A stretch of 64,000 nucleotides of DNA from Promethearchaeia archaeon. GTDB lineage: Archaea; Asgardarchaeota; Lokiarchaeia; Sigyniarchaeales; SOKP01. Made by a program: the position numbers and the translations under genes. The first letter of the stretch is position 1, and each line of letters begins with the position of its first letter. The notes under the pieces were generated by a model. That model did no database searches, was not told the origin of the DNA, and worked only from the letters and a program-made list of their open reading frames with translations. The stretch is taken from contig JAWOCD010000075.1 of assembly GCA_046483985.1 (NCBI GenBank), positions 1 through 64,000 on the forward strand, given 5' to 3'. Positions 1 through 64,000 of the stretch are shown piece after piece.

Positions 1-7
1 ATAAGTT

Positions 8-250
8 TCATTCTTCAAGATGCTCAATGTAATATTTATGCCGTTTCCACATTTCTTGTTTAATCTCATCGCCCCATTTATCAGCATCCTCAAGCGTAAT
101 TTTGCTTTTTGCTGTAAGACGATCTGCTAACTCTAACTTCTCTAAATATTGCTTTACAGCAGATTGTGCTACTTTCTTCCAATCGATCTCAGGGTATTTA
201 TCCATTCTTTTTAAAATATCTTCAGGGATTGTAAACTTTATATCGGTCAT
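8..250 (-). CDS. Ribbon-helix-helix / VapB-type antitoxin-like protein
   Basis: 80 aa; N-terminal beta strand then helices (IKFTIPEDILKRMDKYPEIDWKKVAQSAV), resembling archaeal RHH antitoxins; any partner would lie off the window edge. Confidence 0.55.
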   Translation of the reverse strand: MTDIKFTIPEDILKRMDKYPEIDWKKVAQSAVKQYLEKLELADRLTAKSKITLEDADKWGDEIKQEMWKRHKYYIEHLEE

Positions 251-304
251 CTTACTTAAATATTAAAGTAGTCTTTTATACTTATATTTTTTATCAGTAA
301 AATT

Positions 305-763
305 TTATTGAATAAAGGTATTTGAACAATTAACAAGTATTATTAAAAAAAGAAAAAACCTTAACGAATGAATTCGTTTCAGATCATAGGGACTTTTTTT
401 TCCTTGTAGGAGCAGATCTAACTCTTCGGCAAGAATATCGGCTCTTTCACCCAAGATTCCTAATTCGTCCAACTGTTTTACCCGATTTAGCACGTTTCTC
501 GTGCGTCTGATCAACTTACGATCCGCTATCGTAAAATCTATACGATGCTTGCTTTGTTTATTGGAGGATTCCCGTGTTAAATGGTCCGGATCGAAAGGTT
601 CTTTTAGCTTTGTTCTAAATTTGCGACCACTTGCTGTTTCTATAATATCCGAGATAAAATTCACTCTATCATCTAAACGGATTTTTAATATCTCAAGAGG
701 AAGTCGCAATTTCTTTTCAAACTGGATAGAACTATCTTTAAGCTTATTGTAATCAATTTCCAT
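305..763 (-). CDS. Hypothetical protein
   Basis: 152 aa ORF, co-oriented with and 12 nt from the upstream ORF; gaggaa precedes the ATG. Confidence 0.5.
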   Translation of the reverse strand: MEIDYNKLKDSSIQFEKKLRLPLEILKIRLDDRVNFISDIIETASGRKFRTKLKEPFDPDHLTRESSNKQSKHRIDFTIADRKLIRRTRNVLNRVKQLDELGILGERADILAEELDLLLQGKKSPYDLKRIHSLRFFLFLIILVNCSNTFIQ

Positions 764-775
764 AAATATTCCTCT

Positions 776-1132
776 CTAACTATCAAAAAGAATAATATCC
801 TCTTGAGAAATAATATTCTTTTCTAAAAGTGCGTCAATCTGAGCTAAGAGATCACTTTCCCTTTTGGAATGAGCAATTAGTTTATACTCATCGTCCTGCT
901 TTATATAGGCTAATAATTCATCGGGGTGTTTTTTCCTTTGCTCCTCTAACCACGCTTGACGAGCATAAAAATCTTGGTGTTCAGAGTGGTCAGGAATCAT
1001 TGGTTCCAATTCGATTTTGGTGCCTTTTTCTATGTTCTCAACTTTTTTTTTTAATCGATTGATTTCTTTCACGAGAGCATTTTGTTGTTCCTTTAATTCT
1101 CTTATTTCACTTTCTACCGACCGTGAAGTCAT
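776..1132 (-). CDS. Hypothetical protein, N-terminal coiled coil (C-terminal part weakly DUF5678-like)
   Basis: 118 aa; heptad pattern IRELKEQQNALVKEINRLKKKV; WLEEQRKKHPDELLAY segment. Confidence 0.5.
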   Translation of the reverse strand: MTSRSVESEIRELKEQQNALVKEINRLKKKVENIEKGTKIELEPMIPDHSEHQDFYARQAWLEEQRKKHPDELLAYIKQDDEYKLIAHSKRESDLLAQIDALLEKNIISQEDIILFDS

Positions 1133-1545
1133 ATTTAATATTTAACCACTTTATAATCATTTCAAAATTTTCTTCCATATAATATACATTATTTTAAATA
1201 CTTATTTTTATTCTTCTATAATTTTAAAGAGATTTACCTCTTAAAACATAAAAGAAAATAATTAAGATTAAAAGACCGACAGACGGAGTTTTGAAGATTT
1301 GATCTATTAAATTTTAAACTTAGTTTCTGCTCTTTTTTGTTCAATAAGAATCTATACCCCGTGTTTTTTTATAGCCCTAATCCATCGGAGGCATATGAAT
1401 TATAGGTATAACCTCAAGTGGTGAGTAAGGATGAAAATAGATATCGATACTCTCACGATCATCAACGATGAGACGATTCGGATGGAGGCGAACCCGCCCC
1501 GCCAATATTAATATTTTCTTAGTAGAAAACGAGATAAAGGAGAGA

Positions 1546-2292
1546 CTAATCTTTTTTCTTCTTTAACTGAGCTTTCAGACGCTCTATTTCCTTCTCCTTT
1601 TCTCGTCTAAGTTTCCTCTCTTCTTCCAACGCTCTTTTTTTCTTTTCCAATTGTTTTTCTTTTTCTTCCAAGAGGTATTCTTTCTCGCTGAGTTTCCGTT
1701 CTAAATCAACCGCCTTAATAATATTGTCCACGCCTAATAGCTCTTCCTTCTCCTCGTCAACTCCGCTTTTTTCATTTAACTCTTCCGTAAAATGCTTGGT
1801 GCCCATTTTTATATCACTTATCAGCTTGTTTATGGGGATGGATAAAGTAGGTTTTGAAATTTTTATAATAACTAAATAATAGATACAATTTCTCTCTAAT
1901 ATAGGTTTGTCTTCGTGTCGCGATTTTAGCTGTAGTAAATAACTAAAATACAGATGATCACTGGTGGAAAAAACCGTGTCCCGCTTCTTTAATTCGGCCC
2001 TCAGATATTTTAACTGGCTGGTCCTGAGTTTTAATTCCACAATCTCAAACTCTTTCTCGGGATCATCCGTGGGAACCTTCAAATCGGGATATCTGCCGCC
2101 TTTAACGCAAAATTCCTTGTTAAATTCCCCCGCCCCTCCAAATAAAGTCTCGTTAATAAAGTGTAGTACCAAGTCGTGTTGGGTAGCATAAGCCTTTCCC
2201 AATCCGTTCGTCATTTTTTCAATTAAGTCGGTTATCTCCCTCGACCAGAAGGCGTGGAGGTGATAGTTTTCATATTCTGTTTCAAAGTCCAT
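1546..2292 (-). CDS. PD-(D/E)xK nuclease-like protein with C-terminal coiled coil
   Basis: YPDLKV...IVELKL fits PD-xn-ExK; charged tail LEEERKLRREKEKEIERLKAQL. Confidence 0.55.
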   Translation of the reverse strand: MDFETEYENYHLHAFWSREITDLIEKMTNGLGKAYATQHDLVLHFINETLFGGAGEFNKEFCVKGGRYPDLKVPTDDPEKEFEIVELKLRTSQLKYLRAELKKRDTVFSTSDHLYFSYLLQLKSRHEDKPILERNCIYYLVIIKISKPTLSIPINKLISDIKMGTKHFTEELNEKSGVDEEKEELLGVDNIIKAVDLERKLSEKEYLLEEKEKQLEKKKRALEEERKLRREKEKEIERLKAQLKKKKD

Positions 2293-2406
2293 TACTACAT
2301 ATTAAGCATTACCCTTTAAAAACTTAAATGGAAATAAAAAGGATTCAAGGGACCAGCAAACGGAGATTTGAGAATTTTCGCCATTGAATTTGAAATATAG
2401 TGAAAA

Positions 2407-2841
2407 TTGAATGAGTTTTTGGATCATAAGGTAAAATCAGCAGCGAAAAACCAAGAAAATCTCATTAAAAGACAAATTTTAGAAGATCTTAAAGCAGATA
2501 GAATCGAAAGGGCAACGAAGACAATAGTAGAGAATGCAGAAGTTTTGATGAAATCCTCGGAAGGAAAATTGAGCCATCTTAACCATTTCATACAATATGT
2601 TATTAAGAACGGTAAACCCCCGCAATTATCCCCCACGGAGAGAACTATCTTAAAGGTTCTCTCCACAATTGGTACTACCATGTCAATCACGGGAGGGTTT
2701 GTAGGCATTCATGCTGGCATACTTGCTACATTAGATGAAGGTAAATGGACCTTGGGTTTTATTTTTGGAGTTGTTTCATATGGATTAGCACTTTTTTCTT
2801 GGTCGTGGCACTTGAGCAATTGGATTATTTTGTTTCTCTGA
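2407..2841 (+). CDS. Hypothetical protein with C-terminal hydrophobic segments (possibly a fragment)
   Basis: 144 aa, TTG start, two Gly-rich hydrophobic stretches. Confidence 0.35.
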   Translation: MNEFLDHKVKSAAKNQENLIKRQILEDLKADRIERATKTIVENAEVLMKSSEGKLSHLNHFIQYVIKNGKPPQLSPTERTILKVLSTIGTTMSITGGFVGIHAGILATLDEGKWTLGFIFGVVSYGLALFSWSWHLSNWIILFL

Positions 2842-3445
2842 TTTCACTCTTTTCGGATACGGGAATCTTTTTTGAGCACTTATAACAATATTCGGGAATG
2901 GACTCGAATTTTGTCCCGCAGTACGGACATTCGGACCGGGTTCGTTCGACGATTTTTTCCAAGTTCATTCGATTTTCTTCCTGGCTATTTTCCCCTAACT
3001 TCTGAAATACGAATCCAAGAGAAATGGAGATACCGAATAGATAAATTCCCAATATGATGGATTGAAGAAATAGGGAAAAATTATGCGCATAATAGAAATT
3101 CGAGGAGTATCTCTCCAAAAAGACATAAAAGAAGAAATTAATCAAGAAAAAGGTAAGCAAGTTGAGAGAATATGCTTTCTTCGGTTTTCTATGGATAAGA
3201 ATGGGAACCAAAGCCGCTAAAGTCCAGCTGACATATGGCAAAAGAGGAAGTGACCCCGCGGGACCAAACAAAAAAAAACCTCCCAAGAATTTAATGAGAT
3301 CTCTATGAAAAGAGGAAATCGTCTCATCGAAGGCGATCTTATATTCATATTGAAAGACGAATTTTAAGGTATATAAGAGCCCCATTTGTATTAAAAACAG
3401 AAAGATTTTGCTTTCCGTTATCAGACGTAATTTTTTGTTCGTCAT
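2825..3445 (-). CDS. Membrane protein with C-terminal zinc ribbon
   Basis: About 4 TM segments followed by CPYCG...CYKCS. Confidence 0.7.
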   Translation of the reverse strand: MTNKKLRLITESKIFLFLIQMGLLYTLKFVFQYEYKIAFDETISSFHRDLIKFLGGFFLFGPAGSLPLLPYVSWTLAALVPILIHRKPKKAYSLNLLTFFLINFFFYVFLERYSSNFYYAHNFSLFLQSIILGIYLFGISISLGFVFQKLGENSQEENRMNLEKIVERTRSECPYCGTKFESIPEYCYKCSKKIPVSEKSEIRETK

Positions 3446-3776
3446 CGTGGGTTAGAAATAAATCAAAACATAATATATCCTTGAAAGATACTAATTTTAG
3501 GGAAAAAATATTTCAAAGATCTTTAGTTTTTTTGATATAGGTAAATTTTGATTTTTTTTATTTATTTCGGAATAGGGATGGGAAGAAAGGATGACTAAGT
3601 TAAGGCAAATCTCATCTAAAACCGTAAAATTTTTATTTTTTAAATAATTAAAAAATCCTAAAGTGGAGAACTTATTGACTAATTTTTCAAAAAAGACCTA
3701 TTTTTACTGTTATGAGAGAGGTTAGTATCTTTTATGTTATTAAGTAAGACAAAAATATTAGAGGTAAATAGAGTAT

Positions 3777-6716
3777 ATGTCTCAATTTTCAAAGACTAAG
3801 ATAGTAGATAAAATCAAGTTCGGTTTACTCTCGCCTGATGAGATCCGAAAGATGTCAGCGGCGCGGATTATTACTGCTGACACCTACGATGAAGACGGAT
3901 TACCAATTCCGTCAGGATTAATGGATCAACGACTAGGGACGATTGAACCGGGACAGAGATGTCAAACATGTGGGAACTTGGTAAGCAATTGTATGGGTCA
4001 TTTTGGTCACATAGAATTGGCAAGACCAGTTATTCATGTTGGATATGCAAAGAAAGTGTTGAAAGTATTGAGATCGATATGTCCCGAGTGTTCAAAGCTT
4101 ATGCTTCCTAAGGATGAGAAGGAACGCTTTCGGAAAAAACAGATTGCCCACAGAAAGCGCTTCCACGAGGGAGATATTGATTTTTCAAAGATCATCTTTA
4201 AAAAAGCACGAAAGAAAAAGAAATGTCCTTACTGTGGTGCTAAGAAGAAAAAAATAATTATTGAAAAACCCACTACTTTTTATGAGGAGGAACAAACAAA
4301 AGGATCCCGTCGTATTACACCAATTGAGATCATGGAACGATTAAAGAAGATGTCCGATGGGGATCTTCGCATTTTGGGGATCTCTCCAGAAACTGCTCGA
4401 CTTGAATGGGTAATTTTTACCGTTTTGCCTATTCCGCCAGTTTGTGCACGACCTTCCATTACACTTGACAGTGGGATTAGATCGGAAGACGATTTAACCC
4501 ATAAATTAGTGGATGTAATCCGAATCAATCAGCGATTACGAGAAAATATTGATGCAGGGGCACCACATTTAATTGTAGAAGATTTATGGGAATTACTGCA
4601 ATATCATATTACTACTTATTTTGATAATCAAGTTTCAGGTATACCGCCAGCTCGACATCGTTCAGGAAGGGCGCTAAGGACCCTTACTCAAAGACTTAAG
4701 GGGAAGGAAGGACGTTTTCGAAGTAACCTCAGCGGAAAGCGTGTAGATTTCTCCGCAAGAAGTGTTATTTCTCCAAATCCCTACATTAGTATTAATGAAG
4801 TAGGTGTTCCGGAAAAGGTTGCCCGAATTTTGACTATTCCGACGAATGTAAATGATTGGAATATTGAGGAAATGAAACAATTAGTGTTAAACGGTCCAGA
4901 TAAGCATCCGGGAGCTAATTATATTATACGAAGTGATCGACGTCGAATCGATCTACGCTATGTAAAAGATCGTGAAATGATTGCTGATATGCTTGCCCCA
5001 GGCTTTACAGTAGAACGTCATCTAAATGATGGGGATTTAGTCTTATTCAATCGCCAACCTTCTTTACATCGCATGTCAATCATGGCACATGAAGTAAAGA
5101 TCATGAAGGGTAAGACATTTCGACTTAATTTAACCGTTTGCCCACCGTATAACGCTGATTTTGATGGAGACGAGATGAATTTACATGTTCCACAGAGCGA
5201 AGAGGCGCGAACTGAAGCGGAATTATTATTAAAAGTACAGGAGCATATCCTATCACCGAGATTCGGTGGTCCTATATTGGGAGGCATTCAAGATTTTATC
5301 TCAAGCGTATTTCAATTTACTAGTAAAGATTCTCTTTATGATAAAAAGGAAACATTAAAATTATTATATCTGGGGGGAGTATTTGAAACTAATCCAGATC
5401 TTAGATTAGAAGATATGGAGCCCGCAGTTAAGGATCCGGAGCCATTATATTCAGGAAAACAAATCTTCAGTACGCTATTTCCTGACGATTTAAATTTGCG
5501 TGTGCGGTCAAAATTTTGTAAACATTGCGATGTCTGTAAAAAGGAAGATTGTGAATATGATGCATTTGTATCCATTCGAAACGGAAAATTATTGACGGGG
5601 ACCCTTGATGAGAATACCTTCGGAGCGATCCAACCCAATAGTATACTACAAAGGATTATTAAAGACCATGGAAATGCACGCGGTAGGGTCTTTTTGGATA
5701 ATGCAACCAAAATGCTTCTCTATGTAATTCGTCAAAATGGCCTTACTATGGGGTTAGATGAAGTCTTTGTAAGAGGAGACGCCGATGAAAAGATCCAACA
5801 AATCTTAAAGGAATCAAATGAACGCTCAAAGGAATTAATCCAAGCCTATTATGAGGATGACCGTGAAGTATTGAAGAGAGCTCCGGGAAGAACTATGAAG
5901 GAGACGCTGGAATTACGAATTAGAGGAGAATTATCTAAAGCTCGGAAACGAGCTGAAGAAACTGCAGCGGACTATATTGGTGATGATGCGCATTCAGTTA
6001 TTATGACAAAATCGGGCGCCAGAGGAAACATCCTTAACTTGGGTCAAATGTCAGCTGTTGTAGGTCAGCAAGCTATTAGAGGTGAACGGATTAATCGAGG
6101 CTATGATAGCCGCACTTTACCGCATTTTAAACGTGAAGACTTAACGCCGAAGGCGAAGGGATTTGTTGCCTCTTCATATCGTGATGGATTACGTCCTGCG
6201 GAATTCTTCTTCCACGCAATGGGAGGTCGAGAAGGTTTAGTCGATACTGCAGTCCGCACAAGCCAGTCTGGATATATGCAACGGAGGTTGGTTAATGCTC
6301 TCCAAGATATGGTGATTGAAAACGATGGAACTGTGCGAAACTCCGAAAAAAATATTATTCAGTTTAAATTCGGTGACGATGGAATTAATCCTATGCAATC
6401 TGACCACGGGAAAGCGGTCAATCTTGATGTCTTGTTATTGAAAGCAAAGGCATTGGACACTGAGAATATACCTGAAGAGGCGGAGAAATATAAGAAAAAG
6501 GTCGAAAAAGAAAAAGCTAAGAAGGAGAAAAAGGAGAAAAAGGAGAAAAAGGAGAAAAAAAAAGAGGAAGAGCAACCGGAAGAGAAAGGGAAGGAAACCC
6601 CCTCCGAAGAGGCGATACGGGAAGAGTTTGAAGAAAAGACTGGAAAACACGCGGTATGGCGAGGAAGAGTGACCAAACAATATAAAGAGTGGAGAGAAGA
6701 GAATTATGGAATTTAA
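3777..6716 (+). CDS. rpoA1: DNA-directed RNA polymerase subunit A' (Rpo1N)
   Basis: Catalytic NADFDGDEMN, Zn motif CQTCG..C.GHFGHIELA, GKRVDFSARSVI, TSQSGYMQRRLVNAL. Confidence 0.99.
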   Translation: MSQFSKTKIVDKIKFGLLSPDEIRKMSAARIITADTYDEDGLPIPSGLMDQRLGTIEPGQRCQTCGNLVSNCMGHFGHIELARPVIHVGYAKKVLKVLRSICPECSKLMLPKDEKERFRKKQIAHRKRFHEGDIDFSKIIFKKARKKKKCPYCGAKKKKIIIEKPTTFYEEEQTKGSRRITPIEIMERLKKMSDGDLRILGISPETARLEWVIFTVLPIPPVCARPSITLDSGIRSEDDLTHKLVDVIRINQRLRENIDAGAPHLIVEDLWELLQYHITTYFDNQVSGIPPARHRSGRALRTLTQRLKGKEGRFRSNLSGKRVDFSARSVISPNPYISINEVGVPEKVARILTIPTNVNDWNIEEMKQLVLNGPDKHPGANYIIRSDRRRIDLRYVKDREMIADMLAPGFTVERHLNDGDLVLFNRQPSLHRMSIMAHEVKIMKGKTFRLNLTVCPPYNADFDGDEMNLHVPQSEEARTEAELLLKVQEHILSPRFGGPILGGIQDFISSVFQFTSKDSLYDKKETLKLLYLGGVFETNPDLRLEDMEPAVKDPEPLYSGKQIFSTLFPDDLNLRVRSKFCKHCDVCKKEDCEYDAFVSIRNGKLLTGTLDENTFGAIQPNSILQRIIKDHGNARGRVFLDNATKMLLYVIRQNGLTMGLDEVFVRGDADEKIQQILKESNERSKELIQAYYEDDREVLKRAPGRTMKETLELRIRGELSKARKRAEETAADYIGDDAHSVIMTKSGARGNILNLGQMSAVVGQQAIRGERINRGYDSRTLPHFKREDLTPKAKGFVASSYRDGLRPAEFFFHAMGGREGLVDTAVRTSQSGYMQRRLVNALQDMVIENDGTVRNSEKNIIQFKFGDDGINPMQSDHGKAVNLDVLLLKAKALDTENIPEEAEKYKKKVEKEKAKKEKKEKKEKKEKKKEEEQPEEKGKETPSEEAIREEFEEKTGKHAVWRGRVTKQYKEWREENYGI
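6522..6557 (+). repeat. 9-bp tandem repeat (AAGGAGAAA)x4 encoding (KEK)n in the RpoA' tail
   Basis: Four perfect copies read directly. Confidence 0.85.
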
Positions 6717-6762
6717 ATTTAAAAATAATCATCTTATTATGAGTAATTTAAAAAACAAGTGA

Positions 6763-7959
<1,197 letters not shown>

Positions 7960-8188
7960 TGAACTTTATTCTATTTTTTATACTTTTTTCTTTTTCATTG
8001 GTTTTATTGGTCCCCTTAATTGGATATTCAAATAAGGCGAATTTTATTCAATCTTTTGATTGTAGTGTAGTATCTTTGTTTTCTAATCATAAGAAATTAA
8101 AATAATAATACATTTTTAGAATTATCTCTTTATTGAATATGATAAAGGTTTTTATAGTTTATTAAAATTATATAATTAGTTAAGAACG

Positions 8189-8557
8189 ATGGCAAAGAAA
8201 AATATTAATACGAATGTCAATCTTGAAAGAAGGAAGAAAAAGGAATTTGACGTAGATACTAACATAAAGGTCGCCTTTAAAACGGGTTCGATAGTTTATG
8301 GAAAGAACCAAGTTTTAAAGGAATTACGACAGGACAGCTTTAAAATGATAATTATTTCTAATAATTGTCCGCGAGAATTAGAGGAAGAGCTCAATTATTA
8401 TAATTCTCTGCAAAAGAATAAGCAATTTATTTATCGTTATAAAGGGAGTTCATGGGAATTAGGACTAGCATTGGCAAAACCGTACATGATCTCAATCATC
8501 GGCATCAAAGATCCAGGAGATTCTGAACTGATGAGTCTAAAATCAAAACGGAATTAA
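8189..8557 (+). CDS. rpl30e: 50S ribosomal protein L30e
   Basis: KTGSIVYG, ELGLALAKPY, DPGDS motifs; position after rpoA2. Confidence 0.93.
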   Translation: MAKKNINTNVNLERRKKKEFDVDTNIKVAFKTGSIVYGKNQVLKELRQDSFKMIIISNNCPRELEEELNYYNSLQKNKQFIYRYKGSSWELGLALAKPYMISIIGIKDPGDSELMSLKSKRN

Positions 8558-8572
8558 TAAAAACTGAAGAAG

Positions 8573-9052
8573 ATGAGTATGCTGAAAAAAAATATTACCT
8601 TAGACAGAAAGTCAATGAAACTCATTTCCTTGTTTAACAATATTTCAGGTGCGATCATAAAAGACTGCGTCTTTTTTCAAGCACCGAACAATTCCTCGGA
8701 AATTATCATTTTTCTAGTAAAAAAAGAGGATGTGGGAAAAGCAATTGGTAGAGGAGGGGAAAACGTCAAAGATTTGCGAAAAAAATTACAGAAAAAAATT
8801 GATGTGATTCCCTTTTCTGAAGACTTGGAAGAGTTTATCCGGTTTATCTTAAAGACTACCAAAAAGGCGATACGTGTGGAGAAAATTGAAATAAAAGGCT
8901 CAGATGCACGAAAGACTGTAGTAATTTCGGTGGATCCGGAGGATAGAGGAAAGGCAATTGGAAAGAAAGGCTCGATGATTAAAAAAATTAAACTCTTGGT
9001 AATGCGCCATTTTGATGTGGATAACGTTATAATAAATACAAATAATTATTAA
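8573..9052 (+). CDS. nusA: Archaeal NusA (two KH domains)
   Basis: Two GKAIGxxG KH motifs; conserved position after rpl30e. Confidence 0.95.
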   Translation: MSMLKKNITLDRKSMKLISLFNNISGAIIKDCVFFQAPNNSSEIIIFLVKKEDVGKAIGRGGENVKDLRKKLQKKIDVIPFSEDLEEFIRFILKTTKKAIRVEKIEIKGSDARKTVVISVDPEDRGKAIGKKGSMIKKIKLLVMRHFDVDNVIINTNNY

Positions 9053-9108
9053 GCCAAGAAAAACAAGGAAATTCAAATATTAGTTTAACTAATATGAGAT
9101 TTTTACCA

Positions 9109-9272
9109 TTAGAATGCGAGAAAGTCCCGTTCTTCTGGGCTAGGATCAAGTTCATCGGATAGCTACAAGACCTGCGGGGTTAGCATTTGGAGCATCTGTA
9201 AGACTCATGCACTTAGGCGAGCAGTTTACGATGGATTTCGAATTCCTCGCTTTTTAGGGCGTGGTAGTTCAA
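9109..9272 (+). mobile_element. Non-autonomous IS200/IS605-family remnant (tnpB 3'-end / omega-RNA-like scaffold with right end)
   Basis: GC-rich intergenic island ending GAATTCCTCGCTTTTTAGGGCGTGGTAGTTCAA; left-end-like GAAAGTCCCGTTCTTCTGGGC; homologous to 21967-22071. Confidence 0.55.
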
Positions 9273-9450
9273 GAATAAAATTTTTATAGAAGATCTAAAA
9301 TATTAGAGGCGGGATCGATTATATCCAATAAACCAATAATTACTAAACCATTAATTATTCCAAAAATTTAATTTTAAGGAAGTATTTAATAAAATAGAAT
9401 AAACAATATATTGTTTAATTAATCAAATATATATAAAAAGTTGATCTAAT

Positions 9451-9888
9451 ATGGGAAAACCTAAAGGACTTTATGCGGCACGCCAATTAAAAAGAAATCG
9501 AAGACGATTTAGATGGTCGAAAACGAAATATAAGCGGAAAAAAAAGAAATTAAAGGAAAAAGCAGATCCATTAGAAGGGTCTCCACAAGCTACGGGGATA
9601 GTATTGGCAAAAGTGGGAAGAGAAAGTAAACAACCAAACTCGGCTATTCGCAAATGTGTACGAGTTCAACTCAAAAAGAATGGAAAGGCCATAACGGCAT
9701 TTCTCCCTGGAGATGGAAGTCTTAACTTTATTGATGAACACGATTTGGTCTTAGTGGAAGGGATTGGAGGAGCAAAAGGTCGAGCTGTAGGTGATCTTCC
9801 CGGTGTGCGTTGGAAAGTCACAAAAGTGAATGGTGTATCATTAGAAGCACTGTTAGATGGTAAAAAGGAAAAACCGATGCGCGGGTAA
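9451..9888 (+). CDS. rps12: 30S ribosomal protein S12 (uS12)
   Basis: [25 protein letters not shown]. Confidence 0.99.
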
Positions 9889-9901
9889 CCCGTCATTTTT
9901 T
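9881..9901 (+). terminator. Possible terminator: short hairpin over the rps12 stop followed by a T-tract
   Basis: GCGGG-TAA-CCCGT followed by CA and T7. Confidence 0.3.
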
Positions 9902-9970
9902 ACGTACAATTTCTTTTTTAATATTTTTGCTTATTTTTCGTTGATATTTTAATTTATTTTTGAGAGTTAA

Positions 9971-9990
9971 TTGGATTGGATTGGATTGGA
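9971..9990. repeat. (TTGGA)x4 microsatellite between rps12 and rps7
   Basis: Read directly; followed by degenerate TTCGGA. Confidence 0.8.
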
Positions 9991-10105
9991 TTCGGATTCC
10001 TTTTCTCTATGAAATAATTCAGTAAATCAAAAAAAATTAATATGAAAAAACATTAATGAAATTACATTTCACTGAAAAAATGATATAAAAGAGAACGATA
10101 ATAGT

Positions 10106-10720
10106 ATGAGTCCGGACAACAAAAAAATTAAATTGTTTAATATTTGGTCCTTCGATAATGTGGAAGTGCCTGATTTTACTTTAACGGATTATATCAATTT
10201 AAAACCCGTTATAATGCCTATGTCTTGTGGAAGGCATACGCATAAACGCTTCTGGAAAAGCGACATCTCGATTATCGAACGATTTATTAACAGATTACTT
10301 GCTCCGGGATTTTTGGACAGTAAAATTAAAGGAAAGAAAAGTTCTTATGGTTCTGGAAAGAAAAACCAAATAATTAAAGCCGTAAAAACCGCCTTTACCT
10401 TGATTGAACAAATAACTGATAAAAATCCAATTCAAGTTCTTGTTAACGCGATTTGTTATGCTGCTCCTCGAGAAGAAACCACTAGAATTGCGATGGGAGG
10501 TATTTCTTACGCGTCCGCAGTGGATATTACCCCCCAAAGAAGAGTGGATCTGGCTATTAAATATCTCACTCAAGCCATTGCCAAAAAATCTCACGATTCA
10601 ATCAAGCGTTTTGAAGAAATCATTGCAATGGAATTAATTGCGGCAGGAAGAAACAGTCAAAATTCAAGCGCCGTAAAAAAGAAAGACGAAGTGGAAAGAA
10701 TTGCGATTTCTGCTCGGTAA
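10106..10720 (+). CDS. rps7: 30S ribosomal protein S7 (uS7)
   Basis: NPIQVLVNAI..AAPREETTRI, PQRRVDLA, KKDEVERIA.SAR. Confidence 0.98.
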   Translation: MSPDNKKIKLFNIWSFDNVEVPDFTLTDYINLKPVIMPMSCGRHTHKRFWKSDISIIERFINRLLAPGFLDSKIKGKKSSYGSGKKNQIIKAVKTAFTLIEQITDKNPIQVLVNAICYAAPREETTRIAMGGISYASAVDITPQRRVDLAIKYLTQAIAKKSHDSIKRFEEIIAMELIAAGRNSQNSSAVKKKDEVERIAISAR

Positions 10721-10873
10721 TTTTATCTTAATAGTCTAACTTTTTTCTCCTCACTTTATATCACCTCTATATTACCTATACTTATTTATTATATCTGTTC
10801 TTTCTAAATTTTTAAATATCTGGTTGATCTATTAATTAATAACACGTTTTTTATCTAAACAGATATTATAAGA

Positions 10874-12859
10874 ATGAAAATGGAAGCCGACAAAATATCG
10901 CAGATCCTCGAGGTTCACTTGAAAACATTAGGCCCTCCCCTAAGGAGAAAAATCTTGAGAAATCTATATCTATCGAATGGAATTCTTTCCTTTTCGAGTC
11001 TTGAAAAAAAAGTTCTGAACCCAAAAGAATCAAAAAACCTCTCATTTCATCTTAAAAAGCTAAAAAAATGTAATTTAATTACTACGCTTTCTGACGGATA
11101 TAAAATTACGAATTTGGGCATTCAAATGTACGAATATATCCGATCCATGGAAGATCTCCTCAATGAAAGAAATAAAACACTTATGATCCGTACATCAAAG
11201 TATTCAAAGGAGCAGTTTGATCTTAATAAGATTGAATCTTATTTGATTACTGAGGGGAAAATGGAACCCTTTCAAGCTAAAAAAATTGCAAATACTGTAA
11301 AACAGAGACTCAGTAAGACCAATATTAAATACTTAACAGCTCCGCTAATGAGAGAATATATTAATGCAATTTTAATTGAACAAAATCTGGAAGATGTGCG
11401 ACATCGCTTAACACGATTGGGAACCCCTCCTTATGATGTAGGTAAATTGTTTAATAATCATAAAATCTCTCCGAATGCCTTCATACGGCGGTTAGGCTCT
11501 GATGTTTCAGAGCAATACTTGTTACTCAACATTCTCCCTAAAAACCTTGCTGATCTTTATCTTTCTGGTAAAATTTTCCTTTTAAATTTGAATCAATGGT
11601 ATTTAAAACCACGCGGTCTATTTATTAGTGGAACTGATTTAGCGAAAATTGCAAAGAGAGAACAATTGTTTTCAAATGCTTGTTTATCCCTCCATGAAAA
11701 ATTTGTAAAATTTGTAAAATTCCACAATTCTCTCAACCAATTATGTCAGTTCTTTACTGGGGATATATTTCTTGATAAATATAATCACCATATTTTATAT
11801 CCTCTTTATCAGCAAGTTAATCAGCAAGAAATCTACGACTTTCTCTCCGATGTTGCTGAAATATTCAATCAGAATGTGGCAAATATGGGCAGATGCTCTG
11901 GAATATTAACTTTTGAATTTGAGTATTCTGATAACCTGGAGAAAGACCAAGAGGATATAACTACTTATGCTCCCTACGATTTCCATTTTTGTTCCCAGTT
12001 AAATAACGATGTATTTCAGACAAAGGAAGGAAAAGAAGCCTTTCATTTCCTACTCGATTATAATATATTTCGGATGGATAAAGATTTGTTAAACCAATTT
12101 CGCCCGGGGGAGAATACCATTTTTTATAACTCAAAAAAGCCTCTGTTACCTAATAAAGACTTAGTCAATCTTATTGCTTTACAAGATGTGCATGATATTT
12201 ACACTTCCAGAATTATTTTGGATAAAATATTTATTAATTTACAACCTATCGCTCAAGAGGCAAATGCTGATGATGCTGCCTTCTTTCATTTACTAAATAA
12301 GCGATTAGATGATATCTTTCAATTTTTTAAGCACAAACGAGTAATTATAAAAAAGAGATTAAACAATTTTACTCCTAGGATCAAGTTTATTGAAAATGTT
12401 TTAGGAAGTAGGAGGGACAAATGGGTAGAAGATGCTCTGAACTCCATTAGTTTTTTGAATTTAAATGAAGCCGTCAAAACCCACTGTGGGATAGAACTTG
12501 ACAGAGTTTCGGCAAGCAAGGATTTCGCGTTAAAACTAATTTCATTTATGCAGAATGTTATCAGTGAAAAAAATAATGAGGAAAACAGTAATTATATCCT
12601 TTCCGCTCCGCATAAATTAAATGGCCCGTCAAGATTCCCAACTAAATTTGGAGCTGATGGTTCTGTTGCGGACATTATTAGAAAGGGATCAACTCTTTCC
12701 TTGAATAAAAAATTAGATCTATATAACAAATTTCAAAATATCATTAAAGGAGGCTGTGGTTATCCTTTACAGTTCAGTCCGTCTTATGATAAGTTTCAAG
12801 AACTCATGACCCCGTTACTGGAATCTGAGGTGGATGTCTTCTATTTCCTAAAGAAATAA
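10874..12859 (+). CDS. ArsR-like wHTH + ATP-cone + degenerate class III ribonucleotide reductase (NrdD-like) fusion
   Basis: N-terminal wHTH (LSFHLKKL...YKITNLG); ATP cone (IRTSKYSKEQFDLNKI...LTAPLMREYINAILIE); NrdD-like blocks (ADLYLSGKIFL, INLQPIA, ISFLNLNEAV); no glycyl-radical C-terminus. Confidence 0.75.
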   Translation: MKMEADKISQILEVHLKTLGPPLRRKILRNLYLSNGILSFSSLEKKVLNPKESKNLSFHLKKLKKCNLITTLSDGYKITNLGIQMYEYIRSMEDLLNERNKTLMIRTSKYSKEQFDLNKIESYLITEGKMEPFQAKKIANTVKQRLSKTNIKYLTAPLMREYINAILIEQNLEDVRHRLTRLGTPPYDVGKLFNNHKISPNAFIRRLGSDVSEQYLLLNILPKNLADLYLSGKIFLLNLNQWYLKPRGLFISGTDLAKIAKREQLFSNACLSLHEKFVKFVKFHNSLNQLCQFFTGDIFLDKYNHHILYPLYQQVNQQEIYDFLSDVAEIFNQNVANMGRCSGILTFEFEYSDNLEKDQEDITTYAPYDFHFCSQLNNDVFQTKEGKEAFHFLLDYNIFRMDKDLLNQFRPGENTIFYNSKKPLLPNKDLVNLIALQDVHDIYTSRIILDKIFINLQPIAQEANADDAAFFHLLNKRLDDIFQFFKHKRVIIKKRLNNFTPRIKFIENVLGSRRDKWVEDALNSISFLNLNEAVKTHCGIELDRVSASKDFALKLISFMQNVISEKNNEENSNYILSAPHKLNGPSRFPTKFGADGSVADIIRKGSTLSLNKKLDLYNKFQNIIKGGCGYPLQFSPSYDKFQELMTPLLESEVDVFYFLKK

Positions 12860-12870
12860 CCCTTTTATCA

Positions 12871-13791
12871 TTAATCTTTAAGTAATTCTGCTAATAATGC
12901 TTTTCTTAGATGTAAACCATAACTTGTTTGCTTAAAATAAATTGCTTTTTCTGAATCATCCACACTTGGCGTTATCTCTGTTATACGAGGTAAGGGGTGC
13001 ATCAGTTTGAACTCGTCCTTAGTTTGTTTTAAATCTTCCTTTTTAAACACATAAACATTTTTGACTTTCTCGTATTCTTCCATATCAGCGAATCTTTCCT
13101 TTTGGATACGAGTCATATAAAGAACATCCAGGGTATCCAATATATTCCGATAATTTGTAATTTCTTTGAAATTTAAATTTTTTCCGTGGATCAAATACTC
13201 CTTTTCCCTCTTTCTAATGCTTAGCTCTTTTGGGCTGATAAAGTAAATATTCACGTCGAAATTTGCCAAGAGATAAGATAAGGAATGAACTGTTCTGCCG
13301 TATTTTAAATCTCCCATAATCCCAATATTTAACCCATCCAATCTGCCGCATTCTATTTTCATTGTTAATAAATCTAAAAGTGCTTGGGTGGGGTGCTCTC
13401 CACTTCCGGAACCGGCATTAACTACGGGGATATTCGCAAATCTGGAAGCGAGCTCAGCGGCCCCTTCCAAAGGATGACGTATAACAATACAATCACAATA
13501 GTTTTCCACGGTTCTAATTGTATCAGCAATCGATTCACCTTTTTTAATAGAAGAAACCTTTCCAGAACTAAATCCTATTACATTTCCTCCTAATCGATAC
13601 ATTGCTGATTCAAAACTTAATCTCGTGCGAGTTGAGGGTTCAAAAAAGAGAGTGGCTAAAATCTTTTTATTCAAAATATCAGAGGTAGGCACCTTAGTCA
13701 TTTCCTCCCCCTTATCTAGAATAAACTCGACATCTTCTCTATCAAATTCCTTTCCACTTATAATTCCTTCTTTAAATTTTTCCTTGAACAT
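12871..13791 (-). CDS. pyrB: Aspartate carbamoyltransferase catalytic subunit
   Basis: FFEPSTRTRLSF, HPTQALLD, GDLKYGRTVHSL, MHPLPR. Confidence 0.98.
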   Translation of the reverse strand: MFKEKFKEGIISGKEFDREDVEFILDKGEEMTKVPTSDILNKKILATLFFEPSTRTRLSFESAMYRLGGNVIGFSSGKVSSIKKGESIADTIRTVENYCDCIVIRHPLEGAAELASRFANIPVVNAGSGSGEHPTQALLDLLTMKIECGRLDGLNIGIMGDLKYGRTVHSLSYLLANFDVNIYFISPKELSIRKREKEYLIHGKNLNFKEITNYRNILDTLDVLYMTRIQKERFADMEEYEKVKNVYVFKKEDLKQTKDEFKLMHPLPRITEITPSVDDSEKAIYFKQTSYGLHLRKALLAELLKD

Positions 13792-13956
13792 TTTGATTAG
13801 AAAATTGTTTTAATTATCTTATTTGTATAATCCTCCGAATGTTTAAATTATTTTTTATTAAGTGATTCTTAAATTAATATCTCTCTCTAAACTTCGAAAA
13901 ATTTAAAATCTATACATAATTAGTTGAGATAACGTTAGAAAATAAGGATTAATAAA

Positions 13957-14238
13957 ATGAAATTTCCTAAGACCGTAAATCGCTACTGTCCGAATTGTAG
14001 GAAACATAAAAAGCATACGGTATCAGTTTATAAAAAGCGACAACAAAACCCTCTTAGCGAAGGGAACAGACGTTTTGAAAGAAAAAAGCAAGGATATGGG
14101 TCTTTTCCAAGAGAAATTTTCCGTAAAAATGCTAAAATCAATAAGAAAGTAACTCCACTTTTTGAATGCTCTGAATGCGGGAAGGAACATTATGGAAAAT
14201 CGTACCGAGTAAAAAGATTTGAATTACAAGAAAAATAA
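13957..14238 (+). CDS. rpl44e: 50S ribosomal protein L44e (eL42)
   Basis: MKFPK...YCPNCRKH, KQGYG, CSECGK. Confidence 0.96.
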   Translation: MKFPKTVNRYCPNCRKHKKHTVSVYKKRQQNPLSEGNRRFERKKQGYGSFPREIFRKNAKINKKVTPLFECSECGKEHYGKSYRVKRFELQEK

Positions 14239-14256
14239 ATAGTTTAATGATTAGTT

Positions 14257-14466
14257 ATGTCAGTAAATAATAAAGAGGAAGAACTTATACCCGAACCACG
14301 CTCAAGATTTCTTCGAGTTAAATGCTTAAAATGTGGAAATACTCAAATCATTTTTGGATGTTCAGCGACAGATGTTAAATGTTTAGTTTGTGGAAAGACT
14401 TTGCTTCAAAGTACAGGTGGAAAAGCTCGAATCCTTACAAAGATTTTAGAAGTTCTTTCAAGATAA
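14257..14466 (+). CDS. rps27e: 30S ribosomal protein S27e
   Basis: [25 protein letters not shown]. Confidence 0.97.
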
Positions 14467-14528
14467 AATTCTTTTTATCATTAAAGGGAATATTTTTTTA
14501 ATTTCTCTTTCAACAGAAATCTATTTCT

Positions 14529-14882
14529 TTAATATTCTCTCCACGTTTTTTTACATTTTGTACAACGAAAAAAGCTAGTGGATGCTTCATCTGCACTTCG
14601 TGTTTGCTCTTGCCATGCTTCTGCTTTATTATTATCGCAACGGGGGCACTCTTTTGTAACTTCTGGATGAACGGAAACTCTATCTTCTTTTTTGATGACT
14701 ACGGTATTTTCGCGTATTTCCTTTTTCTTTTTTTCGATAGTTTTTTGTCTTTCTTTTTCGTCCACCTTAAGAGGTTCTTGATATCCGCATTTACAGATCA
14801 AATATTTCTGCCCCTTTTTTGTTCCTTTTCTAAGAAGACTTCCGCATTCGGGACAAAATTTAACTTTAGCCAATCTTTTCAC
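14529..14882 (-). CDS. tfs: Transcription factor S (TFS, RpoM/TFIIS family)
   Basis: Two Zn ribbons; QTRSADEAST.FFRC with the acidic DE pair. Confidence 0.93.
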   Translation of the reverse strand: MKRLAKVKFCPECGSLLRKGTKKGQKYLICKCGYQEPLKVDEKERQKTIEKKKKEIRENTVVIKKEDRVSVHPEVTKECPRCDNNKAEAWQEQTRSADEASTSFFRCTKCKKTWREY

Positions 14883-15202
14883 TCTATTTCTTTTTTAATT
14901 TTATATAATTTCTTATAATATTCAAAATTTAGATTTTTCATATCTTGAATGATTTGAGCCTTAATTGACTTCTCTCCGTCCATATCTATATTTAATTCTC
15001 CAATTATATTTACTAAATCCTTTTTTTGAATATTTTCCACATAACCTACCGCATCTTCATAATTGACACGAATTCTCCCAGTTTTATCGTTAAGGATGAG
15101 ATCATTCCGGTCTTTATTTTCTATATATCCGGTGATCTGGACTTTTAAATCATCGGTAGTTAAATCCTTTATAATTTTCTGTTTTGCATATGGTTTGCTC
15201 AT
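14879..15202 (-). CDS. Small OB-fold protein, RPA14/RPA3-like
   Basis: IKDL...KVQITG.I...LILNDKTG.I.V...LVNIIG OB-fold pattern; 107 aa; divergent from PCNA. Confidence 0.65.
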   Translation of the reverse strand: MSKPYAKQKIIKDLTTDDLKVQITGYIENKDRNDLILNDKTGRIRVNYEDAVGYVENIQKKDLVNIIGELNIDMDGEKSIKAQIIQDMKNLNFEYYKKLYKIKKEIE

Positions 15203-15403
15203 AGTTCAAAAACTCAATTGTTTGAGGAACACTTATTTTATAATGTAATAAATATTTGACCTATTTCAAATTTTTGTATATCTTTAAAATGATTAATTCT
15301 AAAAATAAATCTAAATAGATTAATATCTGTTTAATACTAAATTTATTAATTTATCAAAGACGAATAACAATCAATTAATTATTTAATGAATGTGCTATAA
15401 ATC

Positions 15404-16207
15404 ATGAGCTTTAATTTAAAATTAGAAAATAGTAAGATACTTAAGGCTATAATTGACACTATTTCCAGTATAATTGATGAAACGGAATTTCTGGTAACCC
15501 CCGATGAGTTTGTTATCTCCGCTATGGACCCGTCACGTATTTGCTTGCTAAAACTTGCGATCGCAAAAGAAAACTTTGATGGATTTACTTGTGAAGAGGA
15601 AACGAAAGTAGGACTAAATCTGGATGATTTGGATAAGATCTTAAATAGAAGCACCAGCCAGGATTCTATAGAATTAGATTTTAAGGAAAAAAGTCAGAAA
15701 ATAAAAATTAAAATGCAAAAAGAAGGAACGACCAGCCGAGTGAGAACGTTTAGTTTGGCGCTGTTAGATATAGATATAGAAGAAATCCCTATGGATAATT
15801 TACTAAGCATTGATTACCCTACTAAATGGGTTATTGATCCTGATTTCTTAGTGGAAGCAATAAAGGATGCTGAAATCTATTCCGAAATACTTAACATAAA
15901 AGCCGAGGAAGGGGAAGGACTTACCTTTAATTCATCAGGCCAAATAGGTGAGATGGAGTATTATTTAGGGATTGAAGATCTAATTGACTCGGAGATTAAA
16001 GAATCCAGTAACGGTGCCTACTCGCTCACGTTTCTGAAAGCGATTTTAAAAATTGCATCCATCACAGAAAAATTGGAGATATCCCTAAAGACCGATCATC
16101 CTCTTAAAATGATCTTTAATTTATTAGAGGGAGGGGAATTAAGTTACTTCTTGGCGCCGCGAGTCGAAGAAACAGAATTTGACGAAGACGATATGGATGA
16201 ATTTTAA
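15404..16207 (+). CDS. pcn: DNA polymerase sliding clamp PCNA
   Basis: AMDPSRICLL, YSLTFL, PLKM.F, YFLAPR; acidic tail. Confidence 0.97.
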   Translation: MSFNLKLENSKILKAIIDTISSIIDETEFLVTPDEFVISAMDPSRICLLKLAIAKENFDGFTCEEETKVGLNLDDLDKILNRSTSQDSIELDFKEKSQKIKIKMQKEGTTSRVRTFSLALLDIDIEEIPMDNLLSIDYPTKWVIDPDFLVEAIKDAEIYSEILNIKAEEGEGLTFNSSGQIGEMEYYLGIEDLIDSEIKESSNGAYSLTFLKAILKIASITEKLEISLKTDHPLKMIFNLLEGGELSYFLAPRVEETEFDEDDMDEF

Positions 16208-16331
16208 TTCACAGTATAATCACTAAATTTCTAACCTCTTATTGGTTTTAAGGTATTTTTTTCTATATTTTTTTTAAATGGTTACACCCACTGTTCACCA
16301 ATCTCATATGTGAGAAGGGGGATAAAATATT

Positions 16332-17525
16332 ATGCCGGTTTCTAATAGATTGCTGAGGAAATATCCGTGGCTTCCTTCGTTGAAGAGCGATTATTTAACA
16401 TTGACGGATCAAGACCCCCTTGAATTCATAGTAGAAGCATTTGATAACCCCGCTCATCATGTCAAAGAAAATATCATTCAAATTTTCGAATCTGCCTTTG
16501 ACAATTTAGAAACTGTTGCGCTTGATCTTGAGAATGAATCGGGAATTTATCTCTATTTAACCTTGAAAATACTGCTCAATGTTTTAGATGATTTCTCCAT
16601 AACGAACCGGGTGGCAAACCTTTACTCAAAAAAGATGTATAAAGAACTCATTTCTGAAGACGACTACTATATCTATGAAATTTGTGAGGATTTAGATTTA
16701 GATCTCATCTATTATGAGCAACCGCAGAGATACGGCATTAATGTGATTAAGAACGAGAAACAAATCTTGAAGACGCAGTTTCGTATCTTTTTCATGGATT
16801 ATCTTCGACTTGCTGCAAGATTAAAAGATGAACACAGACGCTTGGTTCATAAACCCCTTGCTGAAGGATACATTTTTATCAAGAGGGAAGAATTAATAAG
16901 ACTTATTCAAGAATATATTAGAAAAAAGATATCTGAAAAAAAATTCTCCGATAAAACACAATTAAAAACGTTTAAAGAAAGACTGCTTGAGTTGGATGGA
17001 TTTAAAGACATTTTTCATCTTATTGAAAAGCAGTGGGAAGAAAAAAAGGAAGAATTTGCCGATACACTTGAATTTACCTATACTGACGCTGAAAATATTT
17101 CGGGTTTCTTTCCGCCTTGTATCAAAGAGATTCTTAGAAAGGCCCGAAACGGGATAAATTTAGCCCACAATGAGCGTTTGTATGTGGTGTTTTTTTTACA
17201 TGCCTTAGAATATCCTATTGAGAAAATTGTAGATATCTTTCGCTCTTCTCCAGATTTTGATGAGAGTAAAACGGAATACCAAGTAAAATTTGCAAAGGAA
17301 AAAGGTTATACACCCCATTCTTGTTCAAAATTGAAATCACTATCCTTATGTAAGGCTCAACAATCCAAGGATGAGATATGCTTAGAAGGCTATTATTCCA
17401 AGACCCAAGGAAAACAAAAAAAGATAAAACATCCTTTATCCTATGTGAAGATCAAACAATATAGAGCCTCTAGAAACAAAAGTGACCAGCCTAAAGGCAA
17501 CATCAAGGAGGGAGAGAAAAGTTGA
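16332..17525 (+). CDS. priL: DNA primase large subunit
   Basis: FPPCI, HNER, PDFDE..T.YQV, YTPHSC..L....LC Fe-S domain. Confidence 0.93.
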   Translation: MPVSNRLLRKYPWLPSLKSDYLTLTDQDPLEFIVEAFDNPAHHVKENIIQIFESAFDNLETVALDLENESGIYLYLTLKILLNVLDDFSITNRVANLYSKKMYKELISEDDYYIYEICEDLDLDLIYYEQPQRYGINVIKNEKQILKTQFRIFFMDYLRLAARLKDEHRRLVHKPLAEGYIFIKREELIRLIQEYIRKKISEKKFSDKTQLKTFKERLLELDGFKDIFHLIEKQWEEKKEEFADTLEFTYTDAENISGFFPPCIKEILRKARNGINLAHNERLYVVFFLHALEYPIEKIVDIFRSSPDFDESKTEYQVKFAKEKGYTPHSCSKLKSLSLCKAQQSKDEICLEGYYSKTQGKQKKIKHPLSYVKIKQYRASRNKSDQPKGNIKEGEKS

Positions 17526-18799
17526 GCGATCTTCAATATCTCACCCGTATGTTCCGTACCTATTACCAAAAAGAAGGAAAAAATATACCGAAAGTAGATT
17601 CATTTGGGAGTCGGGAGTTTGCATTTATTCATTGGGAGAAGGGCCATATGATGATTAGGCATATTAGCTTTAATAATGTAGAGAATTTCCAGGAATATTT
17701 GGTAATGAATAATCCAAAACATGTATATTCGAGCGCTTCACTTTATGAAACCCCGGACTATAATCAAATGGAAGATAAAGGATATATTGGATGCGATTTT
17801 GTCATCGATATTGATGTAGATCATTTCTACACTCCGTGCAAGGAGGAACATGACACTTGGTCCTGCCAAGAGTGTCAGAAAACGGGAATGGGTATGGCAC
17901 CTGACAAATGTCCGGACTGTGGGAGTACCAAATTTGATACCCTTAATTGGATTTGTCAAGACTGTTTAGAATCGGCAAAAAATGAAATCAATAAGTTGAT
18001 TTATGATTTTCTCTTACCAGATTTTAATATTCAAACCAATGATATACAAATTTCTTTTTCGGGACACAGGGGATATCATCTAAGGATTTCTAATGAGAAA
18101 GTACGTGCTCTTTCGAGCGATGCGCGGCGAGAAATTGTGGACTATTTGACAGGAAGTAATATTTCATTTGAACTGTTAGGGTTAAAACAAAAAAGCTCAA
18201 GCATATTTGGTCTTTCTGAAGAAAATGTCGGGTGGTCTCGGAAGATAGTAGTAAAGATAAAAGATATCTTGACCTCTTATGATGATCCAGAATTAACAAA
18301 ATTATTGCAATCATTTGGCTTTCATCAAAAGACTATTGAAAGTTTCATTCATTCTAAAAATGATTATCTTCATGTTCTTAACGATCCCAATTTATTTTCA
18401 TGGTCGGTGGAGGGGTTTGGATTAAAACGTTGGAAGAGATTTTTAGCGGGTGTTACGGACTTAGTAAGTGCGGAAATCGATAAGCCAGTTTCAATTGATA
18501 TTCATCGTCTCATCAGATATCCAGGCACCCTCCATGGAAAGACTGGATTCAAGGTTCAGAGTTTACCACTTAACAAGCTTGCATCTTTTCAACCATTAGA
18601 TGAGCCCAATAACGAATTGGATCCGATTGTTTTTTATGGAGAGGAAAATCGGTTAAAAGTAAAAATATTGAAAAATTTTGTACCAAAGACTAAAATTAAG
18701 AACCAAACGTTTGGTCCTTTCAATAAAGATGAGAAAGTTGAGTTACCGAATCATATGGCTATTTTACTGGTCTGTAAAGGAGCGGCTACGTTTTTATAG
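17522..18799 (+). CDS. priS: DNA primase small (catalytic) subunit
   Basis: REFAF, IDID, FSGHRGYH, IDKPVSIDIHRLIR.PGTLHGKTG; Zn-ribbon insert. Confidence 0.96.
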   Translation: MSDLQYLTRMFRTYYQKEGKNIPKVDSFGSREFAFIHWEKGHMMIRHISFNNVENFQEYLVMNNPKHVYSSASLYETPDYNQMEDKGYIGCDFVIDIDVDHFYTPCKEEHDTWSCQECQKTGMGMAPDKCPDCGSTKFDTLNWICQDCLESAKNEINKLIYDFLLPDFNIQTNDIQISFSGHRGYHLRISNEKVRALSSDARREIVDYLTGSNISFELLGLKQKSSSIFGLSEENVGWSRKIVVKIKDILTSYDDPELTKLLQSFGFHQKTIESFIHSKNDYLHVLNDPNLFSWSVEGFGLKRWKRFLAGVTDLVSAEIDKPVSIDIHRLIRYPGTLHGKTGFKVQSLPLNKLASFQPLDEPNNELDPIVFYGEENRLKVKILKNFVPKTKIKNQTFGPFNKDEKVELPNHMAILLVCKGAATFL

Positions 18800-18952
18800 A
18801 TGAAAAAGCGAGAAAATATATTCTTTTAGGAATTTAGTGCTTCTTGCTTTCTTAGGTAAGAAAAATTCCCAAACGTATGTGAATGCATTAATAACTAAGT
18901 TTTTTTAAAATTCCCCCTTATATTATAATAACAGATTTTATCTCTGAAAATT

Positions 18953-19693
18953 ATGGATCTCGAAAAGGATTACCAAGAATTATATGACCATTGGCACCAA
19001 GAATATTTAAATACTGAAATAACCCCGTTAAATCAGAATAAATATTCCCACTATCAAGGTCTTAAACAAAAACTCGAAGAATATACTCTTGACTCTTCAT
19101 CTAAAGTGGAAAAAGAAATATATCAGAGTTATAAGAACAATATCTCCTTTTTATTTGAGGACTTATTAAAAATTAGAGAGATTAAAATCATAAATACGGC
19201 TTTATCGCTTGAAGAAATCAATCTCTCTCGCCTTACAGAACAAGAACGTTTACTTTATAAGAATTTAATTCGTTCAATTAAGGGCTTTAAAAAACTTAAG
19301 GCTATGGAAGAAATTGGAATGGAAACGAGTACGGGATTAAGGGATTATGATATGGAAGTAAAACCCAAGGAAAAAGAGAATAAGGAAAAGCCTCAAGATT
19401 CAGCCATAGAGGAGGATTCTTCCAAAGAAAAAGAAGCCACAGAAGCGAAAGAGAAAATCTCTGGCGAGCCCCATCCGAAGATTTCAGCGAAAAAGGAAGT
19501 TACTTCTCAATTAAAAAAGGAAAAGATGGATTATATGGTTGTAAGATTTCTAAAAGATTGCCCAGCAATTATAGGTGCGGATTTAATTAAATATGCTCCC
19601 TTTAAAGAAGAGGATTTGGCGAGCCTTCCTGAGATAAATGCTAAAATCTTAATAACGGAGCAGGTTGCCGAAGAGATTAAAATTGAAAAATAA
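18953..19693 (+). CDS. gins15: GINS complex subunit Gins15 (Gins51)
   Basis: Helical A domain (IREIKII, LTEQER.LY) plus C-terminal B domain (VVRFLKD.PAIIGADL..Y.PF..ED.ASLP..NA..L); follows priS. Confidence 0.88.
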   Translation: MDLEKDYQELYDHWHQEYLNTEITPLNQNKYSHYQGLKQKLEEYTLDSSSKVEKEIYQSYKNNISFLFEDLLKIREIKIINTALSLEEINLSRLTEQERLLYKNLIRSIKGFKKLKAMEEIGMETSTGLRDYDMEVKPKEKENKEKPQDSAIEEDSSKEKEATEAKEKISGEPHPKISAKKEVTSQLKKEKMDYMVVRFLKDCPAIIGADLIKYAPFKEEDLASLPEINAKILITEQVAEEIKIEK

Positions 19694-19707
19694 GATGCTT
19701 TCTTCCT

Positions 19708-19926
19708 TTATTCTGCCTGCGCGTCTTCTAACGGACCGTATTTTTCCTCAAATTCGTCTCTAAAATATTTTATTCGATATTCTGCGTATTTATCCGTTAA
19801 AGAAAATTTAGGGGGATGAGTATTTACTAATTGACCGTCGCAGGATTTACATTTAGAATGAGGATTCGCTAGTGCATATTTCCCACATTTTTTGCACTTT
19901 TTTAAGTATCTCGTCATTTTGGTCAA
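19708..19926 (-). CDS. nop10: H/ACA RNP protein Nop10
   Basis: KCKKCGKY.L, C..C.G, HPPKFS..DKY..YR; follows aIF2-alpha. Confidence 0.92.
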   Translation of the reverse strand: MTKMTRYLKKCKKCGKYALANPHSKCKSCDGQLVNTHPPKFSLTDKYAEYRIKYFRDEFEEKYGPLEDAQAE

Positions 19927-19973
19927 TTACCTCGATTCGGGGTTTAAAAATATACTTTTTTATTCAAGTCTGG

Positions 19974-20801
19974 TTAATCTCGGGCAAATTCAAACTCTCC
20001 CAACTCATCTAAATTCTCAATATTTTGTTCAACCACTTCAAGGAAGTCAGAGAGGATATTTTCTGCATCTATATAATCTTTTGAGATAACCTCAATACGA
20101 TATGTGGGAGCGCCGAGATAAGTGATTTCAATCTTTCTTGTTTCTTTTGGTTCTATGACGTCCCTCGCTTCCTTGAGGGTTTCTTTAATTAATTCGATGC
20201 CATTTGAGGTCCGGACAATTAGATCTAACTTTCCGATAATGCTCACCGTGGAAATTTTTACATTATCATTGACTATTTGTAGAAATTTTTCCTTAATTTC
20301 ATCGGACACGTTGTCTATTTCTTGCATAACCTCCTCTCCGTTTTCCTTTAACTCTTCCACGGTTTCTTGGTACTGATCTTCGAAAAGTTCCAACACAGGA
20401 AAACCAATTTTTTCATATACCTCATCAACGGCCATCCCCTCGACATCATCAGCAAGAAATTGTAACAAATTTTCAAATTTAACTGCATATTTCCATTCTT
20501 TTGTGCGATTCTTTCTCTGAGCGGAATTCACCCTTCTTAAAGACAAATCCACATGACCCTTCTGTTCATCCACCCGTAATACCCGAAGAACCACTTTTTG
20601 CCCGACACGTAAATGATTCCTAATATTTTTTACCCACCGGCTGGATATCTCGCGAATATGGATCATACCTTGGGCATTTTTCTCGGATGGAAGCCCATCA
20701 TAATCTAGTAAATCAACATACACATATTGATTTTGAATATCCCTTACTCGCCCTACAATGAATTCGCCTTCGCGAGGAAATGCCGAGCGTGACCGTACCA
20801 T
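19974..20801 (-). CDS. eif2a: Translation initiation factor 2 subunit alpha
   Basis: S1 domain, EISSRWVKNIR, KGHVDLSLRRV, GAPTYRI. Confidence 0.97.
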   Translation of the reverse strand: MVRSRSAFPREGEFIVGRVRDIQNQYVYVDLLDYDGLPSEKNAQGMIHIREISSRWVKNIRNHLRVGQKVVLRVLRVDEQKGHVDLSLRRVNSAQRKNRTKEWKYAVKFENLLQFLADDVEGMAVDEVYEKIGFPVLELFEDQYQETVEELKENGEEVMQEIDNVSDEIKEKFLQIVNDNVKISTVSIIGKLDLIVRTSNGIELIKETLKEARDVIEPKETRKIEITYLGAPTYRIEVISKDYIDAENILSDFLEVVEQNIENLDELGEFEFARD

Positions 20802-21082
20802 TTTTTGATCAGACCTTCTTGTATTATTTTATATTTTTCATATTGCTTACATTAATTTAACATACTATAATTTTTTATTTTTACCATTCTAAGATTTTAG
20901 ATTATCGGGTTTTAAGTTATGCATTTTTTTTTGACCTTTTTAGTTGAAAAGTTGAAATTTTAATACCATTTTTGTTACTGTCAGAAAAAATCCGGACATA
21001 TCGGGACAAGTCCGATAGATCCTCAGAGGATCGCTTACAGACGATCACGGTAATCCAAGTTTGTCTAAAAATATATCAGTTA

Positions 21083-21500
21083 TCACGCACTCTGAGCCCC
21101 GTAGGAATCAACTGGGGTGGGAGATTTCTTGAAATGGGCTGCATTTCTTGTAACAGTTTTCGATGCTTTAATCTCTTGAGCTGTGATCGTGATTATTATA
21201 TCGCTTAGATCTAAAATTTCTCCGCTTTTTCTGAGTTTTCCCTCAGTAATCCTGTTTTTTTTAAAATCTCCGCTGTTAGGAGAAAAATTTGAAAATTTTG
21301 AAGAATTTTATCATAGTGGTTTTTTATTTTTTGATATATCACTCCTTTGTCTTTTTTGATATATCCCCGACCATCATAAATTTCTTCTATTGTTATTGCA
21401 GATATCCCGAAAGTCTCACTGGTATATGATTCCAAGCACTTTTTTCATTTAATCTTTCCCGCCAAATATCAATAACAACTGTTGTATCAACAAGAATCAT
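21083..21500 (-). pseudogene. vapC: VapC (PIN-domain) toxin pseudogene with two frameshifts
   Basis: PIN motifs spread over three consecutive frame segments: MILVDTTVVIDIWR / ISAITIEEIYDG / KSGEILDLSDIIITITA...VTRNAAHF, ending TGA at 21085-21083. Confidence 0.8.
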
Positions 21501-21743
21501 ACTATTCTCCCCAATGATCCTCAAATCTTCCTTTGCATTTTCTGCAAATTCGTGTTTAGCCTTTAAAACAGTCTCTTCAAATTCATCCAAAACTCCGTCT
21601 GGCAGATCCCTAGCAATTCCAAAATGTTTCAGCGGATCTTTCTTTTGTGATTTTATCATACGTTCGAATAAATCAGAAAAAATTTCATCGGGATTCTTCA
21701 GATTTTTTAATTTCTTGTAGATTTCTTCTCTCACAGAAATCAT
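21393..21743 (-). CDS. vapB: VapB-type antitoxin reading through into the vapC start
   Basis: ISVREEIYKKLKNLK.PDE.FSDLFERMI..KK.PL..FG is typical of archaeal VapB; continues in frame into MILVDTTVV. Confidence 0.7.
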   Translation of the reverse strand: MISVREEIYKKLKNLKNPDEIFSDLFERMIKSQKKDPLKHFGIARDLPDGVLDEFEETVLKAKHEFAENAKEDLRIIGENSMILVDTTVVIDIWRERLNEKSAWNHIPVRLSGYLQ

Positions 21744-21966
21744 ATCTATATTTATCCGTTATAAATATGCAATTTTAAATGCTGATGGGAAATCTCATCT
21801 TTTCCGGAGTACTTTTTTAAGGATCCCCTGGAAAAGTTTCTTTTTTCACTGATTAAGACCCTTTTTCAGTAGGTGAAACACTTCACGGAAGAAGGGGAGA
21901 ATAAAGAGATATTATAATTCTAATGGATTTTTCTACTATTTCTTAAATATTACTAATTAGGCTTTT

Positions 21967-22071
21967 GCCGTAGAGACTATGGTGAATGCTTGGAGAGGAT
22001 GAAAGATTGATATTAGGTTAGTAATTCTCGATGAATTACGAATCCATCTCATTTATGGCGGGGTAGTTCAA
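21967..22071 (+). mobile_element. IS200/IS605-family remnant (tnpB 3'-end / omega-RNA-like scaffold, right end)
   Basis: CCGTAGAGACTATGG...GCTTGGAG...CGATGAATTACGAATCC...TTTATGGCGGGGTAGTTCAA; same layout and terminus as 9160-9272. Confidence 0.55.
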
Positions 22072-22237
22072 GGGAACAAAATAAATCTGCCCAGTTCAAT
22101 CCCAAAAATTTCCCCCATTTTTGCCCTCACTCGTAAAGACTAAAAATCGTAAAAATTATATATTTCATATCATTAAAAATGAATATCAACTTTAAATAAA
22201 ATTATATATTAAAAACATAAAAATGGAATGAGTAAGT

Positions 22238-23533
22238 ATGCCGAAACAAAAACCTCATTTGAACTTAGTAATTATAGGACATATTGACCACGGCAAATCT
22301 ACGATGATGGGCTCCTTGTTAATCCAAACGGGAGCTATCTCCGATAGAGAGGCCAGAGAACTTAAAAAGATTGCTGAAGAGCATGATCGTGAATCATGGG
22401 CAAGCGCCTATGTATTCGATAAACTGAAAGAAGAGCGAGCCCGTGGAATCACCATTGACTTAGCATTCAGAAAGTTCGAGACAGACTCCAAATACTTCAC
22501 CATTATTGATGCTCCAGGTCATGCTGACTTCGTTAAGAACATGATTACTGGCGCGTCTCAAGCCGATGCTGCCATATTGGTAGTCAGCGGAAAGAAAGGT
22601 GAGATGGAAGTCGGTATTGCCGCAAATGGACAGACTCGGGAACATGCCTTTTTAGCTCAAACACTCGGAGTTAGACAGCTGGTCGTTGCCATTAATAAGG
22701 CTGATGTATTTGACTATTCCGAGGAACGTTTTAATGAATGCAAACAACAGATCACTCAATTACTGAAAACCATTGGTTTTAACACCAAAAAGGTTAAATT
22801 TGTGCCAACCAGCGGTCTGAAAATGGTAAACTTATCCGAAAAAAGCGATAAAACCCCTTGGTACGATGGTCCAACATTAATCGATGCAATTGATAAGTTT
22901 ACAGTTCCAGAAAAACCAGTTGATAAACCACTTCGTATGCCAATACAAGATGCCTATAGAATTAAGGGGACTGGAGTTGTCCCAGTAGGCCGAGTTGAAA
23001 CTGGTGTATTAAAGAAGGGAGACAGTATTATACTTATGCCGACGGAATACAAAGGCGAAATTCGCAGTATTGAACAGCACCATGAAGAGATTCCGAAAGC
23101 AGAACCCGGTGATAATGTGGGAGTAAGCATTCGAGGGATTACCTTGAAGGATGTTGGAAGAGGAGATTGCCTCGGACATCCGAACAATCCGCCTAATGTT
23201 ATCACGCCGGATCAAAGCTGGAACGGACAAGTTATCGTGATCTGGCATCCAACTGCAATTAGTCAAGGATATACGCCAGTTGTACACGCTCACACCGCGC
23301 AAGTTGCGGCCCGATTTAAGGCGTTATTAAAGAAACTTGACCCGAAGACTAACTCCGTAATTGAGGACAGTCCGAAGTTTATCAAGAAAAATGAAGCCGC
23401 AATGGTTGAGTTAGTGCCAATCAAGAAGATTTGCCTTGAAAAGTATAAGGATATTCCCGAGATGGGACGGTTCGCTGTCCGCGATATGGGCAGGACCGTA
23501 GCCGTAGGAATTGTCAGAGAAATCAATGAATAA
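22238..23533 (+). CDS. tuf: Translation elongation factor EF-1 alpha
   Basis: GHIDHGKST, ERARGITID, DAPGHADF, NKAD, GRFAVRDMG.TVAVG. Confidence 0.99.
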   Translation: MPKQKPHLNLVIIGHIDHGKSTMMGSLLIQTGAISDREARELKKIAEEHDRESWASAYVFDKLKEERARGITIDLAFRKFETDSKYFTIIDAPGHADFVKNMITGASQADAAILVVSGKKGEMEVGIAANGQTREHAFLAQTLGVRQLVVAINKADVFDYSEERFNECKQQITQLLKTIGFNTKKVKFVPTSGLKMVNLSEKSDKTPWYDGPTLIDAIDKFTVPEKPVDKPLRMPIQDAYRIKGTGVVPVGRVETGVLKKGDSIILMPTEYKGEIRSIEQHHEEIPKAEPGDNVGVSIRGITLKDVGRGDCLGHPNNPPNVITPDQSWNGQVIVIWHPTAISQGYTPVVHAHTAQVAARFKALLKKLDPKTNSVIEDSPKFIKKNEAAMVELVPIKKICLEKYKDIPEMGRFAVRDMGRTVAVGIVREINE

Positions 23534-23738
23534 GGCTTAGAGATTAATTTTCTTTTGTTCTTTTTTTTATAATTCTATTTTCTACTTCATTACAACGCAG
23601 AGAGTATTTCATACCTTTTTTGAGTTGTTTATAGGAAGATTTGATAGGGTAGAAAATTTTAGTCTTGAAAATGCAGAAAAGATTCTCACCCCTCTTTTAT
23701 CAAGTGAACTCTTCATAAAAGATCTTCTTATAAGAGAA

Positions 23739-23783
23739 TCAACCGAGAAAAAGGTAATTGCCATTGCAAACAAGCAAGATTTA
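23739..23783 (+). pseudogene. Deleted remnant of a small-GTPase gene homologous to 25383-25868
   Basis: 23751-23783 matches 25701-25733 at 30/33 nt (KVIAIANKQDL, synonymous differences); preceded by an STEK segment matching about 25635. Confidence 0.7.
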
Positions 23784-23833
23784 AAACAACAGCAAAATGG
23801 CAGCAGAACGGCAGCACGAAACGATGCCTTAGA

Positions 23834-24925
23834 TCAAAGAAGCGTGAGATAATTAGCCGACCAGAGATTACCCTCGTCCGAATAATAAAAAGCAGAGCTC
23901 AATGGTTTCCCTTCTGATGTAAAATTCTCTAAATAGGTACTATATGTCTCGATAAGTTCCGTATAGGTGTCAATATACTCTTGCGCTAATTTTTTGTCTA
24001 TCTCTTGAACCACCTGGATGTAAATGACTCCCATATGGGTTTTGATGGAATCCGTTTGGTAGTTAGACACAAGCCATTTCCTCCAGAAGAGTTCCTCGCT
24101 GATCTTTTCATTGCTATATTTCAAGGGGAAGGGATCATCCAGTTTAGCCGAGCGAATGCTTTCAATCGACGATTTCAGCATTTTTTTATCGGTAAAAACA
24201 CCGGTCCAGTACGGAAAGGTATTATTCTCGCCGGTCACGATTTCGCGCTTATTTATGTCGTCAAAAAAGTATTCGCCGTTCCAGAGGGTTTCCTTAATGG
24301 CGCCTTTAATGTCAAAATCCGCAAAGGGGTTCGGCAAATTTACGTTCTCTAAATCGTTTGATAACATCGCCAGCATGACATTATCGTACGTGGAGCAATT
24401 GCGATTTGTCGAGTCCTTCATAGACCCAAAATGAACATCCGACCGGATGAGTGAGGTTTTAGGGTCGAAGTACTTTTTAAAACATCTTTCAATCTCCGAG
24501 ACCAAAAAATCGAAATGGCTCCCGATTAGATCAGCATCATTTGCCAGTCTAAGGCATCGGATGAGATAGGCAAGCGAATCGGGGGAATATCGAAAAATGT
24601 CAATACATTTCCCTTTTTGATTGATGGTAGTGGTAAGCTGCTGTGCGGAATACTTTTCTAAAGCGTACTTTAATGTTTTTACAACTTTCCTTCGATATCC
24701 TAGTTTGAGTAGTGACTCAATTGACCAACCAAAATCCCGCATATAAAATACGCAATAATGTCCCCAGTCTGTGCTTGTTTGAAAGTAAGTCCCGTTCCAG
24801 CAATCCTCGATAATTTGACGGCAAATTTCGGCCGCTTTCCCCTCATATTCCTTCAAGCCATTTCGCTTTACCCGGAATTTTCGCTTGAATATCTTCCATC
24901 CCTCCTTTAAATGAGCGAGTTTCAT
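23834..24925 (-). CDS. Six-hairpin (alpha/alpha)6 glycosidase-like protein (amylo-alpha-1,6-glucosidase/trehalase-like)
   Basis: FYMRDFGWSIESLL.LG motif, LWNGEYF.D, C-terminal YLENF...NLWSA; GC visibly higher than flanks. Confidence 0.6.
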   Translation of the reverse strand: MKLAHLKEGWKIFKRKFRVKRNGLKEYEGKAAEICRQIIEDCWNGTYFQTSTDWGHYCVFYMRDFGWSIESLLKLGYRRKVVKTLKYALEKYSAQQLTTTINQKGKCIDIFRYSPDSLAYLIRCLRLANDADLIGSHFDFLVSEIERCFKKYFDPKTSLIRSDVHFGSMKDSTNRNCSTYDNVMLAMLSNDLENVNLPNPFADFDIKGAIKETLWNGEYFFDDINKREIVTGENNTFPYWTGVFTDKKMLKSSIESIRSAKLDDPFPLKYSNEKISEELFWRKWLVSNYQTDSIKTHMGVIYIQVVQEIDKKLAQEYIDTYTELIETYSTYLENFTSEGKPLSSAFYYSDEGNLWSANYLTLL

Positions 24926-24947
24926 ATTTCCTATGTAGAAAATTGTA

Positions 24948-25103
24948 TATTTGAAAATAAACTTATGGAAAAAGTGATATTTCTTGGATACATCAGAAAA
25001 GGAAAGGCTCAGTCACGTGCAAATTCTTTCCGGATAATGACGATATTAAATCCCCCAAAAGTGATGGTATCGGTGAGAATATATTGCACATGGTTTTCTA
25101 CTT
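24948..25103 (-). pseudogene. Internally deleted remnant of a DUF99 gene plus its downstream intergenic sequence
   Basis: 25038-25103 matches about 26325-26390 (HVQYILTDTITFGGFNIV); 25008-25038 matches the gene's 3' end near 26001-26031; 24948-24990 resembles 25941-25985. Confidence 0.8.
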
Positions 25104-25382
25104 AGAATACTTTTGAATCATGATAAAAGCATATTGAGTTTAAATCATCTTTATCGATTAGATTCTACTTTATTATAGCTATTTATCAGAAATATTCTTA
25201 TCTTTATCTAGATTAGTTAAAAGAATTAACTTATGGCGGAAAATTCTAAGAAAAAGATTGCAGCAAAGATAAAGGAAGTTCCCTTTAAATATATTATCTG
25301 GATATTATACAGATTTTTGTTAAATTCTAACGGTTACTAAAGTAAGAAAAAAATATAAGTATTTAGCAATAAAAACAACGAG

Positions 25383-25868
25383 ATGGAAAATATGAAATCA
25401 GCAGAAAAAATTTGTCTCATTGGAGAATCGGGAGTAGGAAAGACCTCGCTTCTGCGCTTATTGCAAGGAAAACAGGTTTCTACGGAAAGAAACCCGACGG
25501 TAGGACTGGAAATTGAGAATTCAAAACTAGACGGGAAGAAGTGCGCAATTTGGGATCTCGGCGGGCAAGAACGCTTTAAATTTATGTGGGAAGATTTCCT
25601 ACGCGGGTCAGGATTAACCGTGTTAGTGTGTGATTCAACGGAGAAAAATATTAAAAAAACAAAGAAAATTTACCAAAGATTTCTACGACGGAATGGCTCA
25701 AAAGTAATTGCCATTGCAAATAAACAAGATTTACCCAAAGCAATGAAAGTAGACAAAGTCCAAGAAAAACTGGACGGCCTCCCGACTTATGGAATGAGTG
25801 CAATACGTTCGGATCTGAGAGATAGATTACGAGATATTTTGGAATATGAAGCTGTAAACAAGGAATAA
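25383..25868 (+). CDS. Arf/Ras-superfamily small GTPase (eukaryotic signature protein)
   Basis: G1 GESGVGKTS, G2 PTVG, G3 WDLGGQ (Arf-type), G4 NKQD, G5 SA. Confidence 0.92.
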   Translation: MENMKSAEKICLIGESGVGKTSLLRLLQGKQVSTERNPTVGLEIENSKLDGKKCAIWDLGGQERFKFMWEDFLRGSGLTVLVCDSTEKNIKKTKKIYQRFLRRNGSKVIAIANKQDLPKAMKVDKVQEKLDGLPTYGMSAIRSDLRDRLRDILEYEAVNKE

Positions 25869-26001
25869 ACGTTTTTTAAAAGAATAGGAATATGTGGGAA
25901 ATCGCATATTGAGATCCGTTATCCATTCTTTCTTTTCCTTATTTTTGAAATAAATTTATCGAAAAAGTGACATTTCCCGAGATACAACTAAAAAGTAATG
26001 C

Positions 26002-26571
26002 TCAGTCCTTGGCAAACAATTTCCCGATAATATGGGCGATACGGACAGGCTCGGGCAATTTAGAATCTATATAAACCCGTCTTAATAAACGTTCAACTTT
26101 TCCTGGTTTAATTCCTTTACAATGATAATATATTTTCGACAATCCTCCTGCTGTTTCAATATCCATCTGATAAAGATTTCCCGCACTGATAATATTTTCC
26201 AATTTTTTTTTATAAGTAGAGGGGTATTTTTTTACTAACGCCGTTCGCACAGAGTCGAGATCGATTTTCTTGTCTGTGACCGCAACGAGAGGCTTTTTGG
26301 TTTCATGATAGATTTGTTCAATATTGACAATATTAAATCCCCCAAAAGTAATAGTATCGGTGAGGATATATTGGACGTGTTTTTTTACTTGCGTTACCAT
26401 CTCAATTAATGCTTTGGTGGCATCATTCCCATCAATTGTAATTTTCCGTCCTAAAACACTGACGATACGTACCCCTTGGCATACAACTCCAATCAATTTA
26501 GTTTGAGGTGATTCTGCTTTCAACCTAAATGTTGCGTCATCAAATCCGATAGTAATAGGAAATTCTTTCAT
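26002..26571 (-). CDS. DUF99 / endonuclease V-like family protein
   Basis: IGFDD, IDGNDAT, TFGGFNIV, KLPEPVRIAH. Confidence 0.88.
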   Translation of the reverse strand: MKEFPITIGFDDATFRLKAESPQTKLIGVVCQGVRIVSVLGRKITIDGNDATKALIEMVTQVKKHVQYILTDTITFGGFNIVNIEQIYHETKKPLVAVTDKKIDLDSVRTALVKKYPSTYKKKLENIISAGNLYQMDIETAGGLSKIYYHCKGIKPGKVERLLRRVYIDSKLPEPVRIAHIIGKLFAKD

Positions 26572-27041
26572 TCTGATTTTGATTCCGAATCTCCGGGTAA
26601 AAATCGTTTAAGATATAATAATAATCGCGTGAAAGAGACTATTGCATTCTTGCGTTCCTCAATTCGTTTTACAAGAGACCCTTCCAAACATTTATATAAT
26701 ACTTCAATTATCTGCTTGATCGTCAAATTTTGTGAAATCCATGTGTAGGCAATGAGGCTTTCCGCTGTATCTGCCAGATCATGAGCATCTGCCCGATTTT
26801 TTGCAAAATGTTTTAAATCTGCATTTTTTAAGGCTTCGGCTAATATCCTTTTACTCACCTTTTTCCCAGTACGGTGGGGATTCTTATTAGGGGTATTCTC
26901 GGACAGATACAATGATTTTGCCATGGAATAGGTAAGATTTACGATGCTATCACCTATCTTAGCAAGCCCCTTATCTGTACCAATACGTTTTTGAAGGTGT
27001 TTTGCAGTTTGTAGGTCATTTATTAAAAATTTAAAATCCAT
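26568..27041 (-). CDS. Archaeal ribonuclease III-family protein
   Basis: DKGLAKIGDSIVNL.YS, L.EALK.A.L, D.H..AD.AE.LIAY. Confidence 0.85.
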   Translation of the reverse strand: MDFKFLINDLQTAKHLQKRIGTDKGLAKIGDSIVNLTYSMAKSLYLSENTPNKNPHRTGKKVSKRILAEALKNADLKHFAKNRADAHDLADTAESLIAYTWISQNLTIKQIIEVLYKCLEGSLVKRIEERKNAIVSFTRLLLYLKRFLPGDSESKSE

Positions 27042-27127
27042 TGTTAAAAATAGAGAAGAAGTAATATAAAGATTTTATGAAATGATAGATACTTTTTTCG
27101 CTATAAAATAGAGTTGTTCTGATACAC

Positions 27128-27610
27128 TTAAATCAAGGTCTGGAAAAGTTTTTCCACTTCTTTAACCCTATCTCGTAAAGTAGTAATACCCTCGTAAAGG
27201 ATCTCGTTTATATCATATCCGTCTTTTATGCGGAGAAAGACTTTTGAAGGTTCAATTTGGTTAGCCTTATACGCAGCAATGTCAACTCCTTCATTCCCAA
27301 GTAAGGTTTTCACATAAACGTTGCAAAATCCATGAGATTGCCCAATCACTTGGAGTTCGTAGGAATTCTTTTCGGGTTTTTCAATCAAGTTAAGTTTCAT
27401 ATATTTGTACTTTTCTTCCTCGGGTTCTTCTTCCAACACTAAATCCATATCCTCTTCTAAGAGTTCTTCGCCCTCTAACCCTTCCTCTCCTTCTAATTGT
27501 TCTTCCTCTCCTTCTCCTACTTTTGGAATCGCGATATCAATTTCTTCATCTTCGAGTTTGTCTAAATCATCTATTTCTTCCTCAGATTCACTTTTTTTCT
27601 TTTTTGCCAT
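27128..27610 (-). CDS. rpoL: RNA polymerase subunit L (Rpo11) with acidic N-terminal extension
   Basis: LQVIGQSHGFCN, GVDIAAY core; csl4-X-rpoL synteny. Confidence 0.8.
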   Translation of the reverse strand: MAKKKKSESEEEIDDLDKLEDEEIDIAIPKVGEGEEEQLEGEEGLEGEELLEEDMDLVLEEEPEEEKYKYMKLNLIEKPEKNSYELQVIGQSHGFCNVYVKTLLGNEGVDIAAYKANQIEPSKVFLRIKDGYDINEILYEGITTLRDRVKEVEKLFQTLI

Positions 27611-27675
27611 TTTCTTAACTCTTTTTTATGCACATTTGTTTTAATAATCTATCGTTCCATAAATTTTTTGTGATC

Positions 27676-27894
27676 TTACAATATTTCGTTTGCCAGTTGT
27701 TTAATCCGATTACAAGCTAATATTTGTAAGTCCTTTGGACCAGAAACCACAATTTCAATGGATTTACCCTCGACAGTAGCATTTAAATTAATGTAATCTA
27801 CTTTTTCCTGAACTTTTTCCAAAAATTCGATAATATTATCTAAAGCCCCAGAATCATTATAAAAATGGATAGTTCGTTTATTAGATCGTGTCAT
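27676..27894 (-). CDS. Small conserved protein (DUF2067 N-terminal-like)
   Basis: EFLEKV...V.GK.IEI.VSG pattern; occupies the slot between csl4 and rpoL. Confidence 0.5.
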   Translation of the reverse strand: MTRSNKRTIHFYNDSGALDNIIEFLEKVQEKVDYINLNATVEGKSIEIVVSGPKDLQILACNRIKQLANEIL

Positions 27895-28013
27895 AAGTAT
27901 TTCTCATCTCACTACTTACAAAAACCGATAGTTTCATTTAAAATTTTTCATTATAGAACAAAAAACAATAAACTAAGAGTACTTAAAGGTAAAAAACTAG
28001 GAAAAAGAAAAAT

Positions 28014-28610
28014 TCAGAAATTTAATTTTTTGGAAACATTTCCATAATCCCCAGATAATTTTCTCGTTTCAATATTTCCACACGATGGACATTTTAATTT
28101 ATTAAACCCGATCTTTTGTAAGGTATCGCCACAGATAGAGCAATCTGCATGAAGAATTCCGTAGTTCTTTCCCACTGTGCTCAAATCATACTCCCCGCAA
28201 TCTTCTTTAATGACTTTTGCGCGGATTATATCGGTTTTCTGAAATACGTCCCTGATTTTTTCCACATATTGGTTGGAAACAGCAGAAATATGAATATTCG
28301 CAAAATATGGTGAATTAAATTGAACTTTATCGTTTATTGAAAAAATATTTAGGCCTACAGAATATTTTCGTAGAAAAACAATTGTTCCAATAATGGTATC
28401 GCCGATTCGTAATGTTTTTCGCTCATCCTCTTGGAAGGTCTTAACTTTGAGCTTTCGGCTTTTTTGATCAATCAATACTTTACCCGTTTTGGTGGCATAA
28501 ATGTTTCCGTCTTGAATATATGTGCTTTTTTCATCGGGCAAAAACTCTTCCACAACACCGAGAAAATCACCTGTCGTGACAATCTTCTCCTTCTTTTTGG
28601 TATTTTCCAT
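28014..28610 (-). CDS. csl4: Exosome complex RNA-binding protein Csl4
   Basis: GDFLG..EEF.P, S1 domain IHISAV, DIIRAKV, C-terminal CSICG...CPSCG..E.RKLS. Confidence 0.95.
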   Translation of the reverse strand: MENTKKKEKIVTTGDFLGVVEEFLPDEKSTYIQDGNIYATKTGKVLIDQKSRKLKVKTFQEDERKTLRIGDTIIGTIVFLRKYSVGLNIFSINDKVQFNSPYFANIHISAVSNQYVEKIRDVFQKTDIIRAKVIKEDCGEYDLSTVGKNYGILHADCSICGDTLQKIGFNKLKCPSCGNIETRKLSGDYGNVSKKLNF

Positions 28611-28726
28611 AAATCAACACAAACGTTTTATTGTCTTTATACTTTTTTTCTAAGATAGTAATATTTTTAAAACTAAATAAATTTAATGATAAGATCTTAT
28701 AAATTGGTAATTGAATAGGCACAGAT

Positions 28727-29380
28727 ATGAGAAAAGATGAGTTAGTTTCATTAATTAGGAGTACTGAAGGTTATACAAATCCAAAAGTTCAACTGGAACA
28801 GTATTGTATAGACGCAGCCAGTGCTGTGAATATAGTTTTTTTTGCGGGTATAGAACACGATGATATAAAAAGTAAGGTCGTCCTTGATCTAGGCACGGGA
28901 ACGGGAAGATTATCTATTACGAGTGCATTTTTACGAGCGCAAACAATAATAAGTGTTGATATTGACCCTCAAGCCATCAAAATTCTAAGAGAAAATATGA
29001 ATAATTTGAATTTAAGTCATATTATTAATCCCATTATAACAGATATTGGTTGTCTAGAATTTTCGAGGAATTTTATTGAAGATTACGAAATTACTACGAT
29101 AATGAACCCTCCCTTTGGAGTACAAACCCGTCAAGCTGATCGAATATTTTTACAGAAAGCCTTTACCTTTTCTGATGTGATATACTCAATTCATATGGCG
29201 GGAAAACAAGTACAGCGCTTTTTAAAGGAATTCAGCAGAAACTTTGGTTGGATTATTGACTATACTTATCCTTTTCTGATGACTTTAGAGAAGTCTTATC
29301 TGTTTCATACCAAAAAAACGAAAAAAATTCAAACTCAAGTCTATCGTTTTATACAAAAAGACTCAAAAAAGAGAAAATAA
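28727..29380 (+). CDS. METTL5-like rRNA adenine N6-methyltransferase
   Basis: PKVQLEQY, VLDLGTGTG, MNPPFG, YSIH, Y.FH.K. Confidence 0.9.
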   Translation: MRKDELVSLIRSTEGYTNPKVQLEQYCIDAASAVNIVFFAGIEHDDIKSKVVLDLGTGTGRLSITSAFLRAQTIISVDIDPQAIKILRENMNNLNLSHIINPIITDIGCLEFSRNFIEDYEITTIMNPPFGVQTRQADRIFLQKAFTFSDVIYSIHMAGKQVQRFLKEFSRNFGWIIDYTYPFLMTLEKSYLFHTKKTKKIQTQVYRFIQKDSKKRK

Positions 29381-29404
29381 AGAAATGAAGAGATTTAATT
29401 TAAA

Positions 29405-30715
29405 TTACTGAAAATTTTTCCAAGAATCCAATCGAGAGGGATAATTTGCATTTTCAGTGCCTAACCCCTCTTCAATTCTCAAAATTTGGTTATATTTAGC
29501 GAGTCTATCACTTCTGCAAGGTGCCCCACTTTTAATCTGTCCCGAACACAATCCTACTGCTAAATCTCCGATAAATGGATCTTCTGTCTCACCAGATCGA
29601 TGAGAAACCATTACATTAAAATTATGTTTAAATGATAGTTTACATGCTTCGATTGCTTCCGTTAAAGAACCAATTTGATTAACTTTTAAAAGTAAGGCAT
29701 TACCTGCTCCCATATTAATTGCCTTTTCAAGAATATTGATATTAGTTACCGTCAGATCATCATCCACTATTTGAACGGAATTATTTATTTTGCCCGTCAA
29801 TTTAGCAAAAGATTCAAATGCACCCTCATCAAAAGGATCTTCTAAAGATCTAACAATCGGATAATCGTAAAGTAAATCCAAATAGTATTGCACTAACTCT
29901 TCTTCTTTTAATAGTTTTCCATCAATATCATATTTGCCATCCTCATAAAATTCACTGGCTGCGGCATCCATGCCTAAATGAAAGTCTTCCCCAGGAGTAT
30001 ATCCAGAATCTTCTATTGCATTAATAATTACATCTATTGCCTCTCTGGTTCGGGAAAAACTGGGGGCAAAACCTCCCTCATCTCCCACATTTACGGCAGT
30101 TTTCCCATAGCTCTTCGCTAAAAGACTCTTTAAAGTATGATACACTTCTGCAACCATCCTTATTCCTTCAGAAAAGCAACTTGCTCCAACGGGAATTACC
30201 ATAAATTCTTGAATTGAAAGATCATTTCCTGCATGCTCTCCGCCATTTATAATATTAGAAAAAGGATATGGTAACAGATAATCCTCTCTTTCTTTTCCGT
30301 AGGCAAGAGAATGAATATGTTCATACAATGGGATATTTTCCAATTTGGCAGCTAACTTTGCCACGCTCAACGAGACGGATAAAATTGCATTCGCACCGAG
30401 ATTTCCTTTATTCTCTGTACCGTCAAGGTCGATCATCTTCTGATCGATTTTTTCTTGCTCCCTTGGGTCAAATCCTTTTAGCTCTTCTGCAATAATACTA
30501 TTCACATTAGCAACTGCTTGAGTAACATGTTTTCCGTTAAATTTTTTTCCATTGTCTCGCAATTCCAAAGCTTCAGAAACACCTGTGGAGGCTCCCGAAG
30601 GTACTGATGCTCGACCAAATATATCCCCTGCAAAGACATCCGTTTCAACCGTGGGATTTCCACGAGAATCTAAAATCCACCTTGATTGAATTTTTGTAAT
30701 CTTAAAATTCGTCAT
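29405..30715 (-). CDS. eno: Enolase
   Basis: DSRGNPTVE, PSGASTG, GDEGG, LLKVNQIG, SHRSGETED. Confidence 0.99.
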   Translation of the reverse strand: MTNFKITKIQSRWILDSRGNPTVETDVFAGDIFGRASVPSGASTGVSEALELRDNGKKFNGKHVTQAVANVNSIIAEELKGFDPREQEKIDQKMIDLDGTENKGNLGANAILSVSLSVAKLAAKLENIPLYEHIHSLAYGKEREDYLLPYPFSNIINGGEHAGNDLSIQEFMVIPVGASCFSEGIRMVAEVYHTLKSLLAKSYGKTAVNVGDEGGFAPSFSRTREAIDVIINAIEDSGYTPGEDFHLGMDAAASEFYEDGKYDIDGKLLKEEELVQYYLDLLYDYPIVRSLEDPFDEGAFESFAKLTGKINNSVQIVDDDLTVTNINILEKAINMGAGNALLLKVNQIGSLTEAIEACKLSFKHNFNVMVSHRSGETEDPFIGDLAVGLCSGQIKSGAPCRSDRLAKYNQILRIEEGLGTENANYPSRLDSWKNFQ

Positions 30716-30838
30716 TTTTATAATTCATTTATTAGTTTAACTATATTATTATGTGTTTATTAATTAAATAAAGAAAGATTAATTCTTAATTATTTCTTCT
30801 ATTATATAATAATGTATTAGAAAAAGGTTGTCTTTTAA

Positions 30839-31810
30839 ATGTCACTAAAAAATCGTCCATGGGTAGAAAAATATCGGCCACGCATTTTAGATGAGGTTAC
30901 CAATCAAAAGGGCATTATTGAGCGATTAAAGCATTTTTTAAAGAATGAATCCATGCCGCATCTTATCTTTGCGGGACCAGCGGGCACAGGAAAGACCACT
31001 TGTGCCTTAGCTATGGTGCGAGAATTATACGGAAGCAAAATGGCACCAAATAGTACATTTTTGGAACTAAATGCCTCTGATGCGAGGGGGATTGATGTGA
31101 TACGGACTTATATTAAAGATTTTGCAAAAGCGCGTCCACCCCATGAGATTCCATTTAAAATCCTGATTCTAGACGAAGCAGATAATATGACTGCGCCCGC
31201 TCAACAAGCTCTGAGAAGGACCATGGAAAAATATACAAGTAATTGTAGAATGATTTTAATTTGTAATTATTCCAATAAAATTATCCCTCCTATCCAATCA
31301 AGGTGTGTTGTTTTTCGATTTTCCTCCCTCTCCAAGGATGATATTAAAGGAAGGGTGGAATACGTAGCAGACCAAGAAGATTTGGAGTTAGAACCGGACG
31401 GTTTAAATGCATTAGTTGATGTTTCACGGGGCGATTGCCGGAGAGCAATTAATTATTTACAATCTTGCGGAACGATTTCCGATACAATTGATCAAGATGT
31501 AGTTTTTAGAGTTGCTGGGGAGGTTCCACCAGAGAAAATCAGAAAAATTCTACAAACTGCCCTTCAAGGTCAATTGCAGTTATCTATTAGGCGATTAAAG
31601 GATTTAATAAAAAACTACGGTCTTTCTGGCAGAAATATTATTAAAAATATACACAGAGAGATATACAGTTTACAGATTCCCGAAAAATTGAAGTTAGATT
31701 TGGCAAAATTGCTTGCAGAATTCGAATATCGTTTAAGTCAAGGGGGAACAGAAGAAATTCAATTGCAAGCGTTATTGGCCAAAATCGTTCTGCTTAAGAA
31801 TGCCGAATAA
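30839..31810 (+). CDS. rfcS: Replication factor C small subunit
   Basis: PWVEKYRP, GPAGTGKTT, ELNASD.RG, LDEAD, IQSRC. Confidence 0.98.
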   Translation: MSLKNRPWVEKYRPRILDEVTNQKGIIERLKHFLKNESMPHLIFAGPAGTGKTTCALAMVRELYGSKMAPNSTFLELNASDARGIDVIRTYIKDFAKARPPHEIPFKILILDEADNMTAPAQQALRRTMEKYTSNCRMILICNYSNKIIPPIQSRCVVFRFSSLSKDDIKGRVEYVADQEDLELEPDGLNALVDVSRGDCRRAINYLQSCGTISDTIDQDVVFRVAGEVPPEKIRKILQTALQGQLQLSIRRLKDLIKNYGLSGRNIIKNIHREIYSLQIPEKLKLDLAKLLAEFEYRLSQGGTEEIQLQALLAKIVLLKNAE

Positions 31811-32626
31811 GTTCGCTTTCTGATTGTATTTGAAATATTGTTGTCTAAAATAACGTTTCATTCTCTTTTTTGATTTCTCTTCAATTGTAAAACTTATGCT
31901 CGGCTCATACTGTACATCCCATAAAATTAATCCGTGAGGATCGGCAGGCTGATAGGAATGAAATTCTGAGGGATCGAACAAGTTTTTAAATTGTGGATAA
32001 GAAATCTCTCCTTTTCCTAATTCCATTAGTTTTTGAACCATCCGTCGGATTTGTTGTCTTAAAAACCCTTGACTAATAATATCAATTATGATATAATCGT
32101 TAATAACTTGGTAATTGATGTTATCTATATCTCGAACACTTGTGGAACTTTCTGGATCCCGTTTTGAAAAGTTCTGAAAATCATGACGACCTTTAAAGTC
32201 GATTAAACCCTTTCTCATTAAGTCCACATCAAATGAAAATTCCTTTTTGAGAAAGGAAAGGGGAAATGGAAAGATATATTTATACTGGCGACTTTTCGCA
32301 TTGAACCGAGAAGAAAAATCTTTCCGAACCTTTGAATATCCCCATAATCCGATTTCTTTTGGAAGCGCCGAGTTGATTTCCATTAATATCAACTTTTTAT
32401 CTGTTAAAAAAGAAAAAGCAGATCCCCGAGCTGATACATATCTGTCCGTTCGACTTGCCACTTCGAAACCAGAATCTTCCCCATTTTTTATATATTTTCT
32501 TTTTATCAACGCTTTTAAAATCTGCTCCTCAATCGTGAGAAATTCCTTTTGCCTCTGGGAGCCATAATATTTTTTCAATCCGATATAATAGAATTTAATC
32601 AAATATCTCGACTTTTCTCTATTCAT
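31772..32626 (-). CDS. truA: tRNA pseudouridine(38-40) synthase
   Basis: GSQRQ, ASRTDRYVSA, RQYKY, G.HDF.NF, FLRQQIRRMV. Confidence 0.92.
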   Translation of the reverse strand: MNREKSRYLIKFYYIGLKKYYGSQRQKEFLTIEEQILKALIKRKYIKNGEDSGFEVASRTDRYVSARGSAFSFLTDKKLILMEINSALPKEIGLWGYSKVRKDFSSRFNAKSRQYKYIFPFPLSFLKKEFSFDVDLMRKGLIDFKGRHDFQNFSKRDPESSTSVRDIDNINYQVINDYIIIDIISQGFLRQQIRRMVQKLMELGKGEISYPQFKNLFDPSEFHSYQPADPHGLILWDVQYEPSISFTIEEKSKKRMKRYFRQQYFKYNQKANLFGILKQNDFGQ

Positions 32627-32797
32627 TTTTCAACAACCTTTCGACATTTTAAAATATTTAGAATATTTCTTGATATTTAATACCTTATTCTACGAATGGA
32701 TAAATTTTTAATGATAGGTAATTTTTTTTTTATTAAATTCTATTTATTTTGAAAAAGAATTAATTTAAGCTAATCAGAACTTAATGATTGAATAAAT

Positions 32798-35700
32798 ATG
32801 TCACGAATCGGTGAATCATTTAAAAATTTCCGCGATAGAATAAAAGCGGCTGTGAATGTAAAGGCGCGAAATATTCTATTCTTTACCGCTTTATTTTTAA
32901 TCGTAATTATTGCAATTTTAATACGGCTTAGTCCTATTTTACAAGGTCCGAAGTTAATTAAAGCTTTCGATCCATGGATCCAATATTATAATGCCGAATA
33001 TTTATCGGAACACTCTCTTTTTGAATATTTTCATTGGCATGATTATAAAAGCTGGTTTCCAAAGGGTATGGATCGTTCAAATCTGAGACCCGGTCTCACT
33101 TTTACAGTAGTGATTATTTATAAACTTCTAAACTTTTTTGGTCTCCCCATAAGTTTGTATAACGTGTGCTATTTTTTTCCAGCGTTTATGGGGGGGATGA
33201 CCGTTTTAGCTGCTTATTTCTTGGGAAAAGAGATTTTGGACAGGAAGATGGGTTTATTTGCCGCGTTTTTCTTGGCCTTTAATACGGGTCATATGCAGAG
33301 AACAATGGCTGGTTTCTTTGATAATGAGACAATCGGAGTTTTTGCAGTTCTAATGACTCTTGTTTTCTTCTTAAAGACGATCAAAACCGGAAGAACCTTT
33401 TACTCTCTAATTGGCGGAATCTTTTTGGGTTATCTTACATTAAGTTGGGGGGGATTAACCTTTGGTCTCTATATAATCCCTTTAGTATGCGGAGTCTTGG
33501 TTTTACTAAATAAATATGATGAGAATGTACTTACTGCCTATGCAGGAGTTGAGGGAGTGGGTTTACTAATTTACTCGTTGTTTACTCGCTTTAATGTCAA
33601 TGAATTATTTAGCAGTTTAAAAGTCGGAGGAGTTTTTGCATTCACAATCGTCTTAACGGTGTATCATCTGATTTACCAAAGACGACGAAAATATCCCAAT
33701 TTCTACAGAAATTTGCTAAATACTATAAAATATGCAATTATTCCGGGCTCAATAATAATTGCGGTAGTGGTATGGATAGATCCCGATTTAATTCCTCTTG
33801 CGGGAGGCAGATTGGATAGTATTTTAAGTCCTTTTATGAGAGATCAGATGCATATTGTCGCTTCAGTTGCCGAACATATGCCGAGTTCGTGGTCTAATTT
33901 CTATTATAATACACTAATACCCTTATTGGTGGCTCCCTTAGGCATATTTTTTTGCTTTAAGAGGTTGAATGCTTCGGATATCACACTAATGGCGTTTTTT
34001 CTAACTTTATTCTATTTTACGAGCAGCATGGTTAGAATTGTTTTATTATTTGCTCCTGCGGTCGCTTTAGTTGCCGCGTACGGATTGGTAAACATTTTGA
34101 AAATCTTCGGAAGTTTTTTAAAAGAAAAGAGCCATGGAATCAGTAGGAAGAGAAAACGACAATTAAAACAAACTGTTGGCAAATCTGAAGTATATGGGGT
34201 CTACATTTTGATTGGATTCTTATGTATTGCGCAAGTTTCCCATGCCACCGAGATATCAATAAACCAGCTTTCTCATTCGCAAATCGTGGCTGGAGGACAA
34301 TTTCACGACTGGGAGGATTCGCTGACGTGGATGAAGAGTAATTTAGCGGGAACGGATGTGGTAGCAAGTTGGTGGGACTACGGATATTGGCTGACTCCCA
34401 TCGGGAACGTCACAACAATAAATGATAATGGAACTTGGAACTCAACTCAAATCGGGCTAACGGGTATGTCGTTAATGCAGACAAATGAGATTAATAGTGC
34501 AAAAATATTAAAAAGATTACAAGCAGAGTATGTTCTAGTCTATTTTGGGTTTCTTATTAATGGCTTAGGAGGAGATGAAGGCAAATGGCCCTGGATGTTG
34601 CGTATTTGTAATGATCACTACAATAAATATAAAGAATGGGGACTAGAAGAGGACAACTGGAAAGAAGATCAAGTGTTCGACGAAAGTGAATATATTAACA
34701 ATACAAGCGGGCAATACGAAGATAAGTGGTTTGAATCTCAGTTAGTGAAACTAATGTTTTATGGGGAACCAACAAATGTGCAATCAATTACTGATCCCAA
34801 TGCGAATTACTTGAAATATCATTACGCTTCGCAAATTGGTGGCGATCAACAACGAGGTGTCGAACCGCGGAAGGATGATAATGGAAATACTTGGGAATCT
34901 CATATCCCTGAGAATGGAGAGTATGATTTAAAAGTATTTCAACCCACCTATTTCTCGTCAAATGGAATGGTCAAGATCTACAAAGTTGACTATACTGCCT
35001 TGGATTCGAGCTTTAGCATAGAGGAACCACAAGTCTACAATGATGGTCATGGTACTTTAAGATTAGAAAACACGGGTAAAAAAGATTTAGAAATTAAAGA
35101 AGTGGAAATTAATCAAGAACCCTATAATTTTAGCCTAAGTCAACCCGGTGATTCGACAACTCTTGAGCAAGATGGAAAAGAAATAGTCTGGATAGAACCC
35201 TCAGAGACAACAAGCTTTAATAAAGATGATACGGTCAATGTAACCGTTACAGCTGAAGCTGATGCACTCGGCGAAGAAACTTACACTTTCGATACTTCGA
35301 CGAGTAATCTATTTGTAAAGGAATCAGAACCAAGCGACCTTCGGATTAATAGAAATAACAGCAATGTGGTGCAAAATATGGACCAAAACAACGATCCAAC
35401 CGATTCTGAGATATATCTAGAGGTCGAAAATACAGGCGATTCCATAACTAACTTGGATGAATTTTACTCCGTAGATTTAGGAGAAAGTTTTACTGATGTC
35501 ACTTATTTACAAGGATCCTCAATTCTTGCACCAGGAGAGAAGGCATACGTGAAAATAACAAAATCTCCACCTTTTTATCCATTGGGAATTTCTAACCATA
35601 TAGTAGGAGTCGAAGCATTTACCGGAGAAAAAGACGAAACATATTTCTCAGGAAATATGGAAGATTACAAATTGTCAATCTTAAGTGAAGAAAGAATCAC

Positions 35701-36730
35701 CTCGCCAGAGGCAAAAATATTTGGAGATTCGGCAACAAGAGACCACATACCGGTTGATCTCAATGGAACGGTAGGCTATATAGACGATAATGGGACTATT
35801 GATATGAACATTCATACTCAAAATACTGGGGATTTACCTTTTGGTCTTCATTCAGTAAATCTAACAGAGCAATCTACAGATACACAATATGGTACCCTTG
35901 AGCCCGATGAGTACCTAGAGGTGGGCGATAATAAAACAACTCAATTGCAAACATCTGAATTCGACTTGGCGGTAAATGACGAGATCTTTACTTCAATTAC
36001 CGGTAATTTCGAAGGAGAGACTAAAGCTTCCGATATTGGAAAGATACATTTAATTAAAAGAGCTCCCGATCTGACGATGCTCGAAGATGTAAATGATGAT
36101 CTCTCTTCATATATCTTAGCTGATGAAAGCGGAGAGTTATTGATTAAAAATACTGGAAATGAAACCATTACCTTGGATAATATTTCAATTACGGTAAATG
36201 ACACAACCCAAGAATTGTCAATAGAAGATGACATTTCATTTGAGTACGGGGATAAAGAATTGGGCATTCAAGAGTGTGCAATTACCTCATTTGATGACCT
36301 TGATTTGAATATCAATGAATCTACCCCGGTAGATATTAACATCACCACCACAGAATCTCTCTCTAAGGAATATACACTGAATGCCACTGTTAATCTTCCC
36401 GATACGTATAATTATGGGATTGAGATCAATAAGGAAAGCAGTGCTCAAGCTGATGATGATTTAAACCTTCTGGTTGATAATATATTTAAAAATGTAACGG
36501 TTGACTCTGTCTATGTGAATGATACCTACATTCCTTTGAACAACTTTACGAAGGATGGAGACTCTTTTGAAATTGAATCGGACGGACAAATTGAATTGGG
36601 TATGAAAATGAGCGAACTTGAAACGTTCTTAGATGTTTCTCAAATCGAAAATGGGGATAAGTTGGACATTTTGGTAAGAACCAAAGAAGGCGCTGAAGAT
36701 CAAAAAGATATAGATGTAACTAGTAGCTGA
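32798..36730 (+). CDS. aglB: Oligosaccharyltransferase AglB/STT3 with long C-terminal Ig-like extension
   Basis: FDPW, GFFDNE, SVAEH, WWDYG, DN.TWN, DEGKW.WM.RI; about 570 aa acidic beta-rich tail. Confidence 0.95.
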   Translation: MSRIGESFKNFRDRIKAAVNVKARNILFFTALFLIVIIAILIRLSPILQGPKLIKAFDPWIQYYNAEYLSEHSLFEYFHWHDYKSWFPKGMDRSNLRPGLTFTVVIIYKLLNFFGLPISLYNVCYFFPAFMGGMTVLAAYFLGKEILDRKMGLFAAFFLAFNTGHMQRTMAGFFDNETIGVFAVLMTLVFFLKTIKTGRTFYSLIGGIFLGYLTLSWGGLTFGLYIIPLVCGVLVLLNKYDENVLTAYAGVEGVGLLIYSLFTRFNVNELFSSLKVGGVFAFTIVLTVYHLIYQRRRKYPNFYRNLLNTIKYAIIPGSIIIAVVVWIDPDLIPLAGGRLDSILSPFMRDQMHIVASVAEHMPSSWSNFYYNTLIPLLVAPLGIFFCFKRLNASDITLMAFFLTLFYFTSSMVRIVLLFAPAVALVAAYGLVNILKIFGSFLKEKSHGISRKRKRQLKQTVGKSEVYGVYILIGFLCIAQVSHATEISINQLSHSQIVAGGQFHDWEDSLTWMKSNLAGTDVVASWWDYGYWLTPIGNVTTINDNGTWNSTQIGLTGMSLMQTNEINSAKILKRLQAEYVLVYFGFLINGLGGDEGKWPWMLRICNDHYNKYKEWGLEEDNWKEDQVFDESEYINNTSGQYEDKWFESQLVKLMFYGEPTNVQSITDPNANYLKYHYASQIGGDQQRGVEPRKDDNGNTWESHIPENGEYDLKVFQPTYFSSNGMVKIYKVDYTALDSSFSIEEPQVYNDGHGTLRLENTGKKDLEIKEVEINQEPYNFSLSQPGDSTTLEQDGKEIVWIEPSETTSFNKDDTVNVTVTAEADALGEETYTFDTSTSNLFVKESEPSDLRINRNNSNVVQNMDQNNDPTDSEIYLEVENTGDSITNLDEFYSVDLGESFTDVTYLQGSSILAPGEKAYVKITKSPPFYPLGISNHIVGVEAFTGEKDETYFSGNMEDYKLSILSEERITSPEAKIFGDSATRDHIPVDLNGTVGYIDDNGTIDMNIHTQNTGDLPFGLHSVNLTEQSTDTQYGTLEPDEYLEVGDNKTTQLQTSEFDLAVNDEIFTSITGNFEGETKASDIGKIHLIKRAPDLTMLEDVNDDLSSYILADESGELLIKNTGNETITLDNISITVNDTTQELSIEDDISFEYGDKELGIQECAITSFDDLDLNINESTPVDINITTTESLSKEYTLNATVNLPDTYNYGIEINKESSAQADDDLNLLVDNIFKNVTVDSVYVNDTYIPLNNFTKDGDSFEIESDGQIELGMKMSELETFLDVSQIENGDKLDILVRTKEGAEDQKDIDVTSS

Positions 36731-36915
36731 AAATAAAAAATATTACCTTATTATTTTATTTATTCTTCTCTTAGAGTTTAGTTTTAGAAAATTATTTTGA
36801 GATTTAATTTTTATAAGCATAAAAATCTTAAAATATTACATATTCTCTATTTCAACAGATATTTTAATATTTTAATTACTTCTCGGATAAAGAGTGAACC
36901 ATTATTTAATTATCT

Positions 36916-38898
36916 ATGTGTGCTCATTTTAATCTAAAATCAGACTATACTCCTAAAGGGGATCAACCAAAAGCGATTAAAACATTAGCAAAAAATATTA
37001 AGAATGGGAAAAGGTTTCAGACGCTTTTGGGAGCAACTGGCACAGGCAAAACTTTTACTATAGCTAATATCATTCAAAAGGTGAAAAAGCCCACCCTAGT
37101 GATGGCACCCAATAAGACTTTAGCGGCACAGTTATATAATGAGCTAAAAGAGCTGTTTCCGGATAACGCCGTGCATTATTTTGTCTCTTATTACGATTAT
37201 TATCAACCGGAGGCATATCTTCCCACGACTGGATTATATATTGAAAAGGATTTTAGTATAAATGAGGAGATTGAGAGATTACGCCTAGCAGCAGCCCATG
37301 CAGTGAAGACTCGGAAAGATGTTATTATTGTAGCAACGGTCTCTTGTCTCTACGGGTTAGGAAATCCAGAAGAATGGGTTAAAGTTTCTTTGAGTCTTGA
37401 AGTGGGGCAAAGAATTAACAGGTCGGAGATAATTACGCGGCTAATTAAGATGAATTATGAGCGGAGCAGCTATGAATTTAAACCAGGAATTGTGCGGGTA
37501 AGAGGAGATATCGTTGATATATTCCCCGCTTATTTAGAAACCGCAATTCGGATTTCTTTATTTGGGGATGAGATTGAATCGATACAAGAAATCCATCCCA
37601 TTTCAAATCAGAAGATCAAGGATATGCCTAATTGTCGTATCTTTCCGGCGACTCATTTTATCATTCCCGAAGAAAATAAAAAAAAAGCGCTCGAATCAAT
37701 TGAGCAAGAGCTAAAAATGCAAATACAAAAGTTTAAGGAGGAGGGAAAACTCGTTGAGGCTCAGAGAATCGAACGTAGAGTAAAATTTGATTTAGAAATG
37801 ATGCGAGAAATGGGGTATTGCAAAGGAGTTGAGAACTATTCAAGACATTTAGACAGAAGGGAACCAGGTACACCTCCCATGACATTAATAGATTATTTTC
37901 CCAAGGATTTTTTAATGGTTGTGGATGAGTCCCACATTAGTATCCCTCAGATCCATGGCATGATAGGGGGAGATAAAGCAAGAAAAAAAAATTTAGTCGA
38001 ACACGGCTGGAGATTGCCTAGTGCCTTTGATAATAGACCCTTAACCTTTGAAGAGTGGGAAAAAAAAATTGAATATGTAATCTTTATGAGCGCAACGCCT
38101 GGCCCGTACGAAATTAAGAAAAGTGGTGGCGTTTCTGTCGAGCAAATTATACGTCCAACAGGATTGGTGGATCCAAAAGTAGAAGTACGGCCTGTAGAAA
38201 ATCAAATTGATGACCTATTAGAGGAGATACGAAAAGTTATTGAAAACAACGGGAGGATCCTCATCACGACATTAACCAAGCGTATGGCCGAAGATATTGC
38301 AGAATATTACTCTGAATTGGGAATTAATATTGAATATCTTCATTCTGAAATAGATACCGTAGAGCGTTTTGAGATACTAAGAAAACTCAGAGATGGAACC
38401 TATGATGCAGTTGTGGGTATAAATCTCTTAAGAGAAGGATTGGATCTCCCAGAGGTGCAGTTAGTTGCAATCTTAGACGCAGACAAATTGGGATTTCTGA
38501 GAGATACACGCTCATTAATCCAAACAATTGGAAGGGCTTCGAGAAATGTGGACGGAAGAGCAATATTATACGGTGATAATATAACAACAGCAATGAAAAA
38601 TGCAATTGAAGAAACGAATCGACGTCGCAGAAAACAGATTAGTTTTAATAAAAGGCATAATATTACTCCACAGACTATAAAAAAGAACATTTTAAAATCA
38701 CTATCCGAAGAGAAAGAACTTCAAGAGAAACATTCTAAGAAATTAAAAAAGAATGTGAATGAAAAGCTTGAAGAAATAGAAGATAAGGAAGTCACAGCTC
38801 AATATTTAGAGGAAAAAATGTATAAAGCAGCCGAGGAGTTACGATTTGAAGACGCAGCCTATCTTAGAGATAAAATCCAGGAAATCAAGGGAAAATGA
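36916..38898 (+). CDS. uvrB: Excinuclease ABC subunit B
   Basis: GDQP.AI, GATGTGKT, YYDYYQPEAY, DESH, GINLLREGLDLPEV, C-terminal UVR motif. Confidence 0.99.
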   Translation: MCAHFNLKSDYTPKGDQPKAIKTLAKNIKNGKRFQTLLGATGTGKTFTIANIIQKVKKPTLVMAPNKTLAAQLYNELKELFPDNAVHYFVSYYDYYQPEAYLPTTGLYIEKDFSINEEIERLRLAAAHAVKTRKDVIIVATVSCLYGLGNPEEWVKVSLSLEVGQRINRSEIITRLIKMNYERSSYEFKPGIVRVRGDIVDIFPAYLETAIRISLFGDEIESIQEIHPISNQKIKDMPNCRIFPATHFIIPEENKKKALESIEQELKMQIQKFKEEGKLVEAQRIERRVKFDLEMMREMGYCKGVENYSRHLDRREPGTPPMTLIDYFPKDFLMVVDESHISIPQIHGMIGGDKARKKNLVEHGWRLPSAFDNRPLTFEEWEKKIEYVIFMSATPGPYEIKKSGGVSVEQIIRPTGLVDPKVEVRPVENQIDDLLEEIRKVIENNGRILITTLTKRMAEDIAEYYSELGINIEYLHSEIDTVERFEILRKLRDGTYDAVVGINLLREGLDLPEVQLVAILDADKLGFLRDTRSLIQTIGRASRNVDGRAILYGDNITTAMKNAIEETNRRRRKQISFNKRHNITPQTIKKNILKSLSEEKELQEKHSKKLKKNVNEKLEEIEDKEVTAQYLEEKMYKAAEELRFEDAAYLRDKIQEIKGK

Positions 38899-38953
38899 TA
38901 GAATTTTTTTATGAAATTTATCTATGCAATGACCATTAAAGGAGTGAGATATC

Positions 38954-41833
38954 ATGACTGAAAATTCCATAATAATTAGAGGAGCTCGACAAAACAATCT
39001 AAAAAATATCGATGTTCATATTCCCAGAAATAAATTAATTATCATTACGGGTGTTAGCGGCAGTGGAAAATCTAGCTTAGCTATGGAGACCTTATACGCG
39101 GAGGGACAACGAAGATTCTTAGAATCCCTCTCAAGTTATGCTAGGCAATTTTTGGGGGAGATGGATAAGCCAGATGTGGATTCAATTGAAGGATTATCTC
39201 CTTCTATTGCAATTGAGCAAAAACCGCTCTCAAAAAATCCGCGTAGTACAGTTGGAACAATAACAGAGATATATGATTACTATCGTCTTCTCTTTGCTAA
39301 TATTGGAACGCCTCACTGCCCCCAGTGTGGGAAGGAGATTAAACCACAAACGTCACAACAAATAATTAACCAAATTAGAAAAAGGTTGAAGGAAGAGCAG
39401 AAATTTATTATTAAGGCTCCAGTTATTCGCGACAGAAAGGGGGAATATCGAGAATTGCTCCAAGATCTTAAGAAAAAGGGCTATTTCCGGGTGGAAGTTG
39501 ACGGAATTCAATATACCTTGGATGAAGAAATCTCCATGGATAAAAACGTGAAACATACCATAAACGTAATAATTGATCGACTGATAAACAGAGACGATAT
39601 CAAGACACGATTAGCCGATTCCATTGAGACCTCCTTGCATCTCGCAGAGGGATTAGTAATAGTAGAATTTTTTGAGGAAGAGGGAAAAAATGAGGAAACT
39701 TTTTCCGAACATTATGCTTGTGTGGAGTGTGGGATTTCCATTCCGCAATTAAATCATAAGATGTTTTCCTTTAATATCCCTCATGGAAGTTGTAAGTATT
39801 GTAACGGGTTAGGAACTGTTATGGAGTTTGATGCCTCACTGGTCTTAGGAGATAATTATAATGTCCCTCTTCAACAAAGTAAAATCCGTGATATTCCGGG
39901 ATTTGGAACATTGAAAAGTTATTCTTGGCAAGTATTAAATCAAGTTGCTGACCATTATGGCTTTGATACCGAAAACACTCCAATTAAAGAAATTAAAGAA
40001 GAAAAATTAAATAAATTACTCTATGGTACTGGCGAGGAGTTAATTGAAATTGAAATTAAGAGCAAAAAGAAAAATAGAAGATATAAAAATCCCAATAGAA
40101 AGTCAAAATATAATTATGTTCGCCCGTATGAGGGACTTATTCCTAAACTTCATCGAAGATATATGGAAACCAAATCCAACCGTGATAAATATGAAGAATT
40201 TATGGATAAAGTACCGTGTCCCCACTGTACAGGCCAGAGATTAAAACCAGAAAGTAGAGCTGTCACCATAAATGGCATTAACATTGCCGAATTATCTGAT
40301 ATGCCCGTAAAAGATTCGCTTGTATTTTTCGATAATCTGGAGCTCAATGAAAGGAAAAGCGTAATTGTAAAAGAAGTCCTTAAAGAAATAAGGAGTAGAT
40401 TATCATTTTTAGACAATGTTGGATTAGATTATATTGCACTTAGTCGAAGAGCAGGTACGCTTTCAGTGGGTGAGGCTGAGCGAATACGCTTAGCAACTCA
40501 ACTTGGCTCAAGTTTAGTTGGGGTTTTATATGTATTAGACGAGCCCAGTGTGGGATTACATGCCCGGGATATTACTCGACTGGTAAATATGTTGAAAAAA
40601 TTGAGAGATTTAGGAAATACCATCGTAGTTGTAGAACATGATGAGGAGATCATTCGAAATTCTGATCATATTATTGATTTAGGTCCTTTAGCGGGAGATC
40701 ATGGCGGTAGAATTGTAGCGGAGGGTTCAGTTGACGACATTCTTGAACATGCTCAAAATGAATCAGTAACCGCCCAATATTTAAGCGGAAAAAAGAAAAT
40801 ACCCGTTCCGAAAAAAAGGAGAGAAATTACCGAACAGATTATCACGTTAAAGGGCGCAAAGGAGCATAACCTAAAAAATATCGATGTGAAAATTCCGTTG
40901 CATCTTTTTACGTGTGTAACGGGTGTTTCTGGCGCTGGAAAAACGAGTCTTATTATTGATTGTTTGTATAAAGGGTTAAATAACTTGGTAAATACGAGAA
41001 GTAGCAAAATTGATACGGGAGAATTTGATGAAATTATTGGATACGAGGATATCGATAAAGTAATTGAAATCGATCAATCACCTATCGGAAGAACTCCCCG
41101 ATCTGTTCCTGCAACTTATTCGAAGGCATTCGATTATATTCGAAAATATTATGCGCAACTTCCAGAATCTAAAGAAAGAGGATATAAAAAGGGTCGCTTT
41201 TCGTTTAATACCAAGGAAGGCTATTGTAAAAAATGTAAAGGTAAAGGGTATATCCTAAAGGAAATGTATTTTCTTCCTGATGTTTATATAGAGTGCGATT
41301 TATGTAATGGACATCGGTATAATGCTGAAACGCTTGAAATTGAATATAAAGAAAAAAATATCTCCGATGTCTTGAATATGACTTTTGAACAAGCCTTAGA
41401 TTTTTTTAGTAATTTCCCCAATTTAAAAAGAACATTAAAGACGGTGGTTGATGTCGGATTAGGATACCTAGAATTAGGACAGCCATCCCCTACTCTAAGT
41501 GGAGGGGAATCTCAAAGACTTAAAATTGCTCGACAATTAAGAAAAAGGAGCACTGGAAATACATTATATATTCTGGATGAACCTACTACTGGGCTTGCCA
41601 ATTACGATATAAAAATTCTCCTTAAAGTACTCCAACGATTGGTCAAAAAGGGAAACACCGTAATTATTATTGAACATAACATGGAAATTATTAAATCTGC
41701 AGATTATATTATTGATTTAGGTCCAGAAGGAGGCGGGTTGGGAGGAAATGTTGTAGTAACTGGTACTCCCGAAGAGGTAATTAAATGTAAAGACTCTTAT
41801 ACAGGAGAGTATCTGAAAAAACATTTGAAATGA
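38954..41833 (+). CDS. uvrA: Excinuclease ABC subunit A
   Basis: Two ABC domains (GVSGSGKSS, GVSGAGKTS, LSGGESQR), Zn fingers. Confidence 0.99.
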   Translation: MTENSIIIRGARQNNLKNIDVHIPRNKLIIITGVSGSGKSSLAMETLYAEGQRRFLESLSSYARQFLGEMDKPDVDSIEGLSPSIAIEQKPLSKNPRSTVGTITEIYDYYRLLFANIGTPHCPQCGKEIKPQTSQQIINQIRKRLKEEQKFIIKAPVIRDRKGEYRELLQDLKKKGYFRVEVDGIQYTLDEEISMDKNVKHTINVIIDRLINRDDIKTRLADSIETSLHLAEGLVIVEFFEEEGKNEETFSEHYACVECGISIPQLNHKMFSFNIPHGSCKYCNGLGTVMEFDASLVLGDNYNVPLQQSKIRDIPGFGTLKSYSWQVLNQVADHYGFDTENTPIKEIKEEKLNKLLYGTGEELIEIEIKSKKKNRRYKNPNRKSKYNYVRPYEGLIPKLHRRYMETKSNRDKYEEFMDKVPCPHCTGQRLKPESRAVTINGINIAELSDMPVKDSLVFFDNLELNERKSVIVKEVLKEIRSRLSFLDNVGLDYIALSRRAGTLSVGEAERIRLATQLGSSLVGVLYVLDEPSVGLHARDITRLVNMLKKLRDLGNTIVVVEHDEEIIRNSDHIIDLGPLAGDHGGRIVAEGSVDDILEHAQNESVTAQYLSGKKKIPVPKKRREITEQIITLKGAKEHNLKNIDVKIPLHLFTCVTGVSGAGKTSLIIDCLYKGLNNLVNTRSSKIDTGEFDEIIGYEDIDKVIEIDQSPIGRTPRSVPATYSKAFDYIRKYYAQLPESKERGYKKGRFSFNTKEGYCKKCKGKGYILKEMYFLPDVYIECDLCNGHRYNAETLEIEYKEKNISDVLNMTFEQALDFFSNFPNLKRTLKTVVDVGLGYLELGQPSPTLSGGESQRLKIARQLRKRSTGNTLYILDEPTTGLANYDIKILLKVLQRLVKKGNTVIIIEHNMEIIKSADYIIDLGPEGGGLGGNVVVTGTPEEVIKCKDSYTGEYLKKHLK

Positions 41834-41926
41834 AATAACCCATTTTTATTTTCATAAAATTCTAAATCTTACTTACATTTATTTTAACAAATAGACTAGA
41901 TCTTATAGGAATTTTAATAACGTGAA

Positions 41927-43741
41927 TTGCATATGACATCCGAGGAAAATGGAAAAGTAATAAGAGCACCTATTGCGTGCATTTTAGGTCATATAGACCA
42001 TGGCAAAACATCTCTTTTAGATTATATAAGGGGTACTGTGGTTCAAGAGAGAGAAGCAGCGGGCATCACTCAGCATATTGGAGCATCTTATTTTCCAATA
42101 GAAGATATTAAGCGCTTTTTGGAAAAATCTAATCCCGACTTTGCCGATAAGAAATTCGATTTACCAGGTATATTGATAGTAGATACTCCTGGACATGCTG
42201 CTTTTATGAATTTAAGAAAACGCGGAGGTGCTGTGGCAGATATCGCTATATTAGTAATCGATGTTATGGATGGCACTATGCCGATCACATGGGAATCTGT
42301 TCGAATATTAAGAGAAAGAGGGACTCCTTTTATTATTGCTGCAAATAAGATTGACCGAATCTCGGGATGGGAACCGAATAAAGATGCTGATTTTCCATTA
42401 ACATATAAGAAACAAAGGGATTTTGTAAAGGAATATTTAGAAGAAAAACTTTACAAGATCATAGGGGACTTTTATGAAGAGGGTTTTAAAGGCATTGATA
42501 GGTATGATAAAATTAAGGACTTCACTAAAAAGATCGCTATAGTTCCTACGAGTGCAAAGACTGGAGAGGGAATATCTACTTTATTAATGGTCTTACTTGG
42601 TCTGACCCAGCAATATCTTACAAAAAATTTGCAATTTTCTGAGGGCGCTGCAGAAGGGGTAGTCTTAGAGGTAAAAAAAGAGAGAGGCTATGGAAAAACG
42701 ATGGATGTTCTTATCTATAATGGAATTGTCCACCAAGGAGATGATTTTATTGTGGGCGGTTTGTCCCAGCCGATTAAATCACGGGTTCGGGCATTACTCG
42801 CTCCAAAGGCTTTGGATGAGATAAGGGATCCAAGAAAAAAATTTGAATCAAAAGAAATGATAAGCGCTGCAGCGGGGATTAAGATTTTAGCCCCAGATAT
42901 TGACGATGTAGTTGCCGGTTCTCCTTTTAAGGTAATCTCAGACCCAGAAGAGGAACGGAATGTTTATGATCAAATTGAAGAAGAAATAGAAAAAATTAAG
43001 ATCAAAACCAAAAAAGAAGGAGTAGTACTGAAAGCGGATACTTTAGGCTCTTTAGAAGCGTTAGAAAACCATTTTAGCCGAAATAATGTTTCCATCAGTA
43101 TTGCGGATGTGGGACCCATTAAGAAAGAGGATATTATTAATGCATCGATCGTTCGGAAATATGACCCGTTCTCCGCAGTTGTATTGGGTTTTAATGTCCC
43201 TATTTTGCCCGAAGCAGAAGAGCACGCCCGAGAATACAATATTAGAATATTTACTAATAATGTAATATATCGGTTGCTCGAAGATTATATTGAATATTCA
43301 GAACGAAGAAGAGCTGAAGAAACAGCGAAAAAATTAAGCGAACTGATTTTACCCGCAAAGCTCAAAATCTTCCCGGAATATATTTTCCGCAAATCTAACC
43401 CTGCTGTATTTGGTATAAGTGTTGAAGCTGGAACATTAGTTCCAAAAGACCCCTTGATAACCGATGATGGCAAAAAAGTAAAGAGGGTTCATGAGATTCA
43501 AGACAGAGGCCAAAACTTGGATAAGGCTGAAAAGGGAGATGATGTTGCGATATCGATGAGAGGGACAGAGATAGGAAGGGATATAGAGACCGATGATATA
43601 CTTTATGTAAGAGTTCCTGAATCGCACGTGAGACAGTTGTATCATAAGTTCTTAAATGAATTAACCTCGGATCAAAAAGAAGCATTAAAAGAATACACAA
43701 TGCTTATGAGAGAGATACGCCACCCATGGTGGGGCGTTTAA
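41927..43741 (+). CDS. infB: Translation initiation factor aIF5B (IF-2)
   Basis: GHIDHGKT, EAAGITQHIGA, DTPGH, NKID, KADTLGSLEAL; the start may be the ATG at 41933. Confidence 0.98.
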   Translation: MHMTSEENGKVIRAPIACILGHIDHGKTSLLDYIRGTVVQEREAAGITQHIGASYFPIEDIKRFLEKSNPDFADKKFDLPGILIVDTPGHAAFMNLRKRGGAVADIAILVIDVMDGTMPITWESVRILRERGTPFIIAANKIDRISGWEPNKDADFPLTYKKQRDFVKEYLEEKLYKIIGDFYEEGFKGIDRYDKIKDFTKKIAIVPTSAKTGEGISTLLMVLLGLTQQYLTKNLQFSEGAAEGVVLEVKKERGYGKTMDVLIYNGIVHQGDDFIVGGLSQPIKSRVRALLAPKALDEIRDPRKKFESKEMISAAAGIKILAPDIDDVVAGSPFKVISDPEEERNVYDQIEEEIEKIKIKTKKEGVVLKADTLGSLEALENHFSRNNVSISIADVGPIKKEDIINASIVRKYDPFSAVVLGFNVPILPEAEEHAREYNIRIFTNNVIYRLLEDYIEYSERRRAEETAKKLSELILPAKLKIFPEYIFRKSNPAVFGISVEAGTLVPKDPLITDDGKKVKRVHEIQDRGQNLDKAEKGDDVAISMRGTEIGRDIETDDILYVRVPESHVRQLYHKFLNELTSDQKEALKEYTMLMREIRHPWWGV

Positions 43742-43839
43742 TCTTATTTTTTTCTAAAATAAGACAAGTATCAGATATTTTAACCATAAAGCATTTTAAT
43801 TATTTATATTAATCTGCAATTTTAGAGCTTTGTTAATTC

Positions 43840-45300
43840 ATGAAAGACGTTGACAATATCTTCCGTAAAGTCCTAAAAAGAATTCGCCCTACTGAAAACG
43901 AGCTTAATTTAATAAATCGAATAGTTGAAGAGGTTAAAACGCTTCTCTCGGAAAAAGCAAGAGAATTAGATATAGTATATAAAAGTATCCAACCCCAAGG
44001 ATCAACTGGCATAAAACAAACCCAATTAAGAAATGATTTTGATATAGATCTTTTTATTGGTCTGGATTATGAACTCTATAACCAAGAAATTGAAGGTCTA
44101 AGTAAAAATAAACGAAAGGAGCAATTTAAATCTCTTTTTAAACAGTTTTGCAATAAGTGGATTATTCCAGCAATTTCTATTGACAAAATTAAAGATCCTC
44201 GGTTATTTTATGCTGAACATCCTTATGTAAAGGCAAAATATGAAGATCCAAGACAAAGTCAACAATATTTAGAATTAGATATAGTTCTTTATTTCGAGTT
44301 AGAGAAAGAATATATTAAAAAGAATGGACCCATTACCGCAGTAGATAGAACTCCATGGCATGGCAAATTTGTGAAGAATAATCTGACTGAAAGACAAAAA
44401 GATCATGTGAGACTTTTAAAGCAGTTCTTTAAAGCATGTCATAGCTATGGCGATAAAAGTGCGGTGGGAAGAGTGGGATTCATCGGATATAGTGCTGAAT
44501 TATTGATATATCATTATGGAGATATTCTCAATGTGTTTCAGCATTTTAAGGAACTTAAAATAAATCCTTTAGACAATTTTGAGAGGGATCCCTCGAAACT
44601 TAAAAATATTAAACGATTTCAAAATGACTACCTCATTATTATTGATCCTGTGGATAACCAGAGAAATGTAGCATCAGCCATCTCACCGAGAGCCTATAAA
44701 TATTGCAACCAACAAATTTTGGAATTTCTTCAAGCTCCTAATGAATCATATTTTCGAATTGAATCGATTCCTCCAATAGGTAAAGATAAAGATAAGACAG
44801 AGCAGTTATTCATAACTGAACTTGAAAATACAGATATGGAATATCACTACACCGAAAATCGGGATAAATTATATTCTCTGGGATCTTATATCAAAAATAT
44901 CGGAGAAAGAGAATTTACCCATGAAAAACGGTTTGGGACCATTATTTATGAACTTTATTTTGAATTAGAAAAAAAAAGATACTGCTTGGCATTCTATTGT
45001 GAGGATCCTTCAATTTCCCAAACCTATATTCGAAAGGGCCCCCCCAAGAAGAAAAAGCACCATGTAAAGAAATTTAAACAGAAAAATCCTAAAACATTTG
45101 AAAAAAATGGCTTTGTATGGACTGAAACTAAAAGAGAATACACTCTATTTAAAAATTTCTTGAATGACTATATTCCGAAAAAGTTACCTAACAATTTTAG
45201 AATAAAGAATATTTCTGGTGCTTCTCAGACTCAGAGTACTACTGGGAAAAAAACCCTTTATGTTTTAAAAAATATGATATTACCCTTTTTCTTGGACTAG
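43840..45300 (+). CDS. cca: CCA-adding enzyme (class I)
   Basis: QGS...T.L..DFDIDLF, YAEHPYV, AVDRTPWH, GF.GY..ELLI..YG, DPVD..RNVA. Confidence 0.93.
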   Translation: MKDVDNIFRKVLKRIRPTENELNLINRIVEEVKTLLSEKARELDIVYKSIQPQGSTGIKQTQLRNDFDIDLFIGLDYELYNQEIEGLSKNKRKEQFKSLFKQFCNKWIIPAISIDKIKDPRLFYAEHPYVKAKYEDPRQSQQYLELDIVLYFELEKEYIKKNGPITAVDRTPWHGKFVKNNLTERQKDHVRLLKQFFKACHSYGDKSAVGRVGFIGYSAELLIYHYGDILNVFQHFKELKINPLDNFERDPSKLKNIKRFQNDYLIIIDPVDNQRNVASAISPRAYKYCNQQILEFLQAPNESYFRIESIPPIGKDKDKTEQLFITELENTDMEYHYTENRDKLYSLGSYIKNIGEREFTHEKRFGTIIYELYFELEKKRYCLAFYCEDPSISQTYIRKGPPKKKKHHVKKFKQKNPKTFEKNGFVWTETKREYTLFKNFLNDYIPKKLPNNFRIKNISGASQTQSTTGKKTLYVLKNMILPFFLD

Positions 45301-45375
45301 TACAGAAAGAAAATTAGCAAAATCTAAAAAAAATTAAAAGTAAACCCCTATATCAAAAACTAAATATAACTTATA

Positions 45376-47478
45376 ATGAAAATGAACAGATTATTTAAAA
45401 TGCTCTTTAGCAATAAGATCTCCGAAGAAAAGCTGCAAACCCTCCCTTTTATGGATGAAAGATTAGATATTGAAGAGAGAGTAAACGATTTTTTAGAGAG
45501 GCTAACATTGGAAGAGAAAATATCATTACTCTCTGGAAAATGGATTTTTTTTTCCGATAGAATTAAAAGGCTCCGTATGCCTTATTTTAAAACAACTGAT
45601 GGTCCACACGGCGTTGGAAGCGGTGTCTTCTACCTAAAAAAAATGACGTATTTCCCCGTTGCAATCTGCCGAGCTGCTACTTGGAATCCGGATCTCTCCC
45701 AACAATTCGGGGTGGCATTAGCACAAGAGACTCGGGCTACTGGAAGACATCTAATATTAGCTCCCGGTATTAATATCATTCGAACCCCGCTTTGTGGTCG
45801 GAATTTTGAATATCAGACGGAGGATCCTTTTTTAAATAAAAAGTTAGCGGTTGAGGTGGTTAAAGGCATTCAAAGTCAAAAGATCGGCGCTTGTGTAAAA
45901 CATTTTGCAGCAAATAACCAAGAATACAAGCGATTTGAAATAAGTTGCGAAGTAAGTGAACGGGCACTAGAAGAGATTTATTTCCCCGCTTTCGAAGCCA
46001 CCGTACGAGAGGTCGATGTGTGGTCCTTTATGGCATGTTATAACCGATTAAATGGGACTTTTGGATGCGAACATGTTGAACTTTTAAGGGAGAAATTGAT
46101 GAAGCAATGGGGATTTAGCGGATTTGTTGTGTCTGATTGGTTTGCTACACGGGATACTAACACTGTTGAATGTTTAAAAGCTGGACTTAGTTTAGAAATG
46201 CCAAAAGCAATCTGCTACAAGGAAAAAAAGGTGAAGAATGCCCTATCAGAAGGTAAGGTTTCGGAGGATACATTTGAAGATAATTTGCGGAGACTCCTTA
46301 GAGTGATGTTCCGTGTGGGATTATTTGACAGTCCATCCTCTGTTCCCGAAGGAAGTCGCAATACTGAAGAGCACCAAAAAGTTGCACGAAAGATCGCAGA
46401 AGAAGGGATAATTCTATTAAAGAACCAGGACGACCTTCTTCCTTTGGATATTAATGCTGTGAATTTAATTGCCATTTTGGGTCCTAATGCGGATAAGAAA
46501 ATGGCATTTGGGGGAGGAAGTTCTATGGTCAGAGCAAAATATGAAGTGACCCCGGAAGAAGGACTTAAGAGTAAGTGCGAAGGAATGGTAAATACTACTA
46601 CAAAAGTGAATGATGTCGATGCTGCGATCATTTTTGCTGGCCTAAATCATAAAAAACATAATGATCGGGAAAATAAGGATAGACTTAGATTAGACCTTCC
46701 AAAAGAGCAAGTAAAGCTCATCAAAAGAACAGTTAAGAAAGTTCCGAAAACTATTGTGGTGCTCATTAATGGAGGTCCCATCTCTATGGACGATTGGCTT
46801 GCCGATGTGCCCGCAGTTATCGAAGCATGGTATGCTGGGATGGAAGCAGGAAATGTGATTGCAGATGTGATCTTTGGAGATGTAAATCCTTCTGGTAAAT
46901 TATCGGTAACTTTTCCGAAAAAATTGGCTGACAGTCCGGCCCACATTCATCCTTGGACTTATCCTGGTATAAGGAATGTGTACCAGAACGGAGATATTGA
47001 CCTAGAAGCAGATGATTTCCGAGTATATTATAATGAGGGTATATTTGTTGGGTATCGTTATTTTGATACTTTCAATGTGGAGCCGATTTTCCCTTTTGGG
47101 TATGGTCTTTCTTATACTACCTTTAACTTCTCTAATCTTTCCCTAAATAAAGAAAAACTGATGGAAGGAGAGGACTTTAATGTGAAAATAGAATTAGAAA
47201 ATACGGGAAAACGAACAGGTGCTGAAGTTGTCCAAGTTTATATAAAAGATAAAGAATCCAGCGTAAAGCGCCCTGAAAAAGAATTATGTGGATTCAAAAA
47301 AGTCTTTCTTACACCGGGAGAGAAACAATCTGTGGAGATTTCTATCGATTCTGAAGCATTAGCATTTTATGATGAGGGGGAACATCAATGGAAAGTAGAA
47401 AAAGGGAAATTTCTTATTTTAGTGGGAAATTCCTCCCGACATATTAAATTATCACAAGAACTCGAATATATTGGATAA
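45376..47478 (+). CDS. GH3 beta-glucosidase
   Basis: DGPHG, RTPLCGRNFEY, KHFAANNQE, GFVVSDW nucleophile, C-terminal Fn3-like domain. Confidence 0.96.
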   Translation: MKMNRLFKMLFSNKISEEKLQTLPFMDERLDIEERVNDFLERLTLEEKISLLSGKWIFFSDRIKRLRMPYFKTTDGPHGVGSGVFYLKKMTYFPVAICRAATWNPDLSQQFGVALAQETRATGRHLILAPGINIIRTPLCGRNFEYQTEDPFLNKKLAVEVVKGIQSQKIGACVKHFAANNQEYKRFEISCEVSERALEEIYFPAFEATVREVDVWSFMACYNRLNGTFGCEHVELLREKLMKQWGFSGFVVSDWFATRDTNTVECLKAGLSLEMPKAICYKEKKVKNALSEGKVSEDTFEDNLRRLLRVMFRVGLFDSPSSVPEGSRNTEEHQKVARKIAEEGIILLKNQDDLLPLDINAVNLIAILGPNADKKMAFGGGSSMVRAKYEVTPEEGLKSKCEGMVNTTTKVNDVDAAIIFAGLNHKKHNDRENKDRLRLDLPKEQVKLIKRTVKKVPKTIVVLINGGPISMDDWLADVPAVIEAWYAGMEAGNVIADVIFGDVNPSGKLSVTFPKKLADSPAHIHPWTYPGIRNVYQNGDIDLEADDFRVYYNEGIFVGYRYFDTFNVEPIFPFGYGLSYTTFNFSNLSLNKEKLMEGEDFNVKIELENTGKRTGAEVVQVYIKDKESSVKRPEKELCGFKKVFLTPGEKQSVEISIDSEALAFYDEGEHQWKVEKGKFLILVGNSSRHIKLSQELEYIG

Positions 47479-47945
47479 AAAATATCATTTTTTTAACTTT
47501 TCTTTCTTCTTTGACTAAGTGTTATATTTTTTGTAAGGAGATAAAAATAAAATCACCTCTTTTCCTTCGTTCTCTAAAAAGGTAAACACGGCTATTTGCA
47601 CCATTTTTATAACAAGAAGTTTAAGGAACTCTCTGAATCTGGGAATAATCTCCTTAAGAAGGAGATTCTACTGGGTCAGTTGGAGACACAATTTTCGGGC
47701 GAAGATCGAATGGTTTTAAGAAGAAGTTAGAGTTTGATCATACAAAAAATATAACAATAGTCTCTTCTTTATTGAGATTTGGAAAACCCCTGATAAACAT
47801 AATAGAATATATTTTTCTTCTTAAGATTCTAATATAATGGGGATTTCTCGCCTATATTCGTAAAATTTTTATGATTTCCTATATTTTGATATATACTAAA
47901 GTATATTTTATATTCATGGAAAACACATTAAAGTGAAAATTTCAA

Positions 47946-50225
47946 ATGGTTAAGGTAAAAAATCCACAAGAAATCGCCGAAATGGTTACTGCTGGGTCAT
48001 ATAAGAAAAAACGTCTGTTTTCGATCGTTGCGCATATTGATTGCTGAATGAATGTCTCATTTAGCCAATAACATGGCAAAACGACGGCAACGGACTATTT
48101 AATGCGAAGAGCAGGGCTTATGCGTCCCGAAGATGCGGGAGAGCTCCAAATGACAGACTCAGATGAAGAAGAACAAGCAAGAGGGATTACGATCTTTACT
48201 TCCGTGGTGTTACTTGCGTTTAATGATCCACGGGAAGAAGAAGGGGTAGAACCTTATATTTTCCAAATAAACGATACACCGGGTCACATCTCATTTACTG
48301 GGGAAGTTTCCAGAGCACTTAGAAGCAGTGATGGAGCGTTGATCTTAGTTGACGCTCTTGAAGGAGTGATGACCCAAACAGAGACGAATATTAATCTTGC
48401 TGTTGGAGAGGAATTATGTAAACCTGTTTTATTTATTAATAAAGTTGATAGGTTAATCTCTGAAATCAAACTTTCACCTCAAGAAACATATGATAAAATT
48501 GATGAAATAACAAAACAAGTTAATGAATTGATTAGAAAAGTCAGACCTGAATGGTCAGATTGGGGAGTCGAATTTGCAGAAAATTCCGTTGCCATCGGTT
48601 CTGCAAAAGATGGATGGGGCTTCACTTATGAAATCCTAAAAGAGAACGATTATACACCTGTGAAAGTTTTTGAAAAATATGAGGAAGGAGATATCCAATG
48701 GTTAAGAGAAAATCTCCCGTTGGATGAACCGATGTTGAGAATGGTAGTTGATCATTTACCAGATCCAGTTACAGCCTCGAAATACAGGATACCTGAAATT
48801 TGGCAAGGGGATTTAGATTCTGAACTAGGGCAAGCATTACAGAAAAGTGATCCAAACGGGCCATTATATGGGATTATTTCCAAAATTTTCTTAGATCCTG
48901 CACAAAATTACCGAGCAACCTTAATAGGAAGGATATTTTCGGGTACAATGGACGAATCGGACACTTTATATCTGCTGAACAGTCGAAAGAAAAGTAGAAT
49001 AAAACGGTTAGGCGTAATGGAAATAACAGATATTTTAAATATCAAAGAAATACCAGCAGGGAATATTTTTGCAATGTATGGTCCGATGTGTCCATCCGGG
49101 GAAACTTTTGTGGATAACGTTGGGCTTGCTAAGGACAAAGATAATATTGATGAGATTCCTTCCTTTGAAAATATTAATTATGCGTGCAAAGCAGTAGTTT
49201 CTCGAAGCATTAAACCCAAAAATCCGCATGATATCGCAAAGTTAGGACAAGTGGTAAAGAAATGGTTAATGGCGGATCCAACCGCAGAGTTTACGATGGA
49301 CAAGGATTCTAAGGAGTTTATCCTTTCTGGAATTGATCCTCTGCAGATTGATATCCTTACCAAACGAATTAACAACCAAGTGGAGATCAATATCGGAGAG
49401 CCTATTATTGTATACAGAGAACGAATTACAAACAAAAGTGCCACGTTTCATACTAAATCTTCAAACGGTCATAACAGAATTCAACTGTATATTGAACCCT
49501 TAGATGAAAAGACTCTTGACCTTCTGGAGTCGGGAAAAATTACCGACTTAATGAACGAAGATGAAAGAGCCGAATTATTGAGAGACGTTGGATGGGACAA
49601 AAAAGAAGCAAAGAGAGTGGTAGATGTCTACAAGGGTAATCTCTTAGTAAACGCCACGAAGGGGTTACAAAGATTTGACCGAGTGAAAAGCTACTTATCT
49701 GGCGCTTTCCGTGATTGGTGTGAAAATTGTATTTTAGCGAAAGAACCTGCTTTAGGACTGCGTTTAGTATTTACGGATTTAACCATTCACGAGGACCCGG
49801 CACACACCGGGTATAATCAAATAGCAAGCATGAGTTATGCTGCTTTTTCCCTTGCAATGATGGATGCAGATCCACATCTTTATGAACCTATCCAGAAAAT
49901 TGATATTAAAACTCCCTCTGGCACAGATCCTGGTGTATTAGCCGTCATAAATAAGCATCGTGGAAGAGTTAATAATGTTGTACCCGATGGAGAATATGTC
50001 CGAATCAGCGGACAATTACCCGCCTCGGAAACCGTTGGTATTGCCGATGAAATTCGAGGATCTACTCAAGGACGTGCCTTTTTTGGATATGAATTTCTCG
50101 GATTTGAACGCGTTCCAGCCTCAATAGAGCCAGACTTGATCCTAGAAATTCGCAAGCGAAAAGGTCTTAAAGTCGAGCTTCCTGATGTTTCCTCATGGCA
50201 CCGATTTCTCTATAGAAAAACATAA
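47946..50225 (+). CDS. fusA: Elongation factor 2 family GTPase, intron-split: join(47946..48041,48072..50225), 749 aa
   Basis: Exon 1 MVKVKNPQEIAEMVTAGSYKKKRLFSIVAHID; exon 2 HGKTTATDYL...RGITI...DTPGH...NKVD; EF-2 domains IV/V; whether it is the main EF-2 or the Asgard paralogue is unresolved. Confidence 0.93.
48042..48071 (+). other. Predicted 30-nt bulge-helix-bulge (BHB) mRNA intron
   Basis: TGCTGAATGAATGTCTCATTTAGCCAATAA with in-frame TGA and TAA; 4-bp helix AUUG/CAAU, 3-nt bulges AUU and AAC, 9-bp inner stem; cutting after the 2nd nt of each bulge restores GAT-CAT. Confidence 0.9.
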
Positions 50226-50332
50226 ACAATTTTTATTAACTTCTTTTTCAGAAATTGTTTGTAAAATTTTTCGTTTATTTTTTTCTTTTTGTTTATTATC
50301 CATATTTTGCCTACTAAAGAAAAAGAGTAACA

Positions 50333-51043
50333 TCACAACCCTAAGACTTGTTTTAATTCCCTTGTATTCTTCAAAACTAAATCTGGATTATATTCTCTTA
50401 TTTTTTCTTCAGAAGCTAATCCTGAGCTCATACATATAATTTTAACATCAGCAGATTTCCCGGCTTGAATATCTGTAACCATATCGCCAATAAAAATTGC
50501 TTTAGAAGGGACAATTTCCCATTTTTTGAGGATTAGCTGAATTCCCTCGGGACTTGGTTTAACCTCACTTACTTCATTAAAACCGATAATTAAGTTAAAA
50601 TATTTTTTTAAATCATATTTTTCAAGAACTTCTTCTGCATGGGTATTTTTGTTATTCGTTAAAACAGCCAACCTTATCCCATCATCAGCTAATGATGAAA
50701 TAATATTATCAATCTCTGGATATAACGTGGCATCTTCTTTATATTCATTGAATTGGTTAAATAAATAAATCCCAACGCGCAATTTTTTGAAATAACTTAA
50801 CCCTTCTAAGAATTCTACTTTTAATAGATCATAGGATTTGAGAATTATCTTAGGGACGGGATAATGTTGTAATTCTTCGATTAAATGAGCCACTTCTTGA
50901 AGCACATCTTCAATATCCACATCAATCTGATACTTTTCTACGGTATCCTCAACAGCTTGTTGAATTGCATTAGTAATATTAAATATTACTCCATCCAAAT
51001 CAAAAATAATTCCCGAGTAATTAGTAAGTTCTAGTTTATCCAT
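50333..51043 (-). CDS. HAD-superfamily hydrolase (phosphoglycolate phosphatase-like)
   Basis: IFDLDGV, VLTN, KPSPEG, IGDM.TD..AG. Confidence 0.9.
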   Translation of the reverse strand: MDKLELTNYSGIIFDLDGVIFNITNAIQQAVEDTVEKYQIDVDIEDVLQEVAHLIEELQHYPVPKIILKSYDLLKVEFLEGLSYFKKLRVGIYLFNQFNEYKEDATLYPEIDNIISSLADDGIRLAVLTNNKNTHAEEVLEKYDLKKYFNLIIGFNEVSEVKPSPEGIQLILKKWEIVPSKAIFIGDMVTDIQAGKSADVKIICMSSGLASEEKIREYNPDLVLKNTRELKQVLGL

Positions 51044-51157
51044 ATAAAATCATCTAATAAAAATATAAAATTTCAAATTAATTTTATGATAAATATAAAA
51101 TATAAAGCAAAAATAGGAAACTAATAACAAAATTAATTAATTTGTAACGTCTTCAAA

Positions 51158-52039
51158 GTGATAGGAATGTCTGAAAAGAAAAAACAAAAGAATATAGAAG
51201 AGGCGGAGAATACAGATGATACAGAATTTGATGATTATCAGAATTATATTAGTGAAATGGAGGAATTGGGTTCAGATTTTTCTGATCTTGATGATTTAGA
51301 TCTTGAAGAAATAGAAGAGATGAGAGAAGCGGTTGAAAAAGTTCAAGATGGAGAAATCCCAGATCAACCCAAAGTGAAAAGGGCAGCAGATCCAGAGGTA
51401 AATAGTCTTATAGGGGATAAGGATCATTTATTTGAGGATTTCTCTGATTTAGAAGCAATCGATTTCGACGAACTAAGAGAGATGAAGGAAGCTATTGAAG
51501 TGGTAAAAGAGAAAGATACGGAACAAGTCTCAAAAGATTCCCAAGGATCTGAGCCTGCTTCAGAAAGCATTTCCGAGGAACTCGAAAAACGCATAGAAGA
51601 GGAGTTGGATAATAAGAAAGAGGAAAAAGAAGAGGAGGTCATGACCCCAGAGAACTTTCTTGAGTATCTCAAGAAAAAAAGAGATAAAATCTGGTATCAT
51701 GCTCTTTATTTCTTGGCTTTTGAGGTAAATGACCATACCGCCTCAAAAGAATTATTATATAAGACACTGAAAGAAGATACCAGTAAAAGTGCAATTGATA
51801 CTATTCCCAAGCATCAATTTTTCTTCGGATTGGGCTATATTCTTCGACTTACCTTAAATAAGAAAAAAATTATCCGATATCAGTCTGGAAGTAAGTTTAA
51901 AATTAATATTAATATTGAAACTATCCAAGATATATTAAAACAAGCAGGAGAACCAATTAATCGTCGTCCAAAGATTCCCGAGGATAAAAAGAAGGAAATG
52001 TTTAAGGATTTTTTAAAGGATGATTTTTCAGACATTTAA
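51158..52039 (+). CDS. Hypothetical protein: acidic repeat N-terminus, compact basic/aromatic C-terminal domain
   Basis: 293 aa; duplicated DFSDL..(I/L)D..E..EM.EA.E.V motif. Confidence 0.75.
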   Translation: MIGMSEKKKQKNIEEAENTDDTEFDDYQNYISEMEELGSDFSDLDDLDLEEIEEMREAVEKVQDGEIPDQPKVKRAADPEVNSLIGDKDHLFEDFSDLEAIDFDELREMKEAIEVVKEKDTEQVSKDSQGSEPASESISEELEKRIEEELDNKKEEKEEEVMTPENFLEYLKKKRDKIWYHALYFLAFEVNDHTASKELLYKTLKEDTSKSAIDTIPKHQFFFGLGYILRLTLNKKKIIRYQSGSKFKININIETIQDILKQAGEPINRRPKIPEDKKKEMFKDFLKDDFSDI

Positions 52040-52063
52040 TAGATCATAATTCACTGCACATAT

Positions 52064-52699
52064 TTGGTTCTTATGGATGACGAGAAATATTTACTTATTA
52101 TCGGCAACTCAAATGTAGGAAAATCCTCAATCACAAGGCTTTTACTCCCCCATCCTAAGCGATTTAAAGGAAAAACAGGAAAAAGTCCTGGCAGCACTTT
52201 GCAGATAAAACCCATTTTTCAGCATGGCATGTCATATAAAATTGTTGATCTGCCGGGATTTGGATATATGCGTCATTCAAGCAAGAGGAGAGAAGATCAT
52301 CTTAAGAAGCAGATTGTGGTCCATATTGAAAAAAAACATCATCGCTATTTTTTTGCCCTTGTGGTGATCAATATTCTGCGTATCGAAGATGAATTGGAAA
52401 AATACCATTATCTAAATCAAAAAACAATTCCTTTATCGTTTGAATTAATTAACTTTTTGCGCGAGTTTCAAATTCCCTTACTGGTCATAATGAATAAAAT
52501 AGATAAACTTAATAATTTCCATGTGAGACGGAGAATTCGCCTTTTTGTGAATACAGCCACCCAATATGGTTTAAATCTCCTTCATCTAGATGAATATCGT
52601 CACGAAGACGAAATAATTCCATATCTAGAATTCTCTGCCCTCAATAAAACGAATTTGGGAAAACTTAAGAAAGAACTCCACTATCGATTAACCCATTGA
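52064..52699 (+). CDS. engB: EngB/YihA-family GTP-binding protein
   Basis: GNSNVGKSS, GKSPGST, DLPGFGY, NKID, FSAL. Confidence 0.88.
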   Translation: MVLMDDEKYLLIIGNSNVGKSSITRLLLPHPKRFKGKTGKSPGSTLQIKPIFQHGMSYKIVDLPGFGYMRHSSKRREDHLKKQIVVHIEKKHHRYFFALVVINILRIEDELEKYHYLNQKTIPLSFELINFLREFQIPLLVIMNKIDKLNNFHVRRRIRLFVNTATQYGLNLLHLDEYRHEDEIIPYLEFSALNKTNLGKLKKELHYRLTH

Positions 52700-52853
52700 T
52701 TTAGAATTAATGCATTAATTGATAAAATCATCTTTTTTCTTCGGAGAACACTAAGATAATAAAAAAGTTTTATATATATTCCCTCTTTTAAAAATTAGTA
52801 AGGTTCCTTTTGTATAAAAATAATAGAATAACCTTAGAGGAAGAAAAGGATAC

Positions 52854-54095
52854 GTGACTAAGTATATTATCTTAATTTGTGACGGTGGGGCAGATTGGCC
52901 CATTGAAGAATTGGGAAATAAAACTATTTTTGAAGCCGCAAAGTTACCACATTTGGATTGGATTGCCACACACGGAAAAATGGGGATGTTAAAGACGATC
53001 CCGGAAGGAATGGCCCCGGGGAGTGAATGTGCAAACATGACAATCATGGGATATCGCCCAGAAAAGGATTTAACGGGGCGAGGGCCACTTGAAGCGTTAA
53101 GTGCTAAAGTACCATTAAACGATACCGATTTAGCTTTTCGGTGTAATTTTATTACCATAAAAAAAGGGATAATTGCTGATTATTCTTCTGGCCATATTAG
53201 TTCAGAAGAGTCAAAACCCATAATCGCTTCACTCCAATCAAAATTACATGATGAAGGGGTAGATTTTTTTCATGGTGTTCAATATAGACATATCTTGCGA
53301 CTGGACGGGGAAAGATTTTCTGCCAATATGGAACTGACCCCTCCTCACGATCAGTTAGGAGAACCGTATAGACAATTCTTGCCCCGCCCCCTAGATCCAG
53401 ATAATGGAAAAGCAGTGAAAACGGCGGCTTATCTTCGAAAACTTATAGAAAAAAGCCATGCTATCCTTGTAGATCATGAAATCAACAAAAAAAGACAAGC
53501 GGAAAATAAAGAAATGGCAACCCATATTTGGCCATGGAGCGGGGGAAAAAAACCCACCATTGAACCATTTGAACAAAAATTTGGGCTGAAAGGATCAGTA
53601 ATTTCTGCAGTAGACTTAATTTTTGGCTTAGGTATTGCCGCTGGAATGGATCCAATTCATGTGAAAGGTGCAACAGGATTGCCAAATACTAATTATTCGG
53701 GGAAGGTTTCTGCGGCGCTCAATGAATTAAGACAGAAAGATTTGGTCTACTTACATATAGAAGCCACCGATGAAATGGGTCATACTGGTATTCCACAAAA
53801 GAAGATAGCAGCGATTAAAGCCTTTGATCAATATATCGTTAAACCATTTATAGATGCTGAAGAAGAATTTAATAACCAGCTGGTTATTGCCGTGTTACCC
53901 GACCATCCGACCCCGTGCAAAATTAGAACCCACTCACGGGAACCCGTTCCCTTTGCAATCTATAATCCGGAAGATAACTCTAAAAACTTAAAACAACGTA
54001 ACTATACAGAAGAAGCTGGAAAAAAAGGGGAATATGGACTTATTCCTGATGGAGAACTGTTTATGCGGCTATTTTTAGGAAAAGAGGAAAAATAG
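52854..54095 (+). CDS. apgM: Cofactor-independent phosphoglycerate mutase (ApgM family)
   Basis: ICDGGAD, PGSE.AN, TGRGPLEA, DLAFRCN, HIEATDE.GH, PDHPTP, H..EPVP. Confidence 0.93.
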   Translation: MTKYIILICDGGADWPIEELGNKTIFEAAKLPHLDWIATHGKMGMLKTIPEGMAPGSECANMTIMGYRPEKDLTGRGPLEALSAKVPLNDTDLAFRCNFITIKKGIIADYSSGHISSEESKPIIASLQSKLHDEGVDFFHGVQYRHILRLDGERFSANMELTPPHDQLGEPYRQFLPRPLDPDNGKAVKTAAYLRKLIEKSHAILVDHEINKKRQAENKEMATHIWPWSGGKKPTIEPFEQKFGLKGSVISAVDLIFGLGIAAGMDPIHVKGATGLPNTNYSGKVSAALNELRQKDLVYLHIEATDEMGHTGIPQKKIAAIKAFDQYIVKPFIDAEEEFNNQLVIAVLPDHPTPCKIRTHSREPVPFAIYNPEDNSKNLKQRNYTEEAGKKGEYGLIPDGELFMRLFLGKEEK

Positions 54096-54105
54096 ACAAA
54101 AAAGG

Positions 54106-55395
54106 TTAGATTTCTGTGATTGTAGGATCCTTCTGTTTATCCCAATTAACCGCAAAAAGAAAGTCTCTACTTACTTCATTTTCATAAATTAAGGGAAAAT
54201 TACTGACTTCTTCTACTTTTTTGGCGTAATTTTTCAGATCATCGTAATCAGGAAAATAATAACTCGCCGGCTTTCCGGATTTTAATCTCTTATTAATACG
54301 TAGGGCTTTTGCTTGGAGCGTAAACCCTTTTATTTCAAGGAAATTGGGATTTGCTTTTTTGATTATTTTAACATATTCTTCAATATTTTTTTCTTTTATA
54401 TTAAGATTTTTTACTGCTGTTAGCCTGATCAATGTTCGACAGGGGAGTGTTTCGACTAAGTCCATTGTTTTCATAATTTTATTCCATCCCTCTTTTATCT
54501 TTGGACGGCACACTTTTTTATATTGTTTTTCATTGGATGCTGGCAGTGATATGTATAATTGAGATGGATAACTCTCCATTTGTTCGATTTTTTCCGGAAG
54601 AGTTCCATTAGTAACTATAAATGTTGTCATATCTCTATTTCTGAACTCCTTAACCAAGCTGGAAATATGGGGATACAAATAAGGCTCCCCATCCAAGGAA
54701 ATCGCTGCATGGTTTGGTCTCATTGCCTCTGAATGTATTTCCATTATCTCATCGGGGCTTGTTAACTCTCTGTTCATTAACAATTCTATTTCATGTCTAT
54801 CATCAATACTGTCCACAATATCTTCATCTAAAACATAATACTCATAATTCTTATCAACTGGTTTAATAAATCTCTGGTTTTTGAGAAGATTAAGAGCTCT
54901 ATTTATTTTAGTTTTGCTTGTATGTATATACTTCGATAATGAATCTATATTTTGTTTGCTTTTATTAATTATCATATAATGAATTATATCTATCATGATT
55001 TCATAATTATCAAGAAATCTTTTCAAGGGTAAATGGTTTTGGATTAAATTTTTTTGATGCCTTATCATTTCTTTTACGAGGTACTTTGGATCATCTGGTT
55101 CCACGGAGAATTCATTGCCTATAGTTTTATTCTCAACATCCCTCCAACAAAAGACACACTGATGGTTGCAAAACGCAAGGCTGGGTGTATTTTGTAAGCA
55201 TCGATGGCTTTCTACCCCGAATACTCCTTTATAACAATTACGGTTGTCTCTTCCGGTTAATAATTTTTGTTCAAGCCAATGACATGGCTTTATTGCGGAA
55301 TGGTGTTCTTTTCCGACTATTCGATAATTTGACTTTGTATAATCTTTAATGAACTCATTCGTAATTTTATGATTCTTGATATATTTTCTATTCAT
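54106..55395 (-). CDS. taw1: 4-demethylwyosine synthase Taw1/TYW1 (radical SAM) with internal wHTH-like insert
   Basis: HSAIK.C.W, CYK..FG..SHRC, CNHQCVFCWR, AISLDGEP, F.EIKG. Confidence 0.92.
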   Translation of the reverse strand: MNRKYIKNHKITNEFIKDYTKSNYRIVGKEHHSAIKPCHWLEQKLLTGRDNRNCYKGVFGVESHRCLQNTPSLAFCNHQCVFCWRDVENKTIGNEFSVEPDDPKYLVKEMIRHQKNLIQNHLPLKRFLDNYEIMIDIIHYMIINKSKQNIDSLSKYIHTSKTKINRALNLLKNQRFIKPVDKNYEYYVLDEDIVDSIDDRHEIELLMNRELTSPDEIMEIHSEAMRPNHAAISLDGEPYLYPHISSLVKEFRNRDMTTFIVTNGTLPEKIEQMESYPSQLYISLPASNEKQYKKVCRPKIKEGWNKIMKTMDLVETLPCRTLIRLTAVKNLNIKEKNIEEYVKIIKKANPNFLEIKGFTLQAKALRINKRLKSGKPASYYFPDYDDLKNYAKKVEEVSNFPLIYENEVSRDFLFAVNWDKQKDPTITEI

Positions 55396-55615
55396 GGAAA
55401 AGCCCGCCAGATTGATAACAATTCATATCTCCAAATAGTCTTTATAATATAATGAATTTTGTCTTTATACATTAAATTTGTTCTTAAAAATTATAAGTTC
55501 GGACGTTCCTTAAAAGCAAACTTATAAATTATAACATTATATCTCTAAAATATCAAGAAGATCAGAGTTTGAAAAATTAATTTAAACTTCATAAATTATC
55601 TTCTTATGATTACAA

Positions 55616-56470
55616 ATGTTTGATAAATTAAAAGCGGGCTTACTAAATGTAGGCATGAAATTCATTTCTGTCGATGAAAAGATTGTTCGAATGTTCTTTG
55701 AAACGAAACCATCCAGATTTAAAAAAATCGTTATAATGCCAGCAGTAAAATTTGTGATGAAGAAATTAATTGATGAGCTTGATTCTAAACGAAAACATGG
55801 AAGAGTCTTTAATGGGGTTCTCAACAATACACATGTTAGTATTGTCAGATCTCTGGTCGGAGCTCCTAATGCCGCTATTGCGATAGAATGTTTGAAAAGA
55901 TGTAATGTAGATACCATCATCCGTATTGATTTTTGTGGAGGGCTTGATAAGATCAATATTGGGGATATATTAATTCCAGAGAGAGCATATTGTGGGGATG
56001 GGACTTCACCCAATTATCTCATGAAGTATCCAACCATACGTCATCAATTAAATTGGACTGAAAATCCCTTCTACGAGGGAGATACGTCTAGACTAATAAG
56101 TGAGAGAACGTATCAAGTACTTCCGAATAAAAAGTTAATGAAACTATTTTTGACCCAATTTAGCCAATTAAAAAAAGTGAATTTATGGAGCACCGATGCT
56201 CTTTTTTGCGAAACTAATGAGTTCATTAACACGATAAAAAAACTTAATATTAATGCAGTGGATATGGAAACTTCCATCCTTTATTTACTGGGAAAAATCT
56301 ACAATATTAAAACAGTTTCTGTTCTATCTGTCTCCGACCTTCCCGGTCATGAAAAATATGATTTCTTGAAACAAAATAATATGCATCCGGATATGGAAAG
56401 GGGAATTAAAAATGCGATCAAGCTGCTAATTAAATTATTACCTAAGATCAGTAGGATTTCACGGGCTTAA
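55616..56470 (+). CDS. Nucleoside phosphorylase family protein (PNP/UDP_1)
   Basis: VGAPNAAI..E.L, IIRI..CGG, DGTS..Y, WSTDA...E, AVDMET, VSD. Confidence 0.85.
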   Translation: MFDKLKAGLLNVGMKFISVDEKIVRMFFETKPSRFKKIVIMPAVKFVMKKLIDELDSKRKHGRVFNGVLNNTHVSIVRSLVGAPNAAIAIECLKRCNVDTIIRIDFCGGLDKINIGDILIPERAYCGDGTSPNYLMKYPTIRHQLNWTENPFYEGDTSRLISERTYQVLPNKKLMKLFLTQFSQLKKVNLWSTDALFCETNEFINTIKKLNINAVDMETSILYLLGKIYNIKTVSVLSVSDLPGHEKYDFLKQNNMHPDMERGIKNAIKLLIKLLPKISRISRA

Positions 56471-56489
56471 AATTAAATTAGAACCCCTA

Positions 56490-57446
56490 CTATAATCCCA
56501 TTAAGAAGTTCGAGAAGTCGGGCTCTTGGAAAATTTCATTATAGGTCTTAAGCAATTCCAGATTAACGAGATAAATCTTATTGTTGGATTCATTTTCTGC
56601 TGATTTTATCAGATCCAACTTTTTTAATTTTTTTATATGATATTGCACAGTTCCAGGATATACATCGAGATTCTTCGCAATTGTAGAGATTGCAGTTGTT
56701 TCATCCTTGATAAATGATTTAATTATTTTATAATTCATCTCATCCAAGAAGATCGCTTTAAATTCATCCATTTCCTCTGGAACATCCGCGAGAAAGTAAT
56801 GCAGTTTACGTCCGATCTTTTTTGACCGGATTAATTCAAACCTCTCCAAGGTCATAATATGTTTTAAAAAAGGGGTCCGGGTAATATCTAATTCTTTTTC
56901 AATCTTTTCATCACGTGCATGAATTCCTGGATGTTTTTTAATAAAATCAAGAATTTCAGATAACTTTTCATTATTTAATATTTCTAATTTCGTCCTTCTC
57001 TCATTACTCACTATATAATTCTTCTCTTCTAAATCTCTGATTGTTAAAAATATCTTCCGTTTACTATATCCCTTATTATATGCGAGTTTCCCTATGCTTT
57101 TGGCATATAACTTCTCAATAATGGGGAAGTGCTGTAATTCTGCCGCAGAATTTAGATCAAGATCAAAACTGGAATCATAACGATTTAATTTTAAAATATC
57201 TTCTGCAATATCTAATATTTCTTTTTCAATTTCAGTTAAGTTTCCTTTAATTCGTTCTGCATCAATTGCTGATGGTTCTTCTTCACTCGCTTTATAAATA
57301 TCTTCTTCTCCGACTTCGACAGATTTTTCGATCGCTTCAGACCCTAAAGGTTCAAGGTCACTTTTTCTAAACTGACTTTCATTCAGAGGCTCTTTTTCCT
57401 TTTTTTCTTCCGATTCTTCGGATGGCTTTTCTTTCTCAAGCGACAT
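56490..57446 (-). CDS. Tandem winged-helix transcriptional regulator (ArsR-like)
   Basis: ILDFIKKHPGIH...H...LE...LI.S...GRK..YF and a second wHTH (IAKNL....GTVQYHIKKL...DLI). Confidence 0.8.
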   Translation of the reverse strand: MSLEKEKPSEESEEKKEKEPLNESQFRKSDLEPLGSEAIEKSVEVGEEDIYKASEEEPSAIDAERIKGNLTEIEKEILDIAEDILKLNRYDSSFDLDLNSAAELQHFPIIEKLYAKSIGKLAYNKGYSKRKIFLTIRDLEEKNYIVSNERRTKLEILNNEKLSEILDFIKKHPGIHARDEKIEKELDITRTPFLKHIMTLERFELIRSKKIGRKLHYFLADVPEEMDEFKAIFLDEMNYKIIKSFIKDETTAISTIAKNLDVYPGTVQYHIKKLKKLDLIKSAENESNNKIYLVNLELLKTYNEIFQEPDFSNFLMGL

Positions 57447-57476
57447 AAATAAATCTCTCCTGATTTTGGCACTTAT

Positions 57477-59018
57477 TTAAATAGCATGTTTTTCCAGAAA
57501 TTGAACGTATTCTATTTGCTCTTCTGGATTCATCGTTTTTAGTTTATTCACAATTTTTTGGTAATGCTTCTCTTTGAGATTAGGAAGGTTTCTAATTTTC
57601 ATTACCAATTTCTCCGGAATATCTTCTTTATACAAGTTAACTATTTCTTTCATATATCTTACTTGCTTTTCTTTAGAAAGGAAAGCAAGCTCTTTGAGAA
57701 GATCCCTTTTTTCCTCTCTGGGAATATCTAATTCATAGATTTGCTCTCTAATATCCCTTGATAAAATTGTAAAGATTTTTGAAAAGTATTTTTTGACTAC
57801 CTTTTTATCTTCTTTATCTTTTACGGGTAAAAGCGAGTCATGCAGTCTTAATTCTAGTTCCTTTTCTTTTTCTTTTCTTGCTTTTTTAAGATCCTTCTCT
57901 TCTGATTTCAATTCAGAAACTCGCCTTTGGACCTTGGCACTCTGAATTTTTTTCTTCCGATCTTTATATATTTTTTTCTCTCTCTTATTTTCTTTTCTTT
58001 GACCTGGAGTTGGCTTTTGTTTTTTTTGCTTTCCTTTTTTCTTTTTCTCTCCTTTTTGTACCCTATTCAAATAACTTTGTGATGGTTCTCCGAAGATTAG
58101 GAAAAAGATGAGAATTGACTTTAACATTATGAATATCCCAGCTGCAAAGAATAAAACGCCCAATATTCCTATAATGAGAAGACCGATTGAATCAAATATA
58201 TCATAATTCCATTTTTCCTTTAATTCCTTTCTATAATAAATATAATCTATTGTTAAAGCAACTGATGATAGCGCTAAGAATGTAATCAACGGGGCGAGAG
58301 GAAAATCCAGTGCTAATCCGGAAAAAAGAGCAGAAAATCTTAACAGAATTATAATTACTCCCCCCATAGCAGAAAAGTTATTAAAAGAATCTTTCATATA
58401 TAATCCGAAGTCAAATAGTTTCCTTTGTGGGTCCTCTGGATAAAACAACGCATAGAGAAAGACAAATATTCCTTTTATTAAAATTAAAGATCCGCTCCCA
58501 AGGATTATTGACCCCAAAATCCCCCAACAAAAAGCGTCAAGGACGACTTTTTCGAAGTTATTTGCTTTTATCTGCGGGGAAATATACTTTATATCATAAA
58601 GGGAGATTAATATTCCGCTCGTACCCAAAAAAATTCTTTCAGGGAGGGTTGAGATCCATAAATTAAACTCTATGATATCTGTTATTCCGATTAGGATTAA
58701 AATAGAAACTATGAATAAGGGAAAGAACGAGATTTTATTTAATATCTGAATTAACTTAATAAAGCCCTTTTTTTGATCCTCTGATAAGGGTTTAATCTCT
58801 CTTTCATGTTGATACTTCGGTTGTTTTTCTTCTTCCTTCTTGTTAAAATTCCTCTCTTTCAGTTTTATTCCTTCCAGCTCGAACGGCGTGCCACATTTTT
58901 CGCAATATACTTGAACCTTCTTTTCCAACAATTCAGATAACTCGGTGGAAAGGATATGCCCACATTCCTTACAAACGTATTTTTTTTTAGAGTTTCGTTT
59001 TTTCGACAACTTGCTCAC
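57477..59018 (-). CDS. Multi-pass membrane protein with N-terminal zinc ribbon and C-terminal helical repeats
   Basis: CKECG...CEKCG; duplicated TM block; Lys-rich linker. Confidence 0.75.
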   Translation of the reverse strand: MSKLSKKRNSKKKYVCKECGHILSTELSELLEKKVQVYCEKCGTPFELEGIKLKERNFNKKEEEKQPKYQHEREIKPLSEDQKKGFIKLIQILNKISFFPLFIVSILILIGITDIIEFNLWISTLPERIFLGTSGILISLYDIKYISPQIKANNFEKVVLDAFCWGILGSIILGSGSLILIKGIFVFLYALFYPEDPQRKLFDFGLYMKDSFNNFSAMGGVIIILLRFSALFSGLALDFPLAPLITFLALSSVALTIDYIYYRKELKEKWNYDIFDSIGLLIIGILGVLFFAAGIFIMLKSILIFFLIFGEPSQSYLNRVQKGEKKKKGKQKKQKPTPGQRKENKREKKIYKDRKKKIQSAKVQRRVSELKSEEKDLKKARKEKEKELELRLHDSLLPVKDKEDKKVVKKYFSKIFTILSRDIREQIYELDIPREEKRDLLKELAFLSKEKQVRYMKEIVNLYKEDIPEKLVMKIRNLPNLKEKHYQKIVNKLKTMNPEEQIEYVQFLEKHAI

Positions 59019-59184
59019 TTCCTTTCCTACTAATAAGATTATTTTCGCTTTTTATTTTTTTTCTTATGAACTTTATATCGCTAAATAGATGGTTTTCTAA
59101 CGAATATTGTTTTCTTATCTTAATAACCTCTTTCTTATAAGGAACATATAATTTTTTAATTATAAAATAAACGGAGACCAATCT

Positions 59185-60327
59185 TTAAGATTCATCATTT
59201 ATCTTTTCTTGAGTATTTACTCCTTCTGACAGATTCCTCTGCTCATGGTAATCAGATTTTTCCATCTGTTCTTCGAATTTTTTCATCTCTCTCCGATAAC
59301 CCCAGAACATTAATAATCCAAATACAGAGAAATAAAAGATTACCACTCCCAACATAAAGAGATAGTATTTTTCGGTGTAAGAAAGCATATAAAGGGCGAT
59401 CCCGATAATAAATCCCGTGAACAACCGTGATCTTGTATTTGCTTTTCGGATTAAGAGTCTCTGTAGTCCCCAATCCACTAATCCTGGAATAGGTAGAATT
59501 ATACAAATCAAGAGAGCAATTTCCGCCGTAATTTCTATACCCAATGTCGAATTGAGGAGATCTGAAAAAAAAGTGGTAAATATAGCACCTAAGATAAAAC
59601 CAGAACAACGTGTACATAAATATATATAGGTTCTACCGAACTTCAAGTAAAAGGTATGGTCAGATTGAGAGGGAGGATGATGTGTGAGCAATATAGTATA
59701 TATGTGTCTTTCTTTATTTGCTAATATTTTGTCATATAATACTAACAAAAAAGGGACAATAAAAATAACGGAGAGTAAGGACTGTAATAAGAAATTAAAT
59801 CCTACTTCGATGATAACATTATTGATATGAGTTTGAGATGTGGTTGATAGATTACCACTAATTATTAATACTCCTATGGTAATAAACGATGAAATTAACA
59901 AGGTTAGAAAACTGTAATACACTTTTTTTCCTTCATGAAATCTTAAAGGTTTGTACCTATAGATGGCGCAAGTTAACCCAAAAATAGGTATTGCCAAGAG
60001 CCATTCTATATAAAGAATATCGTAAAAGGCTAATTGGTATAATAATTCACCAAGAAGCCCCCCAAAAAATGCATGAACTGGCCCCGCCAAAACAGCAAGA
60101 AATACAAATATTAAAAGGGTAAAATTAAATGAAGGTGAGATTGATTCGCTATCGATAAAGCAAGTTGATACTGATCCAAATAAAGATGAGGTATAATAAT
60201 AAACCAACACAATGAAACTCGCAATTAAGATATTGAGGAATATCCTTCGAACTAATGATTGACTCCTATTTCCATTATCATGATCCGAAATTTCTTTTTC
60301 TTTTTGAGTTTGGTCCATAAAATACAC
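59185..60327 (-). CDS. ECF S-component-like domain fused to DUF2085-like membrane domain
   Basis: AVLAGP..AFFGGLLG (S-component pattern); HH...HTF....LCTRCSG...G, P..VDWG.Q, RLFTG (DUF2085 pattern). Confidence 0.7.
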   Translation of the reverse strand: MYFMDQTQKEKEISDHDNGNRSQSLVRRIFLNILIASFIVLVYYYTSSLFGSVSTCFIDSESISPSFNFTLLIFVFLAVLAGPVHAFFGGLLGELLYQLAFYDILYIEWLLAIPIFGLTCAIYRYKPLRFHEGKKVYYSFLTLLISSFITIGVLIISGNLSTTSQTHINNVIIEVGFNFLLQSLLSVIFIVPFLLVLYDKILANKERHIYTILLTHHPPSQSDHTFYLKFGRTYIYLCTRCSGFILGAIFTTFFSDLLNSTLGIEITAEIALLICIILPIPGLVDWGLQRLLIRKANTRSRLFTGFIIGIALYMLSYTEKYYLFMLGVVIFYFSVFGLLMFWGYRREMKKFEEQMEKSDYHEQRNLSEGVNTQEKINDES

Positions 60328-60424
60328 TAATATTATATTAAAAAAGTTAAATAAAATAGAAGTTGAAAAATTTTAAATGTTTTTTTAAATGAAATCATTT
60401 AAGAATAAATTAAAATAAAGAAAA

Positions 60425-61090
60425 TTAATTATATATCCTTTCTAGATTACCCAATAGTTCTTTTTTCGATTCTATAAAGCCCTTGCGCAAAACCTTTATA
60501 ATTATGTTTTTTCCAGTTGGAACTTTTAAAATAGAGGGATCTTCTTCTACTATTTTTATTCCTGCATCATTATAGCGCAATTGAGTGTTTAAAGCGTCGA
60601 GAGCTTCTTGTTTTGATTGATATACTGACTTTGTTAGGTCATCATAATCATCAACTTCGCTTTTTACCTTTAAAAACTTTACGACTTCCTCAACTTGAGT
60701 AATAAAGCAATCTTTTGTGATCCTTTTTAATTCATTAAAATCTTTATGGTTTTTTTTGCATTGCCGATAAGTTTGATCTCCTTTTAGATATTTGGGAAAA
60801 TACTCTTCTATTACCTTTTCCTTTTCATCCTCACTGATGCCGTTTTTCACGATTTTTCTTCCGCAATCTAAAGTAGCTTCAATTTGTTGCAATGTTCCTT
60901 CCTTAGCATCATTCTTACTCCAATAATCATAAAAAGATTTGACCACTGGTTTCACGAGGAAATTAAATAATCCTGCATCCAATTCCGCATCAATTAAAGA
61001 TTTACCGAACTTTAAGGAATGTTCCATCTGTTCAATCATTTTTTCTTGAATGATCTCATAATTTCTTTCTATATGACTCATCTTCATCAC
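60425..61090 (-). CDS. Hypothetical helical protein
   Basis: 221 aa ORF with normal composition; no motif recognised. Confidence 0.7.
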   Translation of the reverse strand: MMKMSHIERNYEIIQEKMIEQMEHSLKFGKSLIDAELDAGLFNFLVKPVVKSFYDYWSKNDAKEGTLQQIEATLDCGRKIVKNGISEDEKEKVIEEYFPKYLKGDQTYRQCKKNHKDFNELKRITKDCFITQVEEVVKFLKVKSEVDDYDDLTKSVYQSKQEALDALNTQLRYNDAGIKIVEEDPSILKVPTGKNIIIKVLRKGFIESKKELLGNLERIYN

Positions 61091-61245
61091 TCTTCAAAAA
61101 GCTATAATTTCTCATTTTAAAAAAATATAAAAATTCTATTATCCAATTAATTATAGTGAGAAAATATGAAATTTAAATTCATCCATAAAAGTAATATGTT
61201 TATTTTTATTACTTTGAGGTAGGATATAAAACAAGGGGCTATTTC

Positions 61246-64000
61246 ATGAGATTCATGTTTAAAATATTGGTGTTGGGGGAGTCAGATCTCACTTTTCCCT
61301 ATATAGTGAATGCACTGGGAGGAAAAGGAGAAGATATGGGGACATATTATGAATGGTTTAAAGAATTCAAAGTCTTTGACAATGTTTGCGATCTTGAGAT
61401 AGATGTAATTACTGACATTATCTCTACTAATTTTGATGAGATAATCCCAATGGTTGACGGAATAGTGTATATTCTAAATCCAATGAAAAAGGAAGAATTT
61501 GAATTCTTTGAAATGTTGGTGGATATTATCGAATCTGTCAAGCGAGATATCCCAATGATTATTTTATTTTATGATAGAAATGGTATCCTCCCAATTTCTA
61601 CTAATAAATTATTGGAAACCGTATGGCAAGTATATTCCGACTATGAAGCTTTTGTTAATTTATTTCCCGATGAATTTCACCAAATAATTCAATGCTTATC
61701 CCTTTCAATGATTAGTGGTGACCCTCCTTTGAATGTAGAAACTGCTTGGTTAAGGCTACCAATAATTATTCGGATGGCTAATTTTTATTATGAACAAGGT
61801 AATAATGTCAAGGCAGCCCATGCACTTAAAAAGGTTGCAACTATTGCCGATATATATAATAAAAATGAATACTATGTGTACTGTGAACAAACTGCATATC
61901 TATTCTCAAGGGCAAATCTTTATTTAGAGGCCTCAGAAATAATAAAAGATGTTAGCCAAGTGAAAGCAAATAATTTCAAACGATTATATGTAGAAAATCT
62001 CATTAGGGAAGGGAATAAACTATTTAATAAAAAATCCTTTGAAATGGCCGCTAGACAGTACGAAACCGCAGGACAATGGACTTCCATTGAGCTTAAAGAT
62101 AAGATGCTTATCCAAGAATCCTTTCGATTAGCAATAAATTCTTGGATTTCTGCATGCAAAAATCAGGAGGCCTTTCGAGTCCTTGAGCGGTTAGATCATG
62201 AAGAAACTATCTCTGTTTTAACTGATATTTCAGATAAAATTATCGATGCAGCAGATTTTTTGATTTCAGCAAATCAACTGGAAAAAGCAAAGGAAGAACT
62301 TTATCTGGCAATCAATACTTATCAAAAAGAGGATTTATTTGATCAAACTGAGAAATTTACTGCAAAATTAGCTCAAGTTTTAATAAAAATATTAGAAGAG
62401 CAAACAAAAGCTAAACAGATCTATGAAGCAAAGCAAACCTTTGATGAGCTTGAAAATATATGGCAGTCTTATGATGTAAATAAAACAAATCTTGACCATA
62501 TTTTAGAACCATTGATTAGAGAGTTTATTGAGCGATTAAATTTCAGTATGACATCAATTCTGATTAATAAGCTGGATTCCCTAGAATTAAAGAAGGAATT
62601 GACGGAATATAGTTCGGAGATTGAAGAAAGAAATAAAGAAAAGCAAAAATTAGAAAAAGAGGAGAATCTACAAAGAGGTATCGAAATAATAAAAGAGTTT
62701 TTAACTGCAGAGTATGAAGTTATCCGGAAGTTAAATACTGGAGTGTTGGAAAAAGCAAAAAATAAAGCTGAATTGGAGGATTTTTTGGATGCAGCAGAAC
62801 TGATTAAGGCTCAAGTGAACTACTTAGTTGATATTGGAATGAAAGAAGTCGCAGATCAAATGCTTACTAATTCCTTAGATTATTTAGTAAAAGGCAAACA
62901 TTTTGAGAAGTTTTTTGAATTTTATTCTGAACTCCAAAAATCTATGAAGAAGATATATCTAAAGAGGATTTTCCCTCTGTTAAAAGAAAAATTGGAAGAG
63001 CTAGCAAATTTTGAAGAGTTAAAGAAATCAAAAGATTTTAAAGAAAAGTCCAGAATTTTTAAAACAATAAATCAGAGATATCGGAATGTAATGCTTTATG
63101 AGAAATCGAGGGAAATAAGTTATTTATTTATTGAATTAATTAAGAATCAAGCTTTATTGATTGTCCAGAATAATGAAACAAAACCCGCTATTAATACTTC
63201 TCTGAAACTGATTAAGAAAGTCAAAAATATTTCAAACGCTTACCTCAATAATGAAAAAATTACTTTTGATAGGATTTATAAGAAAATTGCAGAAATTTAT
63301 ATCTCTCTTGATGATCTTTCCTCTGCACATGTTTATAATGATAAAATAGAGAATAAGGAATATAAATCGGAGATTCATAAAAAGATAGCGAAAATGGAAG
63401 CCAGTCGGAGCGCTATTAAATCCAAAAAAGCTGAAGAATCATTGAGAGGAGAAATATTAAAGGAACAAATCTCTCTCATCAAGAAAAAAGCTAGAGATGC
63501 ACGAGCAGATAAAAAGAACGATTTAAAGCAGCGAGGGGGGTTAAAAAGAGCTTTTTTTAAAGACCCCTTAGAACTCCTTAAGAAGCAAAACTATCAAGAG
63601 GCATATAAAGCATATAAAAGAGCCGCACTCCGCTTAAATCGGATTAAAAAATACAACCTTGCTGGCACCTCCTTTATGGTCGCCTCTTTGATATTAATGA
63701 AACAACGAAAATTTGATAAGTTAATAAAATCCTTTAAATCTTTAGAGGATGAAATCTCTGAATCCTCTAAAATCTTTTTTGAAACCTTCCCTATGGTTCT
63801 TATTGACTATATCATTTCCTTAAAAAAAATCGGTGATGAGGCCAAATTAAATGCTGCTTTATCCTATATCGAATATCTTCCTCTATTTGAGGAAGAGCTT
63901 GGGCTTTTATATGACATTTTGGGAAAGGAACGGAGAACGGAGTTAAAAGCTGGAGACGATTCCACTGAGGTAGCAGATGCTCAAAAATTAAAAGCAAAGA
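61246..64000 (+). CDS. Large protein (>918 aa, runs off the window): degenerate small-GTPase-like N-domain plus TPR/alpha-solenoid
   Basis: Own translation MRFMFKILVLGESD...VDGIVYIL...DIPMIILFYD, then TPR-like helices (IREGNKLFNKKSFEMAARQYETAG); no stop seen in the lines I translated, and absence from the ORF track fits an unterminated frame. Confidence 0.85.
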   Translation, partial: MRFMFKILVLGESDLTFPYIVNALGGKGEDMGTYYEWFKEFKVFDNVCDLEIDVITDIISTNFDEIIPMVDGIVYILNPMKKEEFEFFEMLVDIIESVKRDIPMIILFYDRNGILPISTNKLLETVWQVYSDYEAFVNLFPDEFHQIIQCLSLSMISGDPPLNVETAWLRLPIIIRMANFYYEQGNNVKAAHALKKVATIADIYNKNEYYVYCEQTAYLFSRANLYLEASEIIKDVSQVKANNFKRLYVENLIREGNKLFNKKSFEMAARQYETAGQWTSIELKDKMLIQESFRLAINSWISACKNQEAFRVLERLDHEETISVLTDISDKIIDAADFLISANQLEKAKEELYLAINTYQKEDLFDQTEKFTAKLAQVLIKILEEQTKAKQIYEAKQTFDELENIWQSYDVNKTNLDHILEPLIREFIERLNFSMTSILINKLDSLELKKELTEYSSEIEERNKEKQKLEKEENLQRGIEIIKEFLTAEYEVIRKLNTGVLEKAKNKAELEDFLDAAELIKAQVNYLVDIGMKEVADQMLTNSLDYLVKGKHFEKFFEFYSELQKSMKKIYLKRIFPLLKEKLEELANFEELKKSKDFKEKSRIFKTINQRYRNVMLYEKSREISYLFIELIKNQALLIVQNNETKPAINTSLKLIKKVKNISNAYLNNEKITFDRIYKKIAEIYISLDDLSSAHVYNDKIENKEYKSEIHKKIAKMEASRSAIKSKKAEESLRGEILKEQISLIKKKARDARADKKNDLKQRGGLKRAFFKDPLELLKKQNYQEAYKAYKRAALRLNRIKKYNLAGTSFMVASLILMKQRKFDKLIKSFKSLEDEISESSKIFFETFPMVLIDYIISLKKIGDEAKLNAALSYIEYLPLFEEELGLLYDILGKERRTELKAGDDSTEVADAQKLKAK

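Follow-up and report, generated by a model that had tools for sequence, protein, structure and literature searches.

A 30-nt bulge-helix-bulge insert in the G1 codons of an Asgard archaeal EF-2 gene, predicted to be spliced from the mRNA by tRNA-splicing enzymes

The DNA analyzed here (the window, 64,000 nt of contig JAWOCD010000075.1 from a Promethearchaeia archaeon) carries an EF-2 gene on its plus strand. The open reading frame called for this gene in the 64-kb window begins at 48102 and lacks the G1 motif. Read from an ATG at 47946, the frame passes through 32 codons to FSIVAHID, then through ten codons that include TGA and TAA, and continues in frame with HGKTT. The gene can be described as exon 1 (47946–48041, +; 32 codons ending with AHID, the first half of the G1/P-loop), a predicted 30-nt bulge-helix-bulge (BHB) intron with the two in-frame stops (48042–48071, +), and exon 2 (48072–50225, +; 717 codons and a stop), in which HGKTT lies ten codons upstream of the first ATG at 48102. 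Exons 1 and 2 share 69–75% and 76–80% aa identity, respectively, with intron-less orthologues. Deletion of 48042–48071 gives a stop-free EF-2 of 749 aa, and among all in-frame deletions tried round the site it is the only one that gives AHIDHGK, its neighbours yielding IEH, IDY or IDC. Retranslation confirmed the start, insert, stops and resumption point proposed in an earlier note on this DNA, as well as its 749-aa product and its observation that the called frame lacks G1 and that an upstream in-frame exon supplies FSIVAHID.

Genes for aIF5B and a CCA-adding enzyme lie upstream of EF-2 (41927–45300), and ribosomal protein genes do not flank it. A gene remnant was considered for the gap just upstream, but this gap contains a MITE-like element instead (47505–47770), with perfect 16-nt inverted arms (47520–47535 and 47741–47756) and an 8-bp flanking duplication. 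Eight other copies with 83–92% identity occur in the window genome, and no link between the element and the intron was seen. No homing endonuclease was found near EF-2, all PF14528 matches of the window genome being on other contigs, and no tRNA was found in the window. A promoter search at EF-2 gave no informative match with the model used, a sigma-70 model unsuited to archaea.

The window genome (4.06 Mb, 97% complete) encodes two EF-2 homologues, one of them a canonical aEF-2. The best NCBIfam match of exon 2 is TIGR00490, aEF-2 (E = 4.9e-175); exon 2 alone scores 583.6 against an equivalog cut-off of 738.45, with the joined protein outside this scoring. In domain IV the window copy has the loop HEDPAHTG (49788–49811, +), in which the His is kept and Arg is replaced by Thr, whereas the homologue on C59 has no HxDxxH loop. 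In Asgard archaea with two copies, the former combination marks the canonical aEF-2, and the loop-less copy is aEF-2p, for which translocation was judged unlikely (Narrowe 2018, PMC6143161). By these sequence marks the window gene is the canonical translocase aEF-2 and the C59 copy is of the aEF-2p type, and the marks suggest an organism of Lokiarchaeia type. As no dph2 was found in the window genome, it resembles the published Asgard aEF-2/aEF-2p pairs in having two homologues, an Arg-to-Thr change beside the diphthamide His and no dph2; no passage on an interrupted archaeal EF-2 gene was found in that study (Narrowe 2018, PMC6143161).

The insert is also present in contigs from DNA runs. A contig from run X1, possibly the source sample, spans 47945–48340 with one difference and no gap. 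A contig from run X4, which belongs to the same study as X1, spans 47973–48116 with 18 differences (~12% divergence) and likewise no gap, which implies a related organism with an insert of the same length at the site. The RNA runs X2 and X3 covered only small shares, and no contig from them reached the junction, which speaks neither for nor against splicing. Both exons are under purifying selection relative to four intron-less orthologues (pN/pS 0.20–0.22 for exon 1 and 0.18–0.21 for exon 2, with pS near saturation).

One could still suppose that the gene is a pseudogene or an assembly artefact, and that the C59 homologue translocates in its place or that a shortened protein is made from the ATG at 48102. 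The second homologue and the possible identity of X1 with the source sample leave some room for this, but the C59 copy is of the type considered unlikely to translocate, and neutral drift of exon 2, which the earlier note had raised as a possible outcome, is contradicted by a pN/pS of ~0.2 and the lack of any further lesion. HGKTT is conserved although it lies upstream of the ATG at 48102, the X4 contig bridges the site despite its divergence, and dozens of assemblies show an EF-2 gene interrupted in this way. We therefore regard this explanation as very improbable, and treat the locus as a genuine interrupted gene.

Every BHB element proposed in the earlier note is present at the coordinates it had named. 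The 5′ strand of the outer exon-exon helix (48028–48035, +) pairs as 48033–48035 with 48073–48075 and as 48028–48031 with 48076–48079, leaving G48032 bulged, with a pairing probability of ~0.7–0.8 for most pairs. The central helix consists of four Watson-Crick pairs (48036–48039 with 48066–48069) between two 3-nt bulges on opposite strands (48040–48042 and 48070–48072), and the predicted inner hairpin (48043–48065, +) has a 9-bp stem with one G-U pair (48043–48051 with 48057–48065) and a 5-nt loop (48052–48056). This is the canonical form of the motif, with helices on both flanks (inner 9 bp, outer 3 + 4 bp), the outer pairs being partly given by the codons. As the first three outer pairs are set by the His-Ile-Asp-His-Gly codons, they are not independent evidence for a BHB.

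We placed the cuts by the rule that EndA cleaves a 3-nt bulge just past its second base (PMC2738675). The predicted cuts fall between 48041 and 48042 in the 5′ element (48036–48042, +) and between 48071 and 48072 in the 3′ element (48066–48072, +), and the earlier claim that the structure-based and protein-based boundaries coincide holds, since the BHB cut is the sole deletion that restores AHIDHGK. Both helices were recreated in a fraction of 1.5e-5 of 200,000 shuffles of the insert. The strict BHB has a predicted free energy of −14.4 kcal/mol, which exceeds that of the predicted minimum by 0.7 kcal/mol. In the predicted ensemble the inner stem (~1.0) and the outer helix (~0.8) have high pairing probabilities, the central helix a probability of 0.14. 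In the folding model the BHB is a near-optimal, not a dominant, fold. A group I, group II or endonuclease-bearing intron was rejected, as the insert is only 30 nt long, has no match in Rfam and has no ribozyme core.

The window genome encodes an EndA (C32:38230–38829) above the family cut-off with the Tyr/His/Lys catalytic motifs, and two RtcB genes. A second EndA subunit was not found in it with the queries used, while most Asgard genomes have two subunits. Relaxed BHB motifs usually require a two-subunit EndA; the window insert has the canonical motif, though the window genome shows one EndA gene. This genome also has a tRNA-Pro intron of 29 nt, similar in size to the EF-2 insert. Only 22 tRNAs were called in this 97%-complete genome, several of them doubtful, which is consistent with heavily interrupted tRNA genes. 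Duplicated blocks were seen on C29 and C91.

We consider it highly probable that the insert is an EndA/RtcB-spliced mRNA intron of aEF-2, acting like the intron of cbf5 and unrelated to it. The EF-2 transcript would fold into the BHB, EndA would cleave after the second base of each bulge and RtcB would ligate the exons, freeing the 30-nt intron, which might be circularised. The spliced mRNA would encode the 749-aa translocase. On unspliced mRNA, translation would end after 33 residues, and the mRNA very probably depends on cleavage and ligation by the tRNA-splicing enzymes. Removal from the RNA at the same points by some other nuclease or ligase is improbable in our view. The finding of a single EndA gene might point that way, as might the uniform 28–34-nt design and conserved inner hairpin of the related inserts described below, which exceed the known needs of EndA, but the geometry is exactly that of an EndA substrate, 3-nt bulges included, in all scored cases, and the tRNA-Pro intron shows that an intron of similar size occurs in the same genome.

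Splicing by EndA and RtcB can also be examined through the relatives of the window gene. With the N-terminal 116 residues of an orthologue lacking the intron as query against 161 genomes of this class, many in-frame stops were seen. From these, 27 aEF-2 inserts were extracted in 26 genomes, all of them 30 nt long and located before or within codons 31 (n = 4), 33 (n = 1, the window genome only), 35 (n = 1), 62 (n = 2) and 64 (n = 19); a 28th, at codon 64, lies at a contig end. One aEF-2 (L061, G070) has two inserts, at codons 31 and 64. Carriers make up 27 of ~123 listed genomes of the family and none of the 25 listed outside it. Scored against an intron-less relative, the BHB cut was among the best protein-restoring cuts in all 27 and the sole best in 24, and no BHB was found in ordinary indels of more distant orthologues. 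Most of the aEF-2 inserts of the family have no good outer helix and are relaxed motifs, whereas the window insert is canonical. At codon 64, all 18 carriers have the synonymous codons that form the central helix, compared with 14 of 40 non-carriers, with kin not independent in these counts, and one stem position alternates between G-C and A-U.

The aEF-2p paralogue is interrupted as well. Three genomes (L032/G023, L033/G003 and L034/G015) have inserts of 31, 31 and 32 nt at the G1 lysine codon, all frameshifting; the BHB cut restores GHIDHGKTT and the stem changes among the three are two-sided. In G003 both paralogues are interrupted at the G1 lysine codon site. Two further contigs, L035 (G023) and L066 (G086), start at the aEF-2 G1 lysine codon, a known insert site, which could reflect mixed alleles breaking the assembly. 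The aEF-2p of L036 (G011) changes frame between residues ~207 and 233, where no BHB was found, and probably has an ordinary frameshift or error.

On a quick protein tree the carriers are scattered among the non-carriers, sister pairs included, so gains, losses or exchange recur. Such patchy presence among close relatives might suggest that the hairpin is excised from DNA in part of the population, or that intron-less alleles supply the protein, and loss of an AT-rich hairpin through replication is conceivable. We find this hardly credible, as the X1 and X4 contigs bridge the site gapless with no joined form listed (contigs do drop rare variants), a target-site duplication is absent, and exon-insert pairing with 3-nt bulges would serve no purpose in a DNA deletion. 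A regulatory on/off switch is less likely, because sister genomes differ in both presence and site of the insert, a pattern that favours tolerated gains.

The exact window site was searched for with a pattern for an insert between the G1 Asp and His codons, which required part of the central pairing and left the inner stem and one free position unconstrained. Matches were EF-2 genes in genomes labelled Woesearchaeota or Nanoarchaeota, in two labelled Methanosarcinales (apparently Woesearchaeota-like), and on 15 metagenome contigs. They comprise 15 distinct same-site inserts of 28–34 nt, all frame-breaking and with a BHB (L192, L194–L197, L200, L204 and L209; metagenome loci L176–L191 except L189), and are a small minority within that Woesearchaeota-type order. 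With the window insert included, all 64 central cells of the 16 distinct inserts are paired, and the free position is C-G in 11 and U-A in 5. The first inner cells are paired in 77 of 80 cases, compared with 36 of 85 in chance matches of the pattern outside EF-2. Loki and Woesearchaeota inserts alike often have AAG...CUU at the upper end of the inner stem, a shared design. Directly upstream of one intron-bearing Woesearchaeota-like EF-2 lies a gene for a 396-aa LAGLIDADG-domain protein (L197:5741–6931, minus strand).

Same-site insertions with compensatory stem changes, which the earlier note had looked to in Asgard EF-2 genes, were found in Woesearchaeota-type EF-2 (n = 15) but not in Asgard archaea, where no second insert with readable sequence at the exact site appeared among 400 genomes searched. 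The same-site covariation therefore comes from another phylum, and in part from a pattern that itself requires central pairing. Compared with Woesearchaeota and other Loki inserts, the window insert scores 8–14 of 30 (shuffled mean 8.9), no more than expected from end-anchored pairing and shuffles. Transfer of the insert from Woesearchaeota is unsupported, since similarity is at the level of shuffles and the flanking residues are of Loki type. Given this lack of similarity and the single Asgard case, it is simpler to assume that the insert was gained independently. Taken with the 27 aEF-2 and 3 paralogue inserts, the 15 Woesearchaeota-type inserts, in all of which the structure-derived and protein-derived cuts agree, support the splicing by EndA and RtcB that the earlier note had predicted.

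The lengths of these inserts also bear on decoding without RNA splicing, either by ribosome bypass as in hopping on T4 gene 60 or by stop recoding or read-through. A hairpin and a stop codon just past the take-off point would suit bypass, and stop recoding is reported for some Asgard lineages (PMC9723677). However, take-off and landing codons match in none of 27 inserts, the frame is shifted by inserts of 28, 31, 32 and 34 nt at the same site or in the paralogue, and read-through would have to pass both TGA and TAA and add 10 residues to G1. Bypass also leaves the conserved exon-insert pairing unexplained. We give this possibility very little weight and retain splicing of the mRNA.

Further inserts occur in the window genome itself. 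Two other genes have 30-nt BHB inserts of this design in conserved motifs, one for a UDP-sugar dehydrogenase, where the NAD-binding loop is interrupted (C45:48366–48395, +), and one for an AMP phosphorylase (C32:149428–149457, −). In a half-genome comparison with 1.6 Mb of a relative, the EF-2 insert was the only frame-breaking insertion of 15–75 nt recovered, and none of 68 frame-preserving insertions had a BHB motif. A junction-peptide scan against the same 1.6 Mb, of low sensitivity, gave the EF-2 insert and one weak match (0–1 for decoys). A homology-free genome scan for BHB and coding potential gave 11 matches compared with 6–15 for decoy geometries, and missed the EF-2 insert. Frame changes over a short stretch were seen in a deacetylase gene (C23:2068–2800, +) and a VIT1-like gene (C32:~49000–49100, +), for which the strict filter gave no BHB.

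Through the G1 codons the two exons can pair over 3–5 bp and close a loop of 7 nt, in which the junction falls between bases 6 and 7; we take this to be the geometry of the intron site at tRNA position 37/38. This ready-made stem-loop may explain the repeated use of the G1 site; the geometry fails for most other Loki insert sites. As for the origin, we would suggest, with less confidence than for splicing, a lineage-specific gain at G1 codons that already provided the exon-exon stem. The intron might be kept because imprecise loss within G1 would be lethal, and not for regulation.

In the papers found, endonuclease splicing of archaeal coding sequences is described as confirmed for cbf5 only, other cases being predicted (Yokobori 2009, PMC2738675), a statement repeated more recently with the addition of a BHB intron in the 5′ UTR of Haloferax volcanii HVO_1309 (Schwarz 2020, PMC7714728). 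The EF-2 insert shares several features with the cbf5 intron of Desulfurococcales and Sulfolobales (Watanabe 2002; Yokobori 2009, PMC2738675). Both are short BHB introns in coding sequence with a patchy distribution among relatives, both interrupt a motif that is crucial for catalysis (in cbf5 the codon of the catalytic Asp, in aEF-2 the G1 loop), and EndA cuts between bulge bases two and three in cbf5, as predicted for aEF-2. They differ in host gene and phylum, aEF-2 being an essential translation GTPase, so the insert is not a member of the cbf5 family. The cbf5 intron has one site, one inferred gain and mostly unconventional motifs, whereas EF-2 has five insert sites within one family of genomes, further genes of the window genome are interrupted, and EF-2 genes of another phylum have inserts at the very site of the window insert. 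Splicing of cbf5 is known from cDNA and cleavage, that of EF-2 is predicted from sequence.

In the case of the HVO_1309 intron the tRNA splicing endonuclease likewise acts on an mRNA, but the intron lies in an untranslated leader and leaves the reading frame intact (PMC7714728). The tRNA introns of Asgard archaea share the phylum, the BHB boundaries, repeated gains and an arrival route left open; that study deals with tRNA genes only, and the terms "mRNA", "cbf5" and "EF-2" are absent from its text (Goswami 2026, bioRxiv 10.64898/2026.10.13.758758). No published account of a BHB intron in EF-2 was found in the literature searched, which mostly excludes subscription journals.

One practical consequence is that gene callers truncate core markers such as EF-2 in these genomes. 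The window frame called from 48102 loses G1, and in carriers at codons 62 and 64 ~130 residues are missing from the called EF-2 genes.

We lean, by a narrow margin, towards a broader reading in which the stereotyped 28–34-nt BHB introns of Lokiarchaeia and Woesearchaeota form a class of mRNA introns that is spreading and that repeatedly lands in essential genes, at their best conserved motifs. The G1 codons of EF-2 would then have offered an anticodon-like proto-splice site, already in place and hit in each of the two phyla independently, and tRNA-type splicing would be a routine and essential step in the decoding of mRNA in some of the prokaryotes most closely related to eukaryotes. If the EF-2 intron is obligatory and one of many in this Asgard family, these introns would offer a tractable system for the gain and loss of short introns, a question left open for Asgard tRNAs, and mRNA splicing would be an essential, routine step in that family, before any spliceosome.

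What the first reader, a model, noticed from the sequence alone, without database searches (positions are those of the whole stretch)
48036..48104. The intron could act as an on/off switch coupling EF-2 output to splicing, and may flag a hidden class of split genes
Seen in sequence: unspliced mRNA gives only a 33-aa peptide (…AHIDC-stop). The 30-nt length preserves the frame, yet two stops block read-through, and re-initiation at ATG 48102 would give a protein without a P-loop. The other two translational GTPases here (tuf 22238, infB 41927) carry the same HIDHGK motif uninterrupted, so the insertion is gene-specific. Inference: functional protein is gated by EndA/RtcB activity, conceptually like non-spliceosomal HAC1/XBP1 splicing in eukaryotes, which also uses a tRNA ligase. 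Gene callers will report such genes as N-terminally truncated, so more BHB mRNA introns may be hidden in related genomes. A regulatory role is speculative; the intron may simply be tolerated.
Basis: inference. Interest (0 to 1): 0.75.

Follow-up and report, generated by a model that had tools for sequence, protein, structure and literature searches.

The report
tRNA-type intron splits Asgard EF-2 gene
The only complete elongation factor 2 gene of this Loki-type Asgard archaeon is broken by a 30-base insert shaped like a tRNA intron, so its mRNA very probably has to be cut and rejoined; several other genes carry such inserts too, but nothing shows that this one works as an on/off switch.

Summary
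Bases 48042-48071 form a canonical bulge-helix-bulge (BHB) intron with two in-frame stops. Removing exactly these 30 bases is the only excision that restores HIDHGKT, and it gives a 749-aa EF-2. This is the canonical aEF-2; the intact second copy is the aEF-2p paralog. EndA and RtcB are encoded. Both exons are under purifying selection.

About 27 of about 121 family genomes carry a 30-31-nt BHB intron in this gene, at five sites, with compensatory base changes; the rest are uninterrupted. The hidden-class idea holds: the same genome has BHB inserts in its only aIF2-gamma (same P-loop motif), AMP phosphorylase, dnaG and a deacetylase. So the insertion is not specific to EF-2.

The switch idea is unsupported: presence is patchy, sites vary, and the splicing enzymes are housekeeping ones. 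The best reading is obligatory, probably constitutive splicing, with stops as a possible fail-safe. No RNA covers the junction. Papers I could search confirm a coding-region case only for cbf5. This scan noted the same kind of intron earlier in other Asgard genomes, including in EF-2.

The parts
47946..48041 (+). Exon 1 of aEF-2 (codons 1-32, ends ...AHID, first half of the G1 loop)
   Evidence: aligns to residues 1-32 of intron-less relatives; pN about 0.16-0.25 against pS about 0.8-1.1
48042..48071 (+). 30-nt BHB intron, phase 0, between Asp32 and His33; in-frame TGA (48045-47) and TAA (48069-71)
   Evidence: only excision that restores HIDHGKT; absent at exactly this point in most relatives
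48072..50225 (+). Exon 2 of aEF-2 (HGKT... to stop); domain IV loops SSNGHN and HEDPAHTG
   Evidence: TIGR00490 aEF-2, E 1e-170; loops match the canonical Asgard aEF-2 described in PMC6143161
48036..48039 (+). Central helix H, exon strand (AUUG)
   Evidence: pairs 4/4 with 48066-48069
48040..48042 (+). 5' bulge AU|U, predicted cut between 48041 and 48042
   Evidence: BHB geometry agrees with the protein-defined junction
48043..48065 (+). Intron stem-loop h' (9 bp, 5-nt loop)
   Evidence: tested pairs have probability 0.7-1.0
48066..48069 (+). Central helix H, intron strand (CAAU)
48070..48072 (+). 3' bulge AA|C, predicted cut between 48071 and 48072
48013..48035 (+). 5' arm of the extended exon-exon helix h
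   Evidence: exon-exon duplex -20.3 kcal/mol against -7.8 +/- 3.0 in 77 alleles without an intron here
48073..48095 (+). 3' arm of the extended exon-exon helix h
48102..48104 (+). Internal ATG (Met43 of the spliced protein) that an ORF caller takes as the start; the product lacks the P-loop

Best explanation
This is a tRNA-type (BHB) mini-intron in the mRNA of the essential, canonical EF-2 of a Lokiarchaeia (Promethearchaeota) archaeon. Shown: the DNA cannot encode EF-2 without precise loss of 48042-48071; the RNA can fold into a canonical BHB whose cut points equal that junction; EndA and RtcB genes are present; relatives show the same kind of insert with compensatory changes. Inferred: the transcript folds into the rod 48013-48095, EndA cuts both bulges, the long exon-exon helix holds the halves, and RtcB joins them, giving a 749-aa EF-2. 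Splicing is probably constitutive, and the intron is a tolerated passenger, gained now and then at conserved motifs and often lost again. The in-frame stops plausibly act as a fail-safe, so that an unspliced message yields a 33-aa peptide rather than a full-length EF-2 with a broken P-loop (about 0.5 for this last step).
For: Unique excision and canonical BHB. Gene is the sole translocase-type EF-2; the C59 copy lacks the domain IV loops. Purifying selection on both exons. About 27 of about 121 family genomes have 30-31-nt BHB inserts at five sites in codons 30-63; none was seen in 18 genomes of other families. At site 63 the stem covaries (G-C to A-U in 4 alleles, U-A to A-U in 4), and the exon codons forming the helix are fixed (TCA GAT in 19/19 against 20/63 without the intron). 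Motif-free census: all 7 frame-breaking inserts in two genomes have a 4/4 central helix (one after re-reading on the sense strand), against 5 of 83 stop-free in-frame inserts, none of which has the full motif. EndA at C32:38230-38829 and two RtcB genes. Patchy presence on the gene tree. Stops: every 3n intron seen has one; the T of the site-63 TAA is invariant although its partner varies; site-32 introns of three lineages stop at codon 2.
Against: No spliced transcript was seen: RNA contigs identical to this strain start at 48104 and none crosses the junction. The canonical register is a minor state in the computed ensemble (0.14). Five other site-32 alleles have an A-G mismatch in the central helix, and four of them have no unusual exon-exon helix. 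Stops at all five sites would arise by chance with probability about 0.1. The counts come from related genomes and are not independent.
Confidence: 0.78

Rival explanations
1. Regulated switch: splicing is rate-limiting and tuned by growth state, so EF-2 output, and translation capacity in general, follows EndA/RtcB activity.
For: Two essential translation GTPases in this genome (aEF-2, aIF2-gamma) depend on splicing at the P-loop. Stops are retained. A negative-regulator role was proposed for the cbf5 intron (PMC2738675).
Against: About 78% of family genomes lack any intron here, sister species differ, and five sites are used. Introns also sit in unrelated metabolic genes. EndA and RtcB are housekeeping enzymes, with no sensor like IRE1 (own knowledge). 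No expression data.
Confidence: 0.12
2. The insert is skipped by the ribosome (bypassing or read-through) without RNA cutting.
For: The length is a multiple of three, and the genome has a predicted tRNA-Sec that could read UGA.
Against: No matched take-off and landing codon (GAT against TAA). A second stop (TAA) follows. Homologous inserts of 29, 31 and 32 nt occur in EF-2, aEF-2p and aIF2-gamma. The ends fit EndA geometry.
Confidence: 0.03
3. The gene is a pseudogene, or is used as the 707-aa product from ATG 48102, with aEF-2p doing the job.
For: A second EF-2-family gene is intact (C59).
Against: The C59 copy lacks both domain IV loops, which PMC6143161 takes as unable to translocate. Exon 1 is as conserved as exon 2. 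There is no other lesion in 749 codons. The 707-aa product has no P-loop.
Confidence: 0.03
4. Assembly artefact.
For: The genome is an assembly in 128 contigs, and no read across the insert was seen.
Against: Independent assemblies show 30-31-nt BHB inserts at the same codon (G146, L288, L290, L291, L294) and at four others, with compensatory changes.
Confidence: 0.02

Closest known systems
cbf5 (pseudouridine synthase) pre-mRNA intron of Desulfurococcales and Sulfolobales (Watanabe 2002; Yoshinari 2006; Yokobori 2009, PMC2738675)
   Same: Short BHB-bounded intron inside an archaeal coding sequence, placed in a catalytic motif so that it must be removed; EndA-type cut points; secondary losses in some lineages.
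   Different: cbf5 is one gene with one site and one inferred gain, mostly with non-canonical BHB, and is confirmed by cDNA. Here the gene is an essential translation GTPase in Asgard archaea, the BHB is canonical, five sites occur in one gene, several genes per genome are affected, and splicing is not yet shown.
Archaeal tRNA and rRNA BHB introns, including those of Asgard tRNAs (bioRxiv 10.64898/2026.10.13.758758)
   Same: Same motif, similar size, same presumed enzymes, patchy presence and repeated gains.
   Different: The host is an mRNA coding region. The preprint does not mention mRNA, EF-2 or cbf5.
HVO_1309 5' UTR BHB intron of Haloferax volcanii (PMC7714728)
   Same: EndA acts on an mRNA.
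   Different: It lies outside the coding sequence and does not interrupt a reading frame.
HAC1/XBP1 non-spliceosomal splicing (PMC13149111)
   Same: Endonuclease plus RNA ligase, no spliceosome, and protein output depends on excision.
   Different: Cutting is by the stress-activated IRE1 at two stem-loops. Here the substrate is a BHB for housekeeping EndA, and no regulation is shown.

Membership tests
EndA-spliced BHB intron | 4-bp central helix flanked by two 3-nt bulges on opposite strands | tested here: met
   AUUG/CAAU, bulges AUU and AAC; 0.6 kcal/mol above the minimum-energy fold
EndA-spliced BHB intron | Cuts after the second base of each bulge give the functional exon junction | tested here: met
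   only 48042-48071 restores HIDHGKT; intron-less alleles are collinear there
EndA-spliced BHB intron | Outer helices h (exon) and h' (intron) | tested here: met
   h' 9/9 pairs; h 3 bp plus an extended helix
EndA-spliced BHB intron | Host encodes EndA and an RNA ligase | tested here: met
   PF01974 and PF02778 at C32, one copy found; PF01139 twice
EndA-spliced BHB intron | Spliced RNA or excised intron observed; cleavage by EndA in vitro | tested here: inconclusive
Canonical Asgard aEF-2 (Narrowe 2018) | Diphthamide loop HxDxxH with R702 replaced by T; second loop kept with K584 changed | tested here: met
   HEDPAHTG and SSNGHN in the window gene, absent from the C59 copy. Position 703 is G here, not the S or Q that the paper reports for most Lokiarchaeota.
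Regulated non-spliceosomal splicing switch (HAC1/XBP1 type) | Condition-dependent splicing by a signal-activated nuclease | not testable with these tools
   no expression data
Regulated non-spliceosomal splicing switch (HAC1/XBP1 type) | Intron position conserved across the clade | tested here: not met
   2 of about 121 family genomes at this site; about 78% have none
Group I / group II or other Rfam RNA | Ribozyme core or Rfam match | tested here: not met
   30 nt long; no Rfam hit at E up to 1

The most novel reading that the evidence does not exclude
Lokiarchaeia run a genome-wide, spliceosome-free mRNA splicing system. BHB mini-introns are gained repeatedly in the catalytic motifs of core genes, notably the P-loops of translation GTPases, and premature stops guard against unspliced products. 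The shared dependence of EF-2 and aIF2-gamma on EndA/RtcB is used to throttle translation in slow-growing cells.
Probability: 0.12. Interest if true: 0.92.

Novelty: new variant of a known kind. Interest (0 to 1): 0.7.

Why it matters
Papers I could search confirm endonuclease splicing inside an archaeal coding sequence only for cbf5 (PMC2738675; PMC7714728). Here an essential translation factor, and at least four more genes in the same genome, appear to need it, in a group of the Asgard archaea, the closest prokaryotic relatives of eukaryotes. If confirmed, intron-split protein genes and intron gain and loss are routine in these archaea without a spliceosome. That bears on the origin of eukaryotic introns and on how coupled transcription and translation coexists with splicing. 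In practice, marker proteins such as EF-2 and aIF2-gamma are liable to be truncated in annotations of a fifth to a third of these genomes. The claim is testable by RT-PCR or an in vitro EndA assay.

Tried and rejected
RNA evidence: the look-up of sequencing runs gave three metatranscriptomes with 5-9% of the words. Short contigs identical to this strain lie at 48104-48363, 48170-48320 and 49623-49922, but none crosses the junction, so they say nothing about splicing. An exact junction search (spliced or unspliced) in JGI metagenomes found nothing, nor did the intron stem in viral contigs.

A motif-only BHB scan of the genome was too noisy (80,878 hits, 1,468 after an ORF filter). The shared-site comparison with G070 returned mostly ordinary homologous coding DNA and was discarded. 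The C102 candidate from that run is a gene end, not an intron; a 41-nt C32 hit and one G070 hit were not accepted.

No second copy or donor of the intron sequence exists in the assembly: best match 23/30, shuffles 21-24. The 7-codon ORF inside the intron (ATG 48048) is not conserved. The sigma-70 promoter scan was at chance level and is not suited to archaea. My first guess that the gene was the paralog aEF-2p was wrong. The exon-exon helix is extreme in G000 and G146 but not in four other site-32 alleles, and G000 has other positions with z below -3, so I treat it as modest support.

Full report
Observation. The + strand has a 33-codon ORF at 47946-48047 and a 707-codon ORF at 48102-50225. 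The long ORF matches archaeal EF-2 from model position 43 on, so it lacks the G1 P-loop. Removing 48042-48071 joins the two into 749 codons. Of all frame-keeping excisions tried, only this one gives HIDHGKT. The same ends are the cut points of a canonical bulge-helix-bulge: AUUG (48036-39) pairs with CAAU (48066-69), the bulges are AU|U and AA|C, the intron stem has 9 pairs, and the exons pair beyond the motif. The 65-nt fold beats all 200 shuffles (z = -3.0).

Which gene. The assembly has two EF-2-family genes, 33% identical. The window gene has HEDPAHTG and SSNGHN in domain IV; the copy on C59 has neither loop. Narrowe et al. (PMC6143161) describe the R-to-T change as the mark of canonical aEF-2 in Asgard genomes with two copies, and loss of the loops as the mark of aEF-2p. 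So the interrupted gene is the only translocase-type EF-2. Against five relatives, synonymous sites are saturated (pS about 0.75-1.1) while pN is 0.16-0.25 in exon 1 and 0.15-0.17 in exon 2. Exon 1 is therefore translated as part of the protein. Relatives are Promethearchaeota (Lokiarchaeia) by record title. One EndA and two RtcB genes are present.

Relatives. I searched the first 110 codons in 154 genomes of the order and examined the broken ones. By my count about 27 of about 121 family genomes carry an insert, and none of 18 genomes from other families shows a stop or insert. All inserts are 30-31 nt and fit BHB geometry at the protein-defined junction. They lie after His30 (4 genomes), after Asp32 (this genome and G146), inside Lys35 (1), after codon 61 (2) and after codon 63 (about 20). 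Two genomes have two introns. A pattern search of metagenomes added four EF-2 loci with a 30-nt insert after Asp32. Presence is scattered over the gene tree, and sister species often differ. This fits a few gains followed by many losses, or exchange of alleles; I did not test which.

Evidence of selection on the RNA structure. In the 19 site-63 introns the stem shows double changes (G-C to A-U in 4 alleles, U-A to A-U in 4) and the central helix is invariant. The exon codons that form the helix are TCA GAT in 19 of 19 intron-bearing alleles but 20 of 63 others (related sequences, so the nominal P overstates). Exon-exon pairing is stronger in intron-bearing alleles at site 63, and G000 and G146 rank first and second of 79 at site 32. 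Four metagenomic site-32 alleles do not show this.

Stops. Every intron of 30 nt that I saw has an in-frame stop, and no stop-free 30-nt insert appeared. At site 63 the T of the TAA is invariant while its partner is A, G, U or C. At site 32, three unlike sequences all stop at intron codon 2 (TGA here, TAA in G146 and in L288-L294). But the chance that five such A+T-rich inserts all hold a stop is about 0.1. A fail-safe role is plausible, not shown.

Is there a hidden class? I took 2 Mb of a family member (G070; 853 genes comparable) and looked for inserts without using the motif. In this genome four well-anchored inserts break a frame: in aIF2-gamma (C40, 32 nt), AMP phosphorylase (C32, 30 nt), a deacetylase-family gene by its motif (C23, 31 nt) and dnaG (C13, 38 nt; first seen on the wrong strand, then checked). 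All have a 4/4 central helix; the stems of the last two are weaker. G070 has three such inserts, all with BHB. Of 83 in-frame, stop-free inserts, 5 have a 4/4 helix and none has the full motif. aIF2-gamma is single-copy, and its insert splits the lysine codon of HVDHGKT. Sixteen of 54 family genomes have a 29-32-nt insert at that exact point, and three have one at the same codon of aEF-2p. The census is a lower bound: it covers about 60% of one relative and misses sites shared with it.

The class claim is supported. The annotation claim is true where an intron exists: the 671-aa EF-2 product of G024, which lacks G1 and switch I, is an NCBI protein. It is not systematic, since most genomes are intact. 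'Gene-specific' is wrong, because aIF2-gamma is hit in the same motif. The switch is not supported: a regulatory element in an essential gene would be expected at a stable site, whereas presence and position here vary between close relatives. It cannot be excluded without expression data.

Mechanism. Shown: the need for exact excision, the BHB fold, the enzymes' genes, and covariation in relatives. Inferred: the transcript folds into a rod from about 48013 to 48095; EndA cuts both bulges; the exon helix keeps the halves together; RtcB ligates them; ribosomes that arrive first stop at codon 34 and release a 33-aa peptide. I put 0.78 on obligatory, largely constitutive splicing, 0.12 on a regulated switch, and little on bypassing, pseudogene or artefact. 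No RNA covered the junction.

Comparison with known systems. It meets every sequence feature of an EndA-spliced BHB intron that I could test; RNA-level proof is missing. The closest case is the cbf5 intron (PMC2738675), which also splits a catalytic motif. That paper says no other archaeal pre-mRNA splicing had been confirmed, though introns in other genes were predicted, and a 2020 study still lists cbf5 and one 5' UTR intron (PMC7714728). A 2026 preprint on Asgard tRNA introns does not mention mRNA. My literature search covers open papers only. HAC1/XBP1 is an analogy in outcome, not in enzyme or control. Earlier notes of this scan describe the same kind of intron in many Asgard genes, including EF-2 in other genomes, and a few report spliced RNA for other genes. 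I did not check those RNA claims and do not count them as evidence.

Verdict. A real BHB mRNA intron in the essential EF-2, one member of a multi-gene, multi-site set in Lokiarchaeia. New variant of a known kind; interest 0.7.

Noticed in passing
G000:C40:3390-3421 (-), L233: The single aIF2-gamma gene has a 32-nt BHB insert in the lysine codon of HVDHGKT; 16 of 54 family genomes have a 29-32-nt insert at this point. The gene also has a long N-terminal extension of about 110 residues.
   Followed up: yes
G000:C32:149428-149457 (-), L234: AMP phosphorylase is split by a 30-nt insert with a 4/4 central helix and a 9/9 stem, in the DKHSTGG motif.
   Followed up: partly
G000:C13, about 29820-29858 (+), L283: dnaG is split by a 38-nt insert after GAIFGQ, with a 4/4 central helix and an irregular stem.
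   Followed up: partly
G000:C23:2444-2474 (+), L235: A deacetylase-family gene (by its DLHTGDG motif) is split by a 31-nt insert with a 4/4 central helix and a weak stem.
   Followed up: partly
L071, L072, L073 (aEF-2p of G023, G003, G015): 31-32-nt BHB inserts in the P-loop lysine codon of the paralog aEF-2p, the same phase and codon as in aIF2-gamma.
   Followed up: yes
L111, L112, L290: EF-2 genes with two BHB inserts each (sites 32+63, 30+63, and probably 32+61).
   Followed up: partly
G070:C1 (L133-L232): Three BHB inserts of 28-30 nt in genes that are intact in this genome; gene identities not determined.
   Followed up: partly
L116, L117 (G082): The assembly breaks at the site-63 intron, with the intron on both contig ends; other EF-2 and aIF2-gamma genes also break near intron sites, which could reflect mixed alleles.
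   Followed up: no
L013, L016, L022, L094: At sites 61 and 63 the intron's first six bases resemble the last six exon bases (TCAGAT then TTAGAT), hinting at origin by a short duplication plus fold-back.
   Followed up: no
L089 (G024:C10:652107-652775) and L087 (G011:C171): An extra partial aEF-2 copy (residues 486-707, 66% identical) in G024, and an apparent frameshift in aEF-2p of G011.
   Followed up: no
window, spliced EF-2 nt 204-271 (about 48180-48247): A second strong exon hairpin just after switch I (z = -5.3 against relatives), with no insert.
   Followed up: no
window 22238-23533, 41927-43741, 43840-45300, 52064-52699: The window also holds EF-1alpha, aIF5B, the CCA-adding enzyme and an EngB GTPase near EF-2.
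   Followed up: no
G000 genome: Only one EndA subunit was found and ARAGORN called only about 22 tRNAs, which may mean many tRNAs are interrupted by introns it misses; a tRNA-Sec is predicted.
   Followed up: no
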